Notes under the pieces: model-generated
Told to the model about the DNA's origin: nothing
The model's input: the letters and a program-made list of their open reading frames with translations, nothing else
The model's database searches: none
Position numbers and translations under genes: made by a program
In this document: piece by piece, positions 1 to 64,000 of the stretch
How the letters are laid out: each line of letters starts with the position of its first letter
Numbering within the stretch: position 1 is the stretch's first letter
IMG/VR virus record: IMGVR_UViG_3300016657_000126
Location: 120,885 to 184,884 of that record
Strand: one strand, 5' to 3'
Length of the DNA stretch: 64,000 nt
Origin: a virus

Positions 1-445
1 CCATGAATGCATCGTTTCCGAGGCGCTCCGGAGAGACGTAGAGCATCTGTAGCTGCCCAGACATCCACTGGCGCATCGTGAACTCGTTCTCGCCGGCGGT
101 GCGGTTACCATTAACGGTTCCGGCCGCCACTCCCATCAACGTGAGCTTATTCACCTGGTCCTTCATCAGCGCCAGCAGCGGGCTGAACACCACGGTCTTC
201 CAGTTGAGGGCGAGCGTTGGAATGATGAAGCAGGCTGATTTTCCGCCTGACGTATTGATGACACAGAGCAGGTCCTGCCCGCCGAGGATCGTCGCAATCG
301 CGCTGTCCTGACCTGAACGAAGAGCTGAGAATCCAAGGTCGCGAATAACGCGCGGAAGGGCGCGCATGCCGGCGGAAAGCCACTCGACGTTGACGACGTT
401 GTTTCTGATCGCGTAGCGATCGTGACCTACCTGGGCGGTTGACAT
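1..445 (-). CDS. recQ: RecQ-family ATP-dependent DNA helicase, N-terminal part (runs off window start)
   Basis: Not in the ORF track; translated by hand from ATG at 445. Shows LGFSALRSGQ (motif 0), VINTSGGKSACF (motif I), VVFSPLLALMKDQV (Ia) and LYVSPERL. Confidence 0.9.
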   Translation of the reverse strand, partial: MSTAQVGHDRYAIRNNVVNVEWLSAGMRALPRVIRDLGFSALRSGQDSAIATILGGQDLLCVINTSGGKSACFIIPTLALNWKTVVFSPLLALMKDQVNKLTLMGVAAGTVNGNRTAGENEFTMRQWMSGQLQMLYVSPERLGNDAFM

Positions 446-945
446 TTGAGATCGAGAAATTTTTGAACGACTCCAGCGTAAGACATGAGCGTCCTGACTT
501 CGTTTTCTAGGCGAAGGGAGGCGACGTGGTTGCAGTAATTTGTGGTTCCGTCGAAGAGCAGTTCCAACGCTTGCGGCGTGACCGCGAGACGTCGGGTAAC
601 ATCCCACGGCGTGGTCGCGCATAGGTCATCGATCACGCTCCGAATAGCCGTGCGCCAGAAATCGCCATAACCACGGCGAGCGAGTGACAGGCGAAGAGGC
701 GCAGCCAGCGGCTCCGGGTGGATGGTCCACACGCGCGAGTTCACCGCATCAGGAAACAGTTCGACCCACTTATCGACGGCCGCAAACAGCTCGCCAAGAT
801 TCAGGCACGGCACGGTCAGGTCCCGGATGAACCAGGGCTCGGTGCCGCCCGTGAAGTGCCCGACCATGAAAGTGCCGTCGCACTGATCAAGCCGGTGCGG
901 AACCGATCCATCGGGGCGCACCCAGAGAAGCAACGCGTTACCCAT
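427..945 (-). CDS. hypothetical protein
   Basis: ORF 427..1098. Likely start is ATG 945 (MGNALLLW), coupled to the upstream stop; tight packing. Confidence 0.6.
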   Translation of the reverse strand: MGNALLLWVRPDGSVPHRLDQCDGTFMVGHFTGGTEPWFIRDLTVPCLNLGELFAAVDKWVELFPDAVNSRVWTIHPEPLAAPLRLSLARRGYGDFWRTAIRSVIDDLCATTPWDVTRRLAVTPQALELLFDGTTNYCNHVASLRLENEVRTLMSYAGVVQKFLDLKCQPPR

Positions 946-1339
946 TGATGGAAACCAGCGCGTGCTTGAGCGCTTGAAACACAAAAACCTGCGGCTTGAT
1001 TGCCTCGTGCGCAGCCAGCTCAGCGACCTGCGCAAGAGGGACCACCGCGAGGAAGTTGCTCGGTAGCACCGGTTCGATGAATTGGACCTCGAACACATCC
1101 AACGCGCGCACTGGGCGGTCGAAGGCCACGCTGCTGGAGAACCGCGAGACGCTCATGAAGAAAGGAATGATGAGCGCCGGCGTGGTAAATTCCTTCAGCG
1201 GAAAAACGTCCCGCATCAGATGATAGTCTTCGGACAACGGACGAATGTCTCCGAGCCTGGCGAGCGCGCGCGTAGGCGCGTGGACGCGCATTCGCACGCG
1301 CACCAAAGCTCTGTCAGTCTTGTTCTTTTGGTCAGGCAA
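938..1339 (-). CDS. hypothetical protein
   Basis: 133 aa ORF overlapping both neighbours by a few bases. Confidence 0.6.
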   Translation of the reverse strand: MPDQKNKTDRALVRVRMRVHAPTRALARLGDIRPLSEDYHLMRDVFPLKEFTTPALIIPFFMSVSRFSSSVAFDRPVRALDVFEVQFIEPVLPSNFLAVVPLAQVAELAAHEAIKPQVFVFQALKHALVSING

Positions 1340-1763
1340 CGATGGAAGTAAGTTTAACGGCTACAAATACACGGCTCTCGAATCCAGCCATCATCAAAGC
1401 GCACTCGCGCTGAGAAGCCGAAATGTTCCGGCAAAACGAGCCGGCATCGTCCGTGTCTACGAACTCGCGAACCACGAAAGCTCCGTCGGCGCCGGGTATG
1501 GCGGCGTCGAAGAATATCATCGGAGTTCCGATCTCCATCTCCTCGGCAAAGAACCGAATGGCTTTTTGCTCGCTGCGTTTCGCTAGCGCGAACGCGGGGA
1601 TGACGTAGACCTTGTCGAGAATTACCCGGCAGTTGCTGGGTTCGAAGCCTAGCTTCCAACGTGCCTGGCTGAGGATCTCCGTCACCGAGTCGGAACGCGG
1701 GACGCGGAACGCCGAAGCCAGAGATATGGCCGCGGCGGTTTCGGATAATTTGGGACGCTTCAT
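1332..1763 (-). CDS. hypothetical protein
   Basis: 143 aa ORF with ATGA overlap on the recA stop. Confidence 0.6.
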   Translation of the reverse strand: MKRPKLSETAAAISLASAFRVPRSDSVTEILSQARWKLGFEPSNCRVILDKVYVIPAFALAKRSEQKAIRFFAEEMEIGTPMIFFDAAIPGADGAFVVREFVDTDDAGSFCRNISASQRECALMMAGFESRVFVAVKLTSIVA

Positions 1764-3229
1764 TCGAGAGCGCTGGGGTCTGCGGCGGCGACGAGCGCCG
1801 GCTGAATTCGTAGTCCGGCGGTCTGTACCGCCTCCGCCTTCTTGATGTCTTCTGGAAAATACTCCGCGTAACCTTCGATACGCAGAAACTTTCCAGTCGA
1901 TATGACCGCTTCGCGATTGTTATGAAATGCAACGGCTATGTCGTGCGCGGATCCGCTGAACACGCCGAGCTCCTTCGAAGTGTAGCGCCGATTTTCCACA
2001 ACAAGACCGAGCAGTTTGTTGTCGAGCAGCAGATCGCAGAGAGCGAAGTCGAAGTCCATGGCGCTCTCTTGAAAGACGTCGGTGTCTCCGGTCATCTCGC
2101 TGCGCAGCACGGCTTGGATACGGCGACCTTCCGGGCCAAAGGACTGCTTGGCGGCCCGCATGATGATCTTATTTCCGATGACCGTCTCACCCACCTTGTA
2201 TTGGCCGGCGCGCACCATCGTGAGCTGCCAAGCTGCGAGTTGATTGAACGCGCGCCCTCCGCGGGTGGTTTTGTTGTAGAGCGCGGACGATTCGGCGTCC
2301 ATCGGTTTGCCGCGCCCGGACATGTCGATCTTCTCCGTCTGATGATTGCAGCAGATCAAAATGACATTGTTAGTGGACAGGAACGCCGGCAGGCGGCGCG
2401 CAAAGGCGTGCGCCCACTTGGCGTGCAGCAAATTCGACCCCTCGCCCGTAGCGGTGTAGTCTTCCTTTGCCAGCGATTCGGCGCTCTTGCCGTAGCCGTA
2501 GAAGCCTTCGGCCTCGGCATCCGACATCAGGCGACTCCAGACGTCGCACACGATGACGATGGGCGTGTCGATGGGAACGCAGATACCTGTCTTGTCCTTC
2601 TTGTTGTTCAGGCGTCCGCGGTAGGCGTCGACAGCATCGATCATGACCTGCTCGAATTCACGCAGAGAGAAGGCCTGCGTCCAGAGAACTTGGTCGGCCA
2701 GTTTCTCGCTGACTTCGCGATTGTTGGAGAGACAGCGCCGCGCGCGCTCGACCGGCATGGGCTTGTTTTCGGTCTCGATGTAGACTCCGGGGCAGCCTTG
2801 GCGCATCGCAGCGCCCATGATCTCGAAGCACGTGGTCGTCTTGCCCGTGGCCTCCTGCGCCGTGAGCGTGCCCATGGTGGCTTTCGGCATGCCGATCGTG
2901 CCGTAGAGATACTGCAGGGCGAAGTGGTGAAACGGCAGGAACGACGTGCGCACTTCACTGAGTGTTCGGAAATTGCTCGGGCGATTTTTCCGACGCTCGC
3001 CCAGGGCGCGAAGCACGCGAACCGCCGCGCCGGCACCATCCGCTTTTTCCTTGTCGGCTATCTGAAACGAGAACTGCGGGTCGAAGATGGGCGTCAACCC
3101 GGTGGCCTTGATGAGCGTCTCGATAGGCTGAAGGGCGGGATCGTTTGGCATCCCGGCGACCGGCGCCTCCGCGGTCGCAGCCGACTTCGTCGAGGTCTTT
3201 TTTGTGGGGGACTTTTTGGCTTTGGCCAT
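1760..3229 (-). CDS. recA: RecA/UvsX-like recombinase
   Basis: Walker A variant AQEATGKTT, YIETE, Walker B IVIVCD, ILICCNHQ, and TTRGGRAF (the RecA TTGGxAL equivalent). Confidence 0.85.
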   Translation of the reverse strand: MAKAKKSPTKKTSTKSAATAEAPVAGMPNDPALQPIETLIKATGLTPIFDPQFSFQIADKEKADGAGAAVRVLRALGERRKNRPSNFRTLSEVRTSFLPFHHFALQYLYGTIGMPKATMGTLTAQEATGKTTTCFEIMGAAMRQGCPGVYIETENKPMPVERARRCLSNNREVSEKLADQVLWTQAFSLREFEQVMIDAVDAYRGRLNNKKDKTGICVPIDTPIVIVCDVWSRLMSDAEAEGFYGYGKSAESLAKEDYTATGEGSNLLHAKWAHAFARRLPAFLSTNNVILICCNHQTEKIDMSGRGKPMDAESSALYNKTTRGGRAFNQLAAWQLTMVRAGQYKVGETVIGNKIIMRAAKQSFGPEGRRIQAVLRSEMTGDTDVFQESAMDFDFALCDLLLDNKLLGLVVENRRYTSKELGVFSGSAHDIAVAFHNNREAVISTGKFLRIEGYAEYFPEDIKKAEAVQTAGLRIQPALVAAADPSALE

Positions 3230-3240
3230 AGTGAAAGAAG

Positions 3241-3266
3241 AAGGGGTGAGGTTACCCTCACCCCTT
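3241..3266 (-). terminator. intrinsic terminator-like hairpin between SSB-like gene and recA
   Basis: 11-bp inverted repeat AAGGGGTGAGG/CCTCACCCCTT followed on - by CTTCTTT. Confidence 0.6.
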
Positions 3267-3309
3267 GAGTGTGTCCAACGATTACGTCCTACTCAAACGC
3301 GCTGATTTA

Positions 3310-5445
3310 TCAGCGATTTCCCGCGCGCTTGAGCAATTCGCCCATGCGGTGGATCTGGTTGGTATCCAGAGACTGGCCAGTCTTCGCGGCCTGGTCATTG
3401 AACGCGAGCAGCTGCTGGAGTTCGCTGTTCTCCTCGGGGCTCAACGGAGCGCCAGTCGCGCCGGGAGCGATGGTGGCGTTCTGCTGGATGGGCGGCTGCT
3501 GTTGGGGCGCCTGCTGCACAGCGGGCTGGATGGTCTGCTGCTGGGCGCCCTGAGCTACCGCGGCGTAGCCGGGCATCGCGGTGATGGCGCTCCACGGGAG
3601 GCTGTTGTCGCTGGGGGCGAACACCGCCGCGGGGTTAGTGCGCGCGAAGTTAACCGCATCGGCGATGGTCATGGGCGTTTGCATGACCGCCCCGTTGACC
3701 GCGGCGTAGATCATCACCGCGGGCGGCTGCTGCACGGGCGGCTGCTGCACGGGCGGCTGCTGCACGGGCGGCTGGTAGGCCTGCTGGACCGGCGCCTGTT
3801 GGATGGGGGCCTGCTGCGCGGGGGCGCCGAAGCCAGCGGGAGCGCCGCCACCGAAGCCCGCGGGAGCTCCGCCACCGAAACCGGCAGGAGCACCGGCAGG
3901 AGCACCGAAGCCAGCGGGAGCACCGGCAGGAGCACCGCCGAAGCCGCCAGCGGGAGCGCCGCCACCGAAGCCCGCGGGAGCACCGGCAGGAGCACCGAAG
4001 CCAGCGGGAGCACCGGCAGGAGCACCGCCGAAGCCAGCAGGCGCGCCAGCGGGAGCGCCGCCGAAGCCGCCCGCGGGAGCTCCGCCACCGAAACCGGCAG
4101 GGGCACCGCCGCCGAAGCCAGCGGGAGCACCGGCAGGAGCACCGAAGCCAGCGGGAGCACCGCCACCGAAGCCCGCGGGAGCTCCGCCACCGAAACCGGC
4201 AGGGGCACCGCCGCCGAAGCCAGCAGGCGCGCCAGCGGGAGCGCCGCCGAAGCCGCCAGCGGGAGCGCCGCCACCGAAGCCCGCGGGAGCTCCGCCACCG
4301 AAGCCAGCGGGAGCGCCGGTGGGGGCACCACCGAAGCCGCCAGCGGGCGCACCGCCGAAGCCACCGACAGGAGCGGCGCCCGCGGGGGCACCAAAACCGG
4401 CGGGAGTGTTGCCAAAGCCGCCCGCGGCAGCGCCGACAGCGGCACCAGGAATAGCGCCAGGCGCGCCGGTCATGCCGGTGCCTCCGCGCACATTGGCGCG
4501 GTGGCCGCAGGCGATGTGGATCAGCTCAAGCGGAAAGGCGCCGTCGCCGACCAACATGTCGACGATTTCCTGATACGACGGGATGCGCCAGATATCGAGC
4601 GAGCCGAGGTCGTAGCGATTGGCAAGCGCCTCCGGACCGACGGGAAACACGCGCTCGGTGCCGAGACAATTCTCGCGCTCGGTGAAGTGGAAGCCGAGGT
4701 AGGGAAATCCTCCGCTGTTGGGCGCGGGCGGAACGATTTTGATGCAGGTGAGCAAGCCGGTGTTCGGGTGCGTCACGTCGCCGAGCAGGAACTGTTGGAA
4801 GTTCGGGTCGCGCGGCTGCTGACCGTAGGAGGTGGGCCAGCTGAGCGTCTCCTTCAGCGCACCGAGCGACTGCGCCGAAGTCACCAACAGACCCTGCGTG
4901 AGTTGACCCTTGATTTGGGCGACTGCGTTCATCGCCGCCTTGACCTTGGGACGGCCGGGAAGCGGAACGATCTCCTTACCCGGACGGCGGGGATCCGCCT
5001 GCTTTTTGGTGAGACCGGCGAAGCGCGCATCGAGGCGAGCGGTGCGGGCGAGGTCCATGACCGGGCAAGGAGCCTGATCGGCGGTGATGCCGGCGAGGGT
5101 GAGCTGCTTGGGCGAGGTGAAGCTCATGCCGGAACGGCCGAGCCACTGATAGACGTAGCCGAGCACGAACCAGGAGGTAAAGGCCGGCGTGCCACCTTTG
5201 ACCTCGTTGTCCACGCGCCCGCTGTGCATGTCGCGGTAGGGGGCGAACGAGGTTTTGCGCGCCGCGTCGTGCGGGCTCATGTTGTCGTCCAGCGCCGGAA
5301 GGATGCGCGCCCACATGGGCTCCTTCTCGGTGGGGAAGATGGCGCGAACACCATCCTTGAAATACCGACCGGACGAATCGAATTCGTCGTCGACGACAGC
5401 AGCGGAACCAGCGGCAATGCGGTTGTTATTGGGAGCAGTAGACAT
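3310..5445 (-). CDS. putative ssDNA-binding/recombination protein with FG/G-A-P repeat tail, Q-rich segments and GYF_2-like module
   Basis: Globular N-terminal ~320 aa (WARILPA, CPV, as in gp32-like SSBs), located between pol and recA. About 22 GFG repeats follow. SSB role is inferred. Confidence 0.55.
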   Translation of the reverse strand: MSTAPNNNRIAAGSAAVVDDEFDSSGRYFKDGVRAIFPTEKEPMWARILPALDDNMSPHDAARKTSFAPYRDMHSGRVDNEVKGGTPAFTSWFVLGYVYQWLGRSGMSFTSPKQLTLAGITADQAPCPVMDLARTARLDARFAGLTKKQADPRRPGKEIVPLPGRPKVKAAMNAVAQIKGQLTQGLLVTSAQSLGALKETLSWPTSYGQQPRDPNFQQFLLGDVTHPNTGLLTCIKIVPPAPNSGGFPYLGFHFTERENCLGTERVFPVGPEALANRYDLGSLDIWRIPSYQEIVDMLVGDGAFPLELIHIACGHRANVRGGTGMTGAPGAIPGAAVGAAAGGFGNTPAGFGAPAGAAPVGGFGGAPAGGFGGAPTGAPAGFGGGAPAGFGGGAPAGGFGGAPAGAPAGFGGGAPAGFGGGAPAGFGGGAPAGFGAPAGAPAGFGGGAPAGFGGGAPAGGFGGAPAGAPAGFGGAPAGAPAGFGAPAGAPAGFGGGAPAGGFGGAPAGAPAGFGAPAGAPAGFGGGAPAGFGGGAPAGFGAPAQQAPIQQAPVQQAYQPPVQQPPVQQPPVQQPPAVMIYAAVNGAVMQTPMTIADAVNFARTNPAAVFAPSDNSLPWSAITAMPGYAAVAQGAQQQTIQPAVQQAPQQQPPIQQNATIAPGATGAPLSPEENSELQQLLAFNDQAAKTGQSLDTNQIHRMGELLKRAGNR
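3822..4425. repeat. coding tandem repeats (GFGG(G)APA / GAPA)
   Basis: Recurrent units such as ccgaagccagcgggagc and caccggcaggag, all multiples of 3 nt. Confidence 0.9.
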
Positions 5446-5462
5446 GATGAGAAATTAAGATT

Positions 5463-5687
5463 TTAAGTGGGATTCTGACTTTTGCGTTCGGACAAAACCT
5501 GGCGCGCTTTTGTTAGGTTGGCGCGACCGGCCGTGATTTTTGCCTGCGAGCGAGAACGCCCGCCTTTGGCTCCGCTGAGACTCAGGAAATTGCGAGTTTC
5601 TTGGGACAGCTTTGGACCTGCCGACTTTTTCCCTGAACGAGAACGGTCGGCGGCGCTCTCGCGTTTACGGGTTTGAAGTTTAGCCAC
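5463..5687 (-). CDS. small basic, probably DNA-binding protein
   Basis: 74 aa, K/R-rich, motif SGAKGGRSRSQAKITAGRAN; GTG start. Confidence 0.55.
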   Translation of the reverse strand: MAKLQTRKRESAADRSRSGKKSAGPKLSQETRNFLSLSGAKGGRSRSQAKITAGRANLTKARQVLSERKSQNPT

Positions 5688-5700
5688 GCTGACGAGTTCA

Positions 5701-5731
5701 ACAAGCCGCTTGTTATAGTCAAGCGGCTTGT
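5701..5731. promoter_or_regulatory. perfect 12-bp inverted repeat overlapping the polymerase stop, containing TTGACT on -
   Basis: ACAAGCCGCTTG-ttatagt-CAAGCGGCTTGT. Confidence 0.5.
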
Positions 5732-8700
5732 CGGAATTCTTCCTTCAACCAGACCGGATCGTTCGCCCAAGTCGGGTCGTCGAGCAGCTTGAGCTGGTCC
5801 TTCGATGGGCGCGACGACCAGGCGAGATTGAACTCGCCGGACGCCGGATAGAACCAGACGCGCCCATGGTCGAACCACGTGTTCTTCTCCGTCATGTAGA
5901 TCTCGTGCAGCCTAGAGACAAGGAAGCGCTCCTCCACCGGGCAGATGGACACACACGAGTCGTAGAGGATGGTCATCAGCCTGGCGTGCATACCGCGCCG
6001 ACGATACTCGTCCACGAGGTTGATGCCGGCGCGCGCTGAAGTCGCAGCTACGGACTCTTGGCACGGGAAGTTGCGCGCCACGCGTCCCATCGCCGACAGC
6101 TGGGCGCGGCGATCGCGCCCGCTGATGGAACCACCGAGCATACCGTAACCGGCGAAGTGGCGCCGGCGACCAGACTGCGCGACGAGGAAACCCGGATGCT
6201 CAGGCGCGCGCTGCAGATCCTCTTCCAGCCATCGAGTAGCCACCGGCTCGCGCTTTGCGATCGCGCCGAGGATCTTCGAGCCGGTGCCCTCCGGCGGCTT
6301 GAATCCGGCGTCGGACTCGATCTTGCGCTCAAGGGTGGAGTCTACCGCGCCATAGGCGGTGTTGGAGACCAGCACGCCGTTCGCGGTGAAGCGATGCCGC
6401 GGACCGGCGTTCACCAGATCGTAGACCGGCTCCAACGTGAGCTCGAACCCACGGGCACGGAGCTCCGCGATCAGGACATCGCGGGGACGACCTCGGTAGC
6501 CGTTGACGCCGAGTATCGCCGCAGGATTTCCTCCAGCGGCGTTCCCTTGTCGAACAACGCCCTTGCATGCGACGCCGAGCACTGGATTTCCGGGTGGGTG
6601 GCCATGAACTCGCGAACTATTTTGGAGACGTTCGGGCGCGATGCCTTGGTCCTCGCGATTTCGGCGATTTCCGCCGCAGTCTTTCCCTGCTTCAGGAGCT
6701 TGACCAGATAGTTGAACGAGAGAGCCGAGTGCGCAGCGTGCAGACGCCTGGCCTCCGCGTAAGTGTTCTCGGCTTCCGGATTCGCCGACGACTTCTTCCA
6801 CTGAGCCAGGATTTGAGCTTCGGTCCAGCCCCTCCAGACAAGCTTGCGCACCTGAGCCCGAGCGAACCCCACCTCCGGATGCGCCGCCAAGAATGCGTCC
6901 GCCTTCGCGAAATCCGAATTCGCCCGTAGCTGCTCCTTGGTGCGATACTCCCCGGCATTCCACTTCTCCACCAGCTGCTCCTCCGTCAGACCGGAGAAGA
7001 GCAGATTGCGGACTGTCCTGAACGCCAGCTTCACCTCCGGATGCGCCGCAACGAACGCTCGCGTCTTCGCTCCAAATGATCGGATCGAAAGACGCGTGTT
7101 CTCGAGATTGGTCCGACGGTCCACCAGGCGAAGATTGTCCGGCGAGTAAGGGCCGTCGTTGTCGATCCGATCGAAATCCTTCCCCTTGAAGGTCTCGCCC
7201 GGCCACTTGCTGAGCGCCCACGAGATGAAGTGCTCCTTGTCCTGAAACAGCACCTGGATTCCCCGCCCCTTGTAGTTGTAGGAGCTGGCGTGCGTCCACG
7301 TGTTGCAACGCTGCTTCATGGACTGAAACCGCGTGCGAAGCCGATAGCGAATTTCGTCCTTCTTCGGCGCCTGACACGCACAACGAATGCCTTTGCCAGA
7401 TTCCAGATGGTGTAGCCATTTCTGACGCACCACCTCGCAGCGCGGGCAAAATGTCTGCACCGCCAGATTGCCTTTGCTGTTTCGAAACAGCGCCGGCCTC
7501 AGTTGCAAACCCTGCAAGCCGAGCTTGGCCAGCCTCGCTGCCAGTTCGGGCGAGATCGAGACCTGCCAAAGCAGCTTCTCCGAAGAAGACCTCTCTTCCG
7601 TCCATAAGCCAGACACCGTGGTCGACGGTGGCACGGAGTCCTTGGTATTCGATGATGTGCTGTTCACCTTTGCAGATAAGCCCTTCGTGGCGGACCCAGT
7701 CAACTCCGTCCCACAAAAGATCGAAATCTTTAGATACTTCCTTGATTTTCTTTACACCATTGTTTGTTAATACTCCCACATCAGCCGGCAAGCAACTGAA
7801 GTTTCCCACCTTTCCAATGCCGTCGCGGTCCTTCTTCTTGTTGAGATACTCGCGGGGCTTTTCCTGCACCCATTCCGCCAGCGACCAGTGAAGGTCGTGC
7901 TTGGGGTGGCGCAGCTTTCCGTCTTTGCGCAAGAGCTCGTGTTCCTCGACTTTGCGGATCACCTTGCCCTCCTTCATGAGGTGCATGATGGCCTGCGGGT
8001 TTCGATTACCCTCGGGGATGCCGCAGTCAGCGTCGTAACGCAGGCGAACCGGCATCGTCTCCGTCCCTTCCTTAACGAGACCAAACTGAGTGTCCGGCTC
8101 GGTCATGAGCCGGATCAGATTCTCGTCGCCGCTCATGAACGCCTTACCGCGGATCTCGGCCGTGTCATAGTCATACTCGACGATGCACCAGCCCTTCGAT
8201 CCGGGCACTGGAGGAAGGCTGCTGATGTCGACGCACCCGCGGATGGACGGGATGTTCTTACCCACCTTCTCCACGCGGTCGTCGAGTTTCGGATACTGCA
8301 TCGCGCCGACCAGATATTTCTCGAACTTCTCGGGCAGACGGTTGGCTTCCTTCAGTTCGAGCAGCAGCTTTCCGACGCCCTCCGATATGCGCTTGTTGAC
8401 GTAGCTCGGCCAGTTAAGCGTATTCGGTTTCCAGCTACGAGGACGCCCGGTGTCGGTCGTGCTATACTGACAGTGCACGCGTTGATCGCTGCACAGCCAG
8501 AAGTGAAGACCGTTCTCCTTGGTCACCTCGCCTGTCTCTTCGTCGATTTCGGGCTCCTTCAGGAACGCCTTGCTCAGGTTACCGACGGCATTGAGGTTCA
8601 GCAGCTCTCCGATCGTCTCGTGCTTGTCCGCGAGAATCTGCAGCGTCTGCTTGTCGGTGGACGGCGTGAACTCCTTCTGCCTAGCCGGGGTCATGGCCAT

Positions 8701-10452
8701 GACCTTCTCCCACGAAGTTGTCGGCAGGCCCTTCTCTTTGTTGTTGGTCGATTTCACCGGAGTGAGGCCGATCACGTCAAAGAGCCAGCGCCGCATCATC
8801 GGAGCGCTTCGGATGTTGAACCCCGGTGCCTCGCGCATGTGGTGGAAGAACGCCAGCGCCTGGTCCTTCTTTTCAGGCCCGACCAGGTCCAGCAACTTCC
8901 GCTCGGCCTCACCGTGCTTCAGCGCCTCAGGGCTGGTCAGCAGCTGGAGACACTCCAGACCGACGGTGAGCCCACGCATGCCGAACGCCCCCTGCAGGAA
9001 GCGGAGAAACAGCGTGCGCGCCTCGTTCGCCACCCGCTGCTTAAATCGGATGTTCAGCTCCTGCGTGGCGAACGTAAACAGATCACGCAGCTCGTCCATG
9101 CGCTGCACGTTCATCGGAAGTCCGACGATCGCGAAGTTGGTGAACACGTCGCTCACGAACGGGAGGAACGTGTTCATGAAGTAGGCCGCGGTGCCTTCGG
9201 CGACCATCCTGCGCAGCAAATACGGCCATGCGCGGTAAGGCGTCAGCACGTCGTAGCAGCCGTAGGGCTCAATCAGTTTGTCGGGCACGTAACCGAAGCC
9301 GTCGTCCTCGCTCTGGCGGTTAGCCTTATACCAGAGCATCAGCTCGATGTCGTAGCGACCAAACGGCGTGTAGCGGATAGACAACTCTTCCAAACCGCCG
9401 CCGACGTCTTCGTCGACTACCTGCTGACCGAACTCAGTGTCGAACTCCGTGCGTTGATACCACTCCAGATCCAGGAATTTATCCATCCACGGGTAGTCCG
9501 CGGAGATGTGATGACCTAGATAGCGCGTCTGCTTTTTATTCAACACGCGGCCGAGAATTTGTCCGCAAGTCTTGTAAGGCGCGTTCATCACATACTCCGC
9601 GCGCTCATTCATGAACTGAAAGAAGAACGCGCGCGTCGGTGTAGGCGCGGCTTGGAAACTCCTCAGAAGACCATCCACGTGACTGCGGCCTTTCCACTCA
9701 CAGTCCACGGAGAACAGGCTGTATTTCTTTTCCTCCCACTCACGCACAACATTCTCCATCTGCTCCGTGTTGCGCACGAAGGTCATCTCGGAGGGAATCA
9801 CGTCAACGACCACGCCGTTGATTTGATCCCACATCCGTTTCACCTGCTTCATGTCCACATTGAAGCGCTCGATATACTCCGGCTTGAACACCGGCAGCAT
9901 GATGTCGGGCATCAGGTAGACGCGCGCGTTGACTAGCGCCGAGTGAAACCAACCACCCTGCAAATCGCTGATCGACCCCTTCACATCCACCAACACATCG
10001 AACGCCGGCTTTCCAAGGCAGACGATGATCTTCGGCTGGACGCGCTTTATCTCGGCGAGCAACGCCGGGGTTGCCATAGCGATGGCGTCGCGGTCGGGCT
10101 TCTTGCGCTCTTCCTTTGGGAGGAGCCACTTCACCAGGGCCGTGAAGTAGCAGTCGTCCATGTCGATCGCCGCGTTGCGCGCGCAGTCGGTGAGAATGAC
10201 GCCAGACCCACTCTTCAGATAGCGCGGCTTGTCCTCGATGGAAGCTCCGGTGAACGTGCGCTCCCGGTCCATCGCCTCGTCCTCCTGCAGCGACGTCTGG
10301 ATGAACATCACGTCGCTCGGCGTCTTTCCCGCCCCGGCGACAAACAAGACGTCCGACCAGCGGCGCGTGGTCTTTACGTCATGCGGATGTTCCGTGGGTC
10401 TCGGTGTAGCCAAAGCCACCCGAGGTTTGAATGAGCGGCGTTCTTCAAACAT
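5719..10452 (-). CDS. polA: family A DNA polymerase with N-terminal uracil-DNA-glycosylase-like domain (SPO1-type), 3'-5' exonuclease and an intein
   Basis: UDG-like YFTALVKW..EIKRVQPKIIVCLG; exonuclease SVDCEW/HHISAD/YGCYD; TDTGRPRSWKPN; motif A DYDTAEIR; motif B KVGNFS|TAYG split by intein; NFPCQ; motif C LYDS. Confidence 0.93.
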   Translation of the reverse strand: MFEERRSFKPRVALATPRPTEHPHDVKTTRRWSDVLFVAGAGKTPSDVMFIQTSLQEDEAMDRERTFTGASIEDKPRYLKSGSGVILTDCARNAAIDMDDCYFTALVKWLLPKEERKKPDRDAIAMATPALLAEIKRVQPKIIVCLGKPAFDVLVDVKGSISDLQGGWFHSALVNARVYLMPDIMLPVFKPEYIERFNVDMKQVKRMWDQINGVVVDVIPSEMTFVRNTEQMENVVREWEEKKYSLFSVDCEWKGRSHVDGLLRSFQAAPTPTRAFFFQFMNERAEYVMNAPYKTCGQILGRVLNKKQTRYLGHHISADYPWMDKFLDLEWYQRTEFDTEFGQQVVDEDVGGGLEELSIRYTPFGRYDIELMLWYKANRQSEDDGFGYVPDKLIEPYGCYDVLTPYRAWPYLLRRMVAEGTAAYFMNTFLPFVSDVFTNFAIVGLPMNVQRMDELRDLFTFATQELNIRFKQRVANEARTLFLRFLQGAFGMRGLTVGLECLQLLTSPEALKHGEAERKLLDLVGPEKKDQALAFFHHMREAPGFNIRSAPMMRRWLFDVIGLTPVKSTNNKEKGLPTTSWEKVMAMTPARQKEFTPSTDKQTLQILADKHETIGELLNLNAVGNLSKAFLKEPEIDEETGEVTKENGLHFWLCSDQRVHCQYSTTDTGRPRSWKPNTLNWPSYVNKRISEGVGKLLLELKEANRLPEKFEKYLVGAMQYPKLDDRVEKVGKNIPSIRGCVDISSLPPVPGSKGWCIVEYDYDTAEIRGKAFMSGDENLIRLMTEPDTQFGLVKEGTETMPVRLRYDADCGIPEGNRNPQAIMHLMKEGKVIRKVEEHELLRKDGKLRHPKHDLHWSLAEWVQEKPREYLNKKKDRDGIGKVGNFSCLPADVGVLTNNGVKKIKEVSKDFDLLWDGVDWVRHEGLICKGEQHIIEYQGLRATVDHGVWLMDGREVFFGEAALAGLDLARTGSEAGQARLAGFATEAGAVSKQQRQSGGADILPALRGGASEMATPSGIWQRHSLCVSGAEEGRNSLSASHAVSVHEAALQHVDARQLLQLQGAGNPGAVSGQGALHLVGAQQVAGRDLQGEGFRSDRQRRPLLAGQSSPGGPSDQSREHASFDPIIWSEDASVRCGASGGEAGVQDSPQSALLRSDGGAAGGEVECRGVSHQGAATGEFGFREGGRILGGASGGGVRSGSGAQACLEGLDRSSNPGSVEEVVGESGSREHLRGGQASARCALGSLVQLSGQAPEAGKDCGGNRRNREDQGIAPERLQNSSRVHGHPPGNPVLGVACKGVVRQGNAAGGNPAAILGVNGYRGRPRDVLIAELRARGFELTLEPVYDLVNAGPRHRFTANGVLVSNTAYGAVDSTLERKIESDAGFKPPEGTGSKILGAIAKREPVATRWLEEDLQRAPEHPGFLVAQSGRRRHFAGYGMLGGSISGRDRRAQLSAMGRVARNFPCQESVAATSARAGINLVDEYRRRGMHARLMTILYDSCVSICPVEERFLVSRLHEIYMTEKNTWFDHGRVWFYPASGEFNLAWSSRPSKDQLKLLDDPTWANDPVWLKEEFRQAA
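6361..7794 (-). mobile_element. intein (478 aa) in polymerase motif B
   Basis: Starts CLPADVGVLT, block B ATVDHGV, ends VYDLVNAGPRHRFTANGVLVSN followed by Thr(+1). Removal restores KVGNFSTAYG. Confidence 0.92.
6471..7703 (-). CDS. HNH homing endonuclease nested out-of-frame inside the intein
   Basis: CPRC..CAC, MKQRC, YKGRGI, DRIDNDGPYSPDNLRLV...N, then four HTH-like repeats (AHPE..G.T.E). +1 frame relative to polA; start codon uncertain (TTG). Confidence 0.85.
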   Translation of the reverse strand: MTGSATKGLSAKVNSTSSNTKDSVPPSTTVSGLWTEERSSSEKLLWQVSISPELAARLAKLGLQGLQLRPALFRNSKGNLAVQTFCPRCEVVRQKWLHHLESGKGIRCACQAPKKDEIRYRLRTRFQSMKQRCNTWTHASSYNYKGRGIQVLFQDKEHFISWALSKWPGETFKGKDFDRIDNDGPYSPDNLRLVDRRTNLENTRLSIRSFGAKTRAFVAAHPEVKLAFRTVRNLLFSGLTEEQLVEKWNAGEYRTKEQLRANSDFAKADAFLAAHPEVGFARAQVRKLVWRGWTEAQILAQWKKSSANPEAENTYAEARRLHAAHSALSFNYLVKLLKQGKTAAEIAEIARTKASRPNVSKIVREFMATHPEIQCSASHARALFDKGTPLEEILRRYSASTATEVVPAMS

Positions 10453-10669
10453 CGGAGGAAGTGCACTTGCTTATGACTTCGGCGAGAAAGTCGTTCGCCG
10501 CAGAAATGTCCGCCGCCATCTTTACTTTCCCAGCTTCGTTGGCGGCCTTTATCAGCGCAGCGTTCGATGCACGGTCGGCGTCCCATTTCTCTCGCAAGCG
10601 CTGACGCGCATCCGGCGGGAGGCTTTTGAACTTGTTGACGATGTCTTCGACCGAAATTTTTGAGGCCAT
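10445..10669 (-). CDS. small hypothetical protein
   Basis: Likely ATG at 10669 (MASKISVEDIV), 1 nt after the primase stop; overlaps the polA start. Confidence 0.6.
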   Translation of the reverse strand: MASKISVEDIVNKFKSLPPDARQRLREKWDADRASNAALIKAANEAGKVKMAADISAANDFLAEVISKCTSSDV

Positions 10670-10670
10670 T

Positions 10671-11897
10671 TTATTGGATACCGAGGGCAAGATAACGAAG
10701 ATAGGCGATCTCGTTTTTGTCGCACTCGCCCAAGTCCTTTCGATGGGCGGGAGGACGCAGAGAGCGTGTTGCGATGAAGGTGACTGTCTGGCGGAAGTAG
10801 TCTTCGGCGTCGGCACCGCCGGCGTCGTTGTCCATGATCGATACGGCTTCTTGAGCACCCGCCGCTATCAGGCGCGCCTGCTCCGGGCTGACGAACTTAC
10901 CAGTGGCGCCGACCGCCGGCGGTCCGAATTTGGCGGCGTCTAGCGGACCTTCGGTGAGGACAATGCGCCGCACCCAACCAGGGTGACGCGCCGCCATCAT
11001 GTCGTTCCAGCGGAGCGCGGCGTCGTAGCAGAACAGCACTTCGTTGCGCGACATGGCGTCGGCCGAGCGATAGCGGGTTATCCGCTTCCAATCATCTCCA
11101 TAGTCGGGGCGGATTACTTTCGTTTTGTCGGGCCCGGCGTATTCGACAGGCACCCATTCGTGGCGGTAAGGATGCAGGAAGTAGGTGTAGCCCTGGTGCG
11201 CCTGTTGGAGAATACGCGCCTGCCATCCGATGCAGCTACCATGCTGACGCCCGAAAAGAATGAGGCGATTCTGAGGCGTGTCTTTCCATCCATCGGGTCC
11301 CTTGCGGTAGTAGCGCTTCAGCGTGCCCTCGGGTAGTTCGACGTGGCAAAACGAGGCCTCGAGCATGTCGTGCAGGACCGCCAGATCGTAGCCACGATCG
11401 ACAACATACCGGACAGCCGGATGGTCGGCGGGGAGGTCCTTCAAGAAGGTGCACTGTCCGGGCTCGCCGGGAACGCGGCGACCGAGGTGATCGGTGACCA
11501 GCTTCAGCTCGTTGTCGACGGCCGTCACCGACACGACGGACTGCGCGTCCGGAATGCCGCGGCTCTGAATCGGTGGGTAATCCAGGATATCGAGCATCGA
11601 GATCTTTTTACCCGACTTCATACACATGGCGCAGTCGTCGTTATCGTAACTTCCGAGGCGCCCCTCCCACTTGCCGGTGCCGAAATACTTGTCCAAGTTC
11701 ACAGCCCCGTGCATGGAGATGAGTTCCTTGCGCCCGTCCAGCTGCAGACGAAGCGGACTCGGGAAGTAGGCGTGGAGACCGCCAGTTTCCTGGCGTATGC
11801 TCACAGGTCCGTGAATGCGTGAAAGCGCTTCAACGAAACGCAACACCTTTGGGTCGAGCGCAGAGACGCCGGATCCGTATTTGATCGAGACGCTCAT
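10671..11897 (-). CDS. dnaG: DnaG-type (TOPRIM) DNA primase
   Basis: YVVDRG, NRLILF, IGWQARI, LTEGPLDA, MDNDAGG, KDLGE. Confidence 0.88.
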   Translation of the reverse strand: MSVSIKYGSGVSALDPKVLRFVEALSRIHGPVSIRQETGGLHAYFPSPLRLQLDGRKELISMHGAVNLDKYFGTGKWEGRLGSYDNDDCAMCMKSGKKISMLDILDYPPIQSRGIPDAQSVVSVTAVDNELKLVTDHLGRRVPGEPGQCTFLKDLPADHPAVRYVVDRGYDLAVLHDMLEASFCHVELPEGTLKRYYRKGPDGWKDTPQNRLILFGRQHGSCIGWQARILQQAHQGYTYFLHPYRHEWVPVEYAGPDKTKVIRPDYGDDWKRITRYRSADAMSRNEVLFCYDAALRWNDMMAARHPGWVRRIVLTEGPLDAAKFGPPAVGATGKFVSPEQARLIAAGAQEAVSIMDNDAGGADAEDYFRQTVTFIATRSLRPPAHRKDLGECDKNEIAYLRYLALGIQ

Positions 11898-13633
11898 AGA
11901 TCGAGGATGGCGAAGTTTTTGATGGCGAGAGAATGAATTTCAGAGGCCAGATCGTCGTCCGGCATCGGGAGGTCCAGTTGACGTTTGTGCGGCAGGCAGA
12001 GCAGCAGGCGAATCTCGCGCTCGACGCGCGCCGGCTGGAAGTCGGACGGCTCCGGAATCGGGCCGTGAAGGCGCAGCTGGTTGATCGACACGCGGCGGGC
12101 CAACGCGGCCTCGTGCTCAAGCATGGAGTCGAACTCCGCCCGAATTTCGAGCAGGGTGCTCTTCACGCCGGCGACGAGAGACTGGATCGTGAGACCTCCG
12201 GTCAATGTCCAGAAAAGCTGAGGCGAGATCTGACGACCCAACAGGATCAGTGCGCGCCAGAGGTAGGAGTTGCGAAACACCTCGTCGTGGTAGGTGGACG
12301 CATTCGAGGAGAGGAAGCGCGTCACCGCGGCAAGATCCGTCATACCGAGCTCCCAGCCAGGAGCCGAGTGTTGAATCGAAGAACCGAGCCCGACGATCGT
12401 CTGGGTCAGAGACCAGGCGTTAACCGTATTCATTTCCTCGTTACGGAATATGAAAGCGGGCGCGGGGAATGACGCGCGGTCGACGGACGGAGCGAACAGC
12501 CCTTGGCAGAACAGGTCCTCGAAGGACGCGGAGAGACCGGCCATGTATTCCTGCTTCGGACGGTAGTTCACAGCGGTCCACGCATCGATGGCGGCGGATG
12601 ATGCGCGGCCGAAGGCTTCACGCCCGGCGAAAGTCTCCTCCGTCAAAGGGAACTCTTCACGGGAAGCCAGCGCCACGAGCAGCTGAGCCAGGGGGAGGTC
12701 GAGCTGGCGATCGGCAATCAGGCCGCGGATGCGGCGAGCGGTCAGCGACTGCCAAGACTCCACCGGACCAAGCCGGGTAGCGAGGACTTCCACGATCGCG
12801 GGCGCCGAGGGGTGACACGCCAGCAACCGACCAACGCGACTCCCTTTCGCCACGGAACCGGGGAGAGTCGCATTTTCCGAGGGCCGGGAGGGCTCGGATT
12901 CCGATGCTGTGTTCTGGTCCCCTTTCGCCTGCGAAAGGGTAAGGGTTAGATGATTGGGTTCGGAAGAACCCAATCCAATACGGTTGGCGTTTTCGCCTAC
13001 CCCGGTAGTCAAAAAATTAGCGGGAGTTGCGAGCTTCGATTCGGTGCGTTTGACCTGTGGGAGAAGGTCACGCGCGCTGAAGTAGGCCTCGAGATCCAAC
13101 CAGAACCCGGCGGCGTCGAGATCAGTGTCGACCGGAGCGCTCATTCCAACCCCCATCAGGAAACGCGCTGCCTCATTCGCGCTGGAGGCGTAGAGCATGT
13201 CCTGCACGCACAGGAACAGCCAGAGGCGTTCGGCGAGCTCGGTGAGATCGAATTCCTCCTTCGAGAACCAGGGAAGGACTTGCCCGCGGGCGTCATCGAG
13301 CGCCGCGGCGAAACCAACCGAGAACTTTGGTCCGTGCGTGAGCAGCCAGCGCGCCGAACCTTTGTTCGCCTGGCGCTTGAGCCCGTGTTCAGCATGCAGC
13401 GCCATAACCGCTCCGCAGCGGATCAGACTGCGCACGTGGCGGGAGGCTGTGCCGGCCGTGACCAGAGCGCCCTCTGCCAGCCTCGCGTTACTGAGCGTCG
13501 TCTTGCCGTGAATGTCGGCGAGATGATTGATCTGCGCGTAGACCGGGAAGAACGTCTTTCGCATGCCCGGAAACGACTTAACGTAATTCGAAAAACGCCC
13601 GGCGCGGGGCGCACGGAAGAAGATCCGAGCCAT
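11894..13633 (-). CDS. putative replication initiator (N-terminal winged HTH)
   Basis: LSNARLAEGALVTAGTASRHVRSLIRCGAV HTH; S/P-rich central linker; sits between DnaB and primase. Function inferred. Confidence 0.5.
   Translation of the reverse strand: MARIFFRAPRAGRFSNYVKSFPGMRKTFFPVYAQINHLADIHGKTTLSNARLAEGALVTAGTASRHVRSLIRCGAVMALHAEHGLKRQANKGSARWLLTHGPKFSVGFAAALDDARGQVLPWFSKEEFDLTELAERLWLFLCVQDMLYASSANEAARFLMGVGMSAPVDTDLDAAGFWLDLEAYFSARDLLPQVKRTESKLATPANFLTTGVGENANRIGLGSSEPNHLTLTLSQAKGDQNTASESEPSRPSENATLPGSVAKGSRVGRLLACHPSAPAIVEVLATRLGPVESWQSLTARRIRGLIADRQLDLPLAQLLVALASREEFPLTEETFAGREAFGRASSAAIDAWTAVNYRPKQEYMAGLSASFEDLFCQGLFAPSVDRASFPAPAFIFRNEEMNTVNAWSLTQTIVGLGSSIQHSAPGWELGMTDLAAVTRFLSSNASTYHDEVFRNSYLWRALILLGRQISPQLFWTLTGGLTIQSLVAGVKSTLLEIRAEFDSMLEHEAALARRVSINQLRLHGPIPEPSDFQPARVEREIRLLLCLPHKRQLDLPMPDDDLASEIHSLAIKNFAILDL
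12842..12998. repeat. cluster of inverted and direct repeats in the linker of the initiator-like gene (candidate origin)
   Basis: CCCTTTCGC-ct-GCGAAAGGG (12920-12939); GATTGGGTTC-ggaa-GAACCCAATC (12952-12975); TTTCGCC at 12845, 12923 and 12991. Confidence 0.4.
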
Positions 13634-13720
13634 GAGAATTCCTTGAAGGGTTTAAGTGGGTGAGCACCTTGAGGGTGCTCGGGGAAGAACCAACAAGCCC
13701 CTGTGGGGAGACTTGGTCAA
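13634..13720 (-). promoter_or_regulatory. promoter/leader of initiator-like gene with hairpin, RBS and predicted sRNA target
   Basis: TTGACC at 13720-13715; hairpin GAGCACC-ctcaa-GGTGCTC; CCCACTTAAACCCTTCAAGGAATT (includes AAGGA) just before the ATG. Confidence 0.55.
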
Positions 13721-13742
13721 TACCTTTTCCCTAAGTAAGGGA

Positions 13743-15239
13743 TCAGGCCATGTCTATCAGGCGCTGGAAGTGATACTTAGCGCGGCTGAATCGAACCGAG
13801 CCGCCGGTGCCCTTACGAGCTTTCGAGATGTAGTAGTTCTGCTGCACTTCGAAGGCTACCTGCGCACCGGGTGTGTTGCCGCCCTCATCGCGCACGCGCA
13901 TACCCGACATACCGATGATGTTGGTGAAGTTGTTACCGAGGGACTTGTTTTCCTGCAAGTTCTCGGACTTCACCATCCAGTTATCATAGCCCTCGGCCTT
14001 GATTGCGCGCGCCTGCGCGTAAGCGATTCCGATCAGCTTGTGCGTGCGCACGGCTTCGCAAAAAGCGTCGGCGAGCATCTGCATGTAGAAGCGGTAATTC
14101 GCGGCCGCTGCAGTGGTCAGTTCCACGCCGCCGCCGATCCAGTCCAGCATGATCACGTCGATACCATTCATCGTATCGCCGTAGAGTTTGATCAGATCGT
14201 TGAGCTTCGCGTGCAGACCCATGTCACCCTTCTTCCACTTCAACATGCGCAGCTCGCCGCCGTTGGCGCGGAGGCGCTGAGCACCGGCGATGTAGTTGCG
14301 GTAGGCGGTGAGCTCATCCGGCGCCAAACGCGACGCGTCGAAACCATCCGCCAGTTTGTTAAACGGGATGTTGCACTCGCGCGAGATGTTGCGCAGCTCG
14401 ACCTCCGCGGGCTCCTGCTCGGTGGATATCGCGAGCACCTTCAGCCTGTGCGCGTTGAACAGGTCGAACCCGCACTGCGCGAAGTGAATCGTCTTTCCCA
14501 CCGCCTGCGCGGCGATCATCAACGTGGCCTCCTTCTTACGGAAGCCACCGCCCATCACTTTCGAGATACCCGGAGACACCGCGCTGTAGGCCGGCAGGAT
14601 CTCGACGATCTTTCCCTCGAGGTTGATGGCCATCTGCTCCGACGTGTCCGTCGTCTCACCCATCGCGATCTGCTGCGTGACCGCGTTGATCTCCTCGCGG
14701 ACCTTGTCCAGCCCTATGCGTGACGAGCTCAGCTTAGCCTGGAGACGTTGTTGGCGGCGGCCTTGGATCCAGGCCTTCGCTATGCGCTCGGCTACCTGAA
14801 GGAAGTCGGCTGGGACTCCGGGGTCATAGATTTGCTGGAGACGCTGCAGCGCCACCGGAAGCTCGGCTTCGCTGATGGCGACGCCCCGCTTAACCATGCT
14901 CTGGAGCGCGGACAGGACCAGCGTCTGGGAAGCGCCAGGCATGTCTTTCTCTTCCAGCCGGAGATGCGCCGCGTTACCCATGTGGACCTGATAGATCGCC
15001 ACGTAGATGGCGTTGTCCGGCGGGAACGCGAAGTCGTCGCAGTGCATCTTCGGCTTCGGACGACCTACCTCCAGTGTGAGCTTGGGCGTCTCAATGCAGA
15101 TGACTTCGGACCAGCGCTTCCAGAATCGGTAGTCGCGAGCGGCGGCGGCCAGCACGTAGACGTCGGCACTCGCGCCAAGCTGCTGCAGCATGGCCTGCAC
15201 TGCGCGCTCATGATTTTGATCAACCAATTCTCCGCTCAT
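13743..15239 (-). CDS. dnaB: DnaB-like replicative helicase
   Basis: AAQAVGKT, AISTEQ, VIMLDW, AYAQ, ISKARKG. Confidence 0.88.
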   Translation of the reverse strand: MSGELVDQNHERAVQAMLQQLGASADVYVLAAAARDYRFWKRWSEVICIETPKLTLEVGRPKPKMHCDDFAFPPDNAIYVAIYQVHMGNAAHLRLEEKDMPGASQTLVLSALQSMVKRGVAISEAELPVALQRLQQIYDPGVPADFLQVAERIAKAWIQGRRQQRLQAKLSSSRIGLDKVREEINAVTQQIAMGETTDTSEQMAINLEGKIVEILPAYSAVSPGISKVMGGGFRKKEATLMIAAQAVGKTIHFAQCGFDLFNAHRLKVLAISTEQEPAEVELRNISRECNIPFNKLADGFDASRLAPDELTAYRNYIAGAQRLRANGGELRMLKWKKGDMGLHAKLNDLIKLYGDTMNGIDVIMLDWIGGGVELTTAAAANYRFYMQMLADAFCEAVRTHKLIGIAYAQARAIKAEGYDNWMVKSENLQENKSLGNNFTNIIGMSGMRVRDEGGNTPGAQVAFEVQQNYYISKARKGTGGSVRFSRAKYHFQRLIDMA

Positions 15240-15943
15240 AGTTCACCTCCGGTGTTAAGCCAGGTCCACAATGCGCTCACATCTTTTCCCATTTTGATCA
15301 GAGCCATACCCAACGTCTGATCCTCCAAAAGCGCCTGCTTAATTTCGTAGCCAAATTTTTTTCGTATTTCAGGGGTTAGGCCGCCCAGAATAGGGCGGCA
15401 GATCGGGGTCATCACGATAGACTGAACTGCCACAGCCTCCACGAAACCCGGGTCGTTGATGGTTACGTTGCGCGCTCGGAATATCTCGAACTGAGCTTCG
15501 CGAAGGTCATCTTTGATGTCTCCAATCCGGACGGCGATGATGTCGTCCAGGGTTTTTGGATCAACCGCCGTCGGATTCAGCTTCGCGGTGTGGATTGCTG
15601 TCGTCGCAGTTCCAGTGACCACAGACACCGCTATTCCCCGCGCGTTCTTCTCGTCGACGTAGCGTTTCACCCAGCCGGCCGACGCGCTACCCCCGAGCAT
15701 GTTCACGAAAGGTCCCTCGGCCATGCGACAGGCGGAGAAGCAGGCCTTGACGTAGACGTCTGCCGTCACCCCCATGCTGTGGGCTTGCGCGGCAGCCAAC
15801 GCGAAGAAGTTTCCGCCGGAGTCGCGCGACCTGGGTTTGTAGGGCTTGCGCATGCGATCGCTCTTCGCGGCCGCGTAGGCTTTTCGTATCTCACGTTCCA
15901 GCTGCGAAAGCTGCGCAAGCCGGAGGTCTTCGTTTACAGACAT
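15236..15943 (-). CDS. hypothetical protein (replication cluster)
   Basis: 235 aa ORF coupled to dnaB. Confidence 0.65.
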   Translation of the reverse strand: MSVNEDLRLAQLSQLEREIRKAYAAAKSDRMRKPYKPRSRDSGGNFFALAAAQAHSMGVTADVYVKACFSACRMAEGPFVNMLGGSASAGWVKRYVDEKNARGIAVSVVTGTATTAIHTAKLNPTAVDPKTLDDIIAVRIGDIKDDLREAQFEIFRARNVTINDPGFVEAVAVQSIVMTPICRPILGGLTPEIRKKFGYEIKQALLEDQTLGMALIKMGKDVSALWTWLNTGGEL

Positions 15944-23828: not shown

Positions 23829-25688
23829 ATGCTTGATTTATACCGGACCCTACAGGAGTCGGTCGAGCTTACGTCTCGACTAGAGAGCTTGGTGGGCGAG
23901 TTGGAGACGGCGGAACGCGCTGGAAACAAAACCATAGCGGCTTCGCGCATGCAGCAGATCATCTCCGTCTGTGACGGAAACTTCAGTCTGCTCACGCCGT
24001 TCTTCTTCCCCCGCTTCACCCGCGATTCGTCCGGAGAGAAGTGGGTCCCGCTGAGTTTGCTCAGCCGCCCGTTTCTGTTGGACCTCATGCGCCTGGCGCC
24101 GGGCGAGTCTCTGGTCATCCGCGGGTCGCGCCAGCTCGGTAAGACCGTTGCCATCGTCGCGCGTGCGCGGATGACGCAACAGCTGATGCCGGGCCACCGG
24201 ACGATGTATATCGCCCCTATGACTGAGCACATTAAAACATTTGCGCAGAAGTATCGCGAAATGGAGCGGTCTTTTCGCTATCCGGTGGTCGACCGAACGC
24301 TTAAACAGAATCTGTATTTCAAGGAGTATCCCGGAAACGGATCGCTCCAGATTCTTCGAATTCTCACGTCGGCCGGTGACGCGCGCGGTAAAACTGTCGA
24401 CGACCTGATATTCGACGAGTTTCAAGACTTCGACGCCGGGCTTCTCGGTGACGTGGAGCAGGTGCAGCGCGCATCTAAGTTCCGCACGACTATCTACAGC
24501 GGCACGTCCAAGACCATAGACACCGCGCTCGAGGTCGCATTCCAGGACTCCAGCCAAGGCTTCTACTTCGTTCGGTCTGGCGACGGAAAGACATACCTCA
24601 ACTGCGGCGATCCGGAGACGGTCGTAGCGATGGTGCAGAAGGACGGCCCCACATGTCCCATCACCGGCAAGATCCTCAACATGCTCGATGGATTTTTCGA
24701 GCATGCCTACCCGAGTCGCATCAAGGATGGGCGCAAGGGTCTCCACATTCCACAGATCATCGTAAACGACTTCGTCCACGATCCGCTGGAGTGGCAGTTC
24801 ATCTACGACACGCTCCGCAAGCGCGGCGTTAACAAGCTGCTGCAGGAGGTGATGGGCATTCCCATCGTCGAGGGTCTGCGCGAAATCACACTCCAGCATC
24901 TCCAGTCGATTTGTGTTCTAGGTGACCCGGCCGAACTTCGGAAACGCGCCAAAGCAGGCTTCTACCGCTTTATCGCTTCGGGAGTGGACTGGGGCGGCTC
25001 CGACTACAACCCGGCGGCGCGCACGAAACTCTCCTACACCGCGCACTGCATCATCGGTCAGCCGACCGAAGGGCCTCCGCACATCTTGTTCATGCGTAAG
25101 CACGCCGGCGTCGACTATCCCACGATAGCCGGGATGATTGCGAAGGACCATCGCGACTACTGCGCCACGGCCATGGCATCCGACTTCGGCGGCGGTGAGC
25201 TCTACCGCTACATCATGGGCCAGCAGGGCCAGATCAACCCAGCGCGCCACCTGGTCTTCCAGTATCAGGGCCCTGAGCAACCGATGGTATCCAAGCTGAA
25301 CACGGCGCTGCTCAACACATTCGGCCTCAACCGCACGGAGAGCATCACGCGCCTGTTCAGCTCGGTGCGCGACTATCCGCAGGATCTGCTCTGCTACGAC
25401 TGGGACAAGGCATCGGACGATCTGAAGGACTTCCTCAACCTTTACCGCATTCCTTCCGACTCGATCGGTGGAAAAGATTTCTTCACCTATCGACGTCACG
25501 GCGCTTTTCCGGACGACATGCTGCACGCCACCAACTTCGCCTACACGCTCATCCGTCTGATGCGCGGCGAGCCGATGGCGCGCGACCCGATGGTCCAACG
25601 CATGCTGATCGACGCCGCTGGCACCGGCGCGCCGATCATCTCTCCGATCCCTGGAATGATCCGCGGCGCGCGGCCGATGTCCGGCTAA
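23829..25688 (+). CDS. terL: terminase large subunit
   Basis: Likely ATG at 23829; RGSRQLGKT Walker A, LIFDEFQD Walker B, SGT motif III, GVDWG nuclease, PDDMLHA. Confidence 0.88.
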   Translation: MLDLYRTLQESVELTSRLESLVGELETAERAGNKTIAASRMQQIISVCDGNFSLLTPFFFPRFTRDSSGEKWVPLSLLSRPFLLDLMRLAPGESLVIRGSRQLGKTVAIVARARMTQQLMPGHRTMYIAPMTEHIKTFAQKYREMERSFRYPVVDRTLKQNLYFKEYPGNGSLQILRILTSAGDARGKTVDDLIFDEFQDFDAGLLGDVEQVQRASKFRTTIYSGTSKTIDTALEVAFQDSSQGFYFVRSGDGKTYLNCGDPETVVAMVQKDGPTCPITGKILNMLDGFFEHAYPSRIKDGRKGLHIPQIIVNDFVHDPLEWQFIYDTLRKRGVNKLLQEVMGIPIVEGLREITLQHLQSICVLGDPAELRKRAKAGFYRFIASGVDWGGSDYNPAARTKLSYTAHCIIGQPTEGPPHILFMRKHAGVDYPTIAGMIAKDHRDYCATAMASDFGGGELYRYIMGQQGQINPARHLVFQYQGPEQPMVSKLNTALLNTFGLNRTESITRLFSSVRDYPQDLLCYDWDKASDDLKDFLNLYRIPSDSIGGKDFFTYRRHGAFPDDMLHATNFAYTLIRLMRGEPMARDPMVQRMLIDAAGTGAPIISPIPGMIRGARPMSG

Positions 25689-25972
25689 AACCTGGAACGC
25701 TTCATCGCGCGGTTGTAGGCGTGATAGAGCACGCCATGCACGCGCTCGTTCAGCCGCACGAGGTCCACCTGGCCGATTAGCGCCGTGTGGAGCATGTCGT
25801 TCGGAGCCTCCATCAACCGGCGCGCGGCCTCGGCCAGCACGTTGCCGGTCACCGGCGCTGTCGTCGCGGGTATCGTAACCTGCACCTGCGCACCGGGCGG
25901 AAGGTCCAGCGTCACGCGCTGCGAGAAATCCAGCACCGTCTGTCCCGGCGCATCGGTCCGCTTACGTGGCAT
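25685..25972 (-). CDS. hypothetical protein
   Basis: 95 aa ORF converging on terL. Confidence 0.55.
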   Translation of the reverse strand: MPRKRTDAPGQTVLDFSQRVTLDLPPGAQVQVTIPATTAPVTGNVLAEAARRLMEAPNDMLHTALIGQVDLVRLNERVHGVLYHAYNRAMKRSRF

Positions 25973-26102
25973 GTTGCTTCCGGAGCGCAGCCACGAACTG
26001 GCTCATGCTCGGGTCGCGGTGGACTTCAGCCACCTTTGCCAACTCTCTGTCCAGCTTGACGTCTTTTGGCGATCTGGCGCCGGTCACGTCCAGAATGTCC
26101 AT
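25962..26102 (-). CDS. small hypothetical protein
   Basis: MDILDVTG... 46 aa filling the gap and coupled to the next gene. Confidence 0.35.
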   Translation of the reverse strand: MDILDVTGARSPKDVKLDRELAKVAEVHRDPSMSQFVAALRKQHAT

Positions 26103-26145
26103 CTGAGCATCGATACGATGCAAATCACGGCGAGGTGCGCCGCGC

Positions 26146-26745
26146 TTAGGTTTCGACACGCTTAAACTCTTTTTGAATTTCGCTGCGGGGAACTCCCAAC
26201 AGCATGAGATCTTTTTCCAGCTGAGCGCGCTGATCGCGCATGAACAACTTGAGGTCGTTGGCGGCCTCAATACCCATGCCGCTCTCTTTGTAGGCGAGAA
26301 TGATCTCTCGCATGACACGCTCGTCAAAGTCCGCTTCTTCGTCTTCCTCGCGCAGCAACGCCGCGCAAAAAATTGCCCACTGAATCTCTTCCCAAGAGGC
26401 CCGGTCCACGGACAGATCTGCACCGAAATCAGGCATACCCTGCGTGAGGGTGATGGCAGTTGCGTGCAGGGCGTGGGGGACCTCGAAAAATGCGTCGGTG
26501 CCGACGAGTGTCACCATAGCCTGTAGCTTGGCCTCGGTGTCCTCCGGCAATTTCAGACCAAACTTTTCCTCGAGCAGCGCGTAGACCTCGAGCATCTCGG
26601 CTTCTTCGCCATGCAGCGCCTCTGCGCCCAGCGCATGAATCGCCAGGACGTATATCGCCACCGCCTCGGAGTCCGGGTCGCTGAGAATTTTGCGCGCGTC
26701 CGCCGAAGTGTAGCGCAGCTCGAAGAGCTCGCTTTCGGCGGTCAT
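26146..26745 (-). CDS. hypothetical acidic protein
   Basis: 199 aa with ATGA coupling. Confidence 0.65.
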   Translation of the reverse strand: MTAESELFELRYTSADARKILSDPDSEAVAIYVLAIHALGAEALHGEEAEMLEVYALLEEKFGLKLPEDTEAKLQAMVTLVGTDAFFEVPHALHATAITLTQGMPDFGADLSVDRASWEEIQWAIFCAALLREEDEEADFDERVMREIILAYKESGMGIEAANDLKLFMRDQRAQLEKDLMLLGVPRSEIQKEFKRVET

Positions 26746-27794
26746 TGCGTGAGAGCGAGCACCGTGCGGAGCAAGCGCTGCTGCGTCTCGAACGGCTGGG
26801 CGATGAGCGTGATGTTCGGATCTTGGTCGGCGCTGGCCGCGGCCTTGATGACCGTCTCGAGGATGGCGGCGTCACCGGCGCGAAGCTGCTGCTTTGCGCG
26901 GTTCACGTCGATGGAGCCTACTACTGCGCGCGGGACCAGCGTATGCGAGCCGAGCTTGTCGAACAGCACGAACTCACGCGCGGCCTTCACGACAAGCTCG
27001 CGAGGCGCGCCGCCGAAAAGAACCCCGTAGGGTGTGCCATGATCGCGCGGACGCTGAGCATTGAGCGTGGCGTCGAGCTGATCCCAGGCGGCTACGAGCA
27101 GGTCGCGCTCGGCCAGCGAAGCGTGAGGGGCTGCGTCGATGAGGCTCGCGTAGGCCGTCTTCAGCTCGGGGCTGGCATTTGCCGGAATGTGGATGCGCGC
27201 GTTGTCCGCGTCGCACTCCCGGACGACGCCGGCCTCGTAAATGGCTTTCGGCAGGTTTTCCACGCCGTGCTCGGCCGCGGCCTTGACGATCTCCCGGGCC
27301 GCCTGGCCGAAGAGGGGGACCGGCAGTGCGCCGCTGAAAAAGTCCGACGCGCAGCAGGCAGCCGCAAACGAGATGTCCTCGCGGCAGGTGATCGGATAGG
27401 CTTCGATGTCGGGACCCGACGCGCTCTTCACCAGCAATGCCACGCGGGGGCGGGCAGGCTCGGCGGCCGCGCTCTTCACCTGCGCCTTCGCGAAGAGCGG
27501 CTCGTAATGCGCGAGCTCCGCGGTGAGGTCGTGGGCGGCGGCCGCTTTGTTAAAGCGCTCGAGGACCTCCGGATCCTTTCCGCCGCGACCGCGATAATGA
27601 AGTGAGCCGAAGAACACGAGCTCGCGGCTGGTGAGCGGATACTCTCGATTCTGCACGTCGGCAAAAGCGGAGCTGTGCGTCCCGGCGAACTTCTCGACAC
27701 CCGGAATTTCGAACGCCCCGAGTTCGTCCGACCACGGGCGGAAGGCAAAGGCTTCCCCCAGCACCACGGGGTGATTGTCGCGTAGAATGTCCAT
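26742..27794 (-). CDS. hypothetical, probable head-associated protein (K-x-A motifs)
   Basis: 350 aa with EKFA, NKAA, VKSA (x2), VKAA, LKTA and IKAA. Confidence 0.6.
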   Translation of the reverse strand: MDILRDNHPVVLGEAFAFRPWSDELGAFEIPGVEKFAGTHSSAFADVQNREYPLTSRELVFFGSLHYRGRGGKDPEVLERFNKAAAAHDLTAELAHYEPLFAKAQVKSAAAEPARPRVALLVKSASGPDIEAYPITCREDISFAAACCASDFFSGALPVPLFGQAAREIVKAAAEHGVENLPKAIYEAGVVRECDADNARIHIPANASPELKTAYASLIDAAPHASLAERDLLVAAWDQLDATLNAQRPRDHGTPYGVLFGGAPRELVVKAAREFVLFDKLGSHTLVPRAVVGSIDVNRAKQQLRAGDAAILETVIKAAASADQDPNITLIAQPFETQQRLLRTVLALTQ

Positions 27795-27936
27795 TGCCTA
27801 AAAGAACCAAGCCAGCTTACCTCGGTCAAGGTTCGGCACACCCACACCCTGATGGCTAAAAAGAAGAAATCCTCGAACAGCCCTTTGGCTGCTCATTAAA
27901 ATATACCACAAAACGGGGTTCCGTTGCACGGGGTCT

Positions 27937-30402
27937 ATGTCGCGCCTTTCAGTAATAACTCAGCACAATCTGTCGCCTGCGGCCATGGTCGGGGCCCTGG
28001 GTATGTCATGTCGCCGGGTCGAAGGGCGCCTGATGACATCGTGCCCGGCTTGCGAATCTCCGATGGAGGTAGGCGCCAGGGGGTTCGTTTGCTCCGGCAC
28101 CAAGTGCCTGTTCTGGACCGGTGACAGTCTCGACCTGGCGGCTCACGTTCTCGGTTCTTATGAGCAGGCGTTGGACGTCGCGCGCACGCTGATACCAAAT
28201 TGGGTCACTGCCCAGGAACAGGGACGTGCTTGGCAAGACATCCGTCGCGAACAAGCCGAGGATCTGCGGCGCCTGCGCGCGGTGACCGATTTCCTTATCC
28301 AGCGCGCGGACCAGCCGGTGACCATGGCACGCAATCACGCGCGGATGATGTGCCGCAAACACATGATGGATCCTCAGTCGATGCCGCGCGCGATATACGC
28401 GCTGACGGCATCCGAGGCCCGCGAGCTTTACTTGCTGTTCGGAAAAGTGGTTCCCCAACCCGAGGCGCCTGGCGAATACAATTACGCCGCGCTGGTTTTC
28501 TTCCGCGACCCGTATCGAATCTGTAAGGTGCAACTATTTCCGCTCGTAGGCGGAACACGCCCGATTCGGTTCATCACGTTTTCACTTTTCCCGAGCCGCT
28601 TTTCTTTCCTCGGGCTGCATGATCTGGTGCAGCGCGATCGCGCTATTCTTTACCAGAACTACCTGCTGGCTGTGCGGGAGAATTTCAGCCACGTGCTCGG
28701 ATGCAAGGGCAACCGACTGGGTGTTAGTTTGGACACCACGTGCAGCAACAAGGTCGAGTGGCCTAAGGCGCATGCAATGGTGGTGGATGCCGACTCGGAG
28801 CCGCTGATAACCGCGCTCGGCATAGCGCAGCGCGAATGCGCGATGGGCGTCATTGTCCGGGATGAAGGGACGGAGCTTCCGTTCATGTCCTGGGATCAGT
28901 TCATCGTGCGTTGGCTGCTGGACAAGATCGCGGCGGCTCCAGACCCGGCAGTGTGGATGGGGTGGTTGGACTCAGCATGCCTGACGCCGGACATGCGCGC
29001 TAAAGTTCTGCTGCGCGCTCGGAACGAGCTCAGTCTTTCGCTCTTCCATCGAATCACAGACCTCTTCGGAAACCGCGCTATTCACCAGGAAGACCGCGTG
29101 ACGCTGATGGAGGCGAACGACGTCTACTTCGCAAAGCGGCGCGCCGGCGCCACGGAAGACCAGCGGATCGAAGTAGCGAACTTCACGATCACGCTCACGC
29201 GCAACATCCACTTCCGCGACTCCGGCGATACCTACCACGAAGGGGAGATTCGCTGCGCCGGCGAGACCTACTTGGCTCGGATTTCTGCGCAGGCGTCGGA
29301 CAATCTATCGCAGCTTGAGTCCGAGATCCGGACCGCTGTGATGCGCGGCGCGTCGCCGCACTCGCAGAAGATCCTGCCCGTCATTCGAGAGAAGAATCTG
29401 GCGAAGATGATCCTCACCGTGCTGAGGAACCAGATGGCCTCTCTTCCGTCGATCGAGGGCATCAGCCGCCTTGGCTGGTCCGTCCGCGTCGGCGACAAGC
29501 TGCGCCAGCAATTCTTCCAGGCCCCCGACTGGGTGGTGACCGCGGACGGCGTGACCGACCACGACGCCATCCTTCACCCGGACACCATTCCAGCCGTTTT
29601 CGGTTCTTCGAGTGTAGAGGACGCAGAAGCACTTCAGGCGGTGCCGAGCGATCTCTGCTCGCTGACCGCGCGCATCGTGGCAACCATCGCCCGCGGCGGC
29701 CTGAACGAACCGCTGCGCCCGCTGCTTTATTCCGACGGTATGACCACGCGCGCGGCCCTGCTCAAGGCCTTCTCGGTCCTCGGGCAGCGCGAGGTGTTCG
29801 ACCTATCGTTCGGAGGGCAGGGCGGGCGCCAACTGGAGTTTCTCCGTGCCTTCCCTGTCGTGATCTCCGGGCTGAATGTCAGCCAGGTGTCGCGCGTCAC
29901 TCAGCCAATTTTCGTGATCGGTGATGGGCCTGCGATTACGTCCGAAGTGCCCGCTGGCTACGTCGGATTTCTTCGTGAAGCGGTGCGGTCAACGGTGCTC
30001 TGGGTGATGTCTGGCGCCGAGGGTTACCAACGCGCGCCGGCCGTCCTCTACGAGGAGCAACTGGAACGGGAAGGGGAGTTCATCATCCGGAAGGTGATGG
30101 GGCGCACCGGTTGGCCTGGCAGCTCGCGCAGTTTCCAGAACCTCGAGCGCTGGCTGTCCGGCGCAACTGCCGATCAGCTCGAGCAGATCCTCATGCTCGA
30201 CGCGCAGACACATATGGTCGCGCTACCGCCGGCGGCCTCTACCCCGGAGATCGAGATCGAGTGCCGCGCCCGCGCCAATCACGTCGAACGCCGCGGAGAC
30301 TCGCTGCACGTCGACGCGGCTTCCCTGCAGGGATGGTTGCTGATGTTCTACGGCCGCGACCTGAAAGTCCGCGTGACTAACCTGCCGGTTATTCCGCAGT
30401 GA
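27937..30402 (+). CDS. large protein with N-terminal primase-type (CHC2-like) zinc finger
   Basis: CPAC...CSGTKC..TGDSLDL....SYEQAL; no Walker A recognised. Confidence 0.6.
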   Translation: MSRLSVITQHNLSPAAMVGALGMSCRRVEGRLMTSCPACESPMEVGARGFVCSGTKCLFWTGDSLDLAAHVLGSYEQALDVARTLIPNWVTAQEQGRAWQDIRREQAEDLRRLRAVTDFLIQRADQPVTMARNHARMMCRKHMMDPQSMPRAIYALTASEARELYLLFGKVVPQPEAPGEYNYAALVFFRDPYRICKVQLFPLVGGTRPIRFITFSLFPSRFSFLGLHDLVQRDRAILYQNYLLAVRENFSHVLGCKGNRLGVSLDTTCSNKVEWPKAHAMVVDADSEPLITALGIAQRECAMGVIVRDEGTELPFMSWDQFIVRWLLDKIAAAPDPAVWMGWLDSACLTPDMRAKVLLRARNELSLSLFHRITDLFGNRAIHQEDRVTLMEANDVYFAKRRAGATEDQRIEVANFTITLTRNIHFRDSGDTYHEGEIRCAGETYLARISAQASDNLSQLESEIRTAVMRGASPHSQKILPVIREKNLAKMILTVLRNQMASLPSIEGISRLGWSVRVGDKLRQQFFQAPDWVVTADGVTDHDAILHPDTIPAVFGSSSVEDAEALQAVPSDLCSLTARIVATIARGGLNEPLRPLLYSDGMTTRAALLKAFSVLGQREVFDLSFGGQGGRQLEFLRAFPVVISGLNVSQVSRVTQPIFVIGDGPAITSEVPAGYVGFLREAVRSTVLWVMSGAEGYQRAPAVLYEEQLEREGEFIIRKVMGRTGWPGSSRSFQNLERWLSGATADQLEQILMLDAQTHMVALPPAASTPEIEIECRARANHVERRGDSLHVDAASLQGWLLMFYGRDLKVRVTNLPVIPQ

Positions 30403-30742
30403 CGTCCACCGTCTGCCGGATGACGCGCTCGAAAACGCGGCGCTCCGGTGTGGTGATTCGAATGCGCATGTCTCCGCGAATCGCCTTCGTGGCGATGACG
30501 TCGGCGTAGCCGCGCACACGGAGCTTATCGCCCGAGCGGTCGAGGAAATTCTCGATGAGCGGAACAACCACGATGAAGTCGACGGAACCCCCGATACCGA
30601 CGCGCTGCAACGACTCAATGCGCGCATCAGGAGCCATATCCAAGTCGAACACCCACGAGCCGTCGCTCTGAGCGAGGATGACCTTGTCAGCGTTCGGTGT
30701 GTCGTGGTTTCCGAATCCGGGAAGAACGAATGGAGTGTTCAC
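30389..30742 (-). CDS. hypothetical protein
   Basis: 117 aa, coupled; GTG start. Confidence 0.55.
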   Translation of the reverse strand: MNTPFVLPGFGNHDTPNADKVILAQSDGSWVFDLDMAPDARIESLQRVGIGGSVDFIVVVPLIENFLDRSGDKLRVRGYADVIATKAIRGDMRIRITTPERRVFERVIRQTVDVTAE

Positions 30743-31119
30743 TGAAAAACATGGGAGGTTATGGAACCTCCGGCAGCCAGCTGCGCGCGGGCGTTATCCA
30801 CCAGGTCCTGCACGTCGTCGGCGATCGCCGTCCATACATCCATCGCCTCCTGCTCGCTCCGCAGCAGGAGCGTGACGCTGGGTTGGCGGTAGAACGGGCG
30901 CTCGACCTGCGCGGCGAGCCCCAGCTCGTCGATCTGGCTCAGACTGCACACGGCGCTGAATAGGTCGTTGTGTGATCCGTCGGCGGCCGTCGGACCGGCG
31001 TTCGCGTGAAAGACGAAAATCGAATTGCTCCACCCGGCGGGCGCGACCGTGCAGTCCAGCTTCAGCTGAACCATGTTCTGCGCCGGTAGGGGAGTGATCT
31101 GTTTTGAGACGGTGATCAT
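30739..31119 (-). CDS. hypothetical, probable virion protein
   Basis: 126 aa, TGATG coupling within the baseplate operon. Confidence 0.6.
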   Translation of the reverse strand: MITVSKQITPLPAQNMVQLKLDCTVAPAGWSNSIFVFHANAGPTAADGSHNDLFSAVCSLSQIDELGLAAQVERPFYRQPSVTLLLRSEQEAMDVWTAIADDVQDLVDNARAQLAAGGSITSHVFQ

Positions 31120-32369
31120 CAGACGTCCGTTGAGAAATTAACCGTCATTCCGTGGTGTGAGTGCAACTTTGCCGCGCGCTTAATCTTCTCGCGCCGCTCA
31201 TCGCCGAGTCCGCGGTCCACCACCACGCACAGCTTCGATCCGTGCCCGAGGTTGCGCAGCCAGAACTCGAACCCTGGGCGGTAGTAGGTGTTGCCTGCGG
31301 TCATCCCAGCCAACGTCGACCAGTAACGCCCCGTGCTCACCTGCAGCGCGTCGGCCCAGGACCAGAACGCCTCGGTGGCAGCGCCGAAGTCGGCGCGTAG
31401 CTTCGCCGCCGGCGCCGGCCAGGAAGGGGCCGACGCGGTGAACTTCAGCGTGGCGTGCCCGAACTCTGCGGCTACAGATCGAAGAGGGCGAATGGGGTCC
31501 ATCATACCCAGTGGCTGCCACCAAGCGCCGGACGACGGAAACACGACCTCCGCCACACCCTCCACGCACTGTGTGGCTGCGACATCCCCTAGAGTAGGCG
31601 TCGTCGCGGGAATCACGCGCCCGTCCTCCAGAACGGCCAGCCAGCCTTGGCGCGTCTCGAATTTGTCGACCACGCGCACGGGCCCCGGAGTAAGGCCGGC
31701 GGCGACAAGAAGGGCGCGCGCAAAGTCGCTGCGCTCGCCGGTGTGCTGCCATCGGGCTCCGGCCGCCCCAGCCGGCCCCCACACCTGCGAAAGAAGGTTT
31801 GCCGCCTTCCGACGAACACGCTCGACGATGATGCAGGAGTTCGGGAATAGGGCGCGCGGCGATTTACGGAACGCCAGCGCCCCGTCGAGAACCCAAAATT
31901 CCTGCTGGTTGACCAGCGCGCGCGACCCGGAGAACAACACATCGGGAGCCGGCCCTTCCCAAGGAACCATCCAAAAGCCCCCGTGACGCAGACCGTCCGG
32001 AAGCGGGTCTCCTGCCTGTTTGTCGTAGAGGTAGCTACCCACCTGCACACCGGACGCCTGGGGATCCAGCACCGGCCGGGCGCGCACAAGCTGCCCGGGC
32101 TCTATGGCGACATAGCCCTGCGCGATCGTCTTCGGTCCGACGAAGGCGACGTCGTTCTGGCTGAATCGAACGCGCTCGTGCGCCATCTCGTATTCGTCCT
32201 CTCCGACCGAGGCCATGAGCGCGTTCAGCTGCCCTTCCACGGAGCTCCTCACCACCGCCTGATGCAGCGCCATCAGCGGAGCGCGGTCCGCCGGATTCAG
32301 GTTGCGGGTGTAGAATGTTCCCGCGACGGTCAGCGCGCGGCGATGAACGGCGAGCGAGCTCAGGTTCAT
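31119..32369 (-). CDS. putative baseplate wedge protein
   Basis: Follows the baseplate J-like gene; positional call. Confidence 0.45.
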   Translation of the reverse strand: MNLSSLAVHRRALTVAGTFYTRNLNPADRAPLMALHQAVVRSSVEGQLNALMASVGEDEYEMAHERVRFSQNDVAFVGPKTIAQGYVAIEPGQLVRARPVLDPQASGVQVGSYLYDKQAGDPLPDGLRHGGFWMVPWEGPAPDVLFSGSRALVNQQEFWVLDGALAFRKSPRALFPNSCIIVERVRRKAANLLSQVWGPAGAAGARWQHTGERSDFARALLVAAGLTPGPVRVVDKFETRQGWLAVLEDGRVIPATTPTLGDVAATQCVEGVAEVVFPSSGAWWQPLGMMDPIRPLRSVAAEFGHATLKFTASAPSWPAPAAKLRADFGAATEAFWSWADALQVSTGRYWSTLAGMTAGNTYYRPGFEFWLRNLGHGSKLCVVVDRGLGDERREKIKRAAKLHSHHGMTVNFSTDV

Positions 32370-34027
32370 GCGCGGGACTCCTTGAAGACGACGGATGATT
32401 GCTCGACGATGAGACCGCGATTCTCCGGGCCGATAGCGCAGAACTTCGCGGGATCGGCGAACGTGCCGACGTCTTCATAGCTGTCCTCTCCGACGAGCTC
32501 CACCGAGATAGGGAGGACCGCCGCCGCGGCGACTGCCGTCGGATTCGTCATATCCACGCCCACGGGGACGTGCGCTTTTGCCGCGGAGAAGATGGCCTTC
32601 GCCGTGATCCTGACTCGAGTCAGCTCGAAGGCGCCGGAGTTGCGCATCAATGCGCTGATCTTCGCCAGGCTAAACCGGCGGTCGCCTCCCAGCGAATTAA
32701 GATACTCGGCGATGTCTTCCCGCGCCGCCTGCAGCGCGAGCTCGACGCCGGCCTGTCGGATGAACCCAACCTCGACCTCGCTGCAGATAAACGGAATCAG
32801 GGGGCGAACGTAGGTCGGGTTGATCGGGCGGTTCGCGCGACTGGAAAGGAAGCGCCGAACGGTATCGGCCGTGGGGTCGGTCCAGTAGACGACCTCGAAA
32901 TACCCGATGAGGTCGCTGCCGACCGGCGTGGGGATGATAACTGCGGCGCCGCCAGAGCGCGGCATGGGCACGCCGATGGAAAATGTCTCTTCGCCCGAGA
33001 AGCCAGAAAGGAACAGCGGATAGTCCCCGGTCGCCTGCGCGTAGATGTTCACCGCCGCGTCGTCGGCGTCGAACGTGTAGGCGCTGTGGACGAGTTGGCG
33101 GATTCGAACCGGCGCGGCCGCCGGCGACCACACGCCGTAGAAACGGTCGGTGCCCGCGGAATACTTGAGCCCGACGATCTCGCGAACCTCGACATAGGGC
33201 TGGCGCCCGCGCACGTGAACGCCGACCTGGCCGGGCTCGAGGAGGTAGGTGTCGTCGACAGCGCTGACCACGCCGACCGTGGAGATCTCCGAGAATCGAC
33301 GCAGGAGCGTGGACACGGTGCCGAGACGTGTCTCGAGAGTCTGCGGCGCCAGCGTCTGACGGATCCGAGCAGCTTGCTGGGCGAGCGTGGGCGCGGTATC
33401 GCCGGCGAAGAAGTCGGTGGCGGCTTCCGCGCGGACGAGATTCGCCAGCGTCTCAGAGATGGCGGGCTGCGTTCCGGCCGTCGGCGGATTCGAGCTGGCT
33501 GTGCCGACAAGGGGTAGCAGAACCTCCCACCCCTCGGCGACCGCGCGATACAGGTAGCGGTCGCCGTCGGCGCTGGGAACCTCGGAAAGCGTGATGGTGC
33601 GGCGGTCGCTGAACATCTGCGGGCTGAACACCTGATCCGCGCCGAAAGAGAACTGGATCGAGCGATCGATCAGCCGCGTGGTGGGAGTGCTGAACACCAG
33701 CCGGACGAAACCGCGAGACGGAAGGAACGTCTGCTGGTCGACTCCGAAGTTGGCCATGAAGGCGCGCGCGATGTCGCAGCTGTAGACCACACCGCGCTCC
33801 ACGTTGCCCGGATTGAGGTCTGAGTTGTAGCGGCGCGCGGCCTCCTCCAGACACGCCAGAAACTCGCCCAGAGGCGTGACCAGATTGTCGCCGGCGACGG
33901 AGTTCGGGCGCGTGTCGATGTTCGGGTGATACGTCGCGAACCAGGCCACGATGCGGTCGCGTGCGTCCACGCGCGTATCGGCGGGAAGCTCGTCCGGCGC
34001 GGGGAAGTATTCGTTGATGAAGTCCAT
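32366..34027 (-). CDS. baseplate J-like wedge protein
   Basis: HPNIDTRPNSVAGDNLVTP, SRGFVRLVFS, and a C-terminal 'IAEYLNSLGG' pattern. Confidence 0.65.
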   Translation of the reverse strand: MDFINEYFPAPDELPADTRVDARDRIVAWFATYHPNIDTRPNSVAGDNLVTPLGEFLACLEEAARRYNSDLNPGNVERGVVYSCDIARAFMANFGVDQQTFLPSRGFVRLVFSTPTTRLIDRSIQFSFGADQVFSPQMFSDRRTITLSEVPSADGDRYLYRAVAEGWEVLLPLVGTASSNPPTAGTQPAISETLANLVRAEAATDFFAGDTAPTLAQQAARIRQTLAPQTLETRLGTVSTLLRRFSEISTVGVVSAVDDTYLLEPGQVGVHVRGRQPYVEVREIVGLKYSAGTDRFYGVWSPAAAPVRIRQLVHSAYTFDADDAAVNIYAQATGDYPLFLSGFSGEETFSIGVPMPRSGGAAVIIPTPVGSDLIGYFEVVYWTDPTADTVRRFLSSRANRPINPTYVRPLIPFICSEVEVGFIRQAGVELALQAAREDIAEYLNSLGGDRRFSLAKISALMRNSGAFELTRVRITAKAIFSAAKAHVPVGVDMTNPTAVAAAAVLPISVELVGEDSYEDVGTFADPAKFCAIGPENRGLIVEQSSVVFKESRA

Positions 34028-34410
34028 TAGAATGTGGTGGTCAGGGCAGTGCCGTTGGCCGCTTCCATCTCCAGCCGGACGCGGAGGCGATTATTTTCGA
34101 TCGTGGTGGGCTTGGCCACCAGTTTGCTGATTATCTCGGTGTCAGTTTCGCTCTCGAACCTGGACTGAAAGGCGAAGGCGTCTGAAGCGGCGAAGTTGCA
34201 GGCATGCTGGACCGCCGTGGCATCCACCAGCATTCCGCTGACCGAGTCGGCGAACAGTTCGGTGCCTCGATCAGCGAACAGATCTGACGGATGGCGCTCG
34301 GTCACGAATCCGACGACCATGTTCTGCGCTGCGGCTGCCACACCCGAAACCGACCGGTCCCACAGGATGCGCGGGCGGTCGCCTGTCATGTCTATGGCGA
34401 TACCCTTCAC
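34027..34410 (-). CDS. gp25-like baseplate wedge subunit
   Basis: Size, position before J, and 'FVTERHPSDLFADRGT' resembling the T..G..P.yG motif. Confidence 0.5.
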   Translation of the reverse strand: MKGIAIDMTGDRPRILWDRSVSGVAAAAQNMVVGFVTERHPSDLFADRGTELFADSVSGMLVDATAVQHACNFAASDAFAFQSRFESETDTEIISKLVAKPTTIENNRLRVRLEMEAANGTALTTTF

Positions 34411-34691
34411 GCGAGCACGCCTCCGGTCTCGAAGTTGGAAGTGACCGCGTTGCGTAGCGCGACGAATTTCGCGCCGAACCGCCCGCGCCGAACCCGGGCA
34501 TCTCGGAGAGCGGCGAACGCGACATTGGCGATGGCACGGTTAATCTCTGAGTTGTCGCTCTTGTGGTTGGCGCGGGCGGAGGTGACGGAGGCCTGCAGGC
34601 CTGCAATGCCGGAGCGCGGGACGGCCGCGGACGCTCCGGTGAAGTGAGCCTCAAACTGTCCCTGCCGGGCGATGAAGTCTTCGATTTTCAT
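34407..34691 (-). CDS. hypothetical protein
   Basis: 94 aa, coupled on both sides. Confidence 0.55.
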   Translation of the reverse strand: MKIEDFIARQGQFEAHFTGASAAVPRSGIAGLQASVTSARANHKSDNSEINRAIANVAFAALRDARVRRGRFGAKFVALRNAVTSNFETGGVLA

Positions 34692-35410
34692 AGGCTCGAG
34701 GTTTGCTGAAGCGCGCGCTCCATGTCCTGCACCAGAAGACCGAGGCGGGCGCGCCGGCGGCTGAGGGTGCTGGGGGTGAGGCCGAGGCGCTCGGCGGTCT
34801 GCTTCGGTGTCAGCGGTTCTTCGCCGCCGTAGCCGGTCATGAACCGGATGATCTGTTTGTCGACGGTGTCGGCTCCGGCGAAGACGTAGTCGAGCGCCTC
34901 GGGGCCGTGATCGATCTCGGAGGTGCCGCCAACGCCGTCCGGAAGGCCGCCCTCGCCGGGCGTCTTGCGAAACGCCTCGCGCACCTTTCGGATGCGCTTG
35001 GGCGGCATGCCGGTGGCGGAGCCGATTTCGTCCAGCGTCGGCTCCCGTCCGAGCTTGTCCGTTAGCTCACGCTCCGCGGTATCGATCGTGAAGGCGTCGA
35101 GCTGCACACGCTCTGGAAGTTTCATCGGGCTGTTCCGCGCGCGCCGGAACCGCCTAAGCTGCATCAGATTTCGACTGGTCCAGGTGCGGAGATCGGCCCC
35201 GGCCTGCGGGTCGAAATTGCGAACGGCGTCCGCCGCGTAGAGCCGGGCCTGATGGCGAATGATCGGGTCGTCGATTCCGCCTGTGGAGACGACGGCATAG
35301 TCGATGGTCGGGCGCAGCGCGTCTACCACCGCGTTCAACCGATCGGGGGTCGATTTGAGCCGGTATTCCTGGTAGGCCTGATGGACATCATCTTTGGGTT
35401 TCGCCGTCAC
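34688..35410 (-). CDS. phage sigma70-family sigma factor (FliA/SigF-like)
   Basis: Region 2 AVRNFDPQAGADLRTW, region 3 LGREPTLDEIG, region 4 HTH LTPKQTAERLGLTPSTLS. Confidence 0.85.
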   Translation of the reverse strand: MTAKPKDDVHQAYQEYRLKSTPDRLNAVVDALRPTIDYAVVSTGGIDDPIIRHQARLYAADAVRNFDPQAGADLRTWTSRNLMQLRRFRRARNSPMKLPERVQLDAFTIDTAERELTDKLGREPTLDEIGSATGMPPKRIRKVREAFRKTPGEGGLPDGVGGTSEIDHGPEALDYVFAGADTVDKQIIRFMTGYGGEEPLTPKQTAERLGLTPSTLSRRRARLGLLVQDMERALQQTSSL

Positions 35411-35613
35411 GGTCTTGGTTTACGCGTTTCGGGATGTTGCGGCAACCGTGGCACTGCCGAGGAAGCGGCATCACGCTGCCGCGCAAGGGCCGCGTAGCGC
35501 TGAATGATCGCGCGGTCCCCGCCACAGCACTGCGGCGACCGCGCGATCTCGGCGGCGCACAAACGCTGCAGGTCCGGATAACGGGCCAGAATGCTATCGG
35601 ACGCCGGCGTCAT
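35407..35613 (-). CDS. small hypothetical protein
   Basis: 68 aa with QCCGG; coupled to the sigma gene. Confidence 0.45.
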   Translation of the reverse strand: MTPASDSILARYPDLQRLCAAEIARSPQCCGGDRAIIQRYAALARQRDAASSAVPRLPQHPETRKPRP

Positions 35614-36319
35614 ACATGTGGGCCATGAAAAGACGAATCAGGTCTCCACGCTCGCAGTCACGGCACTGAGCGCCTTCCGCGGCAACCGTCGCCATCTTGA
35701 ACGCAGCGGAGATCTCGGCTGTCAGGTCTGATTTCCTGGGCGAGAAGAGCTCTTGCTGGAGCGTCTGAAATAGCGCGGGAATTGTGCCGGACACGCGAGC
35801 CTCGTCCACCATCCGCATGACGACTTTACGCGCTTCCTCGCTCGGCGTCTTCGAGGCCCAACCAATCGACGCGGTGGCCGTGGCAAGCGTCGGGCTGAGC
35901 ATAGTGTTCTGCGGCGGGCGCGGGGCGGCGGGCGCGGCAGGCGGATTCAGGTCGCGCGGCGCCGGCCGGCGCGGGACTTCGTGCTGAACCAACAGCCCGG
36001 CGCAGCCTGACCAGCTTAGGACGCCGAGGACAGCGCCCCAGACCGATACCGGCGCGCCGATGATTGAAGCCAGCAGGAGTCCTAGGCCGGCGCCGAAGGC
36101 TACGTGCTGACCTGCGCAGATGTGACATACCCAGAGCTCGCCCCACCGCGGGTAGCGGAGGCTGGCCACGAGCAGCTCGTCTTTCGTGAAGAGGCTGTCG
36201 CGGTGCAGGAAGTTCCAGATGTGCACCGGGAAGCCGGTGCGCGTCCAGACGATCTGAAAGTGAAGCACGATGACGAAGCCGGCGAACCACGTGCTGAGGG
36301 CGGAGATTATGGAGGTCAT
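35594..36319 (-). CDS. DUF1360-like membrane protein
   Basis: GELWVCHIC plus transmembrane segments; paralog of the next gene. Confidence 0.6.
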   Translation of the reverse strand: MTSIISALSTWFAGFVIVLHFQIVWTRTGFPVHIWNFLHRDSLFTKDELLVASLRYPRWGELWVCHICAGQHVAFGAGLGLLLASIIGAPVSVWGAVLGVLSWSGCAGLLVQHEVPRRPAPRDLNPPAAPAAPRPPQNTMLSPTLATATASIGWASKTPSEEARKVVMRMVDEARVSGTIPALFQTLQQELFSPRKSDLTAEISAAFKMATVAAEGAQCRDCERGDLIRLFMAHMYDAGVR

Positions 36320-36321
36320 TT

Positions 36322-36924
36322 TCAGCGAATACCGATGTTAAAGAGTCGACCGAGCGTCTCATGCATGAGCTTCGTGCGCTCCTCGCCCGGTGAAGTGTCG
36401 GCCACGCGCTTGCGGTAGTTCTCGACGATCGCTCGAGAGGCCGTGGTGGTCGGACTCTGCAGCTCTCCGTAGAGCTTGGTCCACAGCGCCGGCGGCTCCG
36501 CGGTCGGATTCGCGGCGATCTGGCGCAGCAGCTCGGCCACCTTCGGATGCGTTGAACTTTTCGAAGCGGCCTGCTCCACGCGCACCGGCGCCGTGGGCTT
36601 AGCGTAAAGCCACGGAAATGCCAACACGAACAACGGCGCGAAAGGCCACCAGGCCAGCCCGCTGATGAGACTGACGAGCGCGGTGGCCAGCAGCGTGAAC
36701 CACGTGCCTGAGCAGATCGGGCAAACGAACAGGTCGCCGAACGCTCCGAATTTGGCGAACGCCATCGAAGTCATGTCGGCGCGGGTGAACACGCGATTTC
36801 CTCGAAACACCGAGTTCCAAATGTGAACGGCGACGTTTGTGGTCAGCCAGGCGTTGGTCAGATTTCCGCCGATCAGGAACGCTAGGGTTCCCATGATCAG
36901 CACGTCGGTGAGCGGTTGTTGCAT
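36322..36924 (-). CDS. DUF1360-like membrane protein
   Basis: Start MQQPL; GDLFVCPICSGTW; transmembrane segments; shares VHIWN with its neighbour. Confidence 0.6.
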   Translation of the reverse strand: MQQPLTDVLIMGTLAFLIGGNLTNAWLTTNVAVHIWNSVFRGNRVFTRADMTSMAFAKFGAFGDLFVCPICSGTWFTLLATALVSLISGLAWWPFAPLFVLAFPWLYAKPTAPVRVEQAASKSSTHPKVAELLRQIAANPTAEPPALWTKLYGELQSPTTTASRAIVENYRKRVADTSPGEERTKLMHETLGRLFNIGIR

Positions 36925-36965
36925 GGAGTGGATATTGCTGCCAAATTTAATTCCTACCAAACCGA

Positions 36966-38324
36966 ATGCCAGACGAATGTAAGAACGGGGGCGACTCGCC
37001 CAACCCTCCACCTCCACCCAACACGTATGTTGGCGGCGGGCCCAGCGTGTCTCCGATCGGAGGGGGATTTATTACCAACCCCTTCGCCTCGGGCGCCACC
37101 GTGACTGTATCCGTGGACGGGACCGCGGTGTTCTCGAATCTCACCGGCCCGCTTACCTTCGAACCCGGCAACGGGACATTTACCGTCAGCGGCGCCACCA
37201 CGCTTACGCTCACCTCCGCGGATGGGTTACCGCAGACCTTCACGCTTCCCGCGGGTGGTGTTGTGAACGTCGGGGGCGTTTCGACTACCTACTCCGCCGG
37301 CGCCACCGTGACGCTAACCGGGCAAGCGAGCGTGCAGCTGACCGCAGGGCAGTCCGTGGCTACCACAGGAGGCATCACCACCGTCATCCTACCTGGAACG
37401 TCAGGCGTCGCCGTGGAGGGTGTATTGACGGGATCGGCACCCGCCAGCTCCACGCTCACGCCGATCACCGGCGTGGTCATTGTTTCTGCGCCTCCGACCA
37501 CGACGCCGGACTTCTTTCTGGTCAACCCGCGCGCGCCGCGACCATACCCGCTGCGGAACCTTCTTTCACGAGTCTACGGTATCACACCGAGCACTACGCT
37601 TTCCACGACGCCAGATTTCTCGATTAGCACGCAGTGGGGTGCCCTGCCTGGAGCTTCCGGGACATCGGAGGTTATTTCGGGCGGATTTGGGATTTTTAGT
37701 CCGAGTGCGCCAGCCAACGAAATTCTGGATGGTTTGACGCTTGTGCAGATGGGCGTGTCAGCGTCCGAGGTAGTCTGGCCTCTTGACGCCCAGGACACAC
37801 CATCTCCCGAAGCGGTAGAAGAGATAGGCGCGCTTGATTTCGCCTTGGTTAACGCTGGATTTATCGGATACGAGACTGCCGGAGGAGACGCGCTGATTCT
37901 CGTGGCGTCTGTCGCTAATCCTGATCCCTACGTCGGGTATGAACCTCCGGAGTTCATCGCCTTCGAAGAAATACCCGCGGCGGACATTTCAATGTCCGAA
38001 AACACACTCCTCGGATACGAGGAGTTGGATCCGACTCCAGCAGAGCCTTGGTCGTTTCTGTCCGACGAAGTCGTTGTCGGTGACGCCGAATTCGGCACGT
38101 TTAATCCGAGCGCAGGCACCTTCGAAGTTACCGCCGGCATGACATTGCTGAACGCCGCATTTCTTTCTTACGAGTTGGAACTACCAACCAATCTCACGCG
38201 TGTCGCGCGCGAGATTGTTTTTCTGGCGACCCATATCCCGACTGTCCCGCCGCCACTTGCCGAGCAGTTCCTTGACTCGGAAGTTGTCGGCGGTAACGCT
38301 CGATTCAAACTTTTCCACCTATGA
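36966..38324 (+). CDS. putative structural/fibre protein (G/T/V beta-rich N-half, acidic C-half)
   Basis: Composition plus internal repeats (EVI/V.G..FG.F.PSA; NA.F..YE). Confidence 0.55.
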   Translation: MPDECKNGGDSPNPPPPPNTYVGGGPSVSPIGGGFITNPFASGATVTVSVDGTAVFSNLTGPLTFEPGNGTFTVSGATTLTLTSADGLPQTFTLPAGGVVNVGGVSTTYSAGATVTLTGQASVQLTAGQSVATTGGITTVILPGTSGVAVEGVLTGSAPASSTLTPITGVVIVSAPPTTTPDFFLVNPRAPRPYPLRNLLSRVYGITPSTTLSTTPDFSISTQWGALPGASGTSEVISGGFGIFSPSAPANEILDGLTLVQMGVSASEVVWPLDAQDTPSPEAVEEIGALDFALVNAGFIGYETAGGDALILVASVANPDPYVGYEPPEFIAFEEIPAADISMSENTLLGYEELDPTPAEPWSFLSDEVVVGDAEFGTFNPSAGTFEVTAGMTLLNAAFLSYELELPTNLTRVAREIVFLATHIPTVPPPLAEQFLDSEVVGGNARFKLFHL

Positions 38325-39094
38325 GCGTAACGACCGACGGCGACAAAGTGTATCTCGAAGGCGATCCGCTCGGACCTACCGGAGCCTATAAGCAACTGGC
38401 CGCCGCTCCGGCAGGCACTGACGTGATGTTCTTTCTGTTCCGTGCTTTTTGGGACAGCGTCACTACCGACGCAGGCGGCATCAATTTTGGCTGGGATCAC
38501 ACATTCGCGTTTGGGCTGAGTTTTGACGGTGTTTTTCCGAACAGCAATTTCACGCCTACTTTTAGTCGGTTCATCGGCATAGGAAAATCTAGCACCAGTT
38601 TCGACCTAGACTACCGCGCCGATGCCGGAGGGGTCGGAAAGCACTTCGCCGGCTTCGATGACGGAAGTGTGTTTCGGAAAGGGCAGAACGCGGACGACGG
38701 AGCGTCGTTTCCATTCATCGACGATTCCGATGACCTTGGCGGAAGAAACCGCCGCATGTTCACTATGTTTCCGGCTACTCCGGCGATCGGTGCCCAGGTA
38801 GTGCAGGTTTGGAAAATAGCGCGATCGCTGAGCAATTCTCGTTACGTCTCCGTGACCTGCGGCGTGAACTTTGAGAGCCTTTCAGAAGCCAACATCTCGA
38901 ACGCGCGGACAAGCGCCAACACTGTATGGTCAAAGACTCAGGAGCTTGATGCCAGTGACAACTTCTGCCCGCGAAACAACAAGATTTTCTTTCCGTCTTG
39001 GTTGCTAATGAAGAACCCAGACGGAACGACCGGCAGGAAATTTGTCTACGACCACGGCAAGGTCGAATACTTCAAGTATTCTGACTCGCCTTAA
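38321..39094 (+). CDS. hypothetical protein
   Basis: 257 aa, ATGA coupling; lower GC. Confidence 0.65.
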   Translation: MSVTTDGDKVYLEGDPLGPTGAYKQLAAAPAGTDVMFFLFRAFWDSVTTDAGGINFGWDHTFAFGLSFDGVFPNSNFTPTFSRFIGIGKSSTSFDLDYRADAGGVGKHFAGFDDGSVFRKGQNADDGASFPFIDDSDDLGGRNRRMFTMFPATPAIGAQVVQVWKIARSLSNSRYVSVTCGVNFESLSEANISNARTSANTVWSKTQELDASDNFCPRNNKIFFPSWLLMKNPDGTTGRKFVYDHGKVEYFKYSDSP

Positions 39095-39473
39095 TCCTGC
39101 GCATCACCAGCCAGGCCTGCTCGACCGCGGCGGTTATTGCGCTGCCCAGTTGACAGCTGGTGCACGCCGCTGCGGTCAGCTCTTGTTTTTGCTGCTCTAG
39201 CATTAGCCGGATGTGCATCACCTCAGGCGGGACGCCTGCTATGTCTCCAAGAAACTTCTCTCTGAACTCGCGCCACTGAGCGCGCTTCTCCTCGGGCGTC
39301 TTCTTAGGCTCTCGGTATTGGGCGAGCAGCTGCTGATACGCGTCGTGCGTGAGCACCAAATTTTCACCTTCCACGACACCTTTAGACAGCACGTGGTCGT
39401 AATAGCCAGGCGGGCGATCGACGGCGCGAACCATCAACTGCCGCAGGCTGAGTTTTACGGTGCCGGATTGCAT
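39072..39473 (-). CDS. hypothetical protein with C-terminal CxxC
   Basis: 133 aa, CTSCQLG. Confidence 0.6.
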   Translation of the reverse strand: MQSGTVKLSLRQLMVRAVDRPPGYYDHVLSKGVVEGENLVLTHDAYQQLLAQYREPKKTPEEKRAQWREFREKFLGDIAGVPPEVMHIRLMLEQQKQELTAAACTSCQLGSAITAAVEQAWLVMRRIKASQNT

Positions 39474-40969
39474 AGGCTAGTCACATTGTAGGTATTATCT
39501 AGGCCACCCTGTCCGAACTCAGGTCCAGGCACGGGATCTCCTGTCTCACCCTCGATAGAAAAAACAGCGCGCGTGTTGCAGCAGTTCTTGTATGACAGAG
39601 TAGCCTTCACTGTTATCTCACAGTCCATCTGACCCGGGCTTACAGTGAAATCTTTTTCTATTCTGGTCTGCGGGCATCCACCTTCTTTCTCGCACGTCTT
39701 ATTCGGATCTTCCGGAGTAGGGCACGGGTATGAGCTTCCGCAACATCCTGGAGGGCTGCTCACCATGTCCACTAGTGTGGTTAGAACGGTCACGTCTTTG
39801 TCTGTAGTGACAACCACATCGAATGCGTCGTCCTCGCAGGCGTTTGCGTCCACATAGACTAGAGTTAGATGGCAGTCGCTGGATATAGATTGCGTGCAGC
39901 AATCGCGACAATCCTTGGGGTCTGCTTGTATGTCGTCCTTTAGGTCAGACCCGAGGACTTCATCTACTATCTTATCCAGCTGTGTGAGAGTTTCGCAGTA
40001 AAGTTTTTGGTTACCATCGGAGCACGCGACACCGCCGCAGGTAGGCTCTTCCCACGGGTAAGAAACGTCAGCGTCAATTCCATCTCCCTCTTCAGCGTCC
40101 AGACATCCCGGATTATCCGACAGAGTCGTGTCCTCTTTCAGATCGTATATTAGATTTTCCAGGCTTACACGACAGCCTTTGCGCAATTCTATTCCGTTCG
40201 GTCTAGACCACTTCGTGTCGCTGTTAGAGCAGCGCTTATTGAGTTTGTCCTCAATCTTTCCTATCAGGCGCGTGAAATCGTCTTTCTTTATCTGAAAAGC
40301 GACCTGCCCCTCTATGTCCATCTCGACGCGCCGAAGCGCGTATGTTCCATCCACACCTGGCCCCGCTACGAATGTGCCATCGACCTCGTCTATGTCTAGC
40401 CAGCGCAGATAAACCACCATGCGCTGACTTGAATTCTTGCATACACGCATTCTCAGCGGAAGAAGACGCTCTCCATCTACATCGATTTCCGCAGAGCGCT
40501 TACGCTTAGTTCTGTTCCCGTAGGTGGCGTAAAACTCCAGCAGAGTGGAATGAAGCACGGACGACTCACTTCCGTCGAAAGGATTGGTGAAATCTAGCGA
40601 CGTGAAACAAGAAGAACTGCCTCCGTAGTCGCCGAGCTGAATCGGCGCATCGTTTGTGAATAGCGCTATAGGACAGCAGAAGCAGTCAAGTGCCTGCGCG
40701 CCGGATGTTTTCCTTCCTACGAATACGAGCGAACCCTCGTCGTATTTGGCCTGCTCTGCTTCGTTCAGCGTGAATGTGGTGTCGAAGAAATGGTCATCGA
40801 TAGCTGACGCTGGGTTCTGATTATACGGGTCGAACAGCCATACATACTTCCCCTTTATCTGACGAAATGTCGTGTGATCGTAGGGCGCGTAGTCGGTGTC
40901 CACGCGCTTACCGATGCTAGCGATGTCACGCCAGCGCGCGGGCTGATTTGCAGAGCATGAGATGGCCAT
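39455..40969 (-). CDS. Cys-rich acidic protein, probable fibre/receptor-binding component
   Basis: Many Cys (CFCC, CRDCC, GCCG, NCCN); DNA visibly AT-richer than flanks. Confidence 0.6.
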   Translation of the reverse strand: MAISCSANQPARWRDIASIGKRVDTDYAPYDHTTFRQIKGKYVWLFDPYNQNPASAIDDHFFDTTFTLNEAEQAKYDEGSLVFVGRKTSGAQALDCFCCPIALFTNDAPIQLGDYGGSSSCFTSLDFTNPFDGSESSVLHSTLLEFYATYGNRTKRKRSAEIDVDGERLLPLRMRVCKNSSQRMVVYLRWLDIDEVDGTFVAGPGVDGTYALRRVEMDIEGQVAFQIKKDDFTRLIGKIEDKLNKRCSNSDTKWSRPNGIELRKGCRVSLENLIYDLKEDTTLSDNPGCLDAEEGDGIDADVSYPWEEPTCGGVACSDGNQKLYCETLTQLDKIVDEVLGSDLKDDIQADPKDCRDCCTQSISSDCHLTLVYVDANACEDDAFDVVVTTDKDVTVLTTLVDMVSSPPGCCGSSYPCPTPEDPNKTCEKEGGCPQTRIEKDFTVSPGQMDCEITVKATLSYKNCCNTRAVFSIEGETGDPVPGPEFGQGGLDNTYNVTSLCNPAP

Positions 40970-43125
40970 TAGCTGTAGACCGCCGCGCAGGACGTGCTGC
41001 AGTTTCCGGGAGCTCCTCGCTCGCCCGGACTACCTGGCGCTCCCGACCCGACGAGATCTTCACTTATGCACACGGTGAGGCTCTCCGCCAAGCTCTGAGC
41101 TTGGCTATTGGCGTCGGCCTGCGATGTCTGCGACCGCACCTGCCCAGGCATCACTGTGCCCGCTCGGACGAGAATCATGGGGATGCCACGAGGATCCGAG
41201 CCGCACGTGCTATCAACCTCCGGCTCTGAATTGTAGTAGAAGCAGTCGAGTTGACTGAGAGCGGAGGTCACGGCGAACCGGTTTGCATCGGTCTGGGACA
41301 CCGTCGAGGTGTAGGTGCCGGCGAGGACGACGACAGGCTCGCAGGGGTGCCCAAACGATTGGTCTGAGACAACGGCCACGCCGTCGAGCATACCGGCACC
41401 GGTTCCCGTGAGCGCGGGCGAAGCCGCGTATTGAGAGAGTTTGTCGGCATACTGGGCGAGCGTGTCGCCGCAGAGGGCCTCGACGCGGACGTTCGCGAAA
41501 ACGCAGTTGAGCAACGCCAGTGCCTGCGCCAGTGCGCCTTGATCCGCCGCGGCCTGGGTCTCGGCGGTGACCGCGCCGGCGGTGACTATCACAGAAGGCG
41601 TGGATAGCGAAGAGACGGGCGTGGTGTGGTAGAAGCCTCCAGGCAATGGACCTACCCGGACCGCCGTGCTACCGGGCGGAAGGGAGCCGGTCGGAGCGTT
41701 ACAAGAGGCCTGGACCTCTTTGGAAGAGAACCGGCACCCGACGTTCGATCCGTTGGCGCCCGCTTCTAGCTGACGAAGCGGAATGGAGTTGATCGCGTCA
41801 GCCTGGCGCTCGGCCAGCTCCGGAGTTTGCGCGCAGAACTTCCCTGCGTCCACGGATTGAGTGCGATCTATCGAGTAGCTTCCGGAGTCGGCTATACCGC
41901 ACTTCGCCGCACGCTCCTTGTTGCAGTAGGTGCAGAGATTCAGCGCCGCCACTGTGTCGGCCAGCTGCTGGAGCATGTCGGCCTCACTGATGATGGAAAC
42001 CACGGCTCCGGCGGAGAGCACCACCTTACTTCCGCTCTGCGCAGAGTAACTCTGCGAGTTGTAGTTTACAGAGGGGCACGCATAGGCGTTCGAGCGCCAT
42101 TCGCAGATGAGGAAGCTGAGCGCGATGTTCTGCGCGTCGGCCAGGGCGTCGGCAGGACTGGACAGGCTGGTGACCAGACGCGCCGGGAAGTAGACCGGAT
42201 TTCCCGGAACGAGCATCTGGCCCGGCGCCGGCGGGCGAGAAGGCGCCCCATTCGTGCAGGCCACGTTTCCAGCCTCGTTGACGTAGAAGCATCGGAGCGC
42301 GGCGACAGCCTGCGCGCGAGCCTGTGCGTCGGCATCGGCCTGGTTGGTGTTCGATGTCACGGCGCCGGCCGCAACTGTAACTGAGCCGATGCGGCGCGGG
42401 GTGACGTCTGGAGCGTCCGTCGGAACGGCTGTGGCGAAGCCCAGATCATCGACGCACGTAGCCGTCTGCGACGAATTTTTCCATTCGCAAGACAGCAGGG
42501 CCTCCGCCTGCGCGAGGGCTATGGCATTGGCCTCGGCCTTATCGTTTGGACTTTCAACTGTTCCGGCCGCCACGGTTACGGGCGGCGTCACGGAGCCTCC
42601 GCCGCACTCGGCAATTTGCGCGTCGTTTTTCCACACGCAGCGCAGGGCGGCCAGTGCGCCCGTTCGCGCGCTTTCGGTGGCGATCACACGCGCAGCGGCT
42701 ATCGCCGTATGAAGACGATCGGCCTGCTCCGGCAGGAACGCCGGCAAAAGCCCGCGCGTGGTGACCTGAGACGTTGAGTTACCGAGCGCCGTGCGGACCG
42801 ACGGGCGATCCAACAGCCACTGTAGCTGGGCGGACGACGCGCTGGGGACGGCGTCCGCTACGTCGACCGACTCGAACCGCGCGCCCGGCTCGGTCTCGAT
42901 ACTCCCACCCTCCGGCGTGTTTGGAAGCGTCGAACAATCCGCCGTAGCCGGCCCCGAGGCGACGACGATCACAGGGCGCGCAAACGTGGTGCTGGGTGCG
43001 GTAGCCGGATCGGGTCGCACCGGGCTGTCTGGGCGCGCCGGCGACTCAGGCGAGCAGGGTTCCACCGCCGGCACTACATCCGGGCGGACGAATGGATTTT
43101 GTGGGTTGTCGCAGTCTTCGTTCAC
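40969..43125 (-). CDS. DUF5977-like repeat protein with short collagen-like tail
   Basis: About 8 repeats of v.AG...S..SQADA...A...L.C; ends GAPGSPGERGAPG. Confidence 0.7.
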   Translation of the reverse strand: MNEDCDNPQNPFVRPDVVPAVEPCSPESPARPDSPVRPDPATAPSTTFARPVIVVASGPATADCSTLPNTPEGGSIETEPGARFESVDVADAVPSASSAQLQWLLDRPSVRTALGNSTSQVTTRGLLPAFLPEQADRLHTAIAAARVIATESARTGALAALRCVWKNDAQIAECGGGSVTPPVTVAAGTVESPNDKAEANAIALAQAEALLSCEWKNSSQTATCVDDLGFATAVPTDAPDVTPRRIGSVTVAAGAVTSNTNQADADAQARAQAVAALRCFYVNEAGNVACTNGAPSRPPAPGQMLVPGNPVYFPARLVTSLSSPADALADAQNIALSFLICEWRSNAYACPSVNYNSQSYSAQSGSKVVLSAGAVVSIISEADMLQQLADTVAALNLCTYCNKERAAKCGIADSGSYSIDRTQSVDAGKFCAQTPELAERQADAINSIPLRQLEAGANGSNVGCRFSSKEVQASCNAPTGSLPPGSTAVRVGPLPGGFYHTTPVSSLSTPSVIVTAGAVTAETQAAADQGALAQALALLNCVFANVRVEALCGDTLAQYADKLSQYAASPALTGTGAGMLDGVAVVSDQSFGHPCEPVVVLAGTYTSTVSQTDANRFAVTSALSQLDCFYYNSEPEVDSTCGSDPRGIPMILVRAGTVMPGQVRSQTSQADANSQAQSLAESLTVCISEDLVGSGAPGSPGERGAPGNCSTSCAAVYS

Positions 43126-44603
43126 CGTGACGGATCAAAGCCGTTGAAACGCACGTAGGAAAGGTGAAACACCGCGCGGGCAGACGCCTCTTCTCCGGCG
43201 CCGGAAAGCGCGCGGGTCTCCTTCACGACAAGGCCGCGAAAAAGCTCGGCGCCGTCCGCGGATTTGCAGGCGACCTGCTGACCGACGAGGGGAGTCCAAT
43301 CAGTGACCGGCATCTCGATTATCAGCCCGGTGGCCGACAAAACCTCCTGAATATACTGCAGCTTTGCCCACGCTGTGAGCGACCTGAGCGTGACCTCCGC
43401 AAGCCCCGTCAGTTTCTTCGTGTGGTTCTCGATGACCTTGCTGAGTGAGTTGAGATCCGTGAGAGAATCCGCGCTGGCGATCGGCGTGACGGCCGACTGC
43501 GGATCGACGCTGATCCACGGGGGAGGAGGGACAGTCTTTAGAGTGCCCACCGTGTTCTGCCGAAAGGCCTCCGCCGGATACTGCGCGAACACGCGCATAC
43601 CACCGTAGGACGAAGTTCCCGCCGCGCGATCTTTTGGCGGAGATCCGTAGTAGGACGAGGTGGGTGCGATGACGCGCACCGCGCGCACAGGAAGATGCCC
43701 GCGGCTGGAGATGGTCGCGTCCAGATTTACAGCGTCCAGAATCATATCCCTCGGCGCGCCGTCCAGCAGCTTGTCCAGCCGCACGAGCTTTCCGCTGTTC
43801 GCCATCGAAGGAACGTATGCTAGACCGAATGACGCGCACAGGTTCTGTATAGCCTCGAAACCATCGGTCGTAGAAAGGAGCGCGGTCGATATGGTCTGAT
43901 CCAGGGCCAGACGGTGCGCAGACAGAAATGTAGCGTCCGCCAGCTCGTCGAATTCTACCGCGGCGTTCGATAGGATTTCGAAGAAGATGGGAAGGACGCG
44001 CTCATTCATCTTGATGGCGCTCGCGTATTCTTCCTGAGCCACAGCCGGGTTCGGCATACCGACTGTCTTTCCTATGATCGTGGCGTCTGCGCGCGAGCGC
44101 AGCTTCTCGGCGATCGCTTTAATCAGTAGGCAGAGATTCTTGTTCGGCTTGAAGTCCTCGGAGAGGAATGTGGGTTTGTCGCGAAGTTGACGTTTCGGCT
44201 CGTAACAGCTGAAGCGTAGCGCGCTCAGCGCTCCGACAGCGCCAACCGCGTGGTGCGGCATATTCGGTGCCCGGATACCCCAGCCATAGTTTCCGCTCCC
44301 GAGCTTGCCCTTGATGACCGCGAGCGTGGTGGAGCCGTCCTTGATCGTGAACTGTGCGTCCACGAGCGTGTTTGCGACGTCGGAGAAGAACCGTGTCTGG
44401 AGGCGACCCAACTGCCGCGTGACATCCGAGCTCAGCAGCGTGAGCGCCTTGTCCGGTTTCACGTTCGCGGGCTGCGCATCAAACGAGATCACGGGAGGCT
44501 GATTCAGCGCCAGCTCCGTGGTCAGTCCGGAAACCTGCAACCCCAACGCGGGGACGAAGGAAACCTCTACCTGCGGACGAATGATGCGAACTTGGGTGAT
44601 CAC
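43122..44603 (-). CDS. putative baseplate hub protein
   Basis: 493 aa downstream of the tape measure; positional call. Confidence 0.4.
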   Translation of the reverse strand: MITQVRIIRPQVEVSFVPALGLQVSGLTTELALNQPPVISFDAQPANVKPDKALTLLSSDVTRQLGRLQTRFFSDVANTLVDAQFTIKDGSTTLAVIKGKLGSGNYGWGIRAPNMPHHAVGAVGALSALRFSCYEPKRQLRDKPTFLSEDFKPNKNLCLLIKAIAEKLRSRADATIIGKTVGMPNPAVAQEEYASAIKMNERVLPIFFEILSNAAVEFDELADATFLSAHRLALDQTISTALLSTTDGFEAIQNLCASFGLAYVPSMANSGKLVRLDKLLDGAPRDMILDAVNLDATISSRGHLPVRAVRVIAPTSSYYGSPPKDRAAGTSSYGGMRVFAQYPAEAFRQNTVGTLKTVPPPPWISVDPQSAVTPIASADSLTDLNSLSKVIENHTKKLTGLAEVTLRSLTAWAKLQYIQEVLSATGLIIEMPVTDWTPLVGQQVACKSADGAELFRGLVVKETRALSGAGEEASARAVFHLSYVRFNGFDPSR

Positions 44604-45274
44604 AGCTGCTCGATTTTTACCAGCGCGGCGGCCGCGTATCCCAGCTTGTAGGCCGGGTGCTGCGCGGCGTGAAACAGATCTGCCAGGTCCGCCTTCTGCA
44701 GGGCCACATGCAGGTCTCCCCAGGCCAGCACGTCGACCAGCAGGTCATCAGGCGCCTTGGACGGTGCAGGGAAGAAGATGCGCACTTCAGATCCCTCCGT
44801 CCATGCGGTGTCCAGCCGGAGGATACCAGAAACGCGAATCCACGCCGGCCAGGCCACGGTCAGCATGCGGTTGGTCTCGCGCGCGGACACCACTTCGCTG
44901 GCGCCATCACCGGTGATTCGCGCCGACACGTCGGTCAGAAATTCCAGGAGCACTTCCTGCTTGGAGGCCTCGAGCACAGGAATACCGAGCGTCGGCTCGA
45001 GAACCGCTCCCTGGATCGTGGGCACGGGCGGAACATCCACCGGCGCGGGAATCGCGCGAGGTTGGGTTGGGAGCACCGCACCGACCAGACGCAGCATGGA
45101 GTAGGCAACCCGCACACCGACGTCGCCCGTGAATAGCCCGAGGCGACGGCGAAGCTCCTGCGCCAAAGGCGAGGACGCGGGAGGCGTGCTGCCGCGCAAA
45201 CACGCGCGCAGCTCGCCGGAGTTCACCACTGCCGGACCTACGAGCAGCGCCAGAGCTTGATATGGATGGCTCAT
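44600..45274 (-). CDS. hypothetical tail-region protein
   Basis: 224 aa, coupled. Confidence 0.55.
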   Translation of the reverse strand: MSHPYQALALLVGPAVVNSGELRACLRGSTPPASSPLAQELRRRLGLFTGDVGVRVAYSMLRLVGAVLPTQPRAIPAPVDVPPVPTIQGAVLEPTLGIPVLEASKQEVLLEFLTDVSARITGDGASEVVSARETNRMLTVAWPAWIRVSGILRLDTAWTEGSEVRIFFPAPSKAPDDLLVDVLAWGDLHVALQKADLADLFHAAQHPAYKLGYAAAALVKIEQL

Positions 45275-45732
45275 TTTCCAGAGTCTACCAGCACACCGAA
45301 GAGCGACGCGTCCGCGACATTGTTCTGCGGGTTGGGCGGCGACATGTTGACGCCGACAAGAAAGAAACGCGCGGACGAGGCTCCCGGCATGCTGATCGTG
45401 ATCGGCTGATTCGTGGCCGACAGGCGATACCGGGCGTAGTAGTCGAGCAAGGCGTTCCAGGCACGCTGCTCTTCGGTCGCGTCGAACTTGCCCAGCAACA
45501 GCGCCAGCGGCACTACGATGTCGCCCATCTGGGAGCCGAACGAATACAGGAACCGCGTGTTCCTGAGCGTGTTCACCTTGAAGTGTGACTCCTTCAGGCC
45601 GATCTGCGCGCCTTGCACCAGAACGGGCGACAAGACCGTGCTGCTCACGGAAGGACTCAGCGAAAAGCTGCCGCGCGCGCCAGCCTTTCGGTGGACGTAT
45701 AGGCAGCCTTTGGATGGGAGAATGGCGGGCAT
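45271..45732 (-). CDS. putative tail tube initiator-like protein
   Basis: 153 aa directly after the tape measure; FLYSFG. Confidence 0.45.
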   Translation of the reverse strand: MPAILPSKGCLYVHRKAGARGSFSLSPSVSSTVLSPVLVQGAQIGLKESHFKVNTLRNTRFLYSFGSQMGDIVVPLALLLGKFDATEEQRAWNALLDYYARYRLSATNQPITISMPGASSARFFLVGVNMSPPNPQNNVADASLFGVLVDSGK

Positions 45733-45734
45733 GG

Positions 45735-48185
45735 TTAGCGTTGCTGGAACAAGCTTATCAGCGCGTTGTTTCCTGACACCAGCCGGAGCTCACCGAGGAA
45801 TTGTCCCTTACCGCTCATCGCAGGAGTCTTCTCGTCCTGCGCAGCCTGCGTCTTCATTTTTTCCTGCATCGTCGAGAGCAGGTTTTCTTTCGTTGCGGTG
45901 GAGATGCCCGCACCCTGCGACAGCTGATTGATCAGACTGGCCTGCGACTCGGTGCTCAGCTTGGACCAGTCTTCGGACTTCATCAGCTCGGACTGCACAC
46001 CCTCAATGAGCCCGGCGCGCTTGCGCATGCGTGCCATGCCCCGCTTATCGGTCACGGTCACGCCGCCCTCAGCGTCCCACCCGACGGCGCCGCCGAACGT
46101 CTTCAAGGCCGCCTGCAATTTCGCCGGATCTCCGCTGGTGAGGTCCGCAAAGCTCTTTTCGTCCATGGAGCTGCGCAGCGCATTTCGGACCTCATCAGTC
46201 ATTCCGAAGCGCACGCCTTTGCTGTCGCTGGTGAGCTGCCCGAGACGGAACACACCATCCTTGGCTCCCAAGCTGGTGTCGGTGGCCGCAAGTCCGGCAA
46301 GCTGCGCCGGGCTCAGCTTCTTTTCAGTGGTCAGCCCCTGGAGGAGCGACTCGCTGAACTCGAGGCCCGCCATATTGATGTTGGCGTCGGGCATGAGGGT
46401 CTGCGCGAGATCGCGCGCCGCTGCCCCCTGATCGATGCGTTTGCGGTCCTCCTCGGAGAGCGCAGCCGCGGCGCCAGGCATTCCCTGGCGAAGAAGATTC
46501 ACGCCGAAGCCGAGCCGGTGCGCCTTTCCATTACCGAACGCCAGTTCCGCGCGCGCCGCGCTCTCTTCCCCGAGCAGCGCGCGCACGCCGGCGGTGTCGC
46601 CCTCGGCCAGTGCCGCGCGCGCACGATCGAGCGTGGAGACGCTGAATTTCTGTGACAGCTCAGTCATCACTTCGCCTTGCAGAGAGTCCGCGCCGAATGC
46701 AGCAGTCAGCCCCTCGCGCAGGGTTTTGTTCGAAGCCAGGTTCCGGTCGGATTGCTCGGCGGCATCCATGTAGACGGATCCACCAAGTTCCATGACCTTC
46801 TCGGCGCCTATGGTCGCCGTGAGCTGGCCGGGCGTGTAGCCCATCTCAGCGAGCAGCCCGCGCGCTTTCTCGTCCGCCGCCATGCGATCCTCGAGCGTCT
46901 TGGCTCCTGCAAACTGCTGCATGAGCTCGCGCGCTTTCTTCTCCTGCGGGACGCTGAGCCCGCCCCCGTTGATGAGCGCAGAAAGTTCTCCGGCTCCTGT
47001 AATCGATTCCTGCATGGTGGCGGCTATGCCTGTCTGAATTTCCATGGCCGCCTTGCGCGAGTCGTAGCCGGTGATGCCGTTCATGCGCGCGGCGGACGCC
47101 AGATCGGTCGTCGCCGAAAGCGTCGCACGCCCGGCGATGTTACCGGCCACGCCTCCGCCGGCGGCGTTCACCGCGTCGACCACGGTCTGCATGACCGTCG
47201 CCACGTTCTGTCCGCTGGCTTCGATGCGGTTCTTCACCTGCTTGAAGCGCTGCTCCATTTTGCCGAAGTCGGCGCCGGCGCCCGCACGCATGCCGGTGAC
47301 GGCCTCGAGGTTCTCCGCCAGCTCGGTCCAGCTCCGGTTCCCAAAAATGTTCTTCACCGTCGCCAGCGCTTTGGCGCCCTGCTCGACGACCGTCGTCATC
47401 TTCTTCTCGTATTCCGGGCTGAGGGAGCGGACGCGCATGTCGCTGGCGCCCTCCTTCAGATTGGTCTGAAGCTGGGTGATTGTCCGAGAAGTGGTCTCGG
47501 CAAGATCCGTCTGCCCTTCCTTGATCTGCCTGGCGCGCCGGTCCTCGAGGCGGCGAATGTCTTCGCGCGCGGAGTCGGCGGCCGTCATCCGAATCGAGCC
47601 ATCGCGGTTATACTTGGCCTCGCCGAATGTCTCCATCTCCACAGGGCCGAGCATGCCGCGGGCGGTTGCGGCCGTGTAGACGCCGGCGAGCCCGTCGCGG
47701 CCGACGCCGGCGGTGCGCTCCAGACGCTGTGCGCCGGTTGACTGGTAGGCGAAGTGACGCTGCAGGGCGTCCGCCGTCATCCGACCCGCGGCGAGGCTGA
47801 GCGGCCCCATTCCCGCGGCAAAACCCGTGCCCTGCTCTCCCTTCACCGTGAAGCCGGCGGCGGCACCATTATGAGCGGCGGCGAGCATGTTCGTCGTGCT
47901 ACCTCCACCTAATTTACCATCTGCTACCCAGGCCGCCACAGACTGCATGAGCTTGCCTTCATCCGCGGTAAGCTTTTTTTTGAAATCCTTGCCGAACATG
48001 ATCTTAGCCGCCTGCTCGGTGAAGTAGCGGGTGCGCGGATCGTCCATCGCCAGCCCGTAGGACTGCCCCACCGCGATGTTCCGCATCATGTCGTTTTGGA
48101 ACCTGTCCATGGCCGACGGCATGTAGCCGCCCGAGGCCATGCCCAGGGGTGACGCGGGGTTGTAGTTGTAGGGAAGGTCGTTCAC
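45735..48185 (-). CDS. tape measure-like protein
   Basis: 816 aa, A/G/M-rich helical; follows a frameshifted chaperone pair. Confidence 0.65.
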   Translation of the reverse strand: MNDLPYNYNPASPLGMASGGYMPSAMDRFQNDMMRNIAVGQSYGLAMDDPRTRYFTEQAAKIMFGKDFKKKLTADEGKLMQSVAAWVADGKLGGGSTTNMLAAAHNGAAAGFTVKGEQGTGFAAGMGPLSLAAGRMTADALQRHFAYQSTGAQRLERTAGVGRDGLAGVYTAATARGMLGPVEMETFGEAKYNRDGSIRMTAADSAREDIRRLEDRRARQIKEGQTDLAETTSRTITQLQTNLKEGASDMRVRSLSPEYEKKMTTVVEQGAKALATVKNIFGNRSWTELAENLEAVTGMRAGAGADFGKMEQRFKQVKNRIEASGQNVATVMQTVVDAVNAAGGGVAGNIAGRATLSATTDLASAARMNGITGYDSRKAAMEIQTGIAATMQESITGAGELSALINGGGLSVPQEKKARELMQQFAGAKTLEDRMAADEKARGLLAEMGYTPGQLTATIGAEKVMELGGSVYMDAAEQSDRNLASNKTLREGLTAAFGADSLQGEVMTELSQKFSVSTLDRARAALAEGDTAGVRALLGEESAARAELAFGNGKAHRLGFGVNLLRQGMPGAAAALSEEDRKRIDQGAAARDLAQTLMPDANINMAGLEFSESLLQGLTTEKKLSPAQLAGLAATDTSLGAKDGVFRLGQLTSDSKGVRFGMTDEVRNALRSSMDEKSFADLTSGDPAKLQAALKTFGGAVGWDAEGGVTVTDKRGMARMRKRAGLIEGVQSELMKSEDWSKLSTESQASLINQLSQGAGISTATKENLLSTMQEKMKTQAAQDEKTPAMSGKGQFLGELRLVSGNNALISLFQQR

Positions 48186-48568
48186 GTTGCGGCAACCAGT
48201 TGGTCGAGCTGGTCCTCGATCATGTTGTAGAGGCGGACAACATCGTCAACGGACCCGCCCGGCTGGCGGTGAGCGAGAAGCTCAGGCAAGCGCAGCAGCG
48301 CCATTTTGAGCTGCCGATCGTGCTGTTTGTTGAGTTGGTGTTGCATCTTCTGCACGTCGCCTTGGCCAAATCCCTTCGCGGCATTCTGCGCCGCGAGTGT
48401 GGACAGTTGGACGTGCCGCTCGTGCTCAAGGAGCACTTGGCTCTCGACGTAGCTGAGAAGGATGTTGAACCGGGCTATGTCGACGTAGCGCGCATAGACC
48501 GGCGGGGCGGATTTGATGATACCCCGGCACGCTCCAATGACCGCTAAGCGGACGCGCCGGGAGTCGTA
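48182..48568 (-). CDS. tail assembly chaperone C-terminal extension (-1 frameshift product)
   Basis: The -1 frame is open from G GTT TTT (48574-48568): YDSRRVRLAVIG...VLLEHERHV to stop 48182, with no ATG near its 5' end. Confidence 0.65.
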   Translation of the reverse strand, partial: YDSRRVRLAVIGACRGIIKSAPPVYARYVDIARFNILLSYVESQVLLEHERHVQLSTLAAQNAAKGFGQGDVQKMQHQLNKQHDRQLKMALLRLPELLAHRQPGGSVDDVVRLYNMIEDQLDQLVAAT

Positions 48569-49263
48569 AAAACCGCGTCGTAGTTTACGATCATCTCGGC
48601 CAGCGCGCGGTTCTTCAGCATCGCCTGCCGCACCGCGAGAAGCACCAGGGCCCAGCGGTGATTTTGCATCTTGCGGAAGTAGGCTACGCGCTCGCGCAGC
48701 TGGTCCGTTGTCGTCACCGGCGCGAGCTTCTCGTTACCGATCTCTCGGACCTGGATTGCGGCGCCCGCGAACTGCAGCTCGCTGAAATAGCGGTCTGGCT
48801 CCTTCTCTAGCCCGAGAGACTTGATGTAGTTGTATTGGATATCCAATACATCACCGGTCACAGTTTCCACGATGACGATCACCTTTCCACCGAGCATCGC
48901 CTGCTTGTCGAGAAACGGTTCGCCCGTGATTAGGGTGACGGCGTAGCGCTCCTTGTCTTCGTCGGAAGGCATCGAAGCCCGCACATTGATCTCGGGAAAG
49001 CTGTTGAGCCAGGCGGCGTCCATCAGACGCTTTTTCACCGTGGGCGGTGTCTCGCCCAGGGCTTCCTCCAGAGGCGTGGGAGGAAGCTCCTTCCGTGACG
49101 GAGCCTCGGGCGTGCGTAGATTCTCGAGCCCCTCCGCGGTGAGGTTACCCTCCGCTGCCGCGGCCTCTGCGGCCGCCTCGGCGACGAATTGCTCGGCATC
49201 AGCCTCGCTGATCGGCGGAAGATCGTCGGGTGGGGTGGGGGTGTTAGGCGGCGTCTGTGACAT
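48544..49263 (-). CDS. tail assembly chaperone
   Basis: Start MSQTPP; slippery heptamer near the 3' end; upstream of the tape measure. Confidence 0.65.
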   Translation of the reverse strand: MSQTPPNTPTPPDDLPPISEADAEQFVAEAAAEAAAAEGNLTAEGLENLRTPEAPSRKELPPTPLEEALGETPPTVKKRLMDAAWLNSFPEINVRASMPSDEDKERYAVTLITGEPFLDKQAMLGGKVIVIVETVTGDVLDIQYNYIKSLGLEKEPDRYFSELQFAGAAIQVREIGNEKLAPVTTTDQLRERVAYFRKMQNHRWALVLLAVRQAMLKNRALAEMIVNYDAVFTTPGASA

Positions 49264-51619
49264 AGCGGGTGGTGATTGATGCGGCAGTGAGAGCTTGAGG
49301 GGAGGGCATGGCGTTGGGCAACTTGTCACTCGGCGCGCGCAACGAATCGCCGCCGGCCACGAGGTGCTTCCCCTTGCCCGGATAAGGGAGCGACGTGGCA
49401 TCGGTGCCTGGGGCCGGGCGCAGCGTGTCGGAGGTGTGGTCCCAGACGCCAAAGGCGGGCGCCGTGGGGTCGGCTGCGTGAGGAGTTTCGAGGCGCGCGT
49501 GCTGCTGGCTGAGGCTCTCCATGATCGGCTGCGAGGTCGGTATCCGCACCGGCGGATACTTCCAGACGGGTCGGGTGGAGAGCGTGAGCGTGTGCGCGAG
49601 CGGCGGAATGACACTCTCTTCGTCTGGCTCGTCCGGCGTGCTGATGTCCGGAGGCGTGAGCCCTCCGCCCGTGCCGACGTGCTCGGCTGGGCCATTGAAT
49701 CCGTTCGAGCAGACTGCGGCGCGACCGGCGAATACGCCGTCGATGCTGATGCCGGAACGCGTCGCGTGCATGATGGAAGGAAGAAACATCCCGCTCCGGA
49801 TGTAGCCGACGAGGCGAGAGCACCGGATGAGAAGGTCGCTCACGCCACGCAGTTCAATCGCCGTGCTGGCGTCTGCCACGATAGAACGGGCGGCGCGCAT
49901 GTAGACCTGACCCTTCGAGGCCTGCAGCACCACGCCACCCGGCTTGGCCGGCGCCTCGGCGACGACGTCACCCGCGCCTGTAGACTCGACGAGCGTCTGA
50001 CCGGCGCTGGAGATCCGCGCACCGGATCGGATGGCCTCAATGACGACGCCGGCGCCGGCGAATTCCACGGCCGGGTTGTTGGGCGTTCCGGTAGGCGTCT
50101 CCGTCGGTTCTGTGGCGTCGGACTTCAGCCAGACGCTGCCCATCTCGCACAGGGCGCGCCACGACGTGCGGGCCTTGGCGGCGAACGCGCCGACTACGCT
50201 GGTGATGGTGACATTGCGACGACCCTTGATCCAGACGTCGCGGCCGGCGGTCATGCGGATGTCGCCGCCCGCCTCGAGATTGAGGTCGAAGGGTGCCGTG
50301 AGCCAGGCGCGCCCACCGCTGATCAGAAGCGCGGCGCCGCTGCCCTCGAGCGCCATGATTCCGCCGTCGCGCAGAATGCGGATGGTCGCGTAGGTGAGGT
50401 ACGGCTGCACGGCGCCGCCGTTGGCCGCCTGCTTGTCCGATTCCCCCGCCGTGGTCTCCGGCGCCGGCGTTTCGGACTCCTTCGGGACGCGCCAGCGTGT
50501 GGGCTGTTGGTGGAAACGGGCGTAGGCCACGAACTGCGAAAGCCAGCGGGAGTACTGGCGGATCTGGAAGGCCGTCTGGTGCGTGTTCTTCTGATCGATG
50601 CCGCGGTCCCAAATCTGCAGGAACTGGCGCTCGAGGCCTGTGTAGAAGTTGGCGGTAGTCGGCTCATCGACGCCCGCGGTGCCGCCGATGTATTGAGGCA
50701 CGTTGATGCGCACGACGCGCTCGAGCGCGATCTCGCCCACGCTCTGCCAAAGAAGCGAACCGTCGGCGCCGCGCCAGTGCCTGGAGTTGGCCGACCGGGT
50801 GCCCTGCGTGGCCAGATTCCCGAGCACGGATTCCGGGCTCGTGATCCACTCGTGGATGAAGTCGCCGAGAAACCCGGTGAAGCGTTCGAAGCGCCAGCGT
50901 CCGGTTGAGCGCAGCTCTTCCTCGGTGGGGGCCTCGAGGCCGCCGGCTTTCATGCGCGCCTTGGCCTCTTCCGGAGTGAGCTTTCCCCACGCCTCGTGCT
51001 CGTAGGAGGTGAAGGCCTCGTAGCCATTCAGGCGCCCGTCGTCTTTGTGCAGCACGTCTCCGAGCGCGGTGTGCTGCGAGAAGTTTTCGGAGACCAGGCG
51101 CAGCGAGTCGTCTAGCAGGCAGGCCTCGAGGAAAGCGCGGCCCGCGCGCAGCCGCACCACGTTCAGCAGGAAGTCGACGCCGGATCCCAGCGCATTCTCG
51201 ATGGAGAACTCCCCCTCGACCAGATCCTTTGGAGTATTGGTGCCGCCGAAGTCGGCGGCCGATCCGGTAGCCTCCAGATTCGCCGCCGCATCCGATCCAT
51301 CACCCACCCCGCGGGCCCTCGCCTGTGCGCGCGAAACGGGGCGACCCGACGGCAGCGCATGCACGATGTAGGGTGGATTGCCGCGCATGACGATGACCTG
51401 CGTGCCCTCCTCGAGGAGTCCGTTCACGCGGTAGCCGAACAGTGGAGCAAAGATTCCACCACAGGCCCAGCGACAGCCAAGCACGGTGTCGGGGCCGGAG
51501 CTCAGCTTGACGTCGTAGGTGGCGGAGTCGCGGTGAGTGGCGAACACCACGCCGCGCGCGAAGTCTTCCGGGATGGGAGCCGACGACGCGAGAGAAGGGT
51601 TGAGCGGAGGTCCAAGCAT
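49244..51619 (-). CDS. baseplate central spike (gp5/VgrG-like)
   Basis: N-terminal OB-like TYDVKL..EGTQVIV; beta-helix repeats DLNLEAGGDIRMTAGRDVWIKG. Confidence 0.65.
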   Translation of the reverse strand: MLGPPLNPSLASSAPIPEDFARGVVFATHRDSATYDVKLSSGPDTVLGCRWACGGIFAPLFGYRVNGLLEEGTQVIVMRGNPPYIVHALPSGRPVSRAQARARGVGDGSDAAANLEATGSAADFGGTNTPKDLVEGEFSIENALGSGVDFLLNVVRLRAGRAFLEACLLDDSLRLVSENFSQHTALGDVLHKDDGRLNGYEAFTSYEHEAWGKLTPEEAKARMKAGGLEAPTEEELRSTGRWRFERFTGFLGDFIHEWITSPESVLGNLATQGTRSANSRHWRGADGSLLWQSVGEIALERVVRINVPQYIGGTAGVDEPTTANFYTGLERQFLQIWDRGIDQKNTHQTAFQIRQYSRWLSQFVAYARFHQQPTRWRVPKESETPAPETTAGESDKQAANGGAVQPYLTYATIRILRDGGIMALEGSGAALLISGGRAWLTAPFDLNLEAGGDIRMTAGRDVWIKGRRNVTITSVVGAFAAKARTSWRALCEMGSVWLKSDATEPTETPTGTPNNPAVEFAGAGVVIEAIRSGARISSAGQTLVESTGAGDVVAEAPAKPGGVVLQASKGQVYMRAARSIVADASTAIELRGVSDLLIRCSRLVGYIRSGMFLPSIMHATRSGISIDGVFAGRAAVCSNGFNGPAEHVGTGGGLTPPDISTPDEPDEESVIPPLAHTLTLSTRPVWKYPPVRIPTSQPIMESLSQQHARLETPHAADPTAPAFGVWDHTSDTLRPAPGTDATSLPYPGKGKHLVAGGDSLRAPSDKLPNAMPSPQALTAASITTRYVTDAA

Positions 51620-51656
51620 CGTGGTAAATCAATGACTTGTCGCCGGCTGTGGCCAC

Positions 51657-51685
51657 AAAAAATCCTGCGACTTTCGCCGCAGGAT
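51657..51685 (-). terminator. intrinsic terminator after tail tube gene
   Basis: ATCCTGCG/CGCAGGAT stem followed by a T-run on -. Confidence 0.7.
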
Positions 51686-51707
51686 CGGTGAGTGGCTTGG
51701 TTGAAGA

Positions 51708-52163
51708 TCAGTTGATCACCATGCCGGCGAGCAAGAGCGTCGCCGACTCCGAGATGTTCAGCTGCCCGGAAGTGAACGAGCCGCCGACCTCGGTGATGAT
51801 GCCGGCATCGAACGAAATGCGCGCGCGACCGTTGGGCTTCGCATTGCACTCGTTCCCGTTCAGCTGAACGGTGATGCCGCTGATGATGCCGCAGTCGCCC
51901 TGGTTGGACTGAAGGAGCGACTGGAAGCCGTCGCGACCGACGACACGTCCGAGCTCGGCGCGGCCGGAGCCACGACCGGTCTGGAAGTAGATTCCGGAGC
52001 TGCCGACCTCGTAGACCGTGGAGACCTCGCGCCCATAGTTGTAGCTCATGGACTGAACGAGGGTGGGACGGGCGGAGCCGACGGTGATGACAGCGAACTC
52101 CGAGCTACCGAGCTCCTTGCTCGAGCGGACCTCGCGAGAAACGCCGTAAATGTCTTTGCGCAT
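51708..52163 (-). CDS. tail tube protein
   Basis: 151 aa right after the sheath; LVQSMSYNYGREVSTVYEVGS. Confidence 0.75.
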   Translation of the reverse strand: MRKDIYGVSREVRSSKELGSSEFAVITVGSARPTLVQSMSYNYGREVSTVYEVGSSGIYFQTGRGSGRAELGRVVGRDGFQSLLQSNQGDCGIISGITVQLNGNECNAKPNGRARISFDAGIITEVGGSFTSGQLNISESATLLLAGMVIN

Positions 52164-52196
52164 GGTGGGTGGTTTTCTGCCGGGTTGGCGGCGTGA

Positions 52197-55010
52197 TTAC
52201 AGGTCGATGGTGACGGTGCCGGGAGCGTAGAGGATGTCGCTGTCGACGCCGTTGAGCGGCACGGGGACGTCCGCCTGGACGGTCGTGGTGACGCGGTCCA
52301 GGAGAGTCGGGTGCTGGGCAACGGAGAGGGAGCGGTAGTCGGTGATGAGCGGCCCGATGTCGATGTCGGCCGCCGAGGTCTGTGTGGCGGCGTTCAGCGT
52401 GACGGTAAGGTCGTGCTGGAGCGCGCTGAGCGTGCGGGCGGTGACGTTCTTCTTGCCGATGTATTTGTCGACGATCGCCTTGAACTGGAAGGCGAGGGTG
52501 TCGGCGACGGCCGTGACCGAGTCCTCGTAGTAGAGGAGGCCGCCATCGACGCCCGTGGTGAGCTGGTGGCGCACGTAGACGCCGCTCTGATCCGCGTCCT
52601 CCGCGAGGACGAGGGTGCCGGCGGCGGCCATGACGTTGAGCTGCTCCTCGCTGTAGCGCGTGTAGGTCGCGGCGGCGGAGGTCGAGGAGGTGATCGGGCG
52701 GCGGGTGAGGCCCTGCTGCGGGGCGATGGCGGCGCGGACGCCGGCCAGTTCCGCGGCATGGAAGCGCGCGGCGATGACCTGGGTGCTACTGTCGTAGACG
52801 GCGGTGGCTCCCTCGACCCAGACGTTGCGCACGCGGCGGTCGCCGAGCGCCTGGCTCTCGGCGGCGACGAAGGCGGCCTGGGTGGCGGGGGTGTCGGCCT
52901 TGAAGATCTTGTAGGGCACCGCGGGGCTGATGGGCGCGACAGGGCCGGCGGCGAGGACCAGCTCGGTGTTGGAGAGCACGGCCTCGACCGCATACTCCTG
53001 CCCGGAGCCGAGGACGAAGCGATCGCCGGCGGCGACACCGCGGGCGGCAAAGCCGTCGGCGAGATCGAATCCGGTAGCCGTCACGAGGCGATTTCCACCC
53101 GGATAGGCGGAGATCGTGGCGGTGAAGCTGCCTCCCTGCGGCGAGAGGTTGACCACGGCGTAAGAGCCGGGAGACTCGGTCGCGCAGAAGGCGCAGCGCC
53201 AGCGCTTCTTGGTGCGCGTGGACATGGCGACGACGTGATCGCGCGCGGTGACACGCACGTCGCGACGATCAGAGAGGATGGCTAGCGCGTAATACTTGTC
53301 GGCGTTAGCCAGCTTCTCGAGGGCGGCGGCGAAGGCCTCGGCGGTGTCGGCGCTGACGGCCAGCGCGTAGACGGCCTGGCCGGCGGAGAGGGCGCGTTCG
53401 CAACCGAACGCGAGTTCGTTGGCCGGCGTGATGCGCCCGAAGTTGGTGGCGATGGCGTCGACGCTGTCGATGAAGACAGGCTGGGCGGAAGCCGGAATGG
53501 TCGCGCGCCAGGTGGCGAACAGCTCGCCGGTGCCGTCTACGAACGGCACCCACTGGTAACCGGCCGTGCGGGAGGGAACCAGCATGCTCATGCCACCGAG
53601 GACTTCGATGCCGTCGTAGAGATCTACATTCCAAGCGGTGCCGTTGGCGGCGGCCGTGCGAGCGATCTCGCCGGTGTAGGCGATGCGGAAGGAAACTTCG
53701 GTGAGGGCGACCGAGGCGTCGATGAACAGGCCGGTGTCGACCGCCGGACCATCGAGGATAACGCCGTCGAAGGCGGTGCTCGAGGAGGTCGCGGCCTTGG
53801 CCTTGACGAAGTAGACGTCGCCCGTGCGAAGACCGCCCTGGGTGGGGAGCGCAGGCGTGGTGTTGAACTGCGCGCGGAGACCGTAGGTGCCGATGGTGAA
53901 GTTGGTGTTGTTGACGACGGTGACCTGGGAGGCCGTATCGATGCCCGCGGTGTCGGTGATCTCGAGGACCGCGCCGGCGTAGCCGTTGGCGGTACCGGTG
54001 ACGACGCGCACCATGTAGGTGGTGTCGATCGGCCCGGTATAGCCGGCGCCGGTGTCGGAAAGCACGAGCTGCGCGGTGCTGAGGCGCTGGTAGGTGGGAA
54101 ACACCTTGAAGCGGAAAACCTGCCCGGCGGTGACGTTACCGGCGGCGGTGGTGATGCGCACCGTCAGACCACCGAGCTCCGCGCTGGTGATCTGGTAGAC
54201 GCCGGCGGAGTTGGTCGAGGCCACGGCCGAGGCAGCGAAAAGGCCGGAGGTGGAGGCGATGTTGAAGGTGGCGACGCCGGGCGCGCCGGGATTGGCGACG
54301 GTGAGGATAAACTCCTCGCCGTATTTGCCCTCGAGGAAGGCGCCGCGGATAAGCCCATTGAAGGCGTTGGCGTTGGTCGTGGCGATCGTGAAGCCCGGAG
54401 GCGCCGAAACCGTGACGAGGCCGGCGCCGGGATCCGCGGTGACCGGATTGAATGCGCTGTTGGCGAGATTGCCGTCGGCGCCGTCGGAGCCGTAGTCGGA
54501 GGCGAGACGACGCCCGACGAGGCCCGTGACGGTGCGGCGGCGGGAGCCGAAGGCGGTGCGCACGTGGACAACGTCCCCGATCTGAACTCCGCGACCGTAG
54601 AGCGATGCGTGCAGGCTGTCGCCGGCCAGATTGGTAGCGGCGATGAGGCGGACGACCGAGGGCTGGTCGATGGCGTCGATCTTGAAGGTGGTGCCGGCGG
54701 CGATGCTGTTCGCGAGCTCGGCCTCGAGGCCCTCACCGAACAAACGGGTGAAGGCGTTGTCGACGAGGTGCGCGGCGGGCTTGATAACTTGCGGGCCGGC
54801 GGCACTCAGCTTGTAAGCAAGGGGGAGCATCAGACCGGCGGAATCGAATGCGACACCCGCGACCTTGGGGTCGATGCCATAGCGCTGCAGGTTGTAGCAG
54901 AGACCCAGCACAACCGCGTGACGCGAGGCGGCGGCCACACCTTGGACTACCGCCAAAGTCTGACGGATGGTGGATTGAGGCGCAGAGTAATTCGGAATCG
55001 TCGAGGGCAT
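52197..55010 (-). CDS. contractile tail sheath protein
   Basis: 937 aa; C-terminal PQQGLT, EQLNVMAAAG, VRHQLTT, YIGKKN, VPLNGVD. Confidence 0.85.
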   Translation of the reverse strand: MPSTIPNYSAPQSTIRQTLAVVQGVAAASRHAVVLGLCYNLQRYGIDPKVAGVAFDSAGLMLPLAYKLSAAGPQVIKPAAHLVDNAFTRLFGEGLEAELANSIAAGTTFKIDAIDQPSVVRLIAATNLAGDSLHASLYGRGVQIGDVVHVRTAFGSRRRTVTGLVGRRLASDYGSDGADGNLANSAFNPVTADPGAGLVTVSAPPGFTIATTNANAFNGLIRGAFLEGKYGEEFILTVANPGAPGVATFNIASTSGLFAASAVASTNSAGVYQITSAELGGLTVRITTAAGNVTAGQVFRFKVFPTYQRLSTAQLVLSDTGAGYTGPIDTTYMVRVVTGTANGYAGAVLEITDTAGIDTASQVTVVNNTNFTIGTYGLRAQFNTTPALPTQGGLRTGDVYFVKAKAATSSSTAFDGVILDGPAVDTGLFIDASVALTEVSFRIAYTGEIARTAAANGTAWNVDLYDGIEVLGGMSMLVPSRTAGYQWVPFVDGTGELFATWRATIPASAQPVFIDSVDAIATNFGRITPANELAFGCERALSAGQAVYALAVSADTAEAFAAALEKLANADKYYALAILSDRRDVRVTARDHVVAMSTRTKKRWRCAFCATESPGSYAVVNLSPQGGSFTATISAYPGGNRLVTATGFDLADGFAARGVAAGDRFVLGSGQEYAVEAVLSNTELVLAAGPVAPISPAVPYKIFKADTPATQAAFVAAESQALGDRRVRNVWVEGATAVYDSSTQVIAARFHAAELAGVRAAIAPQQGLTRRPITSSTSAAATYTRYSEEQLNVMAAAGTLVLAEDADQSGVYVRHQLTTGVDGGLLYYEDSVTAVADTLAFQFKAIVDKYIGKKNVTARTLSALQHDLTVTLNAATQTSAADIDIGPLITDYRSLSVAQHPTLLDRVTTTVQADVPVPLNGVDSDILYAPGTVTIDL

Positions 55011-55019
55011 GTTGTGAAA

Positions 55020-55048
55020 GATTTTTCAGTTATGGAAAAACGAGTCAA
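55020..55048 (-). promoter_or_regulatory. sigma70-like promoter upstream of sheath gene
   Basis: TTGACT-16/17 nt-AAAAAT in an AT-rich intergenic gap. Confidence 0.4.
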
Positions 55049-55060
55049 CGGAGCGCACCT

Positions 55061-55726
55061 TCACTGACCTGCGCGCGCCTGAATTTCGGCCTCAGCCTTC
55101 TTCATCAGCAGCGTTTCTTCACGCAACGTCACCGCGTAGTCTATGTGCATGCGCAGCCCGGTAGAGGCGATCCACGCTTCCTTCATGCGCGGGCTTTTTT
55201 TCGGCATGATGATTCCGGTCGGAGCTACCGCGCGAACTTTGTCGAGTGCCCGCATCACAGGCATGAGTCCGATCATGTGGACCATCAGACCTTCGGCCAG
55301 AGCCAGCGCCTGATCGTAGCGCGGAGTCTCGATTTCCACCGAGAGAATCGTGTCCGGCATCTGGTAAACGATGTTGGCTGTCGCACCATCATCGTAGTTA
55401 TCTTCCGAGAGTTCACCCTCGTTGTTCATCGACGTGCGCAGGGTGTTGATGTCACCGAGACGCACCGTCAGCAGCGGGAGATTGGATTGATCTGTCGGCG
55501 TCACCTTACCGTCGAGGTCGATCCAGATGGTGTTCTCCGCCGGGTTCTCGGGGTTGTATCGCAGGCACTTCAGGTCCTCGGAAATTCCCTCGCGCGCCTG
55601 CTCGTCCATCAAGAACACCTCGATGGAGCTCAGCGCGATCTTGCGCAGCAGCACCAACGAAAAGGGAGTGGTGGGGCAGCGCCGGAGAAACTCCAGGCGG
55701 TCGGCGGTGACGGAAGGCAGGCTCAT
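55061..55726 (-). CDS. putative tail terminator/completion protein
   Basis: 221 aa immediately upstream of the sheath; positional call. Confidence 0.5.
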   Translation of the reverse strand: MSLPSVTADRLEFLRRCPTTPFSLVLLRKIALSSIEVFLMDEQAREGISEDLKCLRYNPENPAENTIWIDLDGKVTPTDQSNLPLLTVRLGDINTLRTSMNNEGELSEDNYDDGATANIVYQMPDTILSVEIETPRYDQALALAEGLMVHMIGLMPVMRALDKVRAVAPTGIIMPKKSPRMKEAWIASTGLRMHIDYAVTLREETLLMKKAEAEIQARAGQ

Positions 55727-56532
55727 GACTGGATCTTGATTTGAGGCACAGGAAGCCGGTAGCGCGGATCCGACTTTGGCAGTAGCTGCACTTCCGCGCG
55801 ATAGGCGATCGGGTAGACGCCCTTGAACGCGAACGGCACGACCTGGTCGCCGATGACGTAGCGTTCATCGGTGCGCGGCTGCACGATCAAGCACTCGTGT
55901 CGCGGGCGAGGAAATGCCAGCAGCCGAACAACCCTGTTCACCGGTCCGCTCACTTTCCGCGTGCCGTCGTGCGCTGTGATTATCGATCCAATGTTCTCGA
56001 GGATCATGCGTGTCTGCACCGGCGGCTGGAAACCTCCGATGAAACGCTGACCGTAGCAGTCCTGGTCAGGCGGGACATCACGACAGTCGAACATCGCACC
56101 TTGCCCGGAGTGCGGATCGACACCGGGGCAAGGGCGGCCGCTGTAGAGCGGAAAGAACATCAGGATCGGAACCGCCTGATACTGCATCGTGCGCAGCTCT
56201 TCGCGGATCATCGCCGCGCACGCCGCCTTCTCCATGCGCGTCAGATCCTCGAATACTGCGACGGGAAGCGAGGCGAGTTTGTCTCCGTTCGCTTTGCGAA
56301 GAAGGAGTCGATAATGGGGCGTCTCGTTGAAAGACTGAGGGCGATATGTCTCGTCGGTGAACGCACCCATCGCAGAAGGCACGGGAGCAGTCTCGTTGAG
56401 CAGTATCCACTCCCCGACGCCCGTGATGCTGCGGTAGACGAACACCTCGCCAGCCGCTCCGCCCGACAGCGCCCAAGACACGTGCATCTTGCGACCGCCG
56501 TAGTCGGGTTGAACTCGGACGTCTTGCCACAT
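55723..56532 (-). CDS. putative neck/head-closure protein
   Basis: Start MWQDVRV; GRPC...CYGQRFIGGF motif; neck position. Confidence 0.55.
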   Translation of the reverse strand: MWQDVRVQPDYGGRKMHVSWALSGGAAGEVFVYRSITGVGEWILLNETAPVPSAMGAFTDETYRPQSFNETPHYRLLLRKANGDKLASLPVAVFEDLTRMEKAACAAMIREELRTMQYQAVPILMFFPLYSGRPCPGVDPHSGQGAMFDCRDVPPDQDCYGQRFIGGFQPPVQTRMILENIGSIITAHDGTRKVSGPVNRVVRLLAFPRPRHECLIVQPRTDERYVIGDQVVPFAFKGVYPIAYRAEVQLLPKSDPRYRLPVPQIKIQS

Positions 56533-56533
56533 G

Positions 56534-57016
56534 CTAGTAGTGTTTGAAAAAACCCATCCGGTTTTTGTATCGCTTCTGGTCGCTGGCGGCCTGCCTGAAA
56601 TCAACCTCGTGCTTGGCACGGAGCGCCTCGACGTGCTTCAGGCGCCGCGCTACGATATTCGCCTGCACTCCGCCGGCGGAGTAGTCGATGTCCTGCTTCG
56701 AGAGCTTGCGGTAGAGCAGCGCATAGAGCTCGGCGGCGATCGCGTCGAAGAACACCATGGTGTTCGAGGGAAGATGATCCGGGCAGGCGGAGTCGATGAA
56801 TGGCGGGATGCCGTTGTAGCGGCGCGCGGCATTGACCATCGCCAAAGTGATCTCTTCCGGCGAGAACTCCACATCCACCCCGGTGGTCGTCAGCTCGATG
56901 GCGTCGGACGTCATGAAACTCCGCACCATCTCCGCGTCGATCGGGCGGTTCAGATCTGCGGCCGCGCTTTTCTGCGCAGCCGCCACGCGCGTCTCCCTGG
57001 GGGTGGGTTCGCTCAT
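56534..57016 (-). CDS. putative head-tail adaptor
   Basis: Start MSEPTP; EFSPEEI..A...YN.IPP, DYSAGGV. Confidence 0.55.
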   Translation of the reverse strand: MSEPTPRETRVAAAQKSAAADLNRPIDAEMVRSFMTSDAIELTTTGVDVEFSPEEITLAMVNAARRYNGIPPFIDSACPDHLPSNTMVFFDAIAAELYALLYRKLSKQDIDYSAGGVQANIVARRLKHVEALRAKHEVDFRQAASDQKRYKNRMGFFKHY

Positions 57017-57018
57017 TT

Positions 57019-58179
57019 TCAGTTGTTCCATCCAGCGGGCATGAGCTGGAGGTTGGCGCGGTTGTTCTCGATGCCGCGGCGATACTCGAGCTCGCGGCGG
57101 CGCGCCACGAGGTCGGCCGCGCGCTGCTCGGCGCCGGAGACACGCGCCCACACGTTGTTGAGCAGTCCGCCGAAACTGCGGTCGTCGGCGCGTGCGAGCA
57201 GATTCTCCAGGGGCGCCTCGAGCTCGCGCTGACGCGCCAGCGCCTTGTTGATGGTGGCGAGACGGTCGGCGCCGGACTGGCGGGCGCGCGCTTGGTCGGT
57301 CTCGAAGCCGGAAAGGTCGCGCCCGACTGAGTCGGAAAGCTCGGCGTGGCGTTTCTGCAGCTCGCGCAGCTCGCGCGATTTCAGGCGGGCCTCGAGCGAG
57401 CCCGAGAGCCCGATGCCCGATCGAGTCCTCGCCTGAATTTCCGCCATCTGCGACTCCAGGAGTTGGAGCTCCTGCTGCTTGCGCCGGAGGCCGGCGCCGG
57501 CGTCACCGATACCCACATTGGATCCGCTGGCGATCGACGACGGGTCGACGTAGGAAGGAAGGAAACCTTCGGCTGGCATGCGGGAATCGGAACGGAGCGC
57601 GCTGCTCGCCATTCCACCAAGACCGCCTACGGCGGCGCCGATACGACCACCGCCGATTCCGATTCCAAGACGCCCGGCTGCACCGCCCATGCCGGCGTAG
57701 GTGAGAGTGTCGCGCATCCAGTCAGGCATGGCCTCGGAGACCGGATTCTGCGTGCCGGCGAGGAGTCCGGTGCCAGCCATGCCTGCCGCCTCAAGCATGC
57801 TGCGCCCACTGAAGCGCCCGAGGCGTCCGTATCCGGCGAGACGCTTCGCGAAGCCGGAACTGACTGCTTTTGCGGCGGGAGCCTTCGCGGCGGCGGTGGC
57901 GGCCGTGGCGCCGGCGTGACCACCCAGCGAGCGGAGAAAAGCTTTGGATCCGTTCCAGCCGGCGCGCGCGAGCTGGCTCATCGGACTGGCCGACTTCACC
58001 ACACTGCGCGCGCCTTCAAGCCCGGCGGCAGTGCGTGTGGTGACGAACAGCGGCGTTACTTGCTCCAACACCGCGCTGGCTTCCTTCTCGGTGAGCCCGC
58101 GGTTGTAGCATTCGGTTACGACGCCCTCGGCGAAGGCAAAAAACTTCTCCGCAGACTCTTTGGTGAGCACGATCTCCAT
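57019..58179 (-). CDS. hypothetical virion-associated protein (Gly-rich hydrophobic segment, coiled coil)
   Basis: 386 aa; K-x-A motifs in the N-terminus. Confidence 0.6.
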   Translation of the reverse strand: MEIVLTKESAEKFFAFAEGVVTECYNRGLTEKEASAVLEQVTPLFVTTRTAAGLEGARSVVKSASPMSQLARAGWNGSKAFLRSLGGHAGATAATAAAKAPAAKAVSSGFAKRLAGYGRLGRFSGRSMLEAAGMAGTGLLAGTQNPVSEAMPDWMRDTLTYAGMGGAAGRLGIGIGGGRIGAAVGGLGGMASSALRSDSRMPAEGFLPSYVDPSSIASGSNVGIGDAGAGLRRKQQELQLLESQMAEIQARTRSGIGLSGSLEARLKSRELRELQKRHAELSDSVGRDLSGFETDQARARQSGADRLATINKALARQRELEAPLENLLARADDRSFGGLLNNVWARVSGAEQRAADLVARRRELEYRRGIENNRANLQLMPAGWNN

Positions 58180-58233
58180 GATGCGGGAGTGTGCAGCGGG
58201 CCGTTCCCGCAGGCAAGCCAGCCGCTGACGGCT

Positions 58234-58261
58234 AAAAAAAAAGACCCGCCGAAGCGGGTCT
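58234..58261 (-). terminator. intrinsic terminator
   Basis: AGACCCGC-TTCG-GCGGGTCT followed by a T-run. Confidence 0.8.
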
Positions 58262-58276
58262 CGTGGAGCGCGATGC

Positions 58277-58648
58277 TCAGGTCTGTTCGACGTTACTGCC
58301 CTGGCGTCGCGGCACCGTGGTCAGAATCACGAACGCCGCGTAGCCGGCGACGCATATCCAGACCATCGGAGCGATGAACAGGCAGAGGGTCAGGAAGCCG
58401 CTGAGGAATACCCCCAGCACAACCGTGCCTGGCACGCGGAACCAGGCGGTGATTCGATGCCGTGGCGATCCGGGAACGGAGGGCGACAGGGCCTCGAGCA
58501 CCGCGAGGATGACTCCGACGCCGACCAAGGCCGACGTCACGATCATGGCCACATGCGGCGCCACGAGGAAGCCGAAGGTGACCGCACTGATGAGGACAGA
58601 AAGGACGATGACAGCGTTCATCATCCCGAATTTTTCGATGAGTTTCAT
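58277..58648 (-). CDS. 4-TM membrane protein
   Basis: Start MKLIEKF; four hydrophobic segments. Confidence 0.65.
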   Translation of the reverse strand: MKLIEKFGMMNAVIVLSVLISAVTFGFLVAPHVAMIVTSALVGVGVILAVLEALSPSVPGSPRHRITAWFRVPGTVVLGVFLSGFLTLCLFIAPMVWICVAGYAAFVILTTVPRRQGSNVEQT

Positions 58649-58683
58649 GTTGGTGGTGTGCCCGGAACCCCCGGGCGCGGAAC

Positions 58684-58929
58684 TTAGTTGGGCCAATCCT
58701 GACACCGCGTGAAGCGGTCGGCCAGGGCGTTGGCGCCGATGGATTTCGTTGCGATGGTGGGGCAGTCCGCGGGCTGGAGAACTCCAGCTTCCCGCGCGCG
58801 ATCGATATACTGGACCGTCGTCTCCGTGACGAGAGGCGGCAGAAGAAACGCGGCGGCGAGGTAGTCGTCGCGCTCCTTCTTCGGAAACCGCGCGGCGATA
58901 CCGCACGGCGGAGTGGGCTTTGTGAGCAT
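58684..58929 (-). CDS. small hypothetical protein
   Basis: Start MLTKPT, 81 aa. Confidence 0.45.
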   Translation of the reverse strand: MLTKPTPPCGIAARFPKKERDDYLAAAFLLPPLVTETTVQYIDRAREAGVLQPADCPTIATKSIGANALADRFTRCQDWPN

Positions 58930-58930
58930 G

Positions 58931-59015
58931 AAAAAACGCGACCGAAGTCGCGTCTGAGTTTTGAGCGGCGGTGACGAGTGTTGTTGCACCCGGTTATCCG
59001 TGTCACCGCCGCTCA
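58931..59015 (-). ncRNA. structured RNA element plus terminator
   Basis: Perfect 14-bp stem 58962-58975/59002-59015 enclosing small hairpins, then ACGCGAC-TTCG-GTCGCGT-TTTTT. Confidence 0.45.
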
Positions 59016-59091
59016 CCGTGAATCTGCCGGCGCAGGCTGAATATCAGCGTTCCTATGCAAGCGTCCTTGGAGCGCCGCCGTAAGCGAAGAA

Positions 59092-59385
59092 TTAAACTCC
59101 GCGGCGTTTGCGACGCTTGCGCTTTGCCGGCTTTGCGGCCGGCAAAGCGACCGGTGCGTCGGGTCCGAGACGATCCCGCAGGTCCTTCTCGGCCGACTCC
59201 AGTTCGTGAAGCCGCGCGGCGCAGCGCGACTCGATGAACCGGGCGACCGACTGCGGATCGTGCCGAATCACTTCTTCCCAGACGCTCTGCCTTTCCAGCA
59301 GAGCAATCTTCTCGTGCTGCAGCGCCAGGAGCAGGCGCGTCAGCTGAATCTTGGTCAGGTGGGGCTGGCGAACTAGGTTGTTCAT
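59092..59385 (-). CDS. hypothetical protein with basic tail
   Basis: 97 aa. Confidence 0.6.
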   Translation of the reverse strand: MNNLVRQPHLTKIQLTRLLLALQHEKIALLERQSVWEEVIRHDPQSVARFIESRCAARLHELESAEKDLRDRLGPDAPVALPAAKPAKRKRRKRRGV

Positions 59386-59679
59386 TTAGGCTTCGGCAGT
59401 CAGGAGCTGGTTGCGGTTGGCGTCGTCCAGAACGAGCGCATCGTTCTCGGCGTCGTAGGTGAACGTAACGCGAGTCGGTCCGCGCTCGGTTTGCACGAGC
59501 AGGGTGACGAGGTGTTTACGCGTCGTCTGCCCGAGAGCGAGATCGTAAGTATCGTCGCGCTCGAGCTTGATGACGCTGGTCTGGCGACCGGCCCAGGAGT
59601 AAGTCTCGCCCGACACATAGTGGGCGAGGAGCTCGGACATCTTGGCCTTAACGGGAGTAGCAGGGAGGGTGGAGTTCAT
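59386..59679 (-). CDS. hypothetical protein
   Basis: 97 aa, abuts the next gene. Confidence 0.6.
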   Translation of the reverse strand: MNSTLPATPVKAKMSELLAHYVSGETYSWAGRQTSVIKLERDDTYDLALGQTTRKHLVTLLVQTERGPTRVTFTYDAENDALVLDDANRNQLLTAEA

Positions 59680-59708
59680 GATGGGTGAGAGGTTGAGTGC
59701 GGCGCGGT

Positions 59709-60638
59709 TTATTCTGCAGAGGCGACGCGGCGGAGCGCGTCTTCAACAGCGATCTCGGCCAGCCGCAGCGCATCCTCCTTCGAGGCGGCGCCGCAGATGA
59801 ACAGGTTCCTGTGCACGAACGTGGAGATCGGAGGCGGCTGAAGGATCCACGACGACGGAAGCGAAATCTTCACGGCGCCCTTGGTTTCGGACGGAACGGC
59901 CTGCACGCGCCAAGATCCATCGTCCGCCGGAAACACGGCGTAGAGGATGTCGGCTACGCGCGGACCACCGCGGCGAACAACGTGGATCCATGGACGGAAC
60001 TCGTCCAGGCTCAGCACGCGACTGAGCGCCCCACGCTGTGTGGCTGCGCGCAGGCACGCCTGCCAGACCTCGGCGATGTGGTAGCGCTCGTGCTGCTCGC
60101 GCCGAAGCGCGCGCCACAGAACGCCACGAGCAAACTCGACAGCGGCCTTGAACTCGGCGTCGCGCGCTCCGGACATCTCGCCGTTCATGAGCGAGATTAG
60201 CTGGCTTATCGTGACGCACGGAGTCTTCGGGAAGATGCCGTTGTCGGCCGCATCGATTCCAACAACTAGGCTGGATTCTATGCGCTCGTGGATCGGCGTC
60301 TTCAATTCGTCGGGCAGTTCGTCTGGCAGCGCGAGCTGGTAGTCTCGGCAGATCAGCTCCCCATACTCCAACCACACCAAGCCGAAGCTGGCGTAGGGAA
60401 CGTGTGAGAAGCCGGACTTGGGGTCGCGCTGCCGCGCCACACCCTGGTGGTGATCAAAGCGTCGCTGGGTCGGAAAATACTCGCCGCCGACGTCGACTCG
60501 GAAACTGGCTGTGGAGAGCTTGGCCTCGTCGCGGGTGCGGATGATCTCGGCATCCGCCATACCCGGCAGCAGAGTCAGCGTGGCGACAGCGAATACATCG
60601 TCGGCGTGGAAGATACCGTCGTGGGTAGCGATTTTCAT
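59709..60638 (-). CDS. MYG1-family (UPF0160, DHH-like) exonuclease
   Basis: IATHDGIFHADDVFA, IIRTRD, VDVGG, FDHHQ, YASFGLVW, IDAADNG, FVH...FI. Confidence 0.9.
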   Translation of the reverse strand: MKIATHDGIFHADDVFAVATLTLLPGMADAEIIRTRDEAKLSTASFRVDVGGEYFPTQRRFDHHQGVARQRDPKSGFSHVPYASFGLVWLEYGELICRDYQLALPDELPDELKTPIHERIESSLVVGIDAADNGIFPKTPCVTISQLISLMNGEMSGARDAEFKAAVEFARGVLWRALRREQHERYHIAEVWQACLRAATQRGALSRVLSLDEFRPWIHVVRRGGPRVADILYAVFPADDGSWRVQAVPSETKGAVKISLPSSWILQPPPISTFVHRNLFICGAASKEDALRLAEIAVEDALRRVASAE

Positions 60639-60655
60639 GGGACTATAATCTCATG

Positions 60656-60840
60656 CGCGCGGTGGACACCGCGGCCCCTGGGTGGAGGACCCGACGCACT
60701 AGGGGCGTGCGCCGGGTAGTTCGTCGACGGGTCGATAAACCCGCCGCGTAACCAATTATTGCACGGCGCACTAACCGTCCGCATCTGGAGGTTTCTCCGG
60801 ACGCGGACTCAGACCGAGTGCGGGGAACGCACTCGGTTAA
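60656..60840 (+). ncRNA. candidate structured ncRNA with five tandem hairpins
   Basis: TATAAT at 60644-60649; stems 60658-73, 60674-706, 60707-71, 60777-808, 60813-37; G.U pairs favour the + strand. Confidence 0.5.
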
Positions 60841-60918
60841 AATGAACAGCCGCCCACCGGAGAGGTAGTGGTTGCTCAGAGATATATGACACAAAACACC
60901 CCGCCGTTGCAGGGCACG

Positions 60919-60947
60919 AAAAAGCCCCTGGCGGCGAAGCCAGGGGC
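60919..60947 (-). terminator. intrinsic terminator of capsid gene
   Basis: GCCCCTGGC/GCCAGGGGC stem followed by TTTTT. Confidence 0.8.
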
Positions 60948-60980
60948 GGAAATCAAAGCGCTATCTGCGCCAGAGTGTCC

Positions 60981-61940
60981 TTAGGGGACGAACTCGTAGC
61001 GGCGGATGGCGTTGACGTTGGCGAAGGTGAAGCCGACCTTCTCGACCGCCTGGAAGCGCACGAAGTCCTTCTCGCGCTTCACATACATGGTGATCGGCTG
61101 GAGGGTGTAGTGCTTGCCGAGATAATTCGGCGGAGCGAAGGTGAACACCTCGTTGTCGAGCACGAGCTCGTTCTTGATGGTCAGAACGTGGTCGATGCCG
61201 AACCAGCGGAACTTCTGCACGGCGCGGGTGCCGTCGGTGAGCATGCGCTCGGAGAGGTCGCCGCCGGCCTCGTCGCGGCCCATCTTGAGGAACTCGTTCG
61301 CGGTGCGCCGGTTCACGAGGGCCACGCCGTTGTTCAGCTTGGCGTCCTCGAGGCCGTTCTTCACCTCGACGTAGCTCTGACGGTTGATGGAGCCGGCGAT
61401 GGAGAAGTTCTGGGGAACATTCGCCAGGCCGTTGCCGCCGATGTTGCCGACGGTGCGGCGCGCGGTGCGGACGAAACGGAAGTCCTTTTCCGTCTGCATG
61501 TCCTTGAGCGCGTTGTCGGTGGTGATCTTGCGATGGTCACCCTTCCAGTTCTTCAGGCGGTAGACATTCGCCACGAACTCGGGAGATTGGATCTCCGAGA
61601 AGGTGACGATGAACTTCGAGCCTTCGAAGTAGTAGGTGTCGGGGGCGGTGCCGAAGGGCACGTTCACGGCGCCCGGGATGTCACCTTCCATCTCCTCGAT
61701 GACTTGCGGGAAGTCGGTGTCGAGGACGTAGGCCATCTGGGAGTCGGGAACGGTCTCCGCGGGGAGGATCGCCTCGCAGAAGGAGTTTTCACGCAGGCGA
61801 CGGCGAATGACGCGGTCGTTGGACGCGGAGGCCTCCTTGTTGTGGCGATGAAGTTGACCGCCCTCGGGGACATCGAGGACGGCGTCGCGATAGGAATCGG
61901 ACGTGATGAAAGAATCGTATTCGGTGGCGAGCTTATCCAT
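60981..61940 (-). CDS. major capsid protein
   Basis: 319 aa with strongly biased codons; IRRRLRENSFCEAILP, HK97-like C-terminus FQAVEKVGFTFAN; followed by a terminator. Confidence 0.85.
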   Translation of the reverse strand: MDKLATEYDSFITSDSYRDAVLDVPEGGQLHRHNKEASASNDRVIRRRLRENSFCEAILPAETVPDSQMAYVLDTDFPQVIEEMEGDIPGAVNVPFGTAPDTYYFEGSKFIVTFSEIQSPEFVANVYRLKNWKGDHRKITTDNALKDMQTEKDFRFVRTARRTVGNIGGNGLANVPQNFSIAGSINRQSYVEVKNGLEDAKLNNGVALVNRRTANEFLKMGRDEAGGDLSERMLTDGTRAVQKFRWFGIDHVLTIKNELVLDNEVFTFAPPNYLGKHYTLQPITMYVKREKDFVRFQAVEKVGFTFANVNAIRRYEFVP

Positions 61941-61984
61941 GGTAGGAATTCCTGTTGTAGGTTTCGTTTTGGGTTAGCTCGGCG

Positions 61985-62506
61985 TTAGGCCAGGGGCACC
62001 GGGATATACGTCAGCTTGATGCGGAGCACCTTGCTGTTCGCAGGGATCGAGGTGTTGTTCGTGGCGGCGACGTCCTTCACGCCACCTTCGCAGTGACCCA
62101 CGATCTGGGTGCCCGCGGTGGCGGCCTTGATGTCGCCGGTGGTGCCGTCGACGGTGACGGGGGTGCCTTCGGCGTAGGTGTCGGCGGCCTTGAAATAGGG
62201 GGTCTCGATGACGAGGTCCTCGCCCGGGTTGAAGGCGGCCAGCTTCTCGGCGTCGAGCACGTCGGTGTCCGTCGAGTCGCCGTAGGCGAAGTAGGGACGG
62301 CCCTTCGAGTTGACGGCGTCGTAGCCGCGGATGAACTGGAGCGAGCCAGCGACATCGACGAGGGAGCAGACTTGGCCGGAGAGGATGGTCTCGCCGGACT
62401 TCACGGGTGCGGAGCGAATCAGGGACTTCGCGGTGTTCTGAGGATCGAACCCCTTGACGACCTGAATACGCGGTTTGTTGCGCTGGTAGGTGCCGGTGTT
62501 GGGCAT
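61985..62506 (-). CDS. capsid decoration/cement protein
   Basis: 173 aa upstream of the MCP; TYAEGTPVTV..GDIK..IVGHC. Confidence 0.6.
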   Translation of the reverse strand: MPNTGTYQRNKPRIQVVKGFDPQNTAKSLIRSAPVKSGETILSGQVCSLVDVAGSLQFIRGYDAVNSKGRPYFAYGDSTDTDVLDAEKLAAFNPGEDLVIETPYFKAADTYAEGTPVTVDGTTGDIKAATAGTQIVGHCEGGVKDVAATNNTSIPANSKVLRIKLTYIPVPLA

Positions 62507-62533
62507 GGTATTGGGCGCTTGTTTTTGTTACCG

Positions 62534-62929
62534 TCAGTCGTAAGCCAGCTTGCGCTGGCCCTCGGAGGACGGCGTCTCCGACCCCGTGCGGGGGAACCCA
62601 CGGCCGTCAGCCGGCATGTGGGAAAAGGTTTGGTCGAGTAGCTGCGTGGCGAACTTCACCAGCGCGTCAGGCGACTCGAGATAGAGATCGGCGGCGCGCT
62701 GGGCGGCGGCTTTCTCAAGCCCTCCGCGGTGCAGCGCGCGCACGAATGCGGCTTTCACATCCGCCGACGCCACCTTCAGGAGCTCGATCTGCGGCGACGG
62801 ACGACGCTCGGCTTCCTTGCGGAGACGCGCGTTGTCTTGTTCGAGAGCGGTCAGCTCCCGAGCAAGGCCGTCGAGGACGTCGGCGACCTTGATGAGAGCT
62901 TCGCGAGGAACTTGAACCGTCGGGAGCAT
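62534..62929 (-). CDS. hypothetical head-assembly protein (K-x-A motifs)
   Basis: 131 aa, coiled coil, about 7 K-x-A motifs. Confidence 0.6.
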   Translation of the reverse strand: MLPTVQVPREALIKVADVLDGLARELTALEQDNARLRKEAERRPSPQIELLKVASADVKAAFVRALHRGGLEKAAAQRAADLYLESPDALVKFATQLLDQTFSHMPADGRGFPRTGSETPSSEGQRKLAYD

Positions 62930-62960
62930 AGCGCCTTGGGTGGCGGTGGTGGGACGCGGA

Positions 62961-64000
62961 TTACTTGGCGGTCGAGGCGGGCTTCTTCAGCTCGGTCTCG
63001 CGGCGGGAGGCGTATTTGGTGATGGCGCGGGTGGCGAGGGCGGCAGCCTTCTCGGCGGGCGGCATCTTGGCGATCTCCTCGTCGGAGGGGCCCTCGGCGG
63101 GCGCGCCTTCGCCGCCGGCGGGGGCACCGCCCTGGGCGCCGAGCTCGGTGAGGATCTGCTGGGCCTCCTCGGCCGTGATCTCGCCGGACTCGACCATCTG
63201 CTGGATCAGCGCGATGATCTCCTCGGGGTTGATCTGGGTGCCCTCAGAGCCGGGAAGCGCGCCAACGTCACCCTCGGCGCCGACCATCGCGCCGGCGTCG
63301 TCCACGCCCTGGGCGTAGGCGGCCTTGAGCAGCGGGTGGTTGAGCTGGGGGATGGCGTCGAGGCGGGCGAGGTGGGCCTCGGCGGCGGCCTTCTTCCAGG
63401 TGTCGTCGCGCTTGGTGGAAGCACGCTTCTCGATGGAGTGACAGAGGACCTCGACGAAGAGACCGTGCGCTTCTTGGGCGGCGGCGAGCTTCACGAGCTG
63501 CTCCTGCTCGACGGCGTGGGCCTCGGCGGCGGACTTGAGGAGATCGCGGGCGACTTCCTGACCGAGGCGGCGCTCGAGGTGGGAGGCGAGCAAGGCGCGA
63601 CCCTCTTCAGTAGCGGCGAGCTCGGAGGCGATCTTGACGTAAATCTGATCGATGCCCGCGGGGGCGTCGGTGGCGGCGCCGGCGGGGGCGGCCGCGGACT
63701 TGGGCGAGGCGGGCGCGGCAGCAGCCGCGGGGGCCGGGGCGGCAGCAGCAGGAGCCGCGGCGGACTTGGAGTGGTCGGCGGAGGCCAGATGACGGAGGGA
63801 GGCGCCGAGACCCGCGAGGGCGCCGGCGGTCTTCTCGCTACCGGCCTGGACGGTCTTGGCGGGAGAAGGAGCGTTCTCGCCCGCACCACCCGGCTTACCC
63901 GCGGCGTTGCCGGGGATGTCGGTGCCGTTGTCCTTGTTCACAGGCTTCTGCTGCGAAGGAAGGCCGGTCTTGGAGGGGTCGTCGCCGTCCGGGTGAGCCG
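62961..64000 (-). CDS. scaffold-like head protein (5' end beyond window)
   Basis: Frame is open to the window edge (AHPDGDDPSKTG...); A/P-rich with more than 10 K-x-A motifs. Confidence 0.6.
   Translation of the reverse strand, partial: AHPDGDDPSKTGLPSQQKPVNKDNGTDIPGNAAGKPGGAGENAPSPAKTVQAGSEKTAGALAGLGASLRHLASADHSKSAAAPAAAAPAPAAAAAPASPKSAAAPAGAATDAPAGIDQIYVKIASELAATEEGRALLASHLERRLGQEVARDLLKSAAEAHAVEQEQLVKLAAAQEAHGLFVEVLCHSIEKRASTKRDDTWKKAAAEAHLARLDAIPQLNHPLLKAAYAQGVDDAGAMVGAEGDVGALPGSEGTQINPEEIIALIQQMVESGEITAEEAQQILTELGAQGGAPAGGEGAPAEGPSDEEIAKMPPAEKAAALATRAITKYASRRETELKKPASTAK

Follow-up and report, generated by a model that had tools for sequence, protein, structure and literature searches.

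The 15-nt block in front of the gp32-like SSB gene and a similar block in front of gene X are each complementary at 14 of 15 positions to one intergenic hairpin locus of the same phage, and this match exceeds chance. We see about an even chance that the locus encodes a lineage-specific antisense RNA acting in trans, with gene X as its main target and SSB as a weaker second target reached in the same pairing mode. The window, the whole 64,000-nt stretch of DNA that was analysed, is part of a 196,897-nt phage genome with 62% GC.

The minus strand carries a replication module in the order sbcC, a 158-aa gene, SF2 helicase, a 235-aa gene, DnaB-like helicase, gene X, primase, family A polymerase, a 711-aa gene (SSB) and UvsX-like recombinase. 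The two genes concerned are:

11894..13633, minus strand: gene X, 579 aa, with an N-terminal HTH; flanked by the DnaB-like helicase and the primase.
3310..5445, minus strand: gp32-like SSB gene, 711 aa, with an N-terminal core of ~320 aa and a long Gly/Ala/Pro/Phe tail; the start is backed by alignment.

Gene X resembles the HTH_36/DnaD_N clusters of the Atlas (0.94-0.95), and we infer its role as that of a probable replication initiator; the HTH_36 cut-off is passed by its positional homolog in the related phage L026, and the signal is weak in other homologs. The earlier note had called the 711-aa protein SSB-like, and structure searches agree. The top four Foldseek matches are RB69/T4 gp32, with modest E values of 0.017-0.29; in VIA-align, too, RB69 and T4 gp32 come out on top, with modest Z scores of 6.6 and 6.4 (184-190 aligned, rmsd 4.6-5.2), and the Atlas features of the protein point to gp32 clusters. 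Its Gly/Ala/Pro/Phe repeat tail (window 3310-4450, minus strand) is 120 aa shorter in the other assembly, L004. The polymerase (window 5719-10452, minus strand) has an N-terminal UDG domain and a ~480-aa insertion missing in most relatives, and the SF2 helicase (window 15934-18252, minus strand) gives a weak Hint match at an insertion. The insertions in these two proteins are likely inteins.

The sites in the two leaders are:

5457..5471, minus strand: 15-nt SSB-leader site at -26 to -12 that includes UUAAA; 14 of its 15 positions are complementary to the 3' arm of the candidate RNA.
5452..5456, minus strand: AATTT at -11 to -7, formally complementary to the 5' end of the RNA; unpaired in the best predicted hybrid.
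13637..13660, minus strand: X leader, the putative primary target, at -27 to -4; complementary to the RNA in its 3' arm (14/15) and its 5' arm (6 bp).

On the minus strand the SSB leader reads as the earlier note had described it, with the 15-nt block at 5471-5457, AATTT at 5456-5452, ctcatc at 5451-5446 and the ATG at 5445. The same holds for the RNA locus on the plus strand, where the block at 18740-18754 is followed by a hairpin at 18755-18775, tgg at 18776-18778 and AATTT at 18779-18783. The 14/15 match claimed between them is correct; its mismatch lies at position 11, with A opposite G and no wobble, and the mismatch of the X leader is non-wobble as well. The common 10-mer does end 16 nt (SSB) or 17 nt (gene X, ATG 13633) 5' of the start codon. 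The full-genome search that the earlier note had proposed (both strands of the 196,897 nt, at most one mismatch) finds three copies of this 10-mer: at 5471 (minus strand) before the SSB gene, at 13660 (minus strand) before gene X and at 18740 (plus strand), inverted in an intergenic hairpin cluster.

Chance expectation was derived from Markov models of orders 0-3 trained on the phage's own start regions. Under these models, 2-3.5e-4 matches of at least 14/15 are expected among the 213 start regions, and 18740 is the sole intergenic 15-mer that is antisense at this level to two of them. When G-U pairs are permitted, the joint score of the RNA locus, 25.5, is the top of the genome (runner-up 21). 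Matches of 14/15 to a single target are common, occurring at about nine other intergenic places, and joint scores of 23-24.5 arise in ~206 kb of foreign DNA, one of them, 24.5, being nearly equal to that of the locus. These background values, and the absence of RNA and motif from every relative examined, would suit a non-functional relic or coincidence, in which an inverted duplication of the X leader joined a terminator cluster and SSB is matched by accident. We consider such an origin very unlikely: a second 14/15 match is expected at ~3e-4, the one found lies at an equal distance from the ATG in a gene of the same pathway, and the RNA has an ordered layout of promoter, hairpin, linker and terminator.

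The AATTT next to the SSB site was dropped as extra support. The word AATT is self-complementary and lies within 20 nt of the start in 18 of 213 genes, and no 7-mer is more enriched than AATTTCT ahead of the operon heads of this phage; such words being common in its leaders, the five nucleotides add little. A similar word also stands in the SSB leader of the relative L020, which has no such RNA.

The RNA locus sits between sbcC and the 158-aa gene and comprises:

18706..18783, minus strand: candidate small RNA of ~78 nt, consisting of hairpin H2 with a weak lower stem, a short linker, a GNRA-capped terminator hairpin and a U tract.
18755..18775, minus strand: upper H2 hairpin, 9 bp, closed in both predicted hybrids.
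18740..18754, minus strand: antisense segment common to both targets, made of the 3' strand of the H2 lower stem and the linker.
18714..18739, minus strand: terminator-like hairpin with a perfect 11-bp stem and a GCAA loop, then a U-rich tail.
18792..18819, minus strand: TTGACG (18819-18814) overlapping hairpin H1; TTGACG lies 35-36 nt before the first base of the RNA, and H1 is likely the sbcC terminator.
Two similar elements lie upstream of the target sites:

13715..13720, minus strand: TTGACC, putative -35 of the X transcript.
5718..5722, minus strand: TTGAC, putative -35 of the SSB transcript.

The minus-strand fold of the RNA region has a z of -5.3. Over the 78 nt, the minus strand folds at -43.7 kcal/mol with seven G-U pairs, versus -33.4 kcal/mol with one on the plus strand, and the stable strand is the one antisense to both leaders. 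The TTGAC element, the terminator-like hairpin and the strand-specific G-U pairs suggest that a ~78-nt RNA is probably made from the minus strand; from the sequence we infer its promoter, its ends, its expression, its pairing in vivo and the direction of its effect. Since no good -10 hexamer is visible, the promoter is a putative one. TTGAC recurs at a conserved spacing: at the 158-aa gene, both in the window and in four relatives, it precedes the start by 35-39 nt, and at the RNA locus, as well as in the L008, L020 and L026 X leaders, it precedes a hairpin base by 35-36 nt. On the minus strand, 5 of 63 TTGAC lie 35-43 nt before a start, where 0.6 are expected. This spacing suggests a transcript from ~18783 to the terminator at 18739-18706. 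TTGAC also stands upstream of both target sites, which would thus fall in 5' UTRs. The locus has the trait of a trans-encoded small RNA, with targets 5.1 and 13.3 kb away and short, imperfect complementarity near both start codons. No Rfam family matches the locus near its gathering score. Imperfect 15-nt direct repeats with CCACTTTT flank the candidate RNA (window 18799-18785 and 18704-18690, minus strand); both could also pair with its linker, and they are possibly a duplicated promoter region.

We ranked all 213 start regions by their predicted hybrids with the 78-nt RNA (mean -3.3, sd 1.85 kcal/mol). Gene X ranks first at -13.8 kcal/mol and SSB second at -8.4, with ranks 3 and 4 nearly equal to SSB (-8.2 and -8.1). 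The SSB hybrid is thus 5 kcal/mol weaker than that of X; SSB takes rank 3 with an 80-nt version of the RNA and falls to rank 24 (or 13) when the RNA is extended with the upstream H1 sequence. Hairpin H1 has further apparent targets, but these matches are rich in GC and G-U, lie outside the inferred RNA and were discarded. For gene X, the form with the hairpin intact (14+6 bp) is predicted at -15.3 kcal/mol versus -3.8 for a three-block open form. The SSB hybrid is predicted at -11.8 kcal/mol with just the 14 bp; the five extra pairs of the earlier note are absent from the best structure, and forcing them costs 3.3 kcal/mol (-8.5). In the best hybrids of both targets the weak lower H2 stem is opened and the upper hairpin stays closed, which indicates one pairing mode for both. 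Thus, the proposal that one RNA recognises two replication genes is sustained to the extent that SSB is the second-best predicted partner among 213, while the two different pairing modes attached to it are not borne out.

The motif lies at a constant distance from the ATG (-26 and -27), and its distance from the putative promoters varies (~+215 vs +25), so action on RNA fits better than a DNA operator. A DNA element is nevertheless to be weighed: the HTH protein X could bind the motif as its operator, or a phage RNA polymerase or sigma factor could read it as a promoter element, with the third copy just inverted and no RNA-RNA pairing. The phage does code for an RNA polymerase beta subunit and a sigma-70-like factor (G000:75193-75405 of the phage genome), the three full copies all sit in intergenic DNA ahead of replication genes, neither mismatch can form a wobble, and CCCACTT occurs 26-31 nt before four operon-head genes (P ~1e-3 for any position in -45..-1). 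We still find this account quite improbable. The copies have no common -35 and number only three in full; a TATAT-class promoter lies ~75 nt upstream of one of the four CCCACTT genes and places the word in its UTR; and, besides the link to the ATG, a DNA element leaves unexplained two further colinear X-matching blocks split by a self-pairing stem, the G-U pairs confined to the minus strand and the terminator. The recognisable promoter-like class of this phage, TGCAAC/TGCACG-N17/18-TATAT (window 60887 and 27905, minus strand, plus four sites beyond the window), differs from the shared motif. At G000:95564 (minus strand), the fourth CCCACTT immediately follows a hairpin and stands 30 nt ahead of the first gene of the RNA polymerase subunit cluster, which codes for 280 aa; the RNA is predicted to bind poorly there (rank 151).

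A stronger competitor concerns the SSB site itself, which overlaps the UUAAA/UUAA words of an operator-like layout:

5492..5525, minus strand: predicted H-type pseudoknot of 5+6 Watson-Crick bp at -80 to -47, upstream of the 15-nt site.

In T4 and RB69, gp32 is an autogenous translational repressor whose operator consists of a pseudoknot and, after it, UUAAA/UUAA words in an unstructured stretch (PMC535899). The leader studied here resembles this gene 32 operator in its gp32-like protein, its predicted upstream pseudoknot and its UUAAA/UUAA at a comparable distance from the AUG (PMC535899); unlike it, the leader has just two such words and no Shine-Dalgarno sequence. It is therefore conceivable that the RNA is real and regulates gene X only, that at the SSB site a protein binds an RNA operator of the gene 32 type, that the SSB protein or another factor reads CCCAC-UUAAA in both leaders, and that the RNA-SSB match follows from the match to X. 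This we hold to be unlikely, though it has substantial points in its favour. A pseudoknot of this length (11 bp) is found in only 6 of 213 leaders, and the SSB leader alone among the 213 has two TTAA within -45..-1; the SSB leader of L020 has two TTAA as well, despite missing the RNA; and the weaker SSB hybrid fits too. On the other side, CCCAC before UUAAA is unexplained unless a common protein site is assumed, and the two leaders are nearer to the RNA (14/15 each) than to each other (13/15), which is weak evidence. A strict search finds no pseudoknot in the SSB leaders of L020, L009 and L010. By eye alone, a hairpin with a GCCCC loop and a downstream GGGGC, its stem bases changed, is seen in the sister SSB leaders L008:19470-19530 and L078:415-465, a possible conserved pseudoknot that the strict search missed. 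The operator is also compatible with RNA pairing, not exclusive of it: both types of control could coexist at SSB. The T4/RB69 operator paper reports no antisense RNA against the operator (PMC535899).

The trans antisense RNA, our preferred reading, would be confined to one lineage. About 14 related phages have the same gene order, the two closest (DnaB 55% and 44%) and ~12 distant ones, and the conservation check raised in the earlier note turned out negative, RNA and motif being in none of them. The gap between sbcC and the 158-aa gene is below 50 nt in most relatives; the closest (DnaB 55%) has a 93-nt gap with other hairpins and no complement to its own X leader. The single other assembly is identical at all three sites. 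Three relatives, L020, L008 and L010, carry within the X leader a stretch of 12-16 nt complementary to the X start region, a result reached by 0 of 300 shuffles in each case, so that pairing at the X start recurs in the family, but in cis. The complements lie in long X-leader hairpins at L020:11563-11700 (16 nt), L008:11446-11600 (12 nt) and L010:9870-10000 (15 nt); those of L020 and L008 begin ~36 nt after TTGAC. The word CGACAAGGC occurs at L008:11545 and L020 ~11641, in the 3' arm of the X-leader hairpin, and also in the L008 SSB leader at 19409. No segment antisense to a relative's own SSB start rises above background, and SSB as a second target therefore has no comparative support.

Several apparent parallels were set aside. 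In L008, a word common to the X and SSB leaders and a coding hairpin complementary to both reach a joint score of 23.5, equal to the foreign-DNA background, and half of the word is lost in the sister leader L078. The hairpin, L008:3476-3502, is a perfect 8-bp one in the 5' coding region of sbcD, with loop and 5' arm complementary to the X/SSB leaders at that background score. In L009, the X and SSB intergenic regions, separated by 6.7 kb, could form 14 bp including one G-U (11510-11523 with 18210-18223), which was discounted at p ~0.035. The 33 matches of an IMG/VR motif search all lie in AT-rich contigs without this phage's replication module and were taken as chance; a 19-mer search of genome_contigs gave a single match. 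Searches for closer relatives brought none beyond L017/L035 and L020, and no cultured phage matched. No RNA run is among the sequencing runs listed as containing the phage. Soil sequencing runs contain close-strain fragments, one of which spans the X leader, with nothing usable at the three sites among the variants listed.

We propose a mechanistic model in which a separately transcribed ~78-nt minus-strand RNA would act in trans on two replication mRNAs by a single mechanism. Its partly exposed linker would nucleate on CCCACUU of the target. The weak lower H2 stem would then be displaced, giving ~14 bp at -26/-27 to -12/-13 with the upper hairpin still folded. At gene X, the freed 5' arm of the RNA would add 6 bp over -9 to -4, making this the strong, primary interaction; at SSB, the 14 bp would form alone, a weaker and secondary one. 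Since the majority of leaders in this phage have no Shine-Dalgarno sequence, covering the A/U-rich stretch most likely lowers translation of both genes. If an operator of the gene 32 type coexists at SSB, the effect of the RNA there could go in either direction.

Just downstream of the candidate RNA lies a further gene of the module:

18195..18671, minus strand: minimal RAMP (Cas7/Vipr-like) gene, 158 aa.

The top structural matches of this protein are CRISPR RAMPs (Z 10.9, rmsd 2.9, 148 aligned; Foldseek E 7e-6). TTGACC stands 35 nt before its ATG, and its transcript is probably leaderless. A minimal phage RAMP gene beside a small non-coding RNA recalls VIPR (bioRxiv 10.64898/2026.04.26.720920). 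By the definition of that paper, VIPR identity is ruled out: no tract of 9-16 GGY/NN repeats is found at the RNA locus or at the relatives' loci, and in the relatives examined the RAMP gene is kept between sbcC and the SF2 helicase without the RNA and with neither a CRISPR nor a vrRNA array. The best period-5 scores of the genome are 5/8, at two places, both far from the RAMP gene. Self-targets are seen here, whereas the VIPR paper found none for vrRNAs. We treat the RAMP gene as a neighbour of the RNA only. It is tempting to speculate that a phage with its own RNA polymerase moved the relatives' cis start-pairing X-leader hairpin into a trans RNA, which co-regulates X and SSB inside the autoregulatory operator of SSB and is possibly carried by the array-less Cas7/Vipr-like RAMP; this full scenario is decidedly improbable.

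Of the phage small RNAs compared here, C4 and sar target adjacent immunity genes, P4 CI its own transcript and PreS host genes. If our model is true, a known mechanism would be put to a new use, with a trans RNA tuning two distant replisome genes of the phage that encodes it, and regulation would have shifted from cis, as in the relatives' X leaders, to trans. Its reach is that of a candidate RNA in one lineage with no cultured relative found.

Among plasmid systems, ColIb-P9 Inc RNA/I-complex RNAI and R1 CopA likewise control initiator translation by RNA pairing (PMC10724649). The X leaders of the relatives, where the tip of a hairpin is complementary to the X start region, bring to mind the repZ pseudoknot switch (PMC10724649), a resemblance only. 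The plasmid RNAs are cis-encoded and fully complementary (PMC10724649), unlike the candidate RNA, which would be trans-encoded and partly complementary, with a candidate second target. A cis-encoded antisense RNA of the plasmid type is ruled out, because the RNA and the X mRNA would be read from one and the same strand, at loci 5 kb apart, and complementarity is partial.

Closer parallels come from phages. Like the C4 RNA of P1/P7 (RF01695; PMC5320573, PMC12197685), the candidate is a phage RNA of ~77-78 nt directed at phage mRNA, with two separate antisense elements, one over the ribosome-binding region and the other upstream. A cmscan of 18600-18900 against all Rfam families (E up to 10) gives no C4 match, and a genome-wide RF01695 search gives none either, its controls being equally silent. 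Unlike C4, the candidate has two stem-loops in its predicted fold instead of three, and its antisense elements flank a hairpin (lower stem and linker) instead of lying in loops as a' and b'. It would have its own promoter and terminator, whereas C4 arises by RNase P processing, and its targets would be replication genes 5 and 13 kb away, whereas that of C4 is the adjacent antirepressor operon. With P4 CI RNA it would share the use of one small RNA with two pairing sites to limit phage replication genes (PMC4825925). CI, however, is processed from the transcript that it controls and causes premature termination at seqA/seqC (PMC4825925), while here both sites are translation-start regions of distant genes. 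Together, these comparisons suggest that the candidate RNA would work like C4 or P4 CI but most likely belongs to neither family.

Follow-up and report, generated by a model that had tools for sequence, protein, structure and literature searches.

Can the same bases of a phage genome encode an intein in one reading frame and a complete nuclease in another? This question is raised by a DNA polymerase gene located in a 64,000 nt stretch of the IMG/VR virus record IMGVR_UViG_3300016657_000126 (positions 120,885 to 184,884), which is called the window here. The original prediction for this locus had placed an intein in motif B of PolA and an HNH homing endonuclease in the +1 frame across the middle of that intein. 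The features discussed below are collected in Table 1, and all of them lie on the minus strand.

Table 1 Features of the polymerase locus, with positions in the window
Feature	Position	Strand	Basis or remark
DNA polymerase precursor gene, 1577 aa, intein in motif B	5719..10452	-	ORF list, Pfam
N-extein, ending in ...GIGKVGNFS	7795..10452	-	
Class-1 intein, 478 aa, polymerase frame; C1 ... T56-x-x-H59 ... S477-N478 / T+1	6361..7794	-	
N-terminal splicing domain, intein residues 1-97	7504..7794	-	pLDDT, conservation
Linker, intein residues 98-432, stop-free, unconserved, predicted disordered; overprinted by the nuclease gene	6499..7503	-	
C-terminal splicing domain, intein residues 433-478, ...EPVYDLVNAGPRHRFTANGVLVSN	6361..6498	-	pLDDT, invariant residues
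C-extein, starting with TAYGAV..., stop codon included	5719..6360	-	
Nuclease ORF, +1 frame, 410 codons plus TGA, wholly within the intein	6471..7703	-	
TTG, likely nuclease start	7701..7703	-	first ATG/GTG/TTG after the upstream stop
ACG at the position of the conserved ATG	7686..7688	-	5 codons downstream of the TTG
Cys4 zinc-ribbon-like element, CPRC...CAC, ORF residues 86-110	7374..7448	-	
Nuclease core, ORF residues 121-204, beta-loop-beta-alpha unit at DFDRIDNDGPYSPDNLRLVDRRTNLENTR	7092..7343	-	
Four tandem three-helix modules, ~40 aa each, AHPEV...VRNLL..G.T..QI..W	6513..7070	-	

The polymerase precursor and its insertion site

The interrupted gene encodes a family-4 UDG-like domain, a 3′-5′ exonuclease and a PolA domain, and Pfam matches were obtained for all three (UDG, 9.7e-11; DNA_pol_A_exo1, 8e-07; DNA_pol_A, 1.1e-11). 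Its source is a large uncultured phage. The polymerase gene had no blastn match among phage genomes, and when IMG/VR was scanned with one protein at a time, the nuclease or the N-extein, no close relative of the source phage was found. The closest of 302 polymerase homologues (P0005, 65% identity) is free of the intein and reads GKVGNFSTTYGAV; this segment and GKVGNFSTAYGAT are the corresponding motif B of the closest intein-less homologues. Removal of the intein in silico yields the motif B junction GKVGNFS-TAYGAV, matching these homologues, so that the insertion in PolA motif B stands as predicted. From this junction we infer that the intein excises itself and thereby restores the motif; the unspliced polymerase would be inactive, because motif B is essential. 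A motif-B intein is absent from 86 of the 119 polymerase homologues listed, and nine of the 119 carry an intein at the same site, two of which are mini-inteins of 146-152 aa (P0036 and P0114). The distribution of same-site inteins is sporadic.

The splicing domain and its linker

The polymerase frame is open over all 478 predicted intein codons, from C1 to S477-N478 with a threonine at +1. Among eight aligned inteins, C1, T56-V-D-H59, N478 and T+1 are invariant, as are V457, Y458, D459, N462-P465, V476, S477 and N478 of the C-terminal domain, and the N-terminal domain is conserved across eight inteins as well as in both mini-inteins. The penultimate serine, which had been singled out as a departure from the usual histidine, is a trait of the family (VSN in 8/8 aligned inteins). 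Serine in place of the penultimate histidine is tolerated variation among inteins and no defining feature.

In the AlphaFold model, a Hint domain is formed by intein residues 1-97 together with residues 433-478, with pLDDT values mostly between 82 and 95. In the N-terminal domain, this range holds for most positions as far as about residue 90; in the C-terminal domain, values are mostly 87-95. The best 33 structural matches of this model were all Hint-fold proteins, inteins nearly throughout, headed by gp41-1 (Z 15.0), NrdJ-1 (14.8), Mtu RecA (14.7) and NpuDnaB (14.4). At the sequence level, searches of Pfam and NCBIfam with the whole intein, with either half and with the mini-intein homologues returned no intein or Hint match at E values up to 5, and a PDB sequence search with the intein profile gave chance-level matches only. 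The intein lineage is divergent, and its membership in class 1 rests on the modelled fold together with the motifs.

Between the two Hint halves, residues 98-432 were modelled at a pLDDT below 50 and had no profile match to anything, in agreement with the view that the middle of the intein is non-globular, overprinted sequence. Over this region, GC3 is 0.50 in the polymerase frame vs 0.74 in the +1 frame, and the codon-position GC bias within the intein tracks the +1 frame. To gene callers and domain searches the locus presents itself as an intein with an unexplained middle of 335 residues, and the nuclease gene is missed altogether.

The protein encoded in the +1 frame

Both frames had been described as stop-free over about 410 codons, and the +1 frame is in fact open for 426 codons (7751-6474), with an ORF of 410 aa. 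In profile searches of both frames, the +1 ORF matched the PHROG 'HNH endonuclease' families phrog_3377 (E 7.9e-21) and phrog_374 (E 5.7e-20), and no such match was found for the intein-frame middle, as expected from the original prediction. Pfam HNH models (PF01844, PF13392 and relatives) did not match the +1 ORF at E values up to 5, and NCBIfam likewise had no model that recognised it.

The +1 product was modelled over residues 76-410 with a mean pLDDT of 93. The four zinc-ribbon cysteines are conserved in at least 90% of 80 family members, and R179, Y186 and N190 (R104, Y111 and N115 in model numbering) are invariant in these 80 sequences. In the model, the core runs from a beta strand (100-104) through a loop to a second strand (116-120) and an alpha helix (121-132; all in model numbering). 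R179 closes the first strand, in the place expected of the catalytic histidine, and Y186 lies in the loop. The predicted HNH nuclease with zinc-binding cysteines and four HTH-like repeats thus holds with regard to the PHROG match, the Cys4 element and the four modules, which are three-helix units; we do not file the enzyme as a canonical HNH nuclease, because an invariant arginine replaces the catalytic histidine.

The best match to the core was PacI (3m7k_A; Z 6.1, rmsd 2.8, 79 aligned residues, 22% identity in VIA-align). Foldseek ranked PacI and Gme HNH at E 3-5 only and gave no match below E 0.8 with the whole nuclease model, probably due to the elongated multi-domain shape of the latter; a PDB sequence search with the nuclease profile returned chance-level matches only. 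By analogy, the nuclease may work in a PacI-like manner, with a loop tyrosine in place of histidine. Further along the protein, the module helices (H135-H322 in model numbering) were modelled at high pLDDT and compare with UBA/CUE-like three-helix bundles at a Z of about 5. The match of HTH_7 to this region is weak (E 3.6e-4). Copy number among relatives varies from 1 to 4, and the modelled modules are probably DNA-binding.

Two candidate signals within the ORF were discarded. The segment SISPELAARLAKLG at the start of the ORF, which might be taken for a helix-turn-helix, is an off-frame reading of FFGEAALxGLxLAxT, a conserved motif of the intein frame that is present in mini-inteins too. The proline of 'DGPY' was dismissed as a sign of decay, since the same variant occurs in other family members.

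The family is large, with 28,273 nuclease members found, mostly of 170-300 aa. The 48 relatives examined in a metagenome scan with the P0131 query were all free-standing and none was embedded. In-frame combinations of the nuclease with intein halves exist as well (P0131 and P0259), and P0131 joins N-extein, N-intein and nuclease in one frame.

Such a protein might have a role other than cutting DNA. The +1 product could be a DNA-binding or regulatory protein with a catalytically dead His-Me finger, given that the canonical histidine is replaced by an invariant arginine, that the structural match to PacI reaches only Z 6.1 and that two His-Me groups lacking the histidine are thought to be inactive (PMC5714182). 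We consider this unlikely, as the invariant loop tyrosine and the conserved asparagine residues fit the active PacI type, the sporadic same-site distribution of the inteins is as expected of homing, and members of the same nuclease family are also found at PolA motif B within in-frame inteins and in intron-like settings. An active homing nuclease is the reading that we carry forward.

Translation start of the nuclease

The prediction that there is no ATG near the 5′ end of the nuclease frame was correct, the first methionine being situated inside the nuclease core. Among relatives, a conserved ATG is present in six of eight same-site inteins and in five IMG/VR loci, where it falls at intein codon 34. 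The source copy has ACG at this position, overlapping the intein codons for His-Glu, which read CAC GAA in the source copy and CAT GAA in relatives. Both ACG-bearing copies, the source and L004, possess a TTG or GTG five codons upstream; L004, the other copy without the ATG, has a GTG there, which lends support to the internal TTG start proposed originally. Most of the ATG-bearing copies have a stop codon at the position equivalent to the TTG. In a second lineage, an ATG at codon 48-49 is preceded by GAGG or GGAGG 8-9 nt upstream, and the nuclease frame opens 1-2 codons ahead of this ATG. In the source copy, a GGAG abuts the TTG and leaves no usable Shine-Dalgarno spacing; this is weak evidence, because the motif occurs in only 17 of the 111 genes of the source phage, which is background level. 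Taken together, the start codons make internal initiation of the nuclease probable.

Two alternatives bear on this point. The source copy might be a silent relic, belonging to a functional family and left unexpressed after loss of the ATG, with the intein kept for splicing only. The change from ATG to ACG at the conserved start would fit such a history, as would the proline in place of the histidine of 'GHY', which is common to the seven closest relatives. We regard this as very unlikely: the 410-codon ORF is intact and retains all invariant and nearly invariant residues of the family, its product folds in the model at a pLDDT of 93, GPY or GNY recurs elsewhere in the family (for instance in P0196, P0262 and P0128), and the source copy has a TTG where L004 has its GTG.

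The nuclease might also have no start codon of its own and be produced by programmed +1 ribosomal frameshifting as a fusion of N-extein, N-intein and nuclease. The source copy lacks both an ATG and a usably spaced Shine-Dalgarno motif, and the single-frame fusion P0131 demonstrates that such a product exists in nature. Frameshifting is nevertheless highly improbable, as the ATG position is fixed, with TTG or GTG compensating exactly where the ATG has been lost, a stop a few codons ahead of the ATG is present in most copies that possess it, the sister lineage combines a Shine-Dalgarno motif with an ATG, and a conserved slippery site was not seen in the aligned N-domain region. Initiation within the intein remains our preferred reading.

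Selection on the two frames

The degree to which the polymerase frame has been kept open was assessed by a shuffle test, in which the nuclease protein was held fixed, synonymous codons were permuted and stops were counted in the other frames. No stop is present in the polymerase frame, vs a mean of 10.4-11.7 expected, and none of 20,000 shuffles was stop-free; the third frame, serving as control, contains six stops vs 5.3-6.3 expected. Seven other same-site inteins, ranging from 39 to 59% GC, are likewise stop-free (P0 at most 4e-4 each), and the +1 layout is common to these seven and to 13 IMG/VR loci.

Because no close relative of the source phage was found, selection was measured on the family. 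Amino-acid identity of the nuclease core among relatives is 67% in the +1 frame vs 32% in the polymerase frame. Correspondingly, family-level pN is 0.14-0.31 vs a pS of 0.6-0.98 in the +1 frame (values that do not describe the source copy alone), and the polymerase frame has a pN above its pS over the same bases. The per-frame comparison suggested in the original prediction thus reveals, at family level, purifying selection on the nuclease frame only. The presence of an intein splicing domain and of a complete +1 nuclease gene, both kept by selection, is supported by these data.

The possibility that an in-frame nuclease was shifted by two compensating indels in the contig, raised at the outset as what would overturn the prediction, is practically negligible: although the source is a metagenomic assembly contig, both frame switches lie near domain boundaries and in-frame arrangements of nuclease and intein halves are known (P0131, P0259), a shifted frame would hold about 10 stops, the same +1 offset recurs in 20 independent assemblies (7 + 13) from different projects, and finished Jerseyvirus genomes carry a +2 version.

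Proposed mechanism

We consider it very probable that the locus is a mobile composite element in PolA motif B, consisting of an intein and an overlapping, selected nuclease gene, that would spread by homing. There is strong support for translation of the polymerase straight through in frame 0, with the two Hint halves joined by about 335 structureless residues whose sole constraint is the absence of a stop codon. Double programmed frameshifting as a route to the polymerase was rejected, as it would not need a stop-free frame 0. Strong support also exists for the +1 frame as a separate gene under purifying selection, whose 410-aa product is predicted to combine a zinc ribbon with a PacI-like His-Me finger and an array of four three-helix modules. 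Its translation would be initiated independently within the coding region of the intein N-domain, presumably at the TTG (7703) in the source copy and in most relatives at the ATG overlapping the intein His-Glu-Gly codons. During co-infection, the nuclease would cut intein-less polymerase alleles near motif B, and repair would then copy intein and nuclease together. As to its origin, most likely a free-standing nuclease gene of the large family entered a mini-intein, and only insertions without a stop in the host frame would have survived.

Implications

The arrangement had been predicted to be rare. Rare it is, and published examples of intein endonucleases read out of frame exist for other nuclease families, namely LAGLIDADG and endonuclease VII-like enzymes (preprints of 2025-26). 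The arguments are evenly balanced on whether PolA motif-B inteins with a +1 overprinted PacI-like nuclease form a large undescribed class that extends over several polymerase families and insertion points, Jerseyvirus included, and has its start codon in conserved intein codons (His-Glu-Gly or Tyr-Asp-Gly). If so, expression of the nuclease would be genetically locked to the splicing domain, because its start codon lies within conserved intein codons; the class would represent the commonest natural case in which overlapping genes for an intein and a homing endonuclease co-evolve, and laboratory phages would allow a direct test.

As to how inteins originate, the locus speaks for the view that the splicing domain came first and was invaded by an endonuclease later. 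It is a clean example, with mini-inteins, dual-coded inteins, in-frame forms and free-standing relatives of the nuclease in their thousands all in existence. It is also a warning for annotation, since finished genomes of Salmonella phages are affected by the omission of the nuclease as well. The overprinted frame, free of stops, offers a compact natural test case for codon sharing between overlapping genes, and a nuclease family with modular helical repeats may yield new site-specific DNA-cutting enzymes.

Comparison with known systems

The core resembles PacI (PDB 3m7k/3ldy), which lacks the catalytic histidine, uses a loop tyrosine and belongs to His-Me finger group 20 (PMC5714182). PacI has a zinc-stabilised beta-beta-alpha-metal architecture, to which the modelled core of the source nuclease may correspond. 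Both are without the catalytic histidine and have a tyrosine in the loop, and the two tyrosines may be equivalent. Unlike the source nuclease, PacI is a free-standing restriction enzyme, and a match at the sequence level is lacking.

Among dual-coded inteins, those of actinobacteriophages have their homing endonuclease, an endonuclease VII-like enzyme, in reading frame 3; invasion of an intein by a free-standing HEG is the origin put forward by the authors, and HNH is listed there solely as an in-frame intein domain (bioRxiv 10.1101/2025.01.02.630785). As in the source, these are phage inteins with a same-strand, out-of-frame nuclease and a middle predicted to be structureless, and the nuclease is of the His-Me superfamily, as it probably is in the source. 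The source nuclease differs in being of the PacI-like Arg/Tyr type with zinc ribbon and helical repeats, in its +1 offset, in its PolA motif B host and in its occurrence in uncultured large phages. In the cyanobacterial DnaX intein, a +2 ORF encodes a LAGLIDADG endonuclease, and dN/dS is low for the HE frame but exceeds 1 for the host frame (bioRxiv 10.64898/2026.09.14.751524). As cited in that preprint, this layout was first proposed by Gorbalenya in 1998. The DnaX intein shares with the source the overlapping frames, frame-dependent selection, mini-intein and intein-free alleles and a proposed HE start codon, but differs in nuclease family (LAGLIDADG, not His-Me), cellular host, host gene (dnaX) and offset (+2). 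In the ShiLan-type insertions in actinophage DNA methylases, an out-of-frame HNH with a proposed internal GTG start was described (PMC11855218). Here too, an HNH-type nuclease is hidden off-frame and the host frame is left open; these insertions have no splicing domains and are not inteins, whereas the source has a complete Hint domain.

A homologous counterpart is found in Jerseyvirus Salmonella phages (e.g., OP494211, 'intein-containing DNA polymerase precursor'). There, the nuclease is shorter and without the four-module array, the offset is +2 instead of +1, the insertion lies four residues earlier in motif B, and the intein ends in the canonical His-Asn/Cys instead of Ser-Asn/Thr. In the Jerseyvirus records examined, the nuclease ORF is not annotated. 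The host frame has no stop, vs 4.7 expected (P0 0.0008). The PolA motif B intein of these phages is homologous to that of the source, with CL..VLT, WDG/WSG..W, T.DH and EPVYDL in common, and so is its out-of-frame nuclease, which has about 30% identity and the motif DRID..G.Y...N.

An intein in motif B of the phage polymerase

The IMG/VR virus record harbouring the window is 196,897 bp long, has a GC content of 62% and is 100% complete according to the CheckV estimate. Its polymerase has 302 database homologues, most of them 1050–1140 aa long, and carries 478 extra residues in motif B, starting with Cys and ending with Ser-Asn, followed by Thr. The closest homologue (65% identity) lacks this insertion. 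Once the insert is taken out, the sequence reads GKVGNFS-TAYGAV, in agreement with the intein-less relatives (GKVGNFSTTYGAV and GKVGNFSTAYGAT) and with the motif B insertion site of the original prediction.

Because no Pfam or NCBIfam model recognises the insert, its fold was examined with AlphaFold, using an alignment of the window copy and seven same-site inserts of other metagenomic polymerases. Residues 1–97 and 433–478 fold with a pLDDT of mostly 82–95, and residues 98–432 stay below 50, matching the non-globular middle that had been suspected. The best 33 structural matches are Hint-fold proteins, inteins nearly throughout (Z scores: gp41-1, 15.0; NrdJ-1, 14.8; Mtu RecA, 14.7; NpuDnaB, 14.4). 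C1, T56, H59 and N478 are invariant in the eight aligned same-site copies, and the unusual penultimate Ser, already noticed in the sequence, is common to the whole lineage. By its modelled fold, the window insert is an intein.

Positions of the polymerase, its neighbours and the Jerseyvirus nuclease ORF
Feature	Coordinates	Strand	Description
Polymerase ORF	5719-10452	-	1577 aa; family-4 UDG-like domain, 3'-5' exonuclease, family-A polymerase domain
Polymerase-adjoining gene	3310-5445	-	~20 GFG repeats in Gly/Ala/Pro spacers, then Q/P repeats
Antisense ORF	3265-5466	+	733 aa; opposite real gene; low-complexity
Antisense ORF	7888-9519	+	543 aa; opposite real gene; low-complexity
Jerseyvirus nuclease ORF	L001:2869-3615	+	Within polymerase CDS L001:1439-4537, Salmonella phage vB-SeS-01 (OP494211)

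The two antisense ORFs were rejected as genes and are by-products of GC3-rich codon use.

The +1 frame of the intein is a selected gene

The +1 frame is free of stops from 7751 to 6474; with the TTG at 7703 as the first codon, it encodes 410 residues before a TGA. This ORF matched the PHROG 'HNH endonuclease' families phrog_3377 (7.9e-21) and phrog_374 (5.7e-20); the polymerase-frame middle of the intein had no PHROG match. GC3 is about 0.80 in the exteins, the bias typical of the genome, and inside the intein reaches 0.74 in the +1 frame and 0.50 in the polymerase frame. Residues 76–410 of the nuclease were modelled with a mean pLDDT of 93 from an alignment of 80 relatives.

In the equivalent off-frame across the genome's coding regions 1.7% of codons are stops, and the only open off-frame run of at least 350 codons is that of the intein. 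With the nuclease protein kept fixed, its synonymous codons were either permuted or sampled according to genome usage (20,000 shuffles). The shuffles contained 10.4–11.7 polymerase-frame stops versus 0 observed, and the third frame had 6 stops versus 5.3–6.3 expected. A polymerase frame with zero stops occurred in 0/20,000 shuffles, ruling out chance as the reason why both frames are open. Two compensating assembly indels would yield an ordinary off-frame, and therefore an assembly artefact also fails to explain the absence of stops. Both frames are stop-free, as had been proposed, and the +1 frame is a real gene.

Selection was measured pairwise among family copies over 79 gap-free core codons. 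The nuclease frame had a mean amino acid identity of 67%, with pN at 0.14–0.31 and pS at 0.6–0.98; in the polymerase frame, mean identity was 32% and pN exceeded pS in nearly all pairs. The few conserved polymerase-frame 'junk' motifs (LQGxGxRxDRQ) are shadows of the nuclease DFDRIDN motif, and residues 1 to ~65 of the nuclease ORF in turn merely reflect the conserved N-domain of the intein. With a modelled Hint fold in the polymerase frame and, in the +1 frame, a nuclease modelled at high pLDDT whose family shows low pN/pS, the window locus is a genuine, selected dual-coding intein, as originally predicted.

A probable PacI-like nuclease

The nuclease model contains the Cys4 zinc ribbon anticipated from its Cys residues; next comes a beta-loop-beta-alpha unit, located at DFDRIDNDGPYSPDNLRLVDRRTNLENTR. 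The PHROG matches uphold the HNH assignment of the original prediction at the family level, but the enzyme is not a canonical HNH nuclease: across 80 family members, an invariant Arg occupies the position of the catalytic His, and a loop Tyr and an Asn are likewise invariant. PacI is the best structural match to the core (Z 6.1, rmsd 2.8, 79 residues, 22% identity) and belongs to a His-Me finger group without the catalytic His, for which the loop Tyr substitutes (PMC5714182). On these grounds we call the modelled nuclease PacI-like, and we infer the residue equivalence with PacI. The four repeats described as HTH-like are present in the C-terminal part and were modelled as three-helix modules, of which relatives have one to four.

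The family comprises 28,273 representatives at E ≤ 1e-3, mostly free-standing and 170–300 aa long; some are joined in frame with intein halves, and others come directly after PolA motif B in an intron-like manner. In one homologous protein (P0131) N-extein, N-intein and nuclease share a single frame before a stop, in another (P0259) the nuclease is in frame with C-intein and C-extein, and in a third (P0193) motif B leads straight into the nuclease. The three variants, all at PolA motif B and the third intron-like in appearance, may represent split inteins, introns or frameshifts.

Start of the nuclease

Six of the eight same-site copies, as well as five IMG/VR loci, have a +1-frame ATG at intein codon 34 that overlies the His/Tyr-Glu/Asp codons of the intein (CAT GAA), usually with a stop just upstream. 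The window and one same-site relative (L004) have ACG (CAC) instead, with a TTG (window, 7703) or GTG (L004) five codons upstream, where most ATG-bearing copies have a stop. In a second IMG/VR lineage, an ATG over Tyr-Asp-Gly (codon 48–49) is preceded by GAGG/GGAGG at 8–9 nt. The conserved ATG, the TTG/GTG where it is lost and the Shine-Dalgarno-preceded ATG of the second lineage favour independent internal initiation, making the TTG/GTG internal start suggested earlier the preferred reading of these sequences. A missing Shine-Dalgarno motif at the nuclease start says little, since the phage's genes generally lack one: in the whole genome, such motifs precede 17/111 likely gene starts, equal to background (16%). 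Initiation in the host is probably not dependent on Shine-Dalgarno motifs. The +1 frame also contains a three-codon mini-ORF (ATG GTG TAA; 7752-7760, minus strand), 16 codons before the nuclease TTG.

Recurrence and published parallels

DNA was obtained for seven polymerases that are 41–48% identical to that of the window and have the insert at the identical NFS|C...SN|T site. All seven (39–59% GC) contain a homologue of the nuclease ORF, again at +1, and have 0 polymerase-frame stops each versus 7–15 expected. Two other homologues carry mini-inteins without nuclease (146–152 aa) at the identical site. A profile scan of IMG/VR found 17 loci with the nuclease. In 13 of these (L010–L022) it sits at +1 within a PolA motif-B intein, with three or four insertion points (NFS|C, NF|C, NFG[FL]|C) in different polymerase families. 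Cultured Jerseyvirus Salmonella phages possess a homologous intein with a nuclease of ~30% identity at an offset of +2, with 0 host-frame stops versus 4.7 expected (P0 0.0008); this ORF is not annotated in the Jerseyvirus records compared. Similar tblastn matches to it were seen in AG11, PVP-SE2 and S3P. The chief value of the window intein is that it belongs to a large, experimentally tractable class.

An out-of-frame HNH has been described inside a non-intein insertion (PMC11855218), actinophage inteins contain a same-strand, endonuclease VII-like out-of-frame endonuclease in frame 3 (bioRxiv 10.1101/2025.01.02.630785), and a cyanobacterial DnaX intein has a LAGLIDADG endonuclease in a +2 ORF, with Gorbalenya 1998 credited (bioRxiv 10.64898/2026.09.14.751524). 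The PacI-like nuclease family, PolA motif B and Jerseyvirus appear in none of these three papers. The out-of-frame layout of intein endonucleases is already known and recently described, and the window is a further case of it.

Follow-up and report, generated by a model that had tools for sequence, protein, structure and literature searches.

Replication Module and Its Setting

The question raised by this locus is whether a short non-coding gap in a phage replication module encodes an RNA that pairs with the leader of an initiator-like gene about 5 kb away. The window (the whole stretch of DNA that was analysed, 64,000 nt) is part of a phage genome of 196,897 nt, which is listed as complete and gave no integrase or ParA-family match. 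The replication module lies on the minus strand and starts with a metallophosphoesterase (sbcD-like) gene, followed by genes for an SMC/sbcC-like ATPase, a 158-aa protein, an intein-bearing SF2 helicase and a 235-aa protein. It continues with a DnaB-like helicase, a 579-aa gene, a primase-like gene, polA, a 711-aa gene and a recA-like gene, and this gene order is the same in related phages. The polA gene (5719-10452, minus strand) encodes an N-terminal UDG-like domain and a long intein-like insertion, and a frame overlapping it at 6471-7703 resembles a homing endonuclease. In one relative, the RAMP-adjacent ORF and the helicase gene have a tRNA-like sequence between them (L006:7780-7860).

Leader of the Initiator-Like Gene

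The putative target lies in the leader of the 579-aa gene, whose product contains a winged helix close to the HTH_36 and DnaD_N clusters and has a syntenic homolog in L007 (28% identity). The winged helix and the position of the gene together point to an initiator role. The following features were located, all on the minus strand:

11894-13633, minus strand: initiator-like 579-aa protein with an N-terminal winged helix (HTH_36/DnaD_N-like), flanked by the DnaB-like helicase and primase-like genes
13637-13660, minus strand: target sequence in the leader of the initiator-like gene, -27 to -4, mostly unpaired, between the 5' hairpin and the ATG
13662-13680, minus strand: 7-bp hairpin, probably at the 5' end of the initiator mRNA, 1 nt before the target
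13715-13720, minus strand: TTGACC, putative -35-like box of the initiator gene, with no clear -10 box

The minus-strand 24-mer from 13660 to 13637 stops 3 nt short of the ATG at 13633. In the window and five relatives (six loci), TTGAC boxes were found 34-38 nt before the probably leaderless RAMP gene starts, and this clade spacing suggests that the initiator mRNA starts at about 13686-13682. The predicted order along the mRNA is the 7-bp 5' hairpin, the 24-nt target and CUC-AUG. With the box at 13720 and the clade spacing, the target would thus make up almost the entire open 5' UTR. An AAGGA within the target stands at a Shine-Dalgarno-like distance from the ATG and had been taken by the first-pass annotation for the ribosome-binding site that the RNA covers. 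Shine-Dalgarno motifs were not enriched among the leaders of this genome (AGGA in 12 of 228, against about 9 expected), so AAGGA may not be a ribosome-binding site. The coverage itself held, since the stretch from -27 to -4 falls within the ribosome footprint whether or not AAGGA serves that role.

The leader also contains a short open frame that ends at 13652 like a 74-aa ORF elsewhere in the module (Pro-Thr-stop). A 10-nt inverted match to the bases preceding the initiator ATG (13634-13643) occurs at 18675-18684, in the -10 region of the RAMP gene; it has a palindromic core and may be due to chance.

An Interrupted Antisense Match

Three plus-strand blocks, 18740-18750, 18761-18769 and 18777-18782, tile the leader 24-mer in order with 1-nt overlaps, so that a minus-strand transcript of this region would be antisense to the leader. 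This had been claimed from a first reading of the DNA, and all of the coordinates proved correct. Once an 8-nt and an 11-nt stretch are taken out, the minus strand from 18782 to 18740 is the exact antisense of initiator positions -27 to -4, and the two removed stretches are complementary to each other. The 11-mer and 9-mer blocks were each found at these two places alone in the 196,897-nt genome.

When the region was tiled in three blocks against both genome strands, the best site was this one at 24 nt and the next reached 19. A comparison of all intergenic regions with the 228 leaders again placed the initiator match first at 24, followed by one of 22. None of 26 dinucleotide shuffles reached 24 in the genome-wide control (maxima 19-23), which corresponds to a modest genome-wide P of about 0.03-0.1. 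Among 3,995 shuffles of the sbcC-RAMP gap alone, 2 reached 24. When only the 36 nt upstream of a constant 3' arm were shuffled, the complete 24-nt match (an extra 13 nt) recurred in 5 of 20,000 trials, so a copy of a shared motif alone does not explain blocks 2 and 3, although both have palindromic cores and therefore carry less information. Similar matches, which the first-pass annotation had proposed to look for in shuffled and genomic controls, were thus not common, by a modest margin.

The copy in the gap is inverted relative to local transcription, whereas the genome's other long intergenic-leader matches are same-sense repeats. An apparent second antisense match near 60,870 was rejected as one of these, a same-sense promoter-like repeat. 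This repeat of about 39 nt ends in GTCATATATCTCTG, follows terminators and occurs at about 60,860-60,900 and in a gene leader 2.4 kb before the window; it is probably a phage promoter class. The copy at 60.9 kb precedes a long multi-hairpin non-coding stretch.

A Candidate Small RNA Gene

The gap between the sbcC-like and RAMP genes contains the elements below, in the order in which they are discussed:

18705-18783, minus strand: candidate small RNA of about 78 nt, predicted, with a 43-nt targeting region and a terminator (z about -5.7)
18814-18819, minus strand: TTGACG, putative -35-like box of the small RNA, predicted start 18785-18781
18792-18814, minus strand: terminator-like hairpin directly after the sbcC stop codon, with a U-tract to 18788
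18777-18782, minus strand: 5' arm of the RNA, identical to block 3, complementary in sequence to 13642-13637
18755-18775, minus strand: internal hairpin around block 2 (18769-18761), with a 6-bp GC-rich stem, 9 bp when folded computationally
18740-18754, minus strand: 3' arm, consisting of block 1 plus AAGA, 14/15 pairs with each of two leaders
18705-18739, minus strand: perfect 11-bp hairpin with U-tract, resembling an intrinsic terminator, with inner arms that are conserved in L002, the closest relative

Counted from the TTGACG box, the clade spacing of 34-38 nt places the predicted start of the RNA at the first base of block 3. The -10 element is weak (CACTTT, 18795-18790). At the other end, block 1 ends at 18740, where the terminator-like hairpin begins; the complementarity therefore runs exactly from the predicted RNA start to the base of the terminator. 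The hairpin after the sbcC stop codon would shield the small RNA from read-through, and it is more stable on the minus strand than on the plus strand (-13.3 vs. -5.6 kcal/mol), as is the internal hairpin (-14.6 vs. -8.7 kcal/mol). In both hairpins the minus-strand advantage comes from G-U pairs. Collectively, the layout suggests a discrete minus-strand RNA gene of about 78 nt in the sbcC-RAMP gap, although the RNA may alternatively originate as a processed sbcC 3' end. No Rfam match was obtained for it. CCCACTTAAAC was also weighed as a plus-strand promoter and discarded, as it has no -35 element at normal spacing and the hairpins disfavour the plus strand.

The middle block had been described as exactly the loop of the internal hairpin. 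This description fits a stem of 6 bp; ViennaRNA adds three further pairs, which leave only GAA fully open.

Predicted Pairing and a Second Putative Target

A second leader in the same module matches the 3' arm:

5452-5471, minus strand: second target, in the leader of the conserved 711-aa gene (3310-5445), which polA and the recA-like gene flank

The 3' 15 nt of the RNA form 14 of 15 possible pairs both with the initiator leader and with 5471-5457, with the mismatch at a different place in each. Both targets are antisense matches on the mRNA strand that begin 26-27 nt before the ATG. The second target overlaps the stop codon of the 74-aa ORF, a basic reading frame at 5463-5687 on the minus strand that starts immediately downstream of a TTGACT box and closes with Pro-Thr-stop on the target motif; this target is thus also under coding constraint.

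Co-folding of the RNA with all 228 leaders ranked the initiator leader first (-13.5) and that of the gene at 5445 second (-8.8), although the co-folding energy does not discriminate as a significance test, as unstructured windows and the opposite strands of other leaders score better. The absolute binding energy was ordinary: owing to the self-pairing of the real RNA, 47 of 64 shuffled RNAs equalled or surpassed it in binding to their best leader. In the predicted initiator duplex, the internal hairpin stays closed, both arms pair beside it and three target bases remain unpaired. This three-way junction gains 15.2 kcal/mol, compared with 4.4 kcal/mol for a three-block duplex with the stem melted. 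Since the target has no unpaired bases between the blocks, the geometry implies that the loop and both arms cannot pair together on a closed stem. The loop match would then be either an optional first contact or a trace of the origin of the RNA as an inverted copy of the leader.

Relatives and Database Searches

The closest relative (L002 for the gap and L044 for the leader, one phage by gene content) shares 54% identity for the RAMP and DnaB proteins. Its 94-nt gap has retained the terminator hairpin's inner arms along with the -35 box of the RAMP gene and lacks the targeting region, and no colinear antisense match was found between this gap and its initiator leader. A 7-nt and a 6-nt piece within L002:248-295 are antisense to the 5' arm of the leader hairpin at L044:4343-4356, in non-colinear order, probably by chance. 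In L044 the initiator leader forms a fold of its own that extends to 5 nt from the ATG, and the L007 leader has a 16-bp inverted repeat whose end lies 9 nt from the initiator start codon. These cis stems (L044:4340-4385 and L007:14993-15075, with ends 5-9 nt before the start codon) would mask the leaders, which is consistent with a clade-wide restraint of initiator translation. In five more distant phage records, three of them complete, pairing of this kind to module leaders was not found. To judge from the relatives compared, the small RNA would be lineage-specific.

Three soil sequencing runs contained fragments of closer strains, many 90-99% alike and some spanning the initiator leader. No RNA data set was listed among the sequencing runs that carry the phage, which is neutral as to transcription. 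Protein searches of viral, metagenome and genome collections recovered distant loci only, and DNA-pattern scans of viral contigs returned chance matches without module genes. The sbcC-RAMP gap had no match in cultured phage records, and the RAMP protein no credible match in cultured phage records, PHROGs or PDB sequences.

The Neighbouring RAMP Protein

The gene directly downstream of the candidate RNA encodes the 158-aa protein of the module:

18195-18671, minus strand: 158-aa Cas7/Csm3-fold (RAMP) protein, a core gene of the replication module, adjacent to the candidate RNA
18679-18706, minus strand: sigma70-like promoter of the RAMP gene (-35 TTGACC, 16 nt, -10 GAGAAT, 7 nt to the ATG)

The predicted fold is confident (pLDDT 95), and the protein matches type VII Cas7 and Csm3 (E about 2e-6). 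The protein belongs to a large viral family whose profile matches once in the genome. Its gene is fixed between sbcC and the helicase gene in a conserved module (sbcD-sbcC-RAMP-SF2 helicase-DnaB-initiator-primase-polA), and its mRNA is probably leaderless, with the same promoter layout in relatives. Although they lie within an operon, the RAMP genes of L007, L014, L023, L026, L028 and L041 are usually preceded by a sigma70-like promoter of their own with leaderless-type spacing. The gap upstream of the RAMP gene was 47 nt or less in 12 of 14 related loci (in three of these, the RAMP or the upstream gene was identified by position only). Adjacency is the sole link between the RAMP protein and the small RNA.

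Like VIPR proteins, the protein has a RAMP fold with an RRM core, a thumb and a G-loop. Neither a YNNGG run nor a 5-nt period was found at the locus or beside the RAMP genes of relatives, and no self target read with 1-nt skips was found here, the best skip-rule match in the genome (16/20) lying elsewhere. VIPR membership of the RAMP-RNA locus was consequently rejected, as pentamer repeats are missing and the target is contiguous and belongs to the phage itself. Class 1 CRISPR-Cas was likewise set aside on gene content; the neighbours are sbcC/sbcD-like, SF2 helicase and DnaB-like genes. A second RAMP protein (235 aa) is encoded at L224:1603-2310 on the minus strand, about 92-93 kb before the start of the window. 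It is accompanied by an HNH gene, and a GC-rich repeat array with two identical leaders lies near L224:400-1060. This is a probable VIPR system separate from the RAMP protein of the replication module, to which its Vipr-like protein is related by a weak C-terminal profile match (hhalign probability 26.7). A loose scan of this array gave no convincing spelling of the leaders or of the gap (12-13 of 16 at best).

Proposed Mechanism and Rival Explanations

It is about an even call that the phage uses a small RNA in trans to repress translation of the initiator-like gene, with a weaker effect on the gene at 5445. Earlier, translational block and R-loop formation had been offered side by side as ways of controlling replication. 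The translational block is the better supported of the two, on the strength of the promoter-like start, the terminator, the minus-strand G-U pairs and the two targets equidistant from their start codons. The R-loop or RAMP-guided mechanism found no support, as 12 of the 14 related loci have no room for such an RNA and the VIPR code, with its 5-nt GGY/NN period, is missing.

In the translational model, the 157-nt sbcC-RAMP gap would contain a stand-alone gene for the minus-strand small RNA, driven by a sigma70-type promoter that overlaps the sbcC terminator and ended by its own terminator. The RNA would act in trans through RNA-RNA pairing. A partly open AAGU(GGG) beside the terminator may make the first pairs with CCCACUU of the target leader, after which strand exchange would open the weak outer stem of the RNA and allow the 3' arm to form its 14 of 15 pairs. 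On the initiator mRNA, the 5' arm could contribute six more across the closed internal hairpin. Such a duplex would cover nearly all of the unpaired 5' UTR (-27 to -4) and block 30S loading, with the effect that less initiator and, via coupled downstream genes, less primase and polymerase would be made. The same 3' arm would repress the gene at 5445 more weakly. The sequence match with its statistics, the strand bias of the hairpins and the synteny are shown directly. From sequence we infer transcription, the RNA ends, pairing in vivo, repression and the function of the initiator; gene context suggests that the small RNA would control replication. No Sm/LSM-family gene was found in the phage by a profile search, the profile of which also misses bacterial Hfq in controls. 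The case is built on one genome and on prediction.

A rather unlikely alternative is that no RNA pairing takes place, and that an inverted leader copy, or a copy of a CCCACTT ... AATT motif common to leaders of replication genes, was absorbed into the terminator hairpins as a relic or shared DNA motif, which may be a protein-binding site or have no role. Consistent with this, CCCACTT occurs 26-31 nt before four genes, the 15-mer core is present three times (13/15 identical), the phage carries long repeated promoter-like motifs, the 3' arm can pair in cis with an upstream CCACT in a read-through transcript, and relatives lack the small RNA element. Blocks 2 and 3, however, exceed what the motif by itself yields in the fixed-arm shuffles. 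The two "insertions" pair into a stem that includes minus-strand G-U pairs, and the second leader also matches the linker AAGA, neither of which would be expected of a decaying relic. The spacing of CCCACTT and AATT (8, 13, 14 and 32 nt) is unlike that of a DNA site, and in one of the four genes the motif is a mere terminator end. Very unlikely, in our view, is a purely accidental match of a terminator-rich, AT-rich gap to AT-rich leaders. Loose three-block searches do reach 22-23 nt when genomes are shuffled and 22 nt in unshuffled related genomes, and the RNA is not conserved, but chance would also have to produce complementary gaps, a match from start to terminator and the two best leaders in one module.

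Two further explanations concern how the blocks would be presented. The RAMP protein of the replication operon could act as a matchmaker or guide-presenter that binds the RNA (e.g., at GGU/GGC triplets), melts the stem and presents all three blocks, so that a hairpin-interrupted RNA silences the phage's own replication genes at the mRNA or, as VIPR does, at dsDNA in the initiator promoter region. We regard this as quite improbable. The fold is confident, the gene lies directly downstream and three-block pairing requires a melted stem, which a protein could provide; against it stand the short upstream gaps of the relatives, the missing 5-nt periodicity and 1-nt-skip self target, and a 14-nt GGU-N8-GGC unit that matches the step of neither Vipr (5 nt) nor Cas7 (6 nt). 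Furthermore, no self-targeting by vrRNAs was seen in 10.64898/2026.04.26.720920, the genome holds a separate Vipr-like gene with its own array and only weak similarity to the RAMP family, and both targets lie on the mRNA strand at translation starts, which DNA targeting would not need. If true, this explanation would mean that the Cas7/Vipr fold serves here in self-regulation, without an array and by a new code of block-wise pairing, with the RNA of relatives elsewhere or of different sequence. The candidate RNA offers a concrete potential ligand for a widespread viral Cas7-fold family. Within the small-RNA model itself, kissing-loop nucleation had been expected, and an obligatory kissing loop, with the hairpin loop as first contact as in CopA/CopT or ColE1 RNA I, is an improbable variant, less likely than arm-first pairing. 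Kissing is possible in that the loop 9-mer is perfectly complementary to the target (duplex -13.0 kcal/mol in isolation) and contains a low-information YUNR-like motif. It is not needed: the best duplex leaves the loop out, only 3-5 loop bases are predicted to be open, the target is not a hairpin loop and the second target has no loop match. In pMV158 RNAII, binding is driven by a single-stranded tail and not by the loop (PMC4485353).

Comparison with Known Systems

Antisense control of a replication initiator is known in plasmids, where the RNA is encoded opposite its target; R1 CopA and its relatives are plasmid antisense RNAs that repress translation of the replication initiator. RNAII of pMV158 has a single-stranded segment beside a terminator hairpin and blocks the translation-initiation region of the initiator (PMC4485353). 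The candidate resembles both in its single-stranded segment beside a terminator and its target at the translation start of an initiator. However, pMV158 RNAII and CopA are cis-encoded and perfectly complementary, whereas the candidate has 8- and 11-nt interruptions and two targets and sits in a 197-kb phage without integrase or ParA matches. Being encoded 5.1 kb from its target, it falls outside the cis-encoded plasmid class.

The C4 RNA of P1/P7, of about 77 nt, pairs in trans via non-contiguous segments, one of which occludes a ribosome-binding region (PMC5320573). The candidate is similar in length (about 78 nt), in its separate segments, in a putative target mRNA reached in trans and in the translation-start region concerned. 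It differs in having one internal hairpin instead of three stem-loops, with the arms predicted to do most of the pairing, in targeting replication-module genes instead of an antirepressor operon, and in showing no indication of RNase P processing. The Rfam C4 model did not match the candidate up to E=1, and the sub-threshold matches were to terminators only. The candidate thus resembles P1 c4 RNA and pMV158 RNAII in its proposed action and belongs to neither family. In its limited complementarity to distant translation-initiation regions, which exceeds chance with moderate significance, it conforms to trans-encoded sRNAs. Among phage sRNAs, lambda PreS/LPR1 enhances translation of host dnaN (10.1101/2024.10.31.621285); the candidate would similarly tune translation initiation of DNA-replication genes, with the difference that its putative targets are the phage's own genes and its putative effect is repression.

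VIPR RNAs consist of 9-16 pentamer repeats read with 1-nt skips, with no self targets found (10.64898/2026.04.26.720920). The likeness lies in a small phage RAMP protein encoded beside a short non-coding RNA with non-contiguous complementarity (10.64898/2026.04.26.720920; 10.64898/2026.04.26.720927). The candidate, in contrast, has no GGY/NN repeats, has gaps in the RNA only and a contiguous target, uses blocks of 6-11 nt instead of 2 and targets the phage itself, and its RAMP gene is a fixed replication-operon gene that usually lacks an adjacent RNA. If the small-RNA model is true, antisense control of initiators would extend to large, apparently non-integrating phages, through a trans-encoded RNA that reads two leaders of its own replication module around a closed hairpin, and the locus would be a clear example of how a small RNA can arise by inverted duplication of the sequence that it targets.
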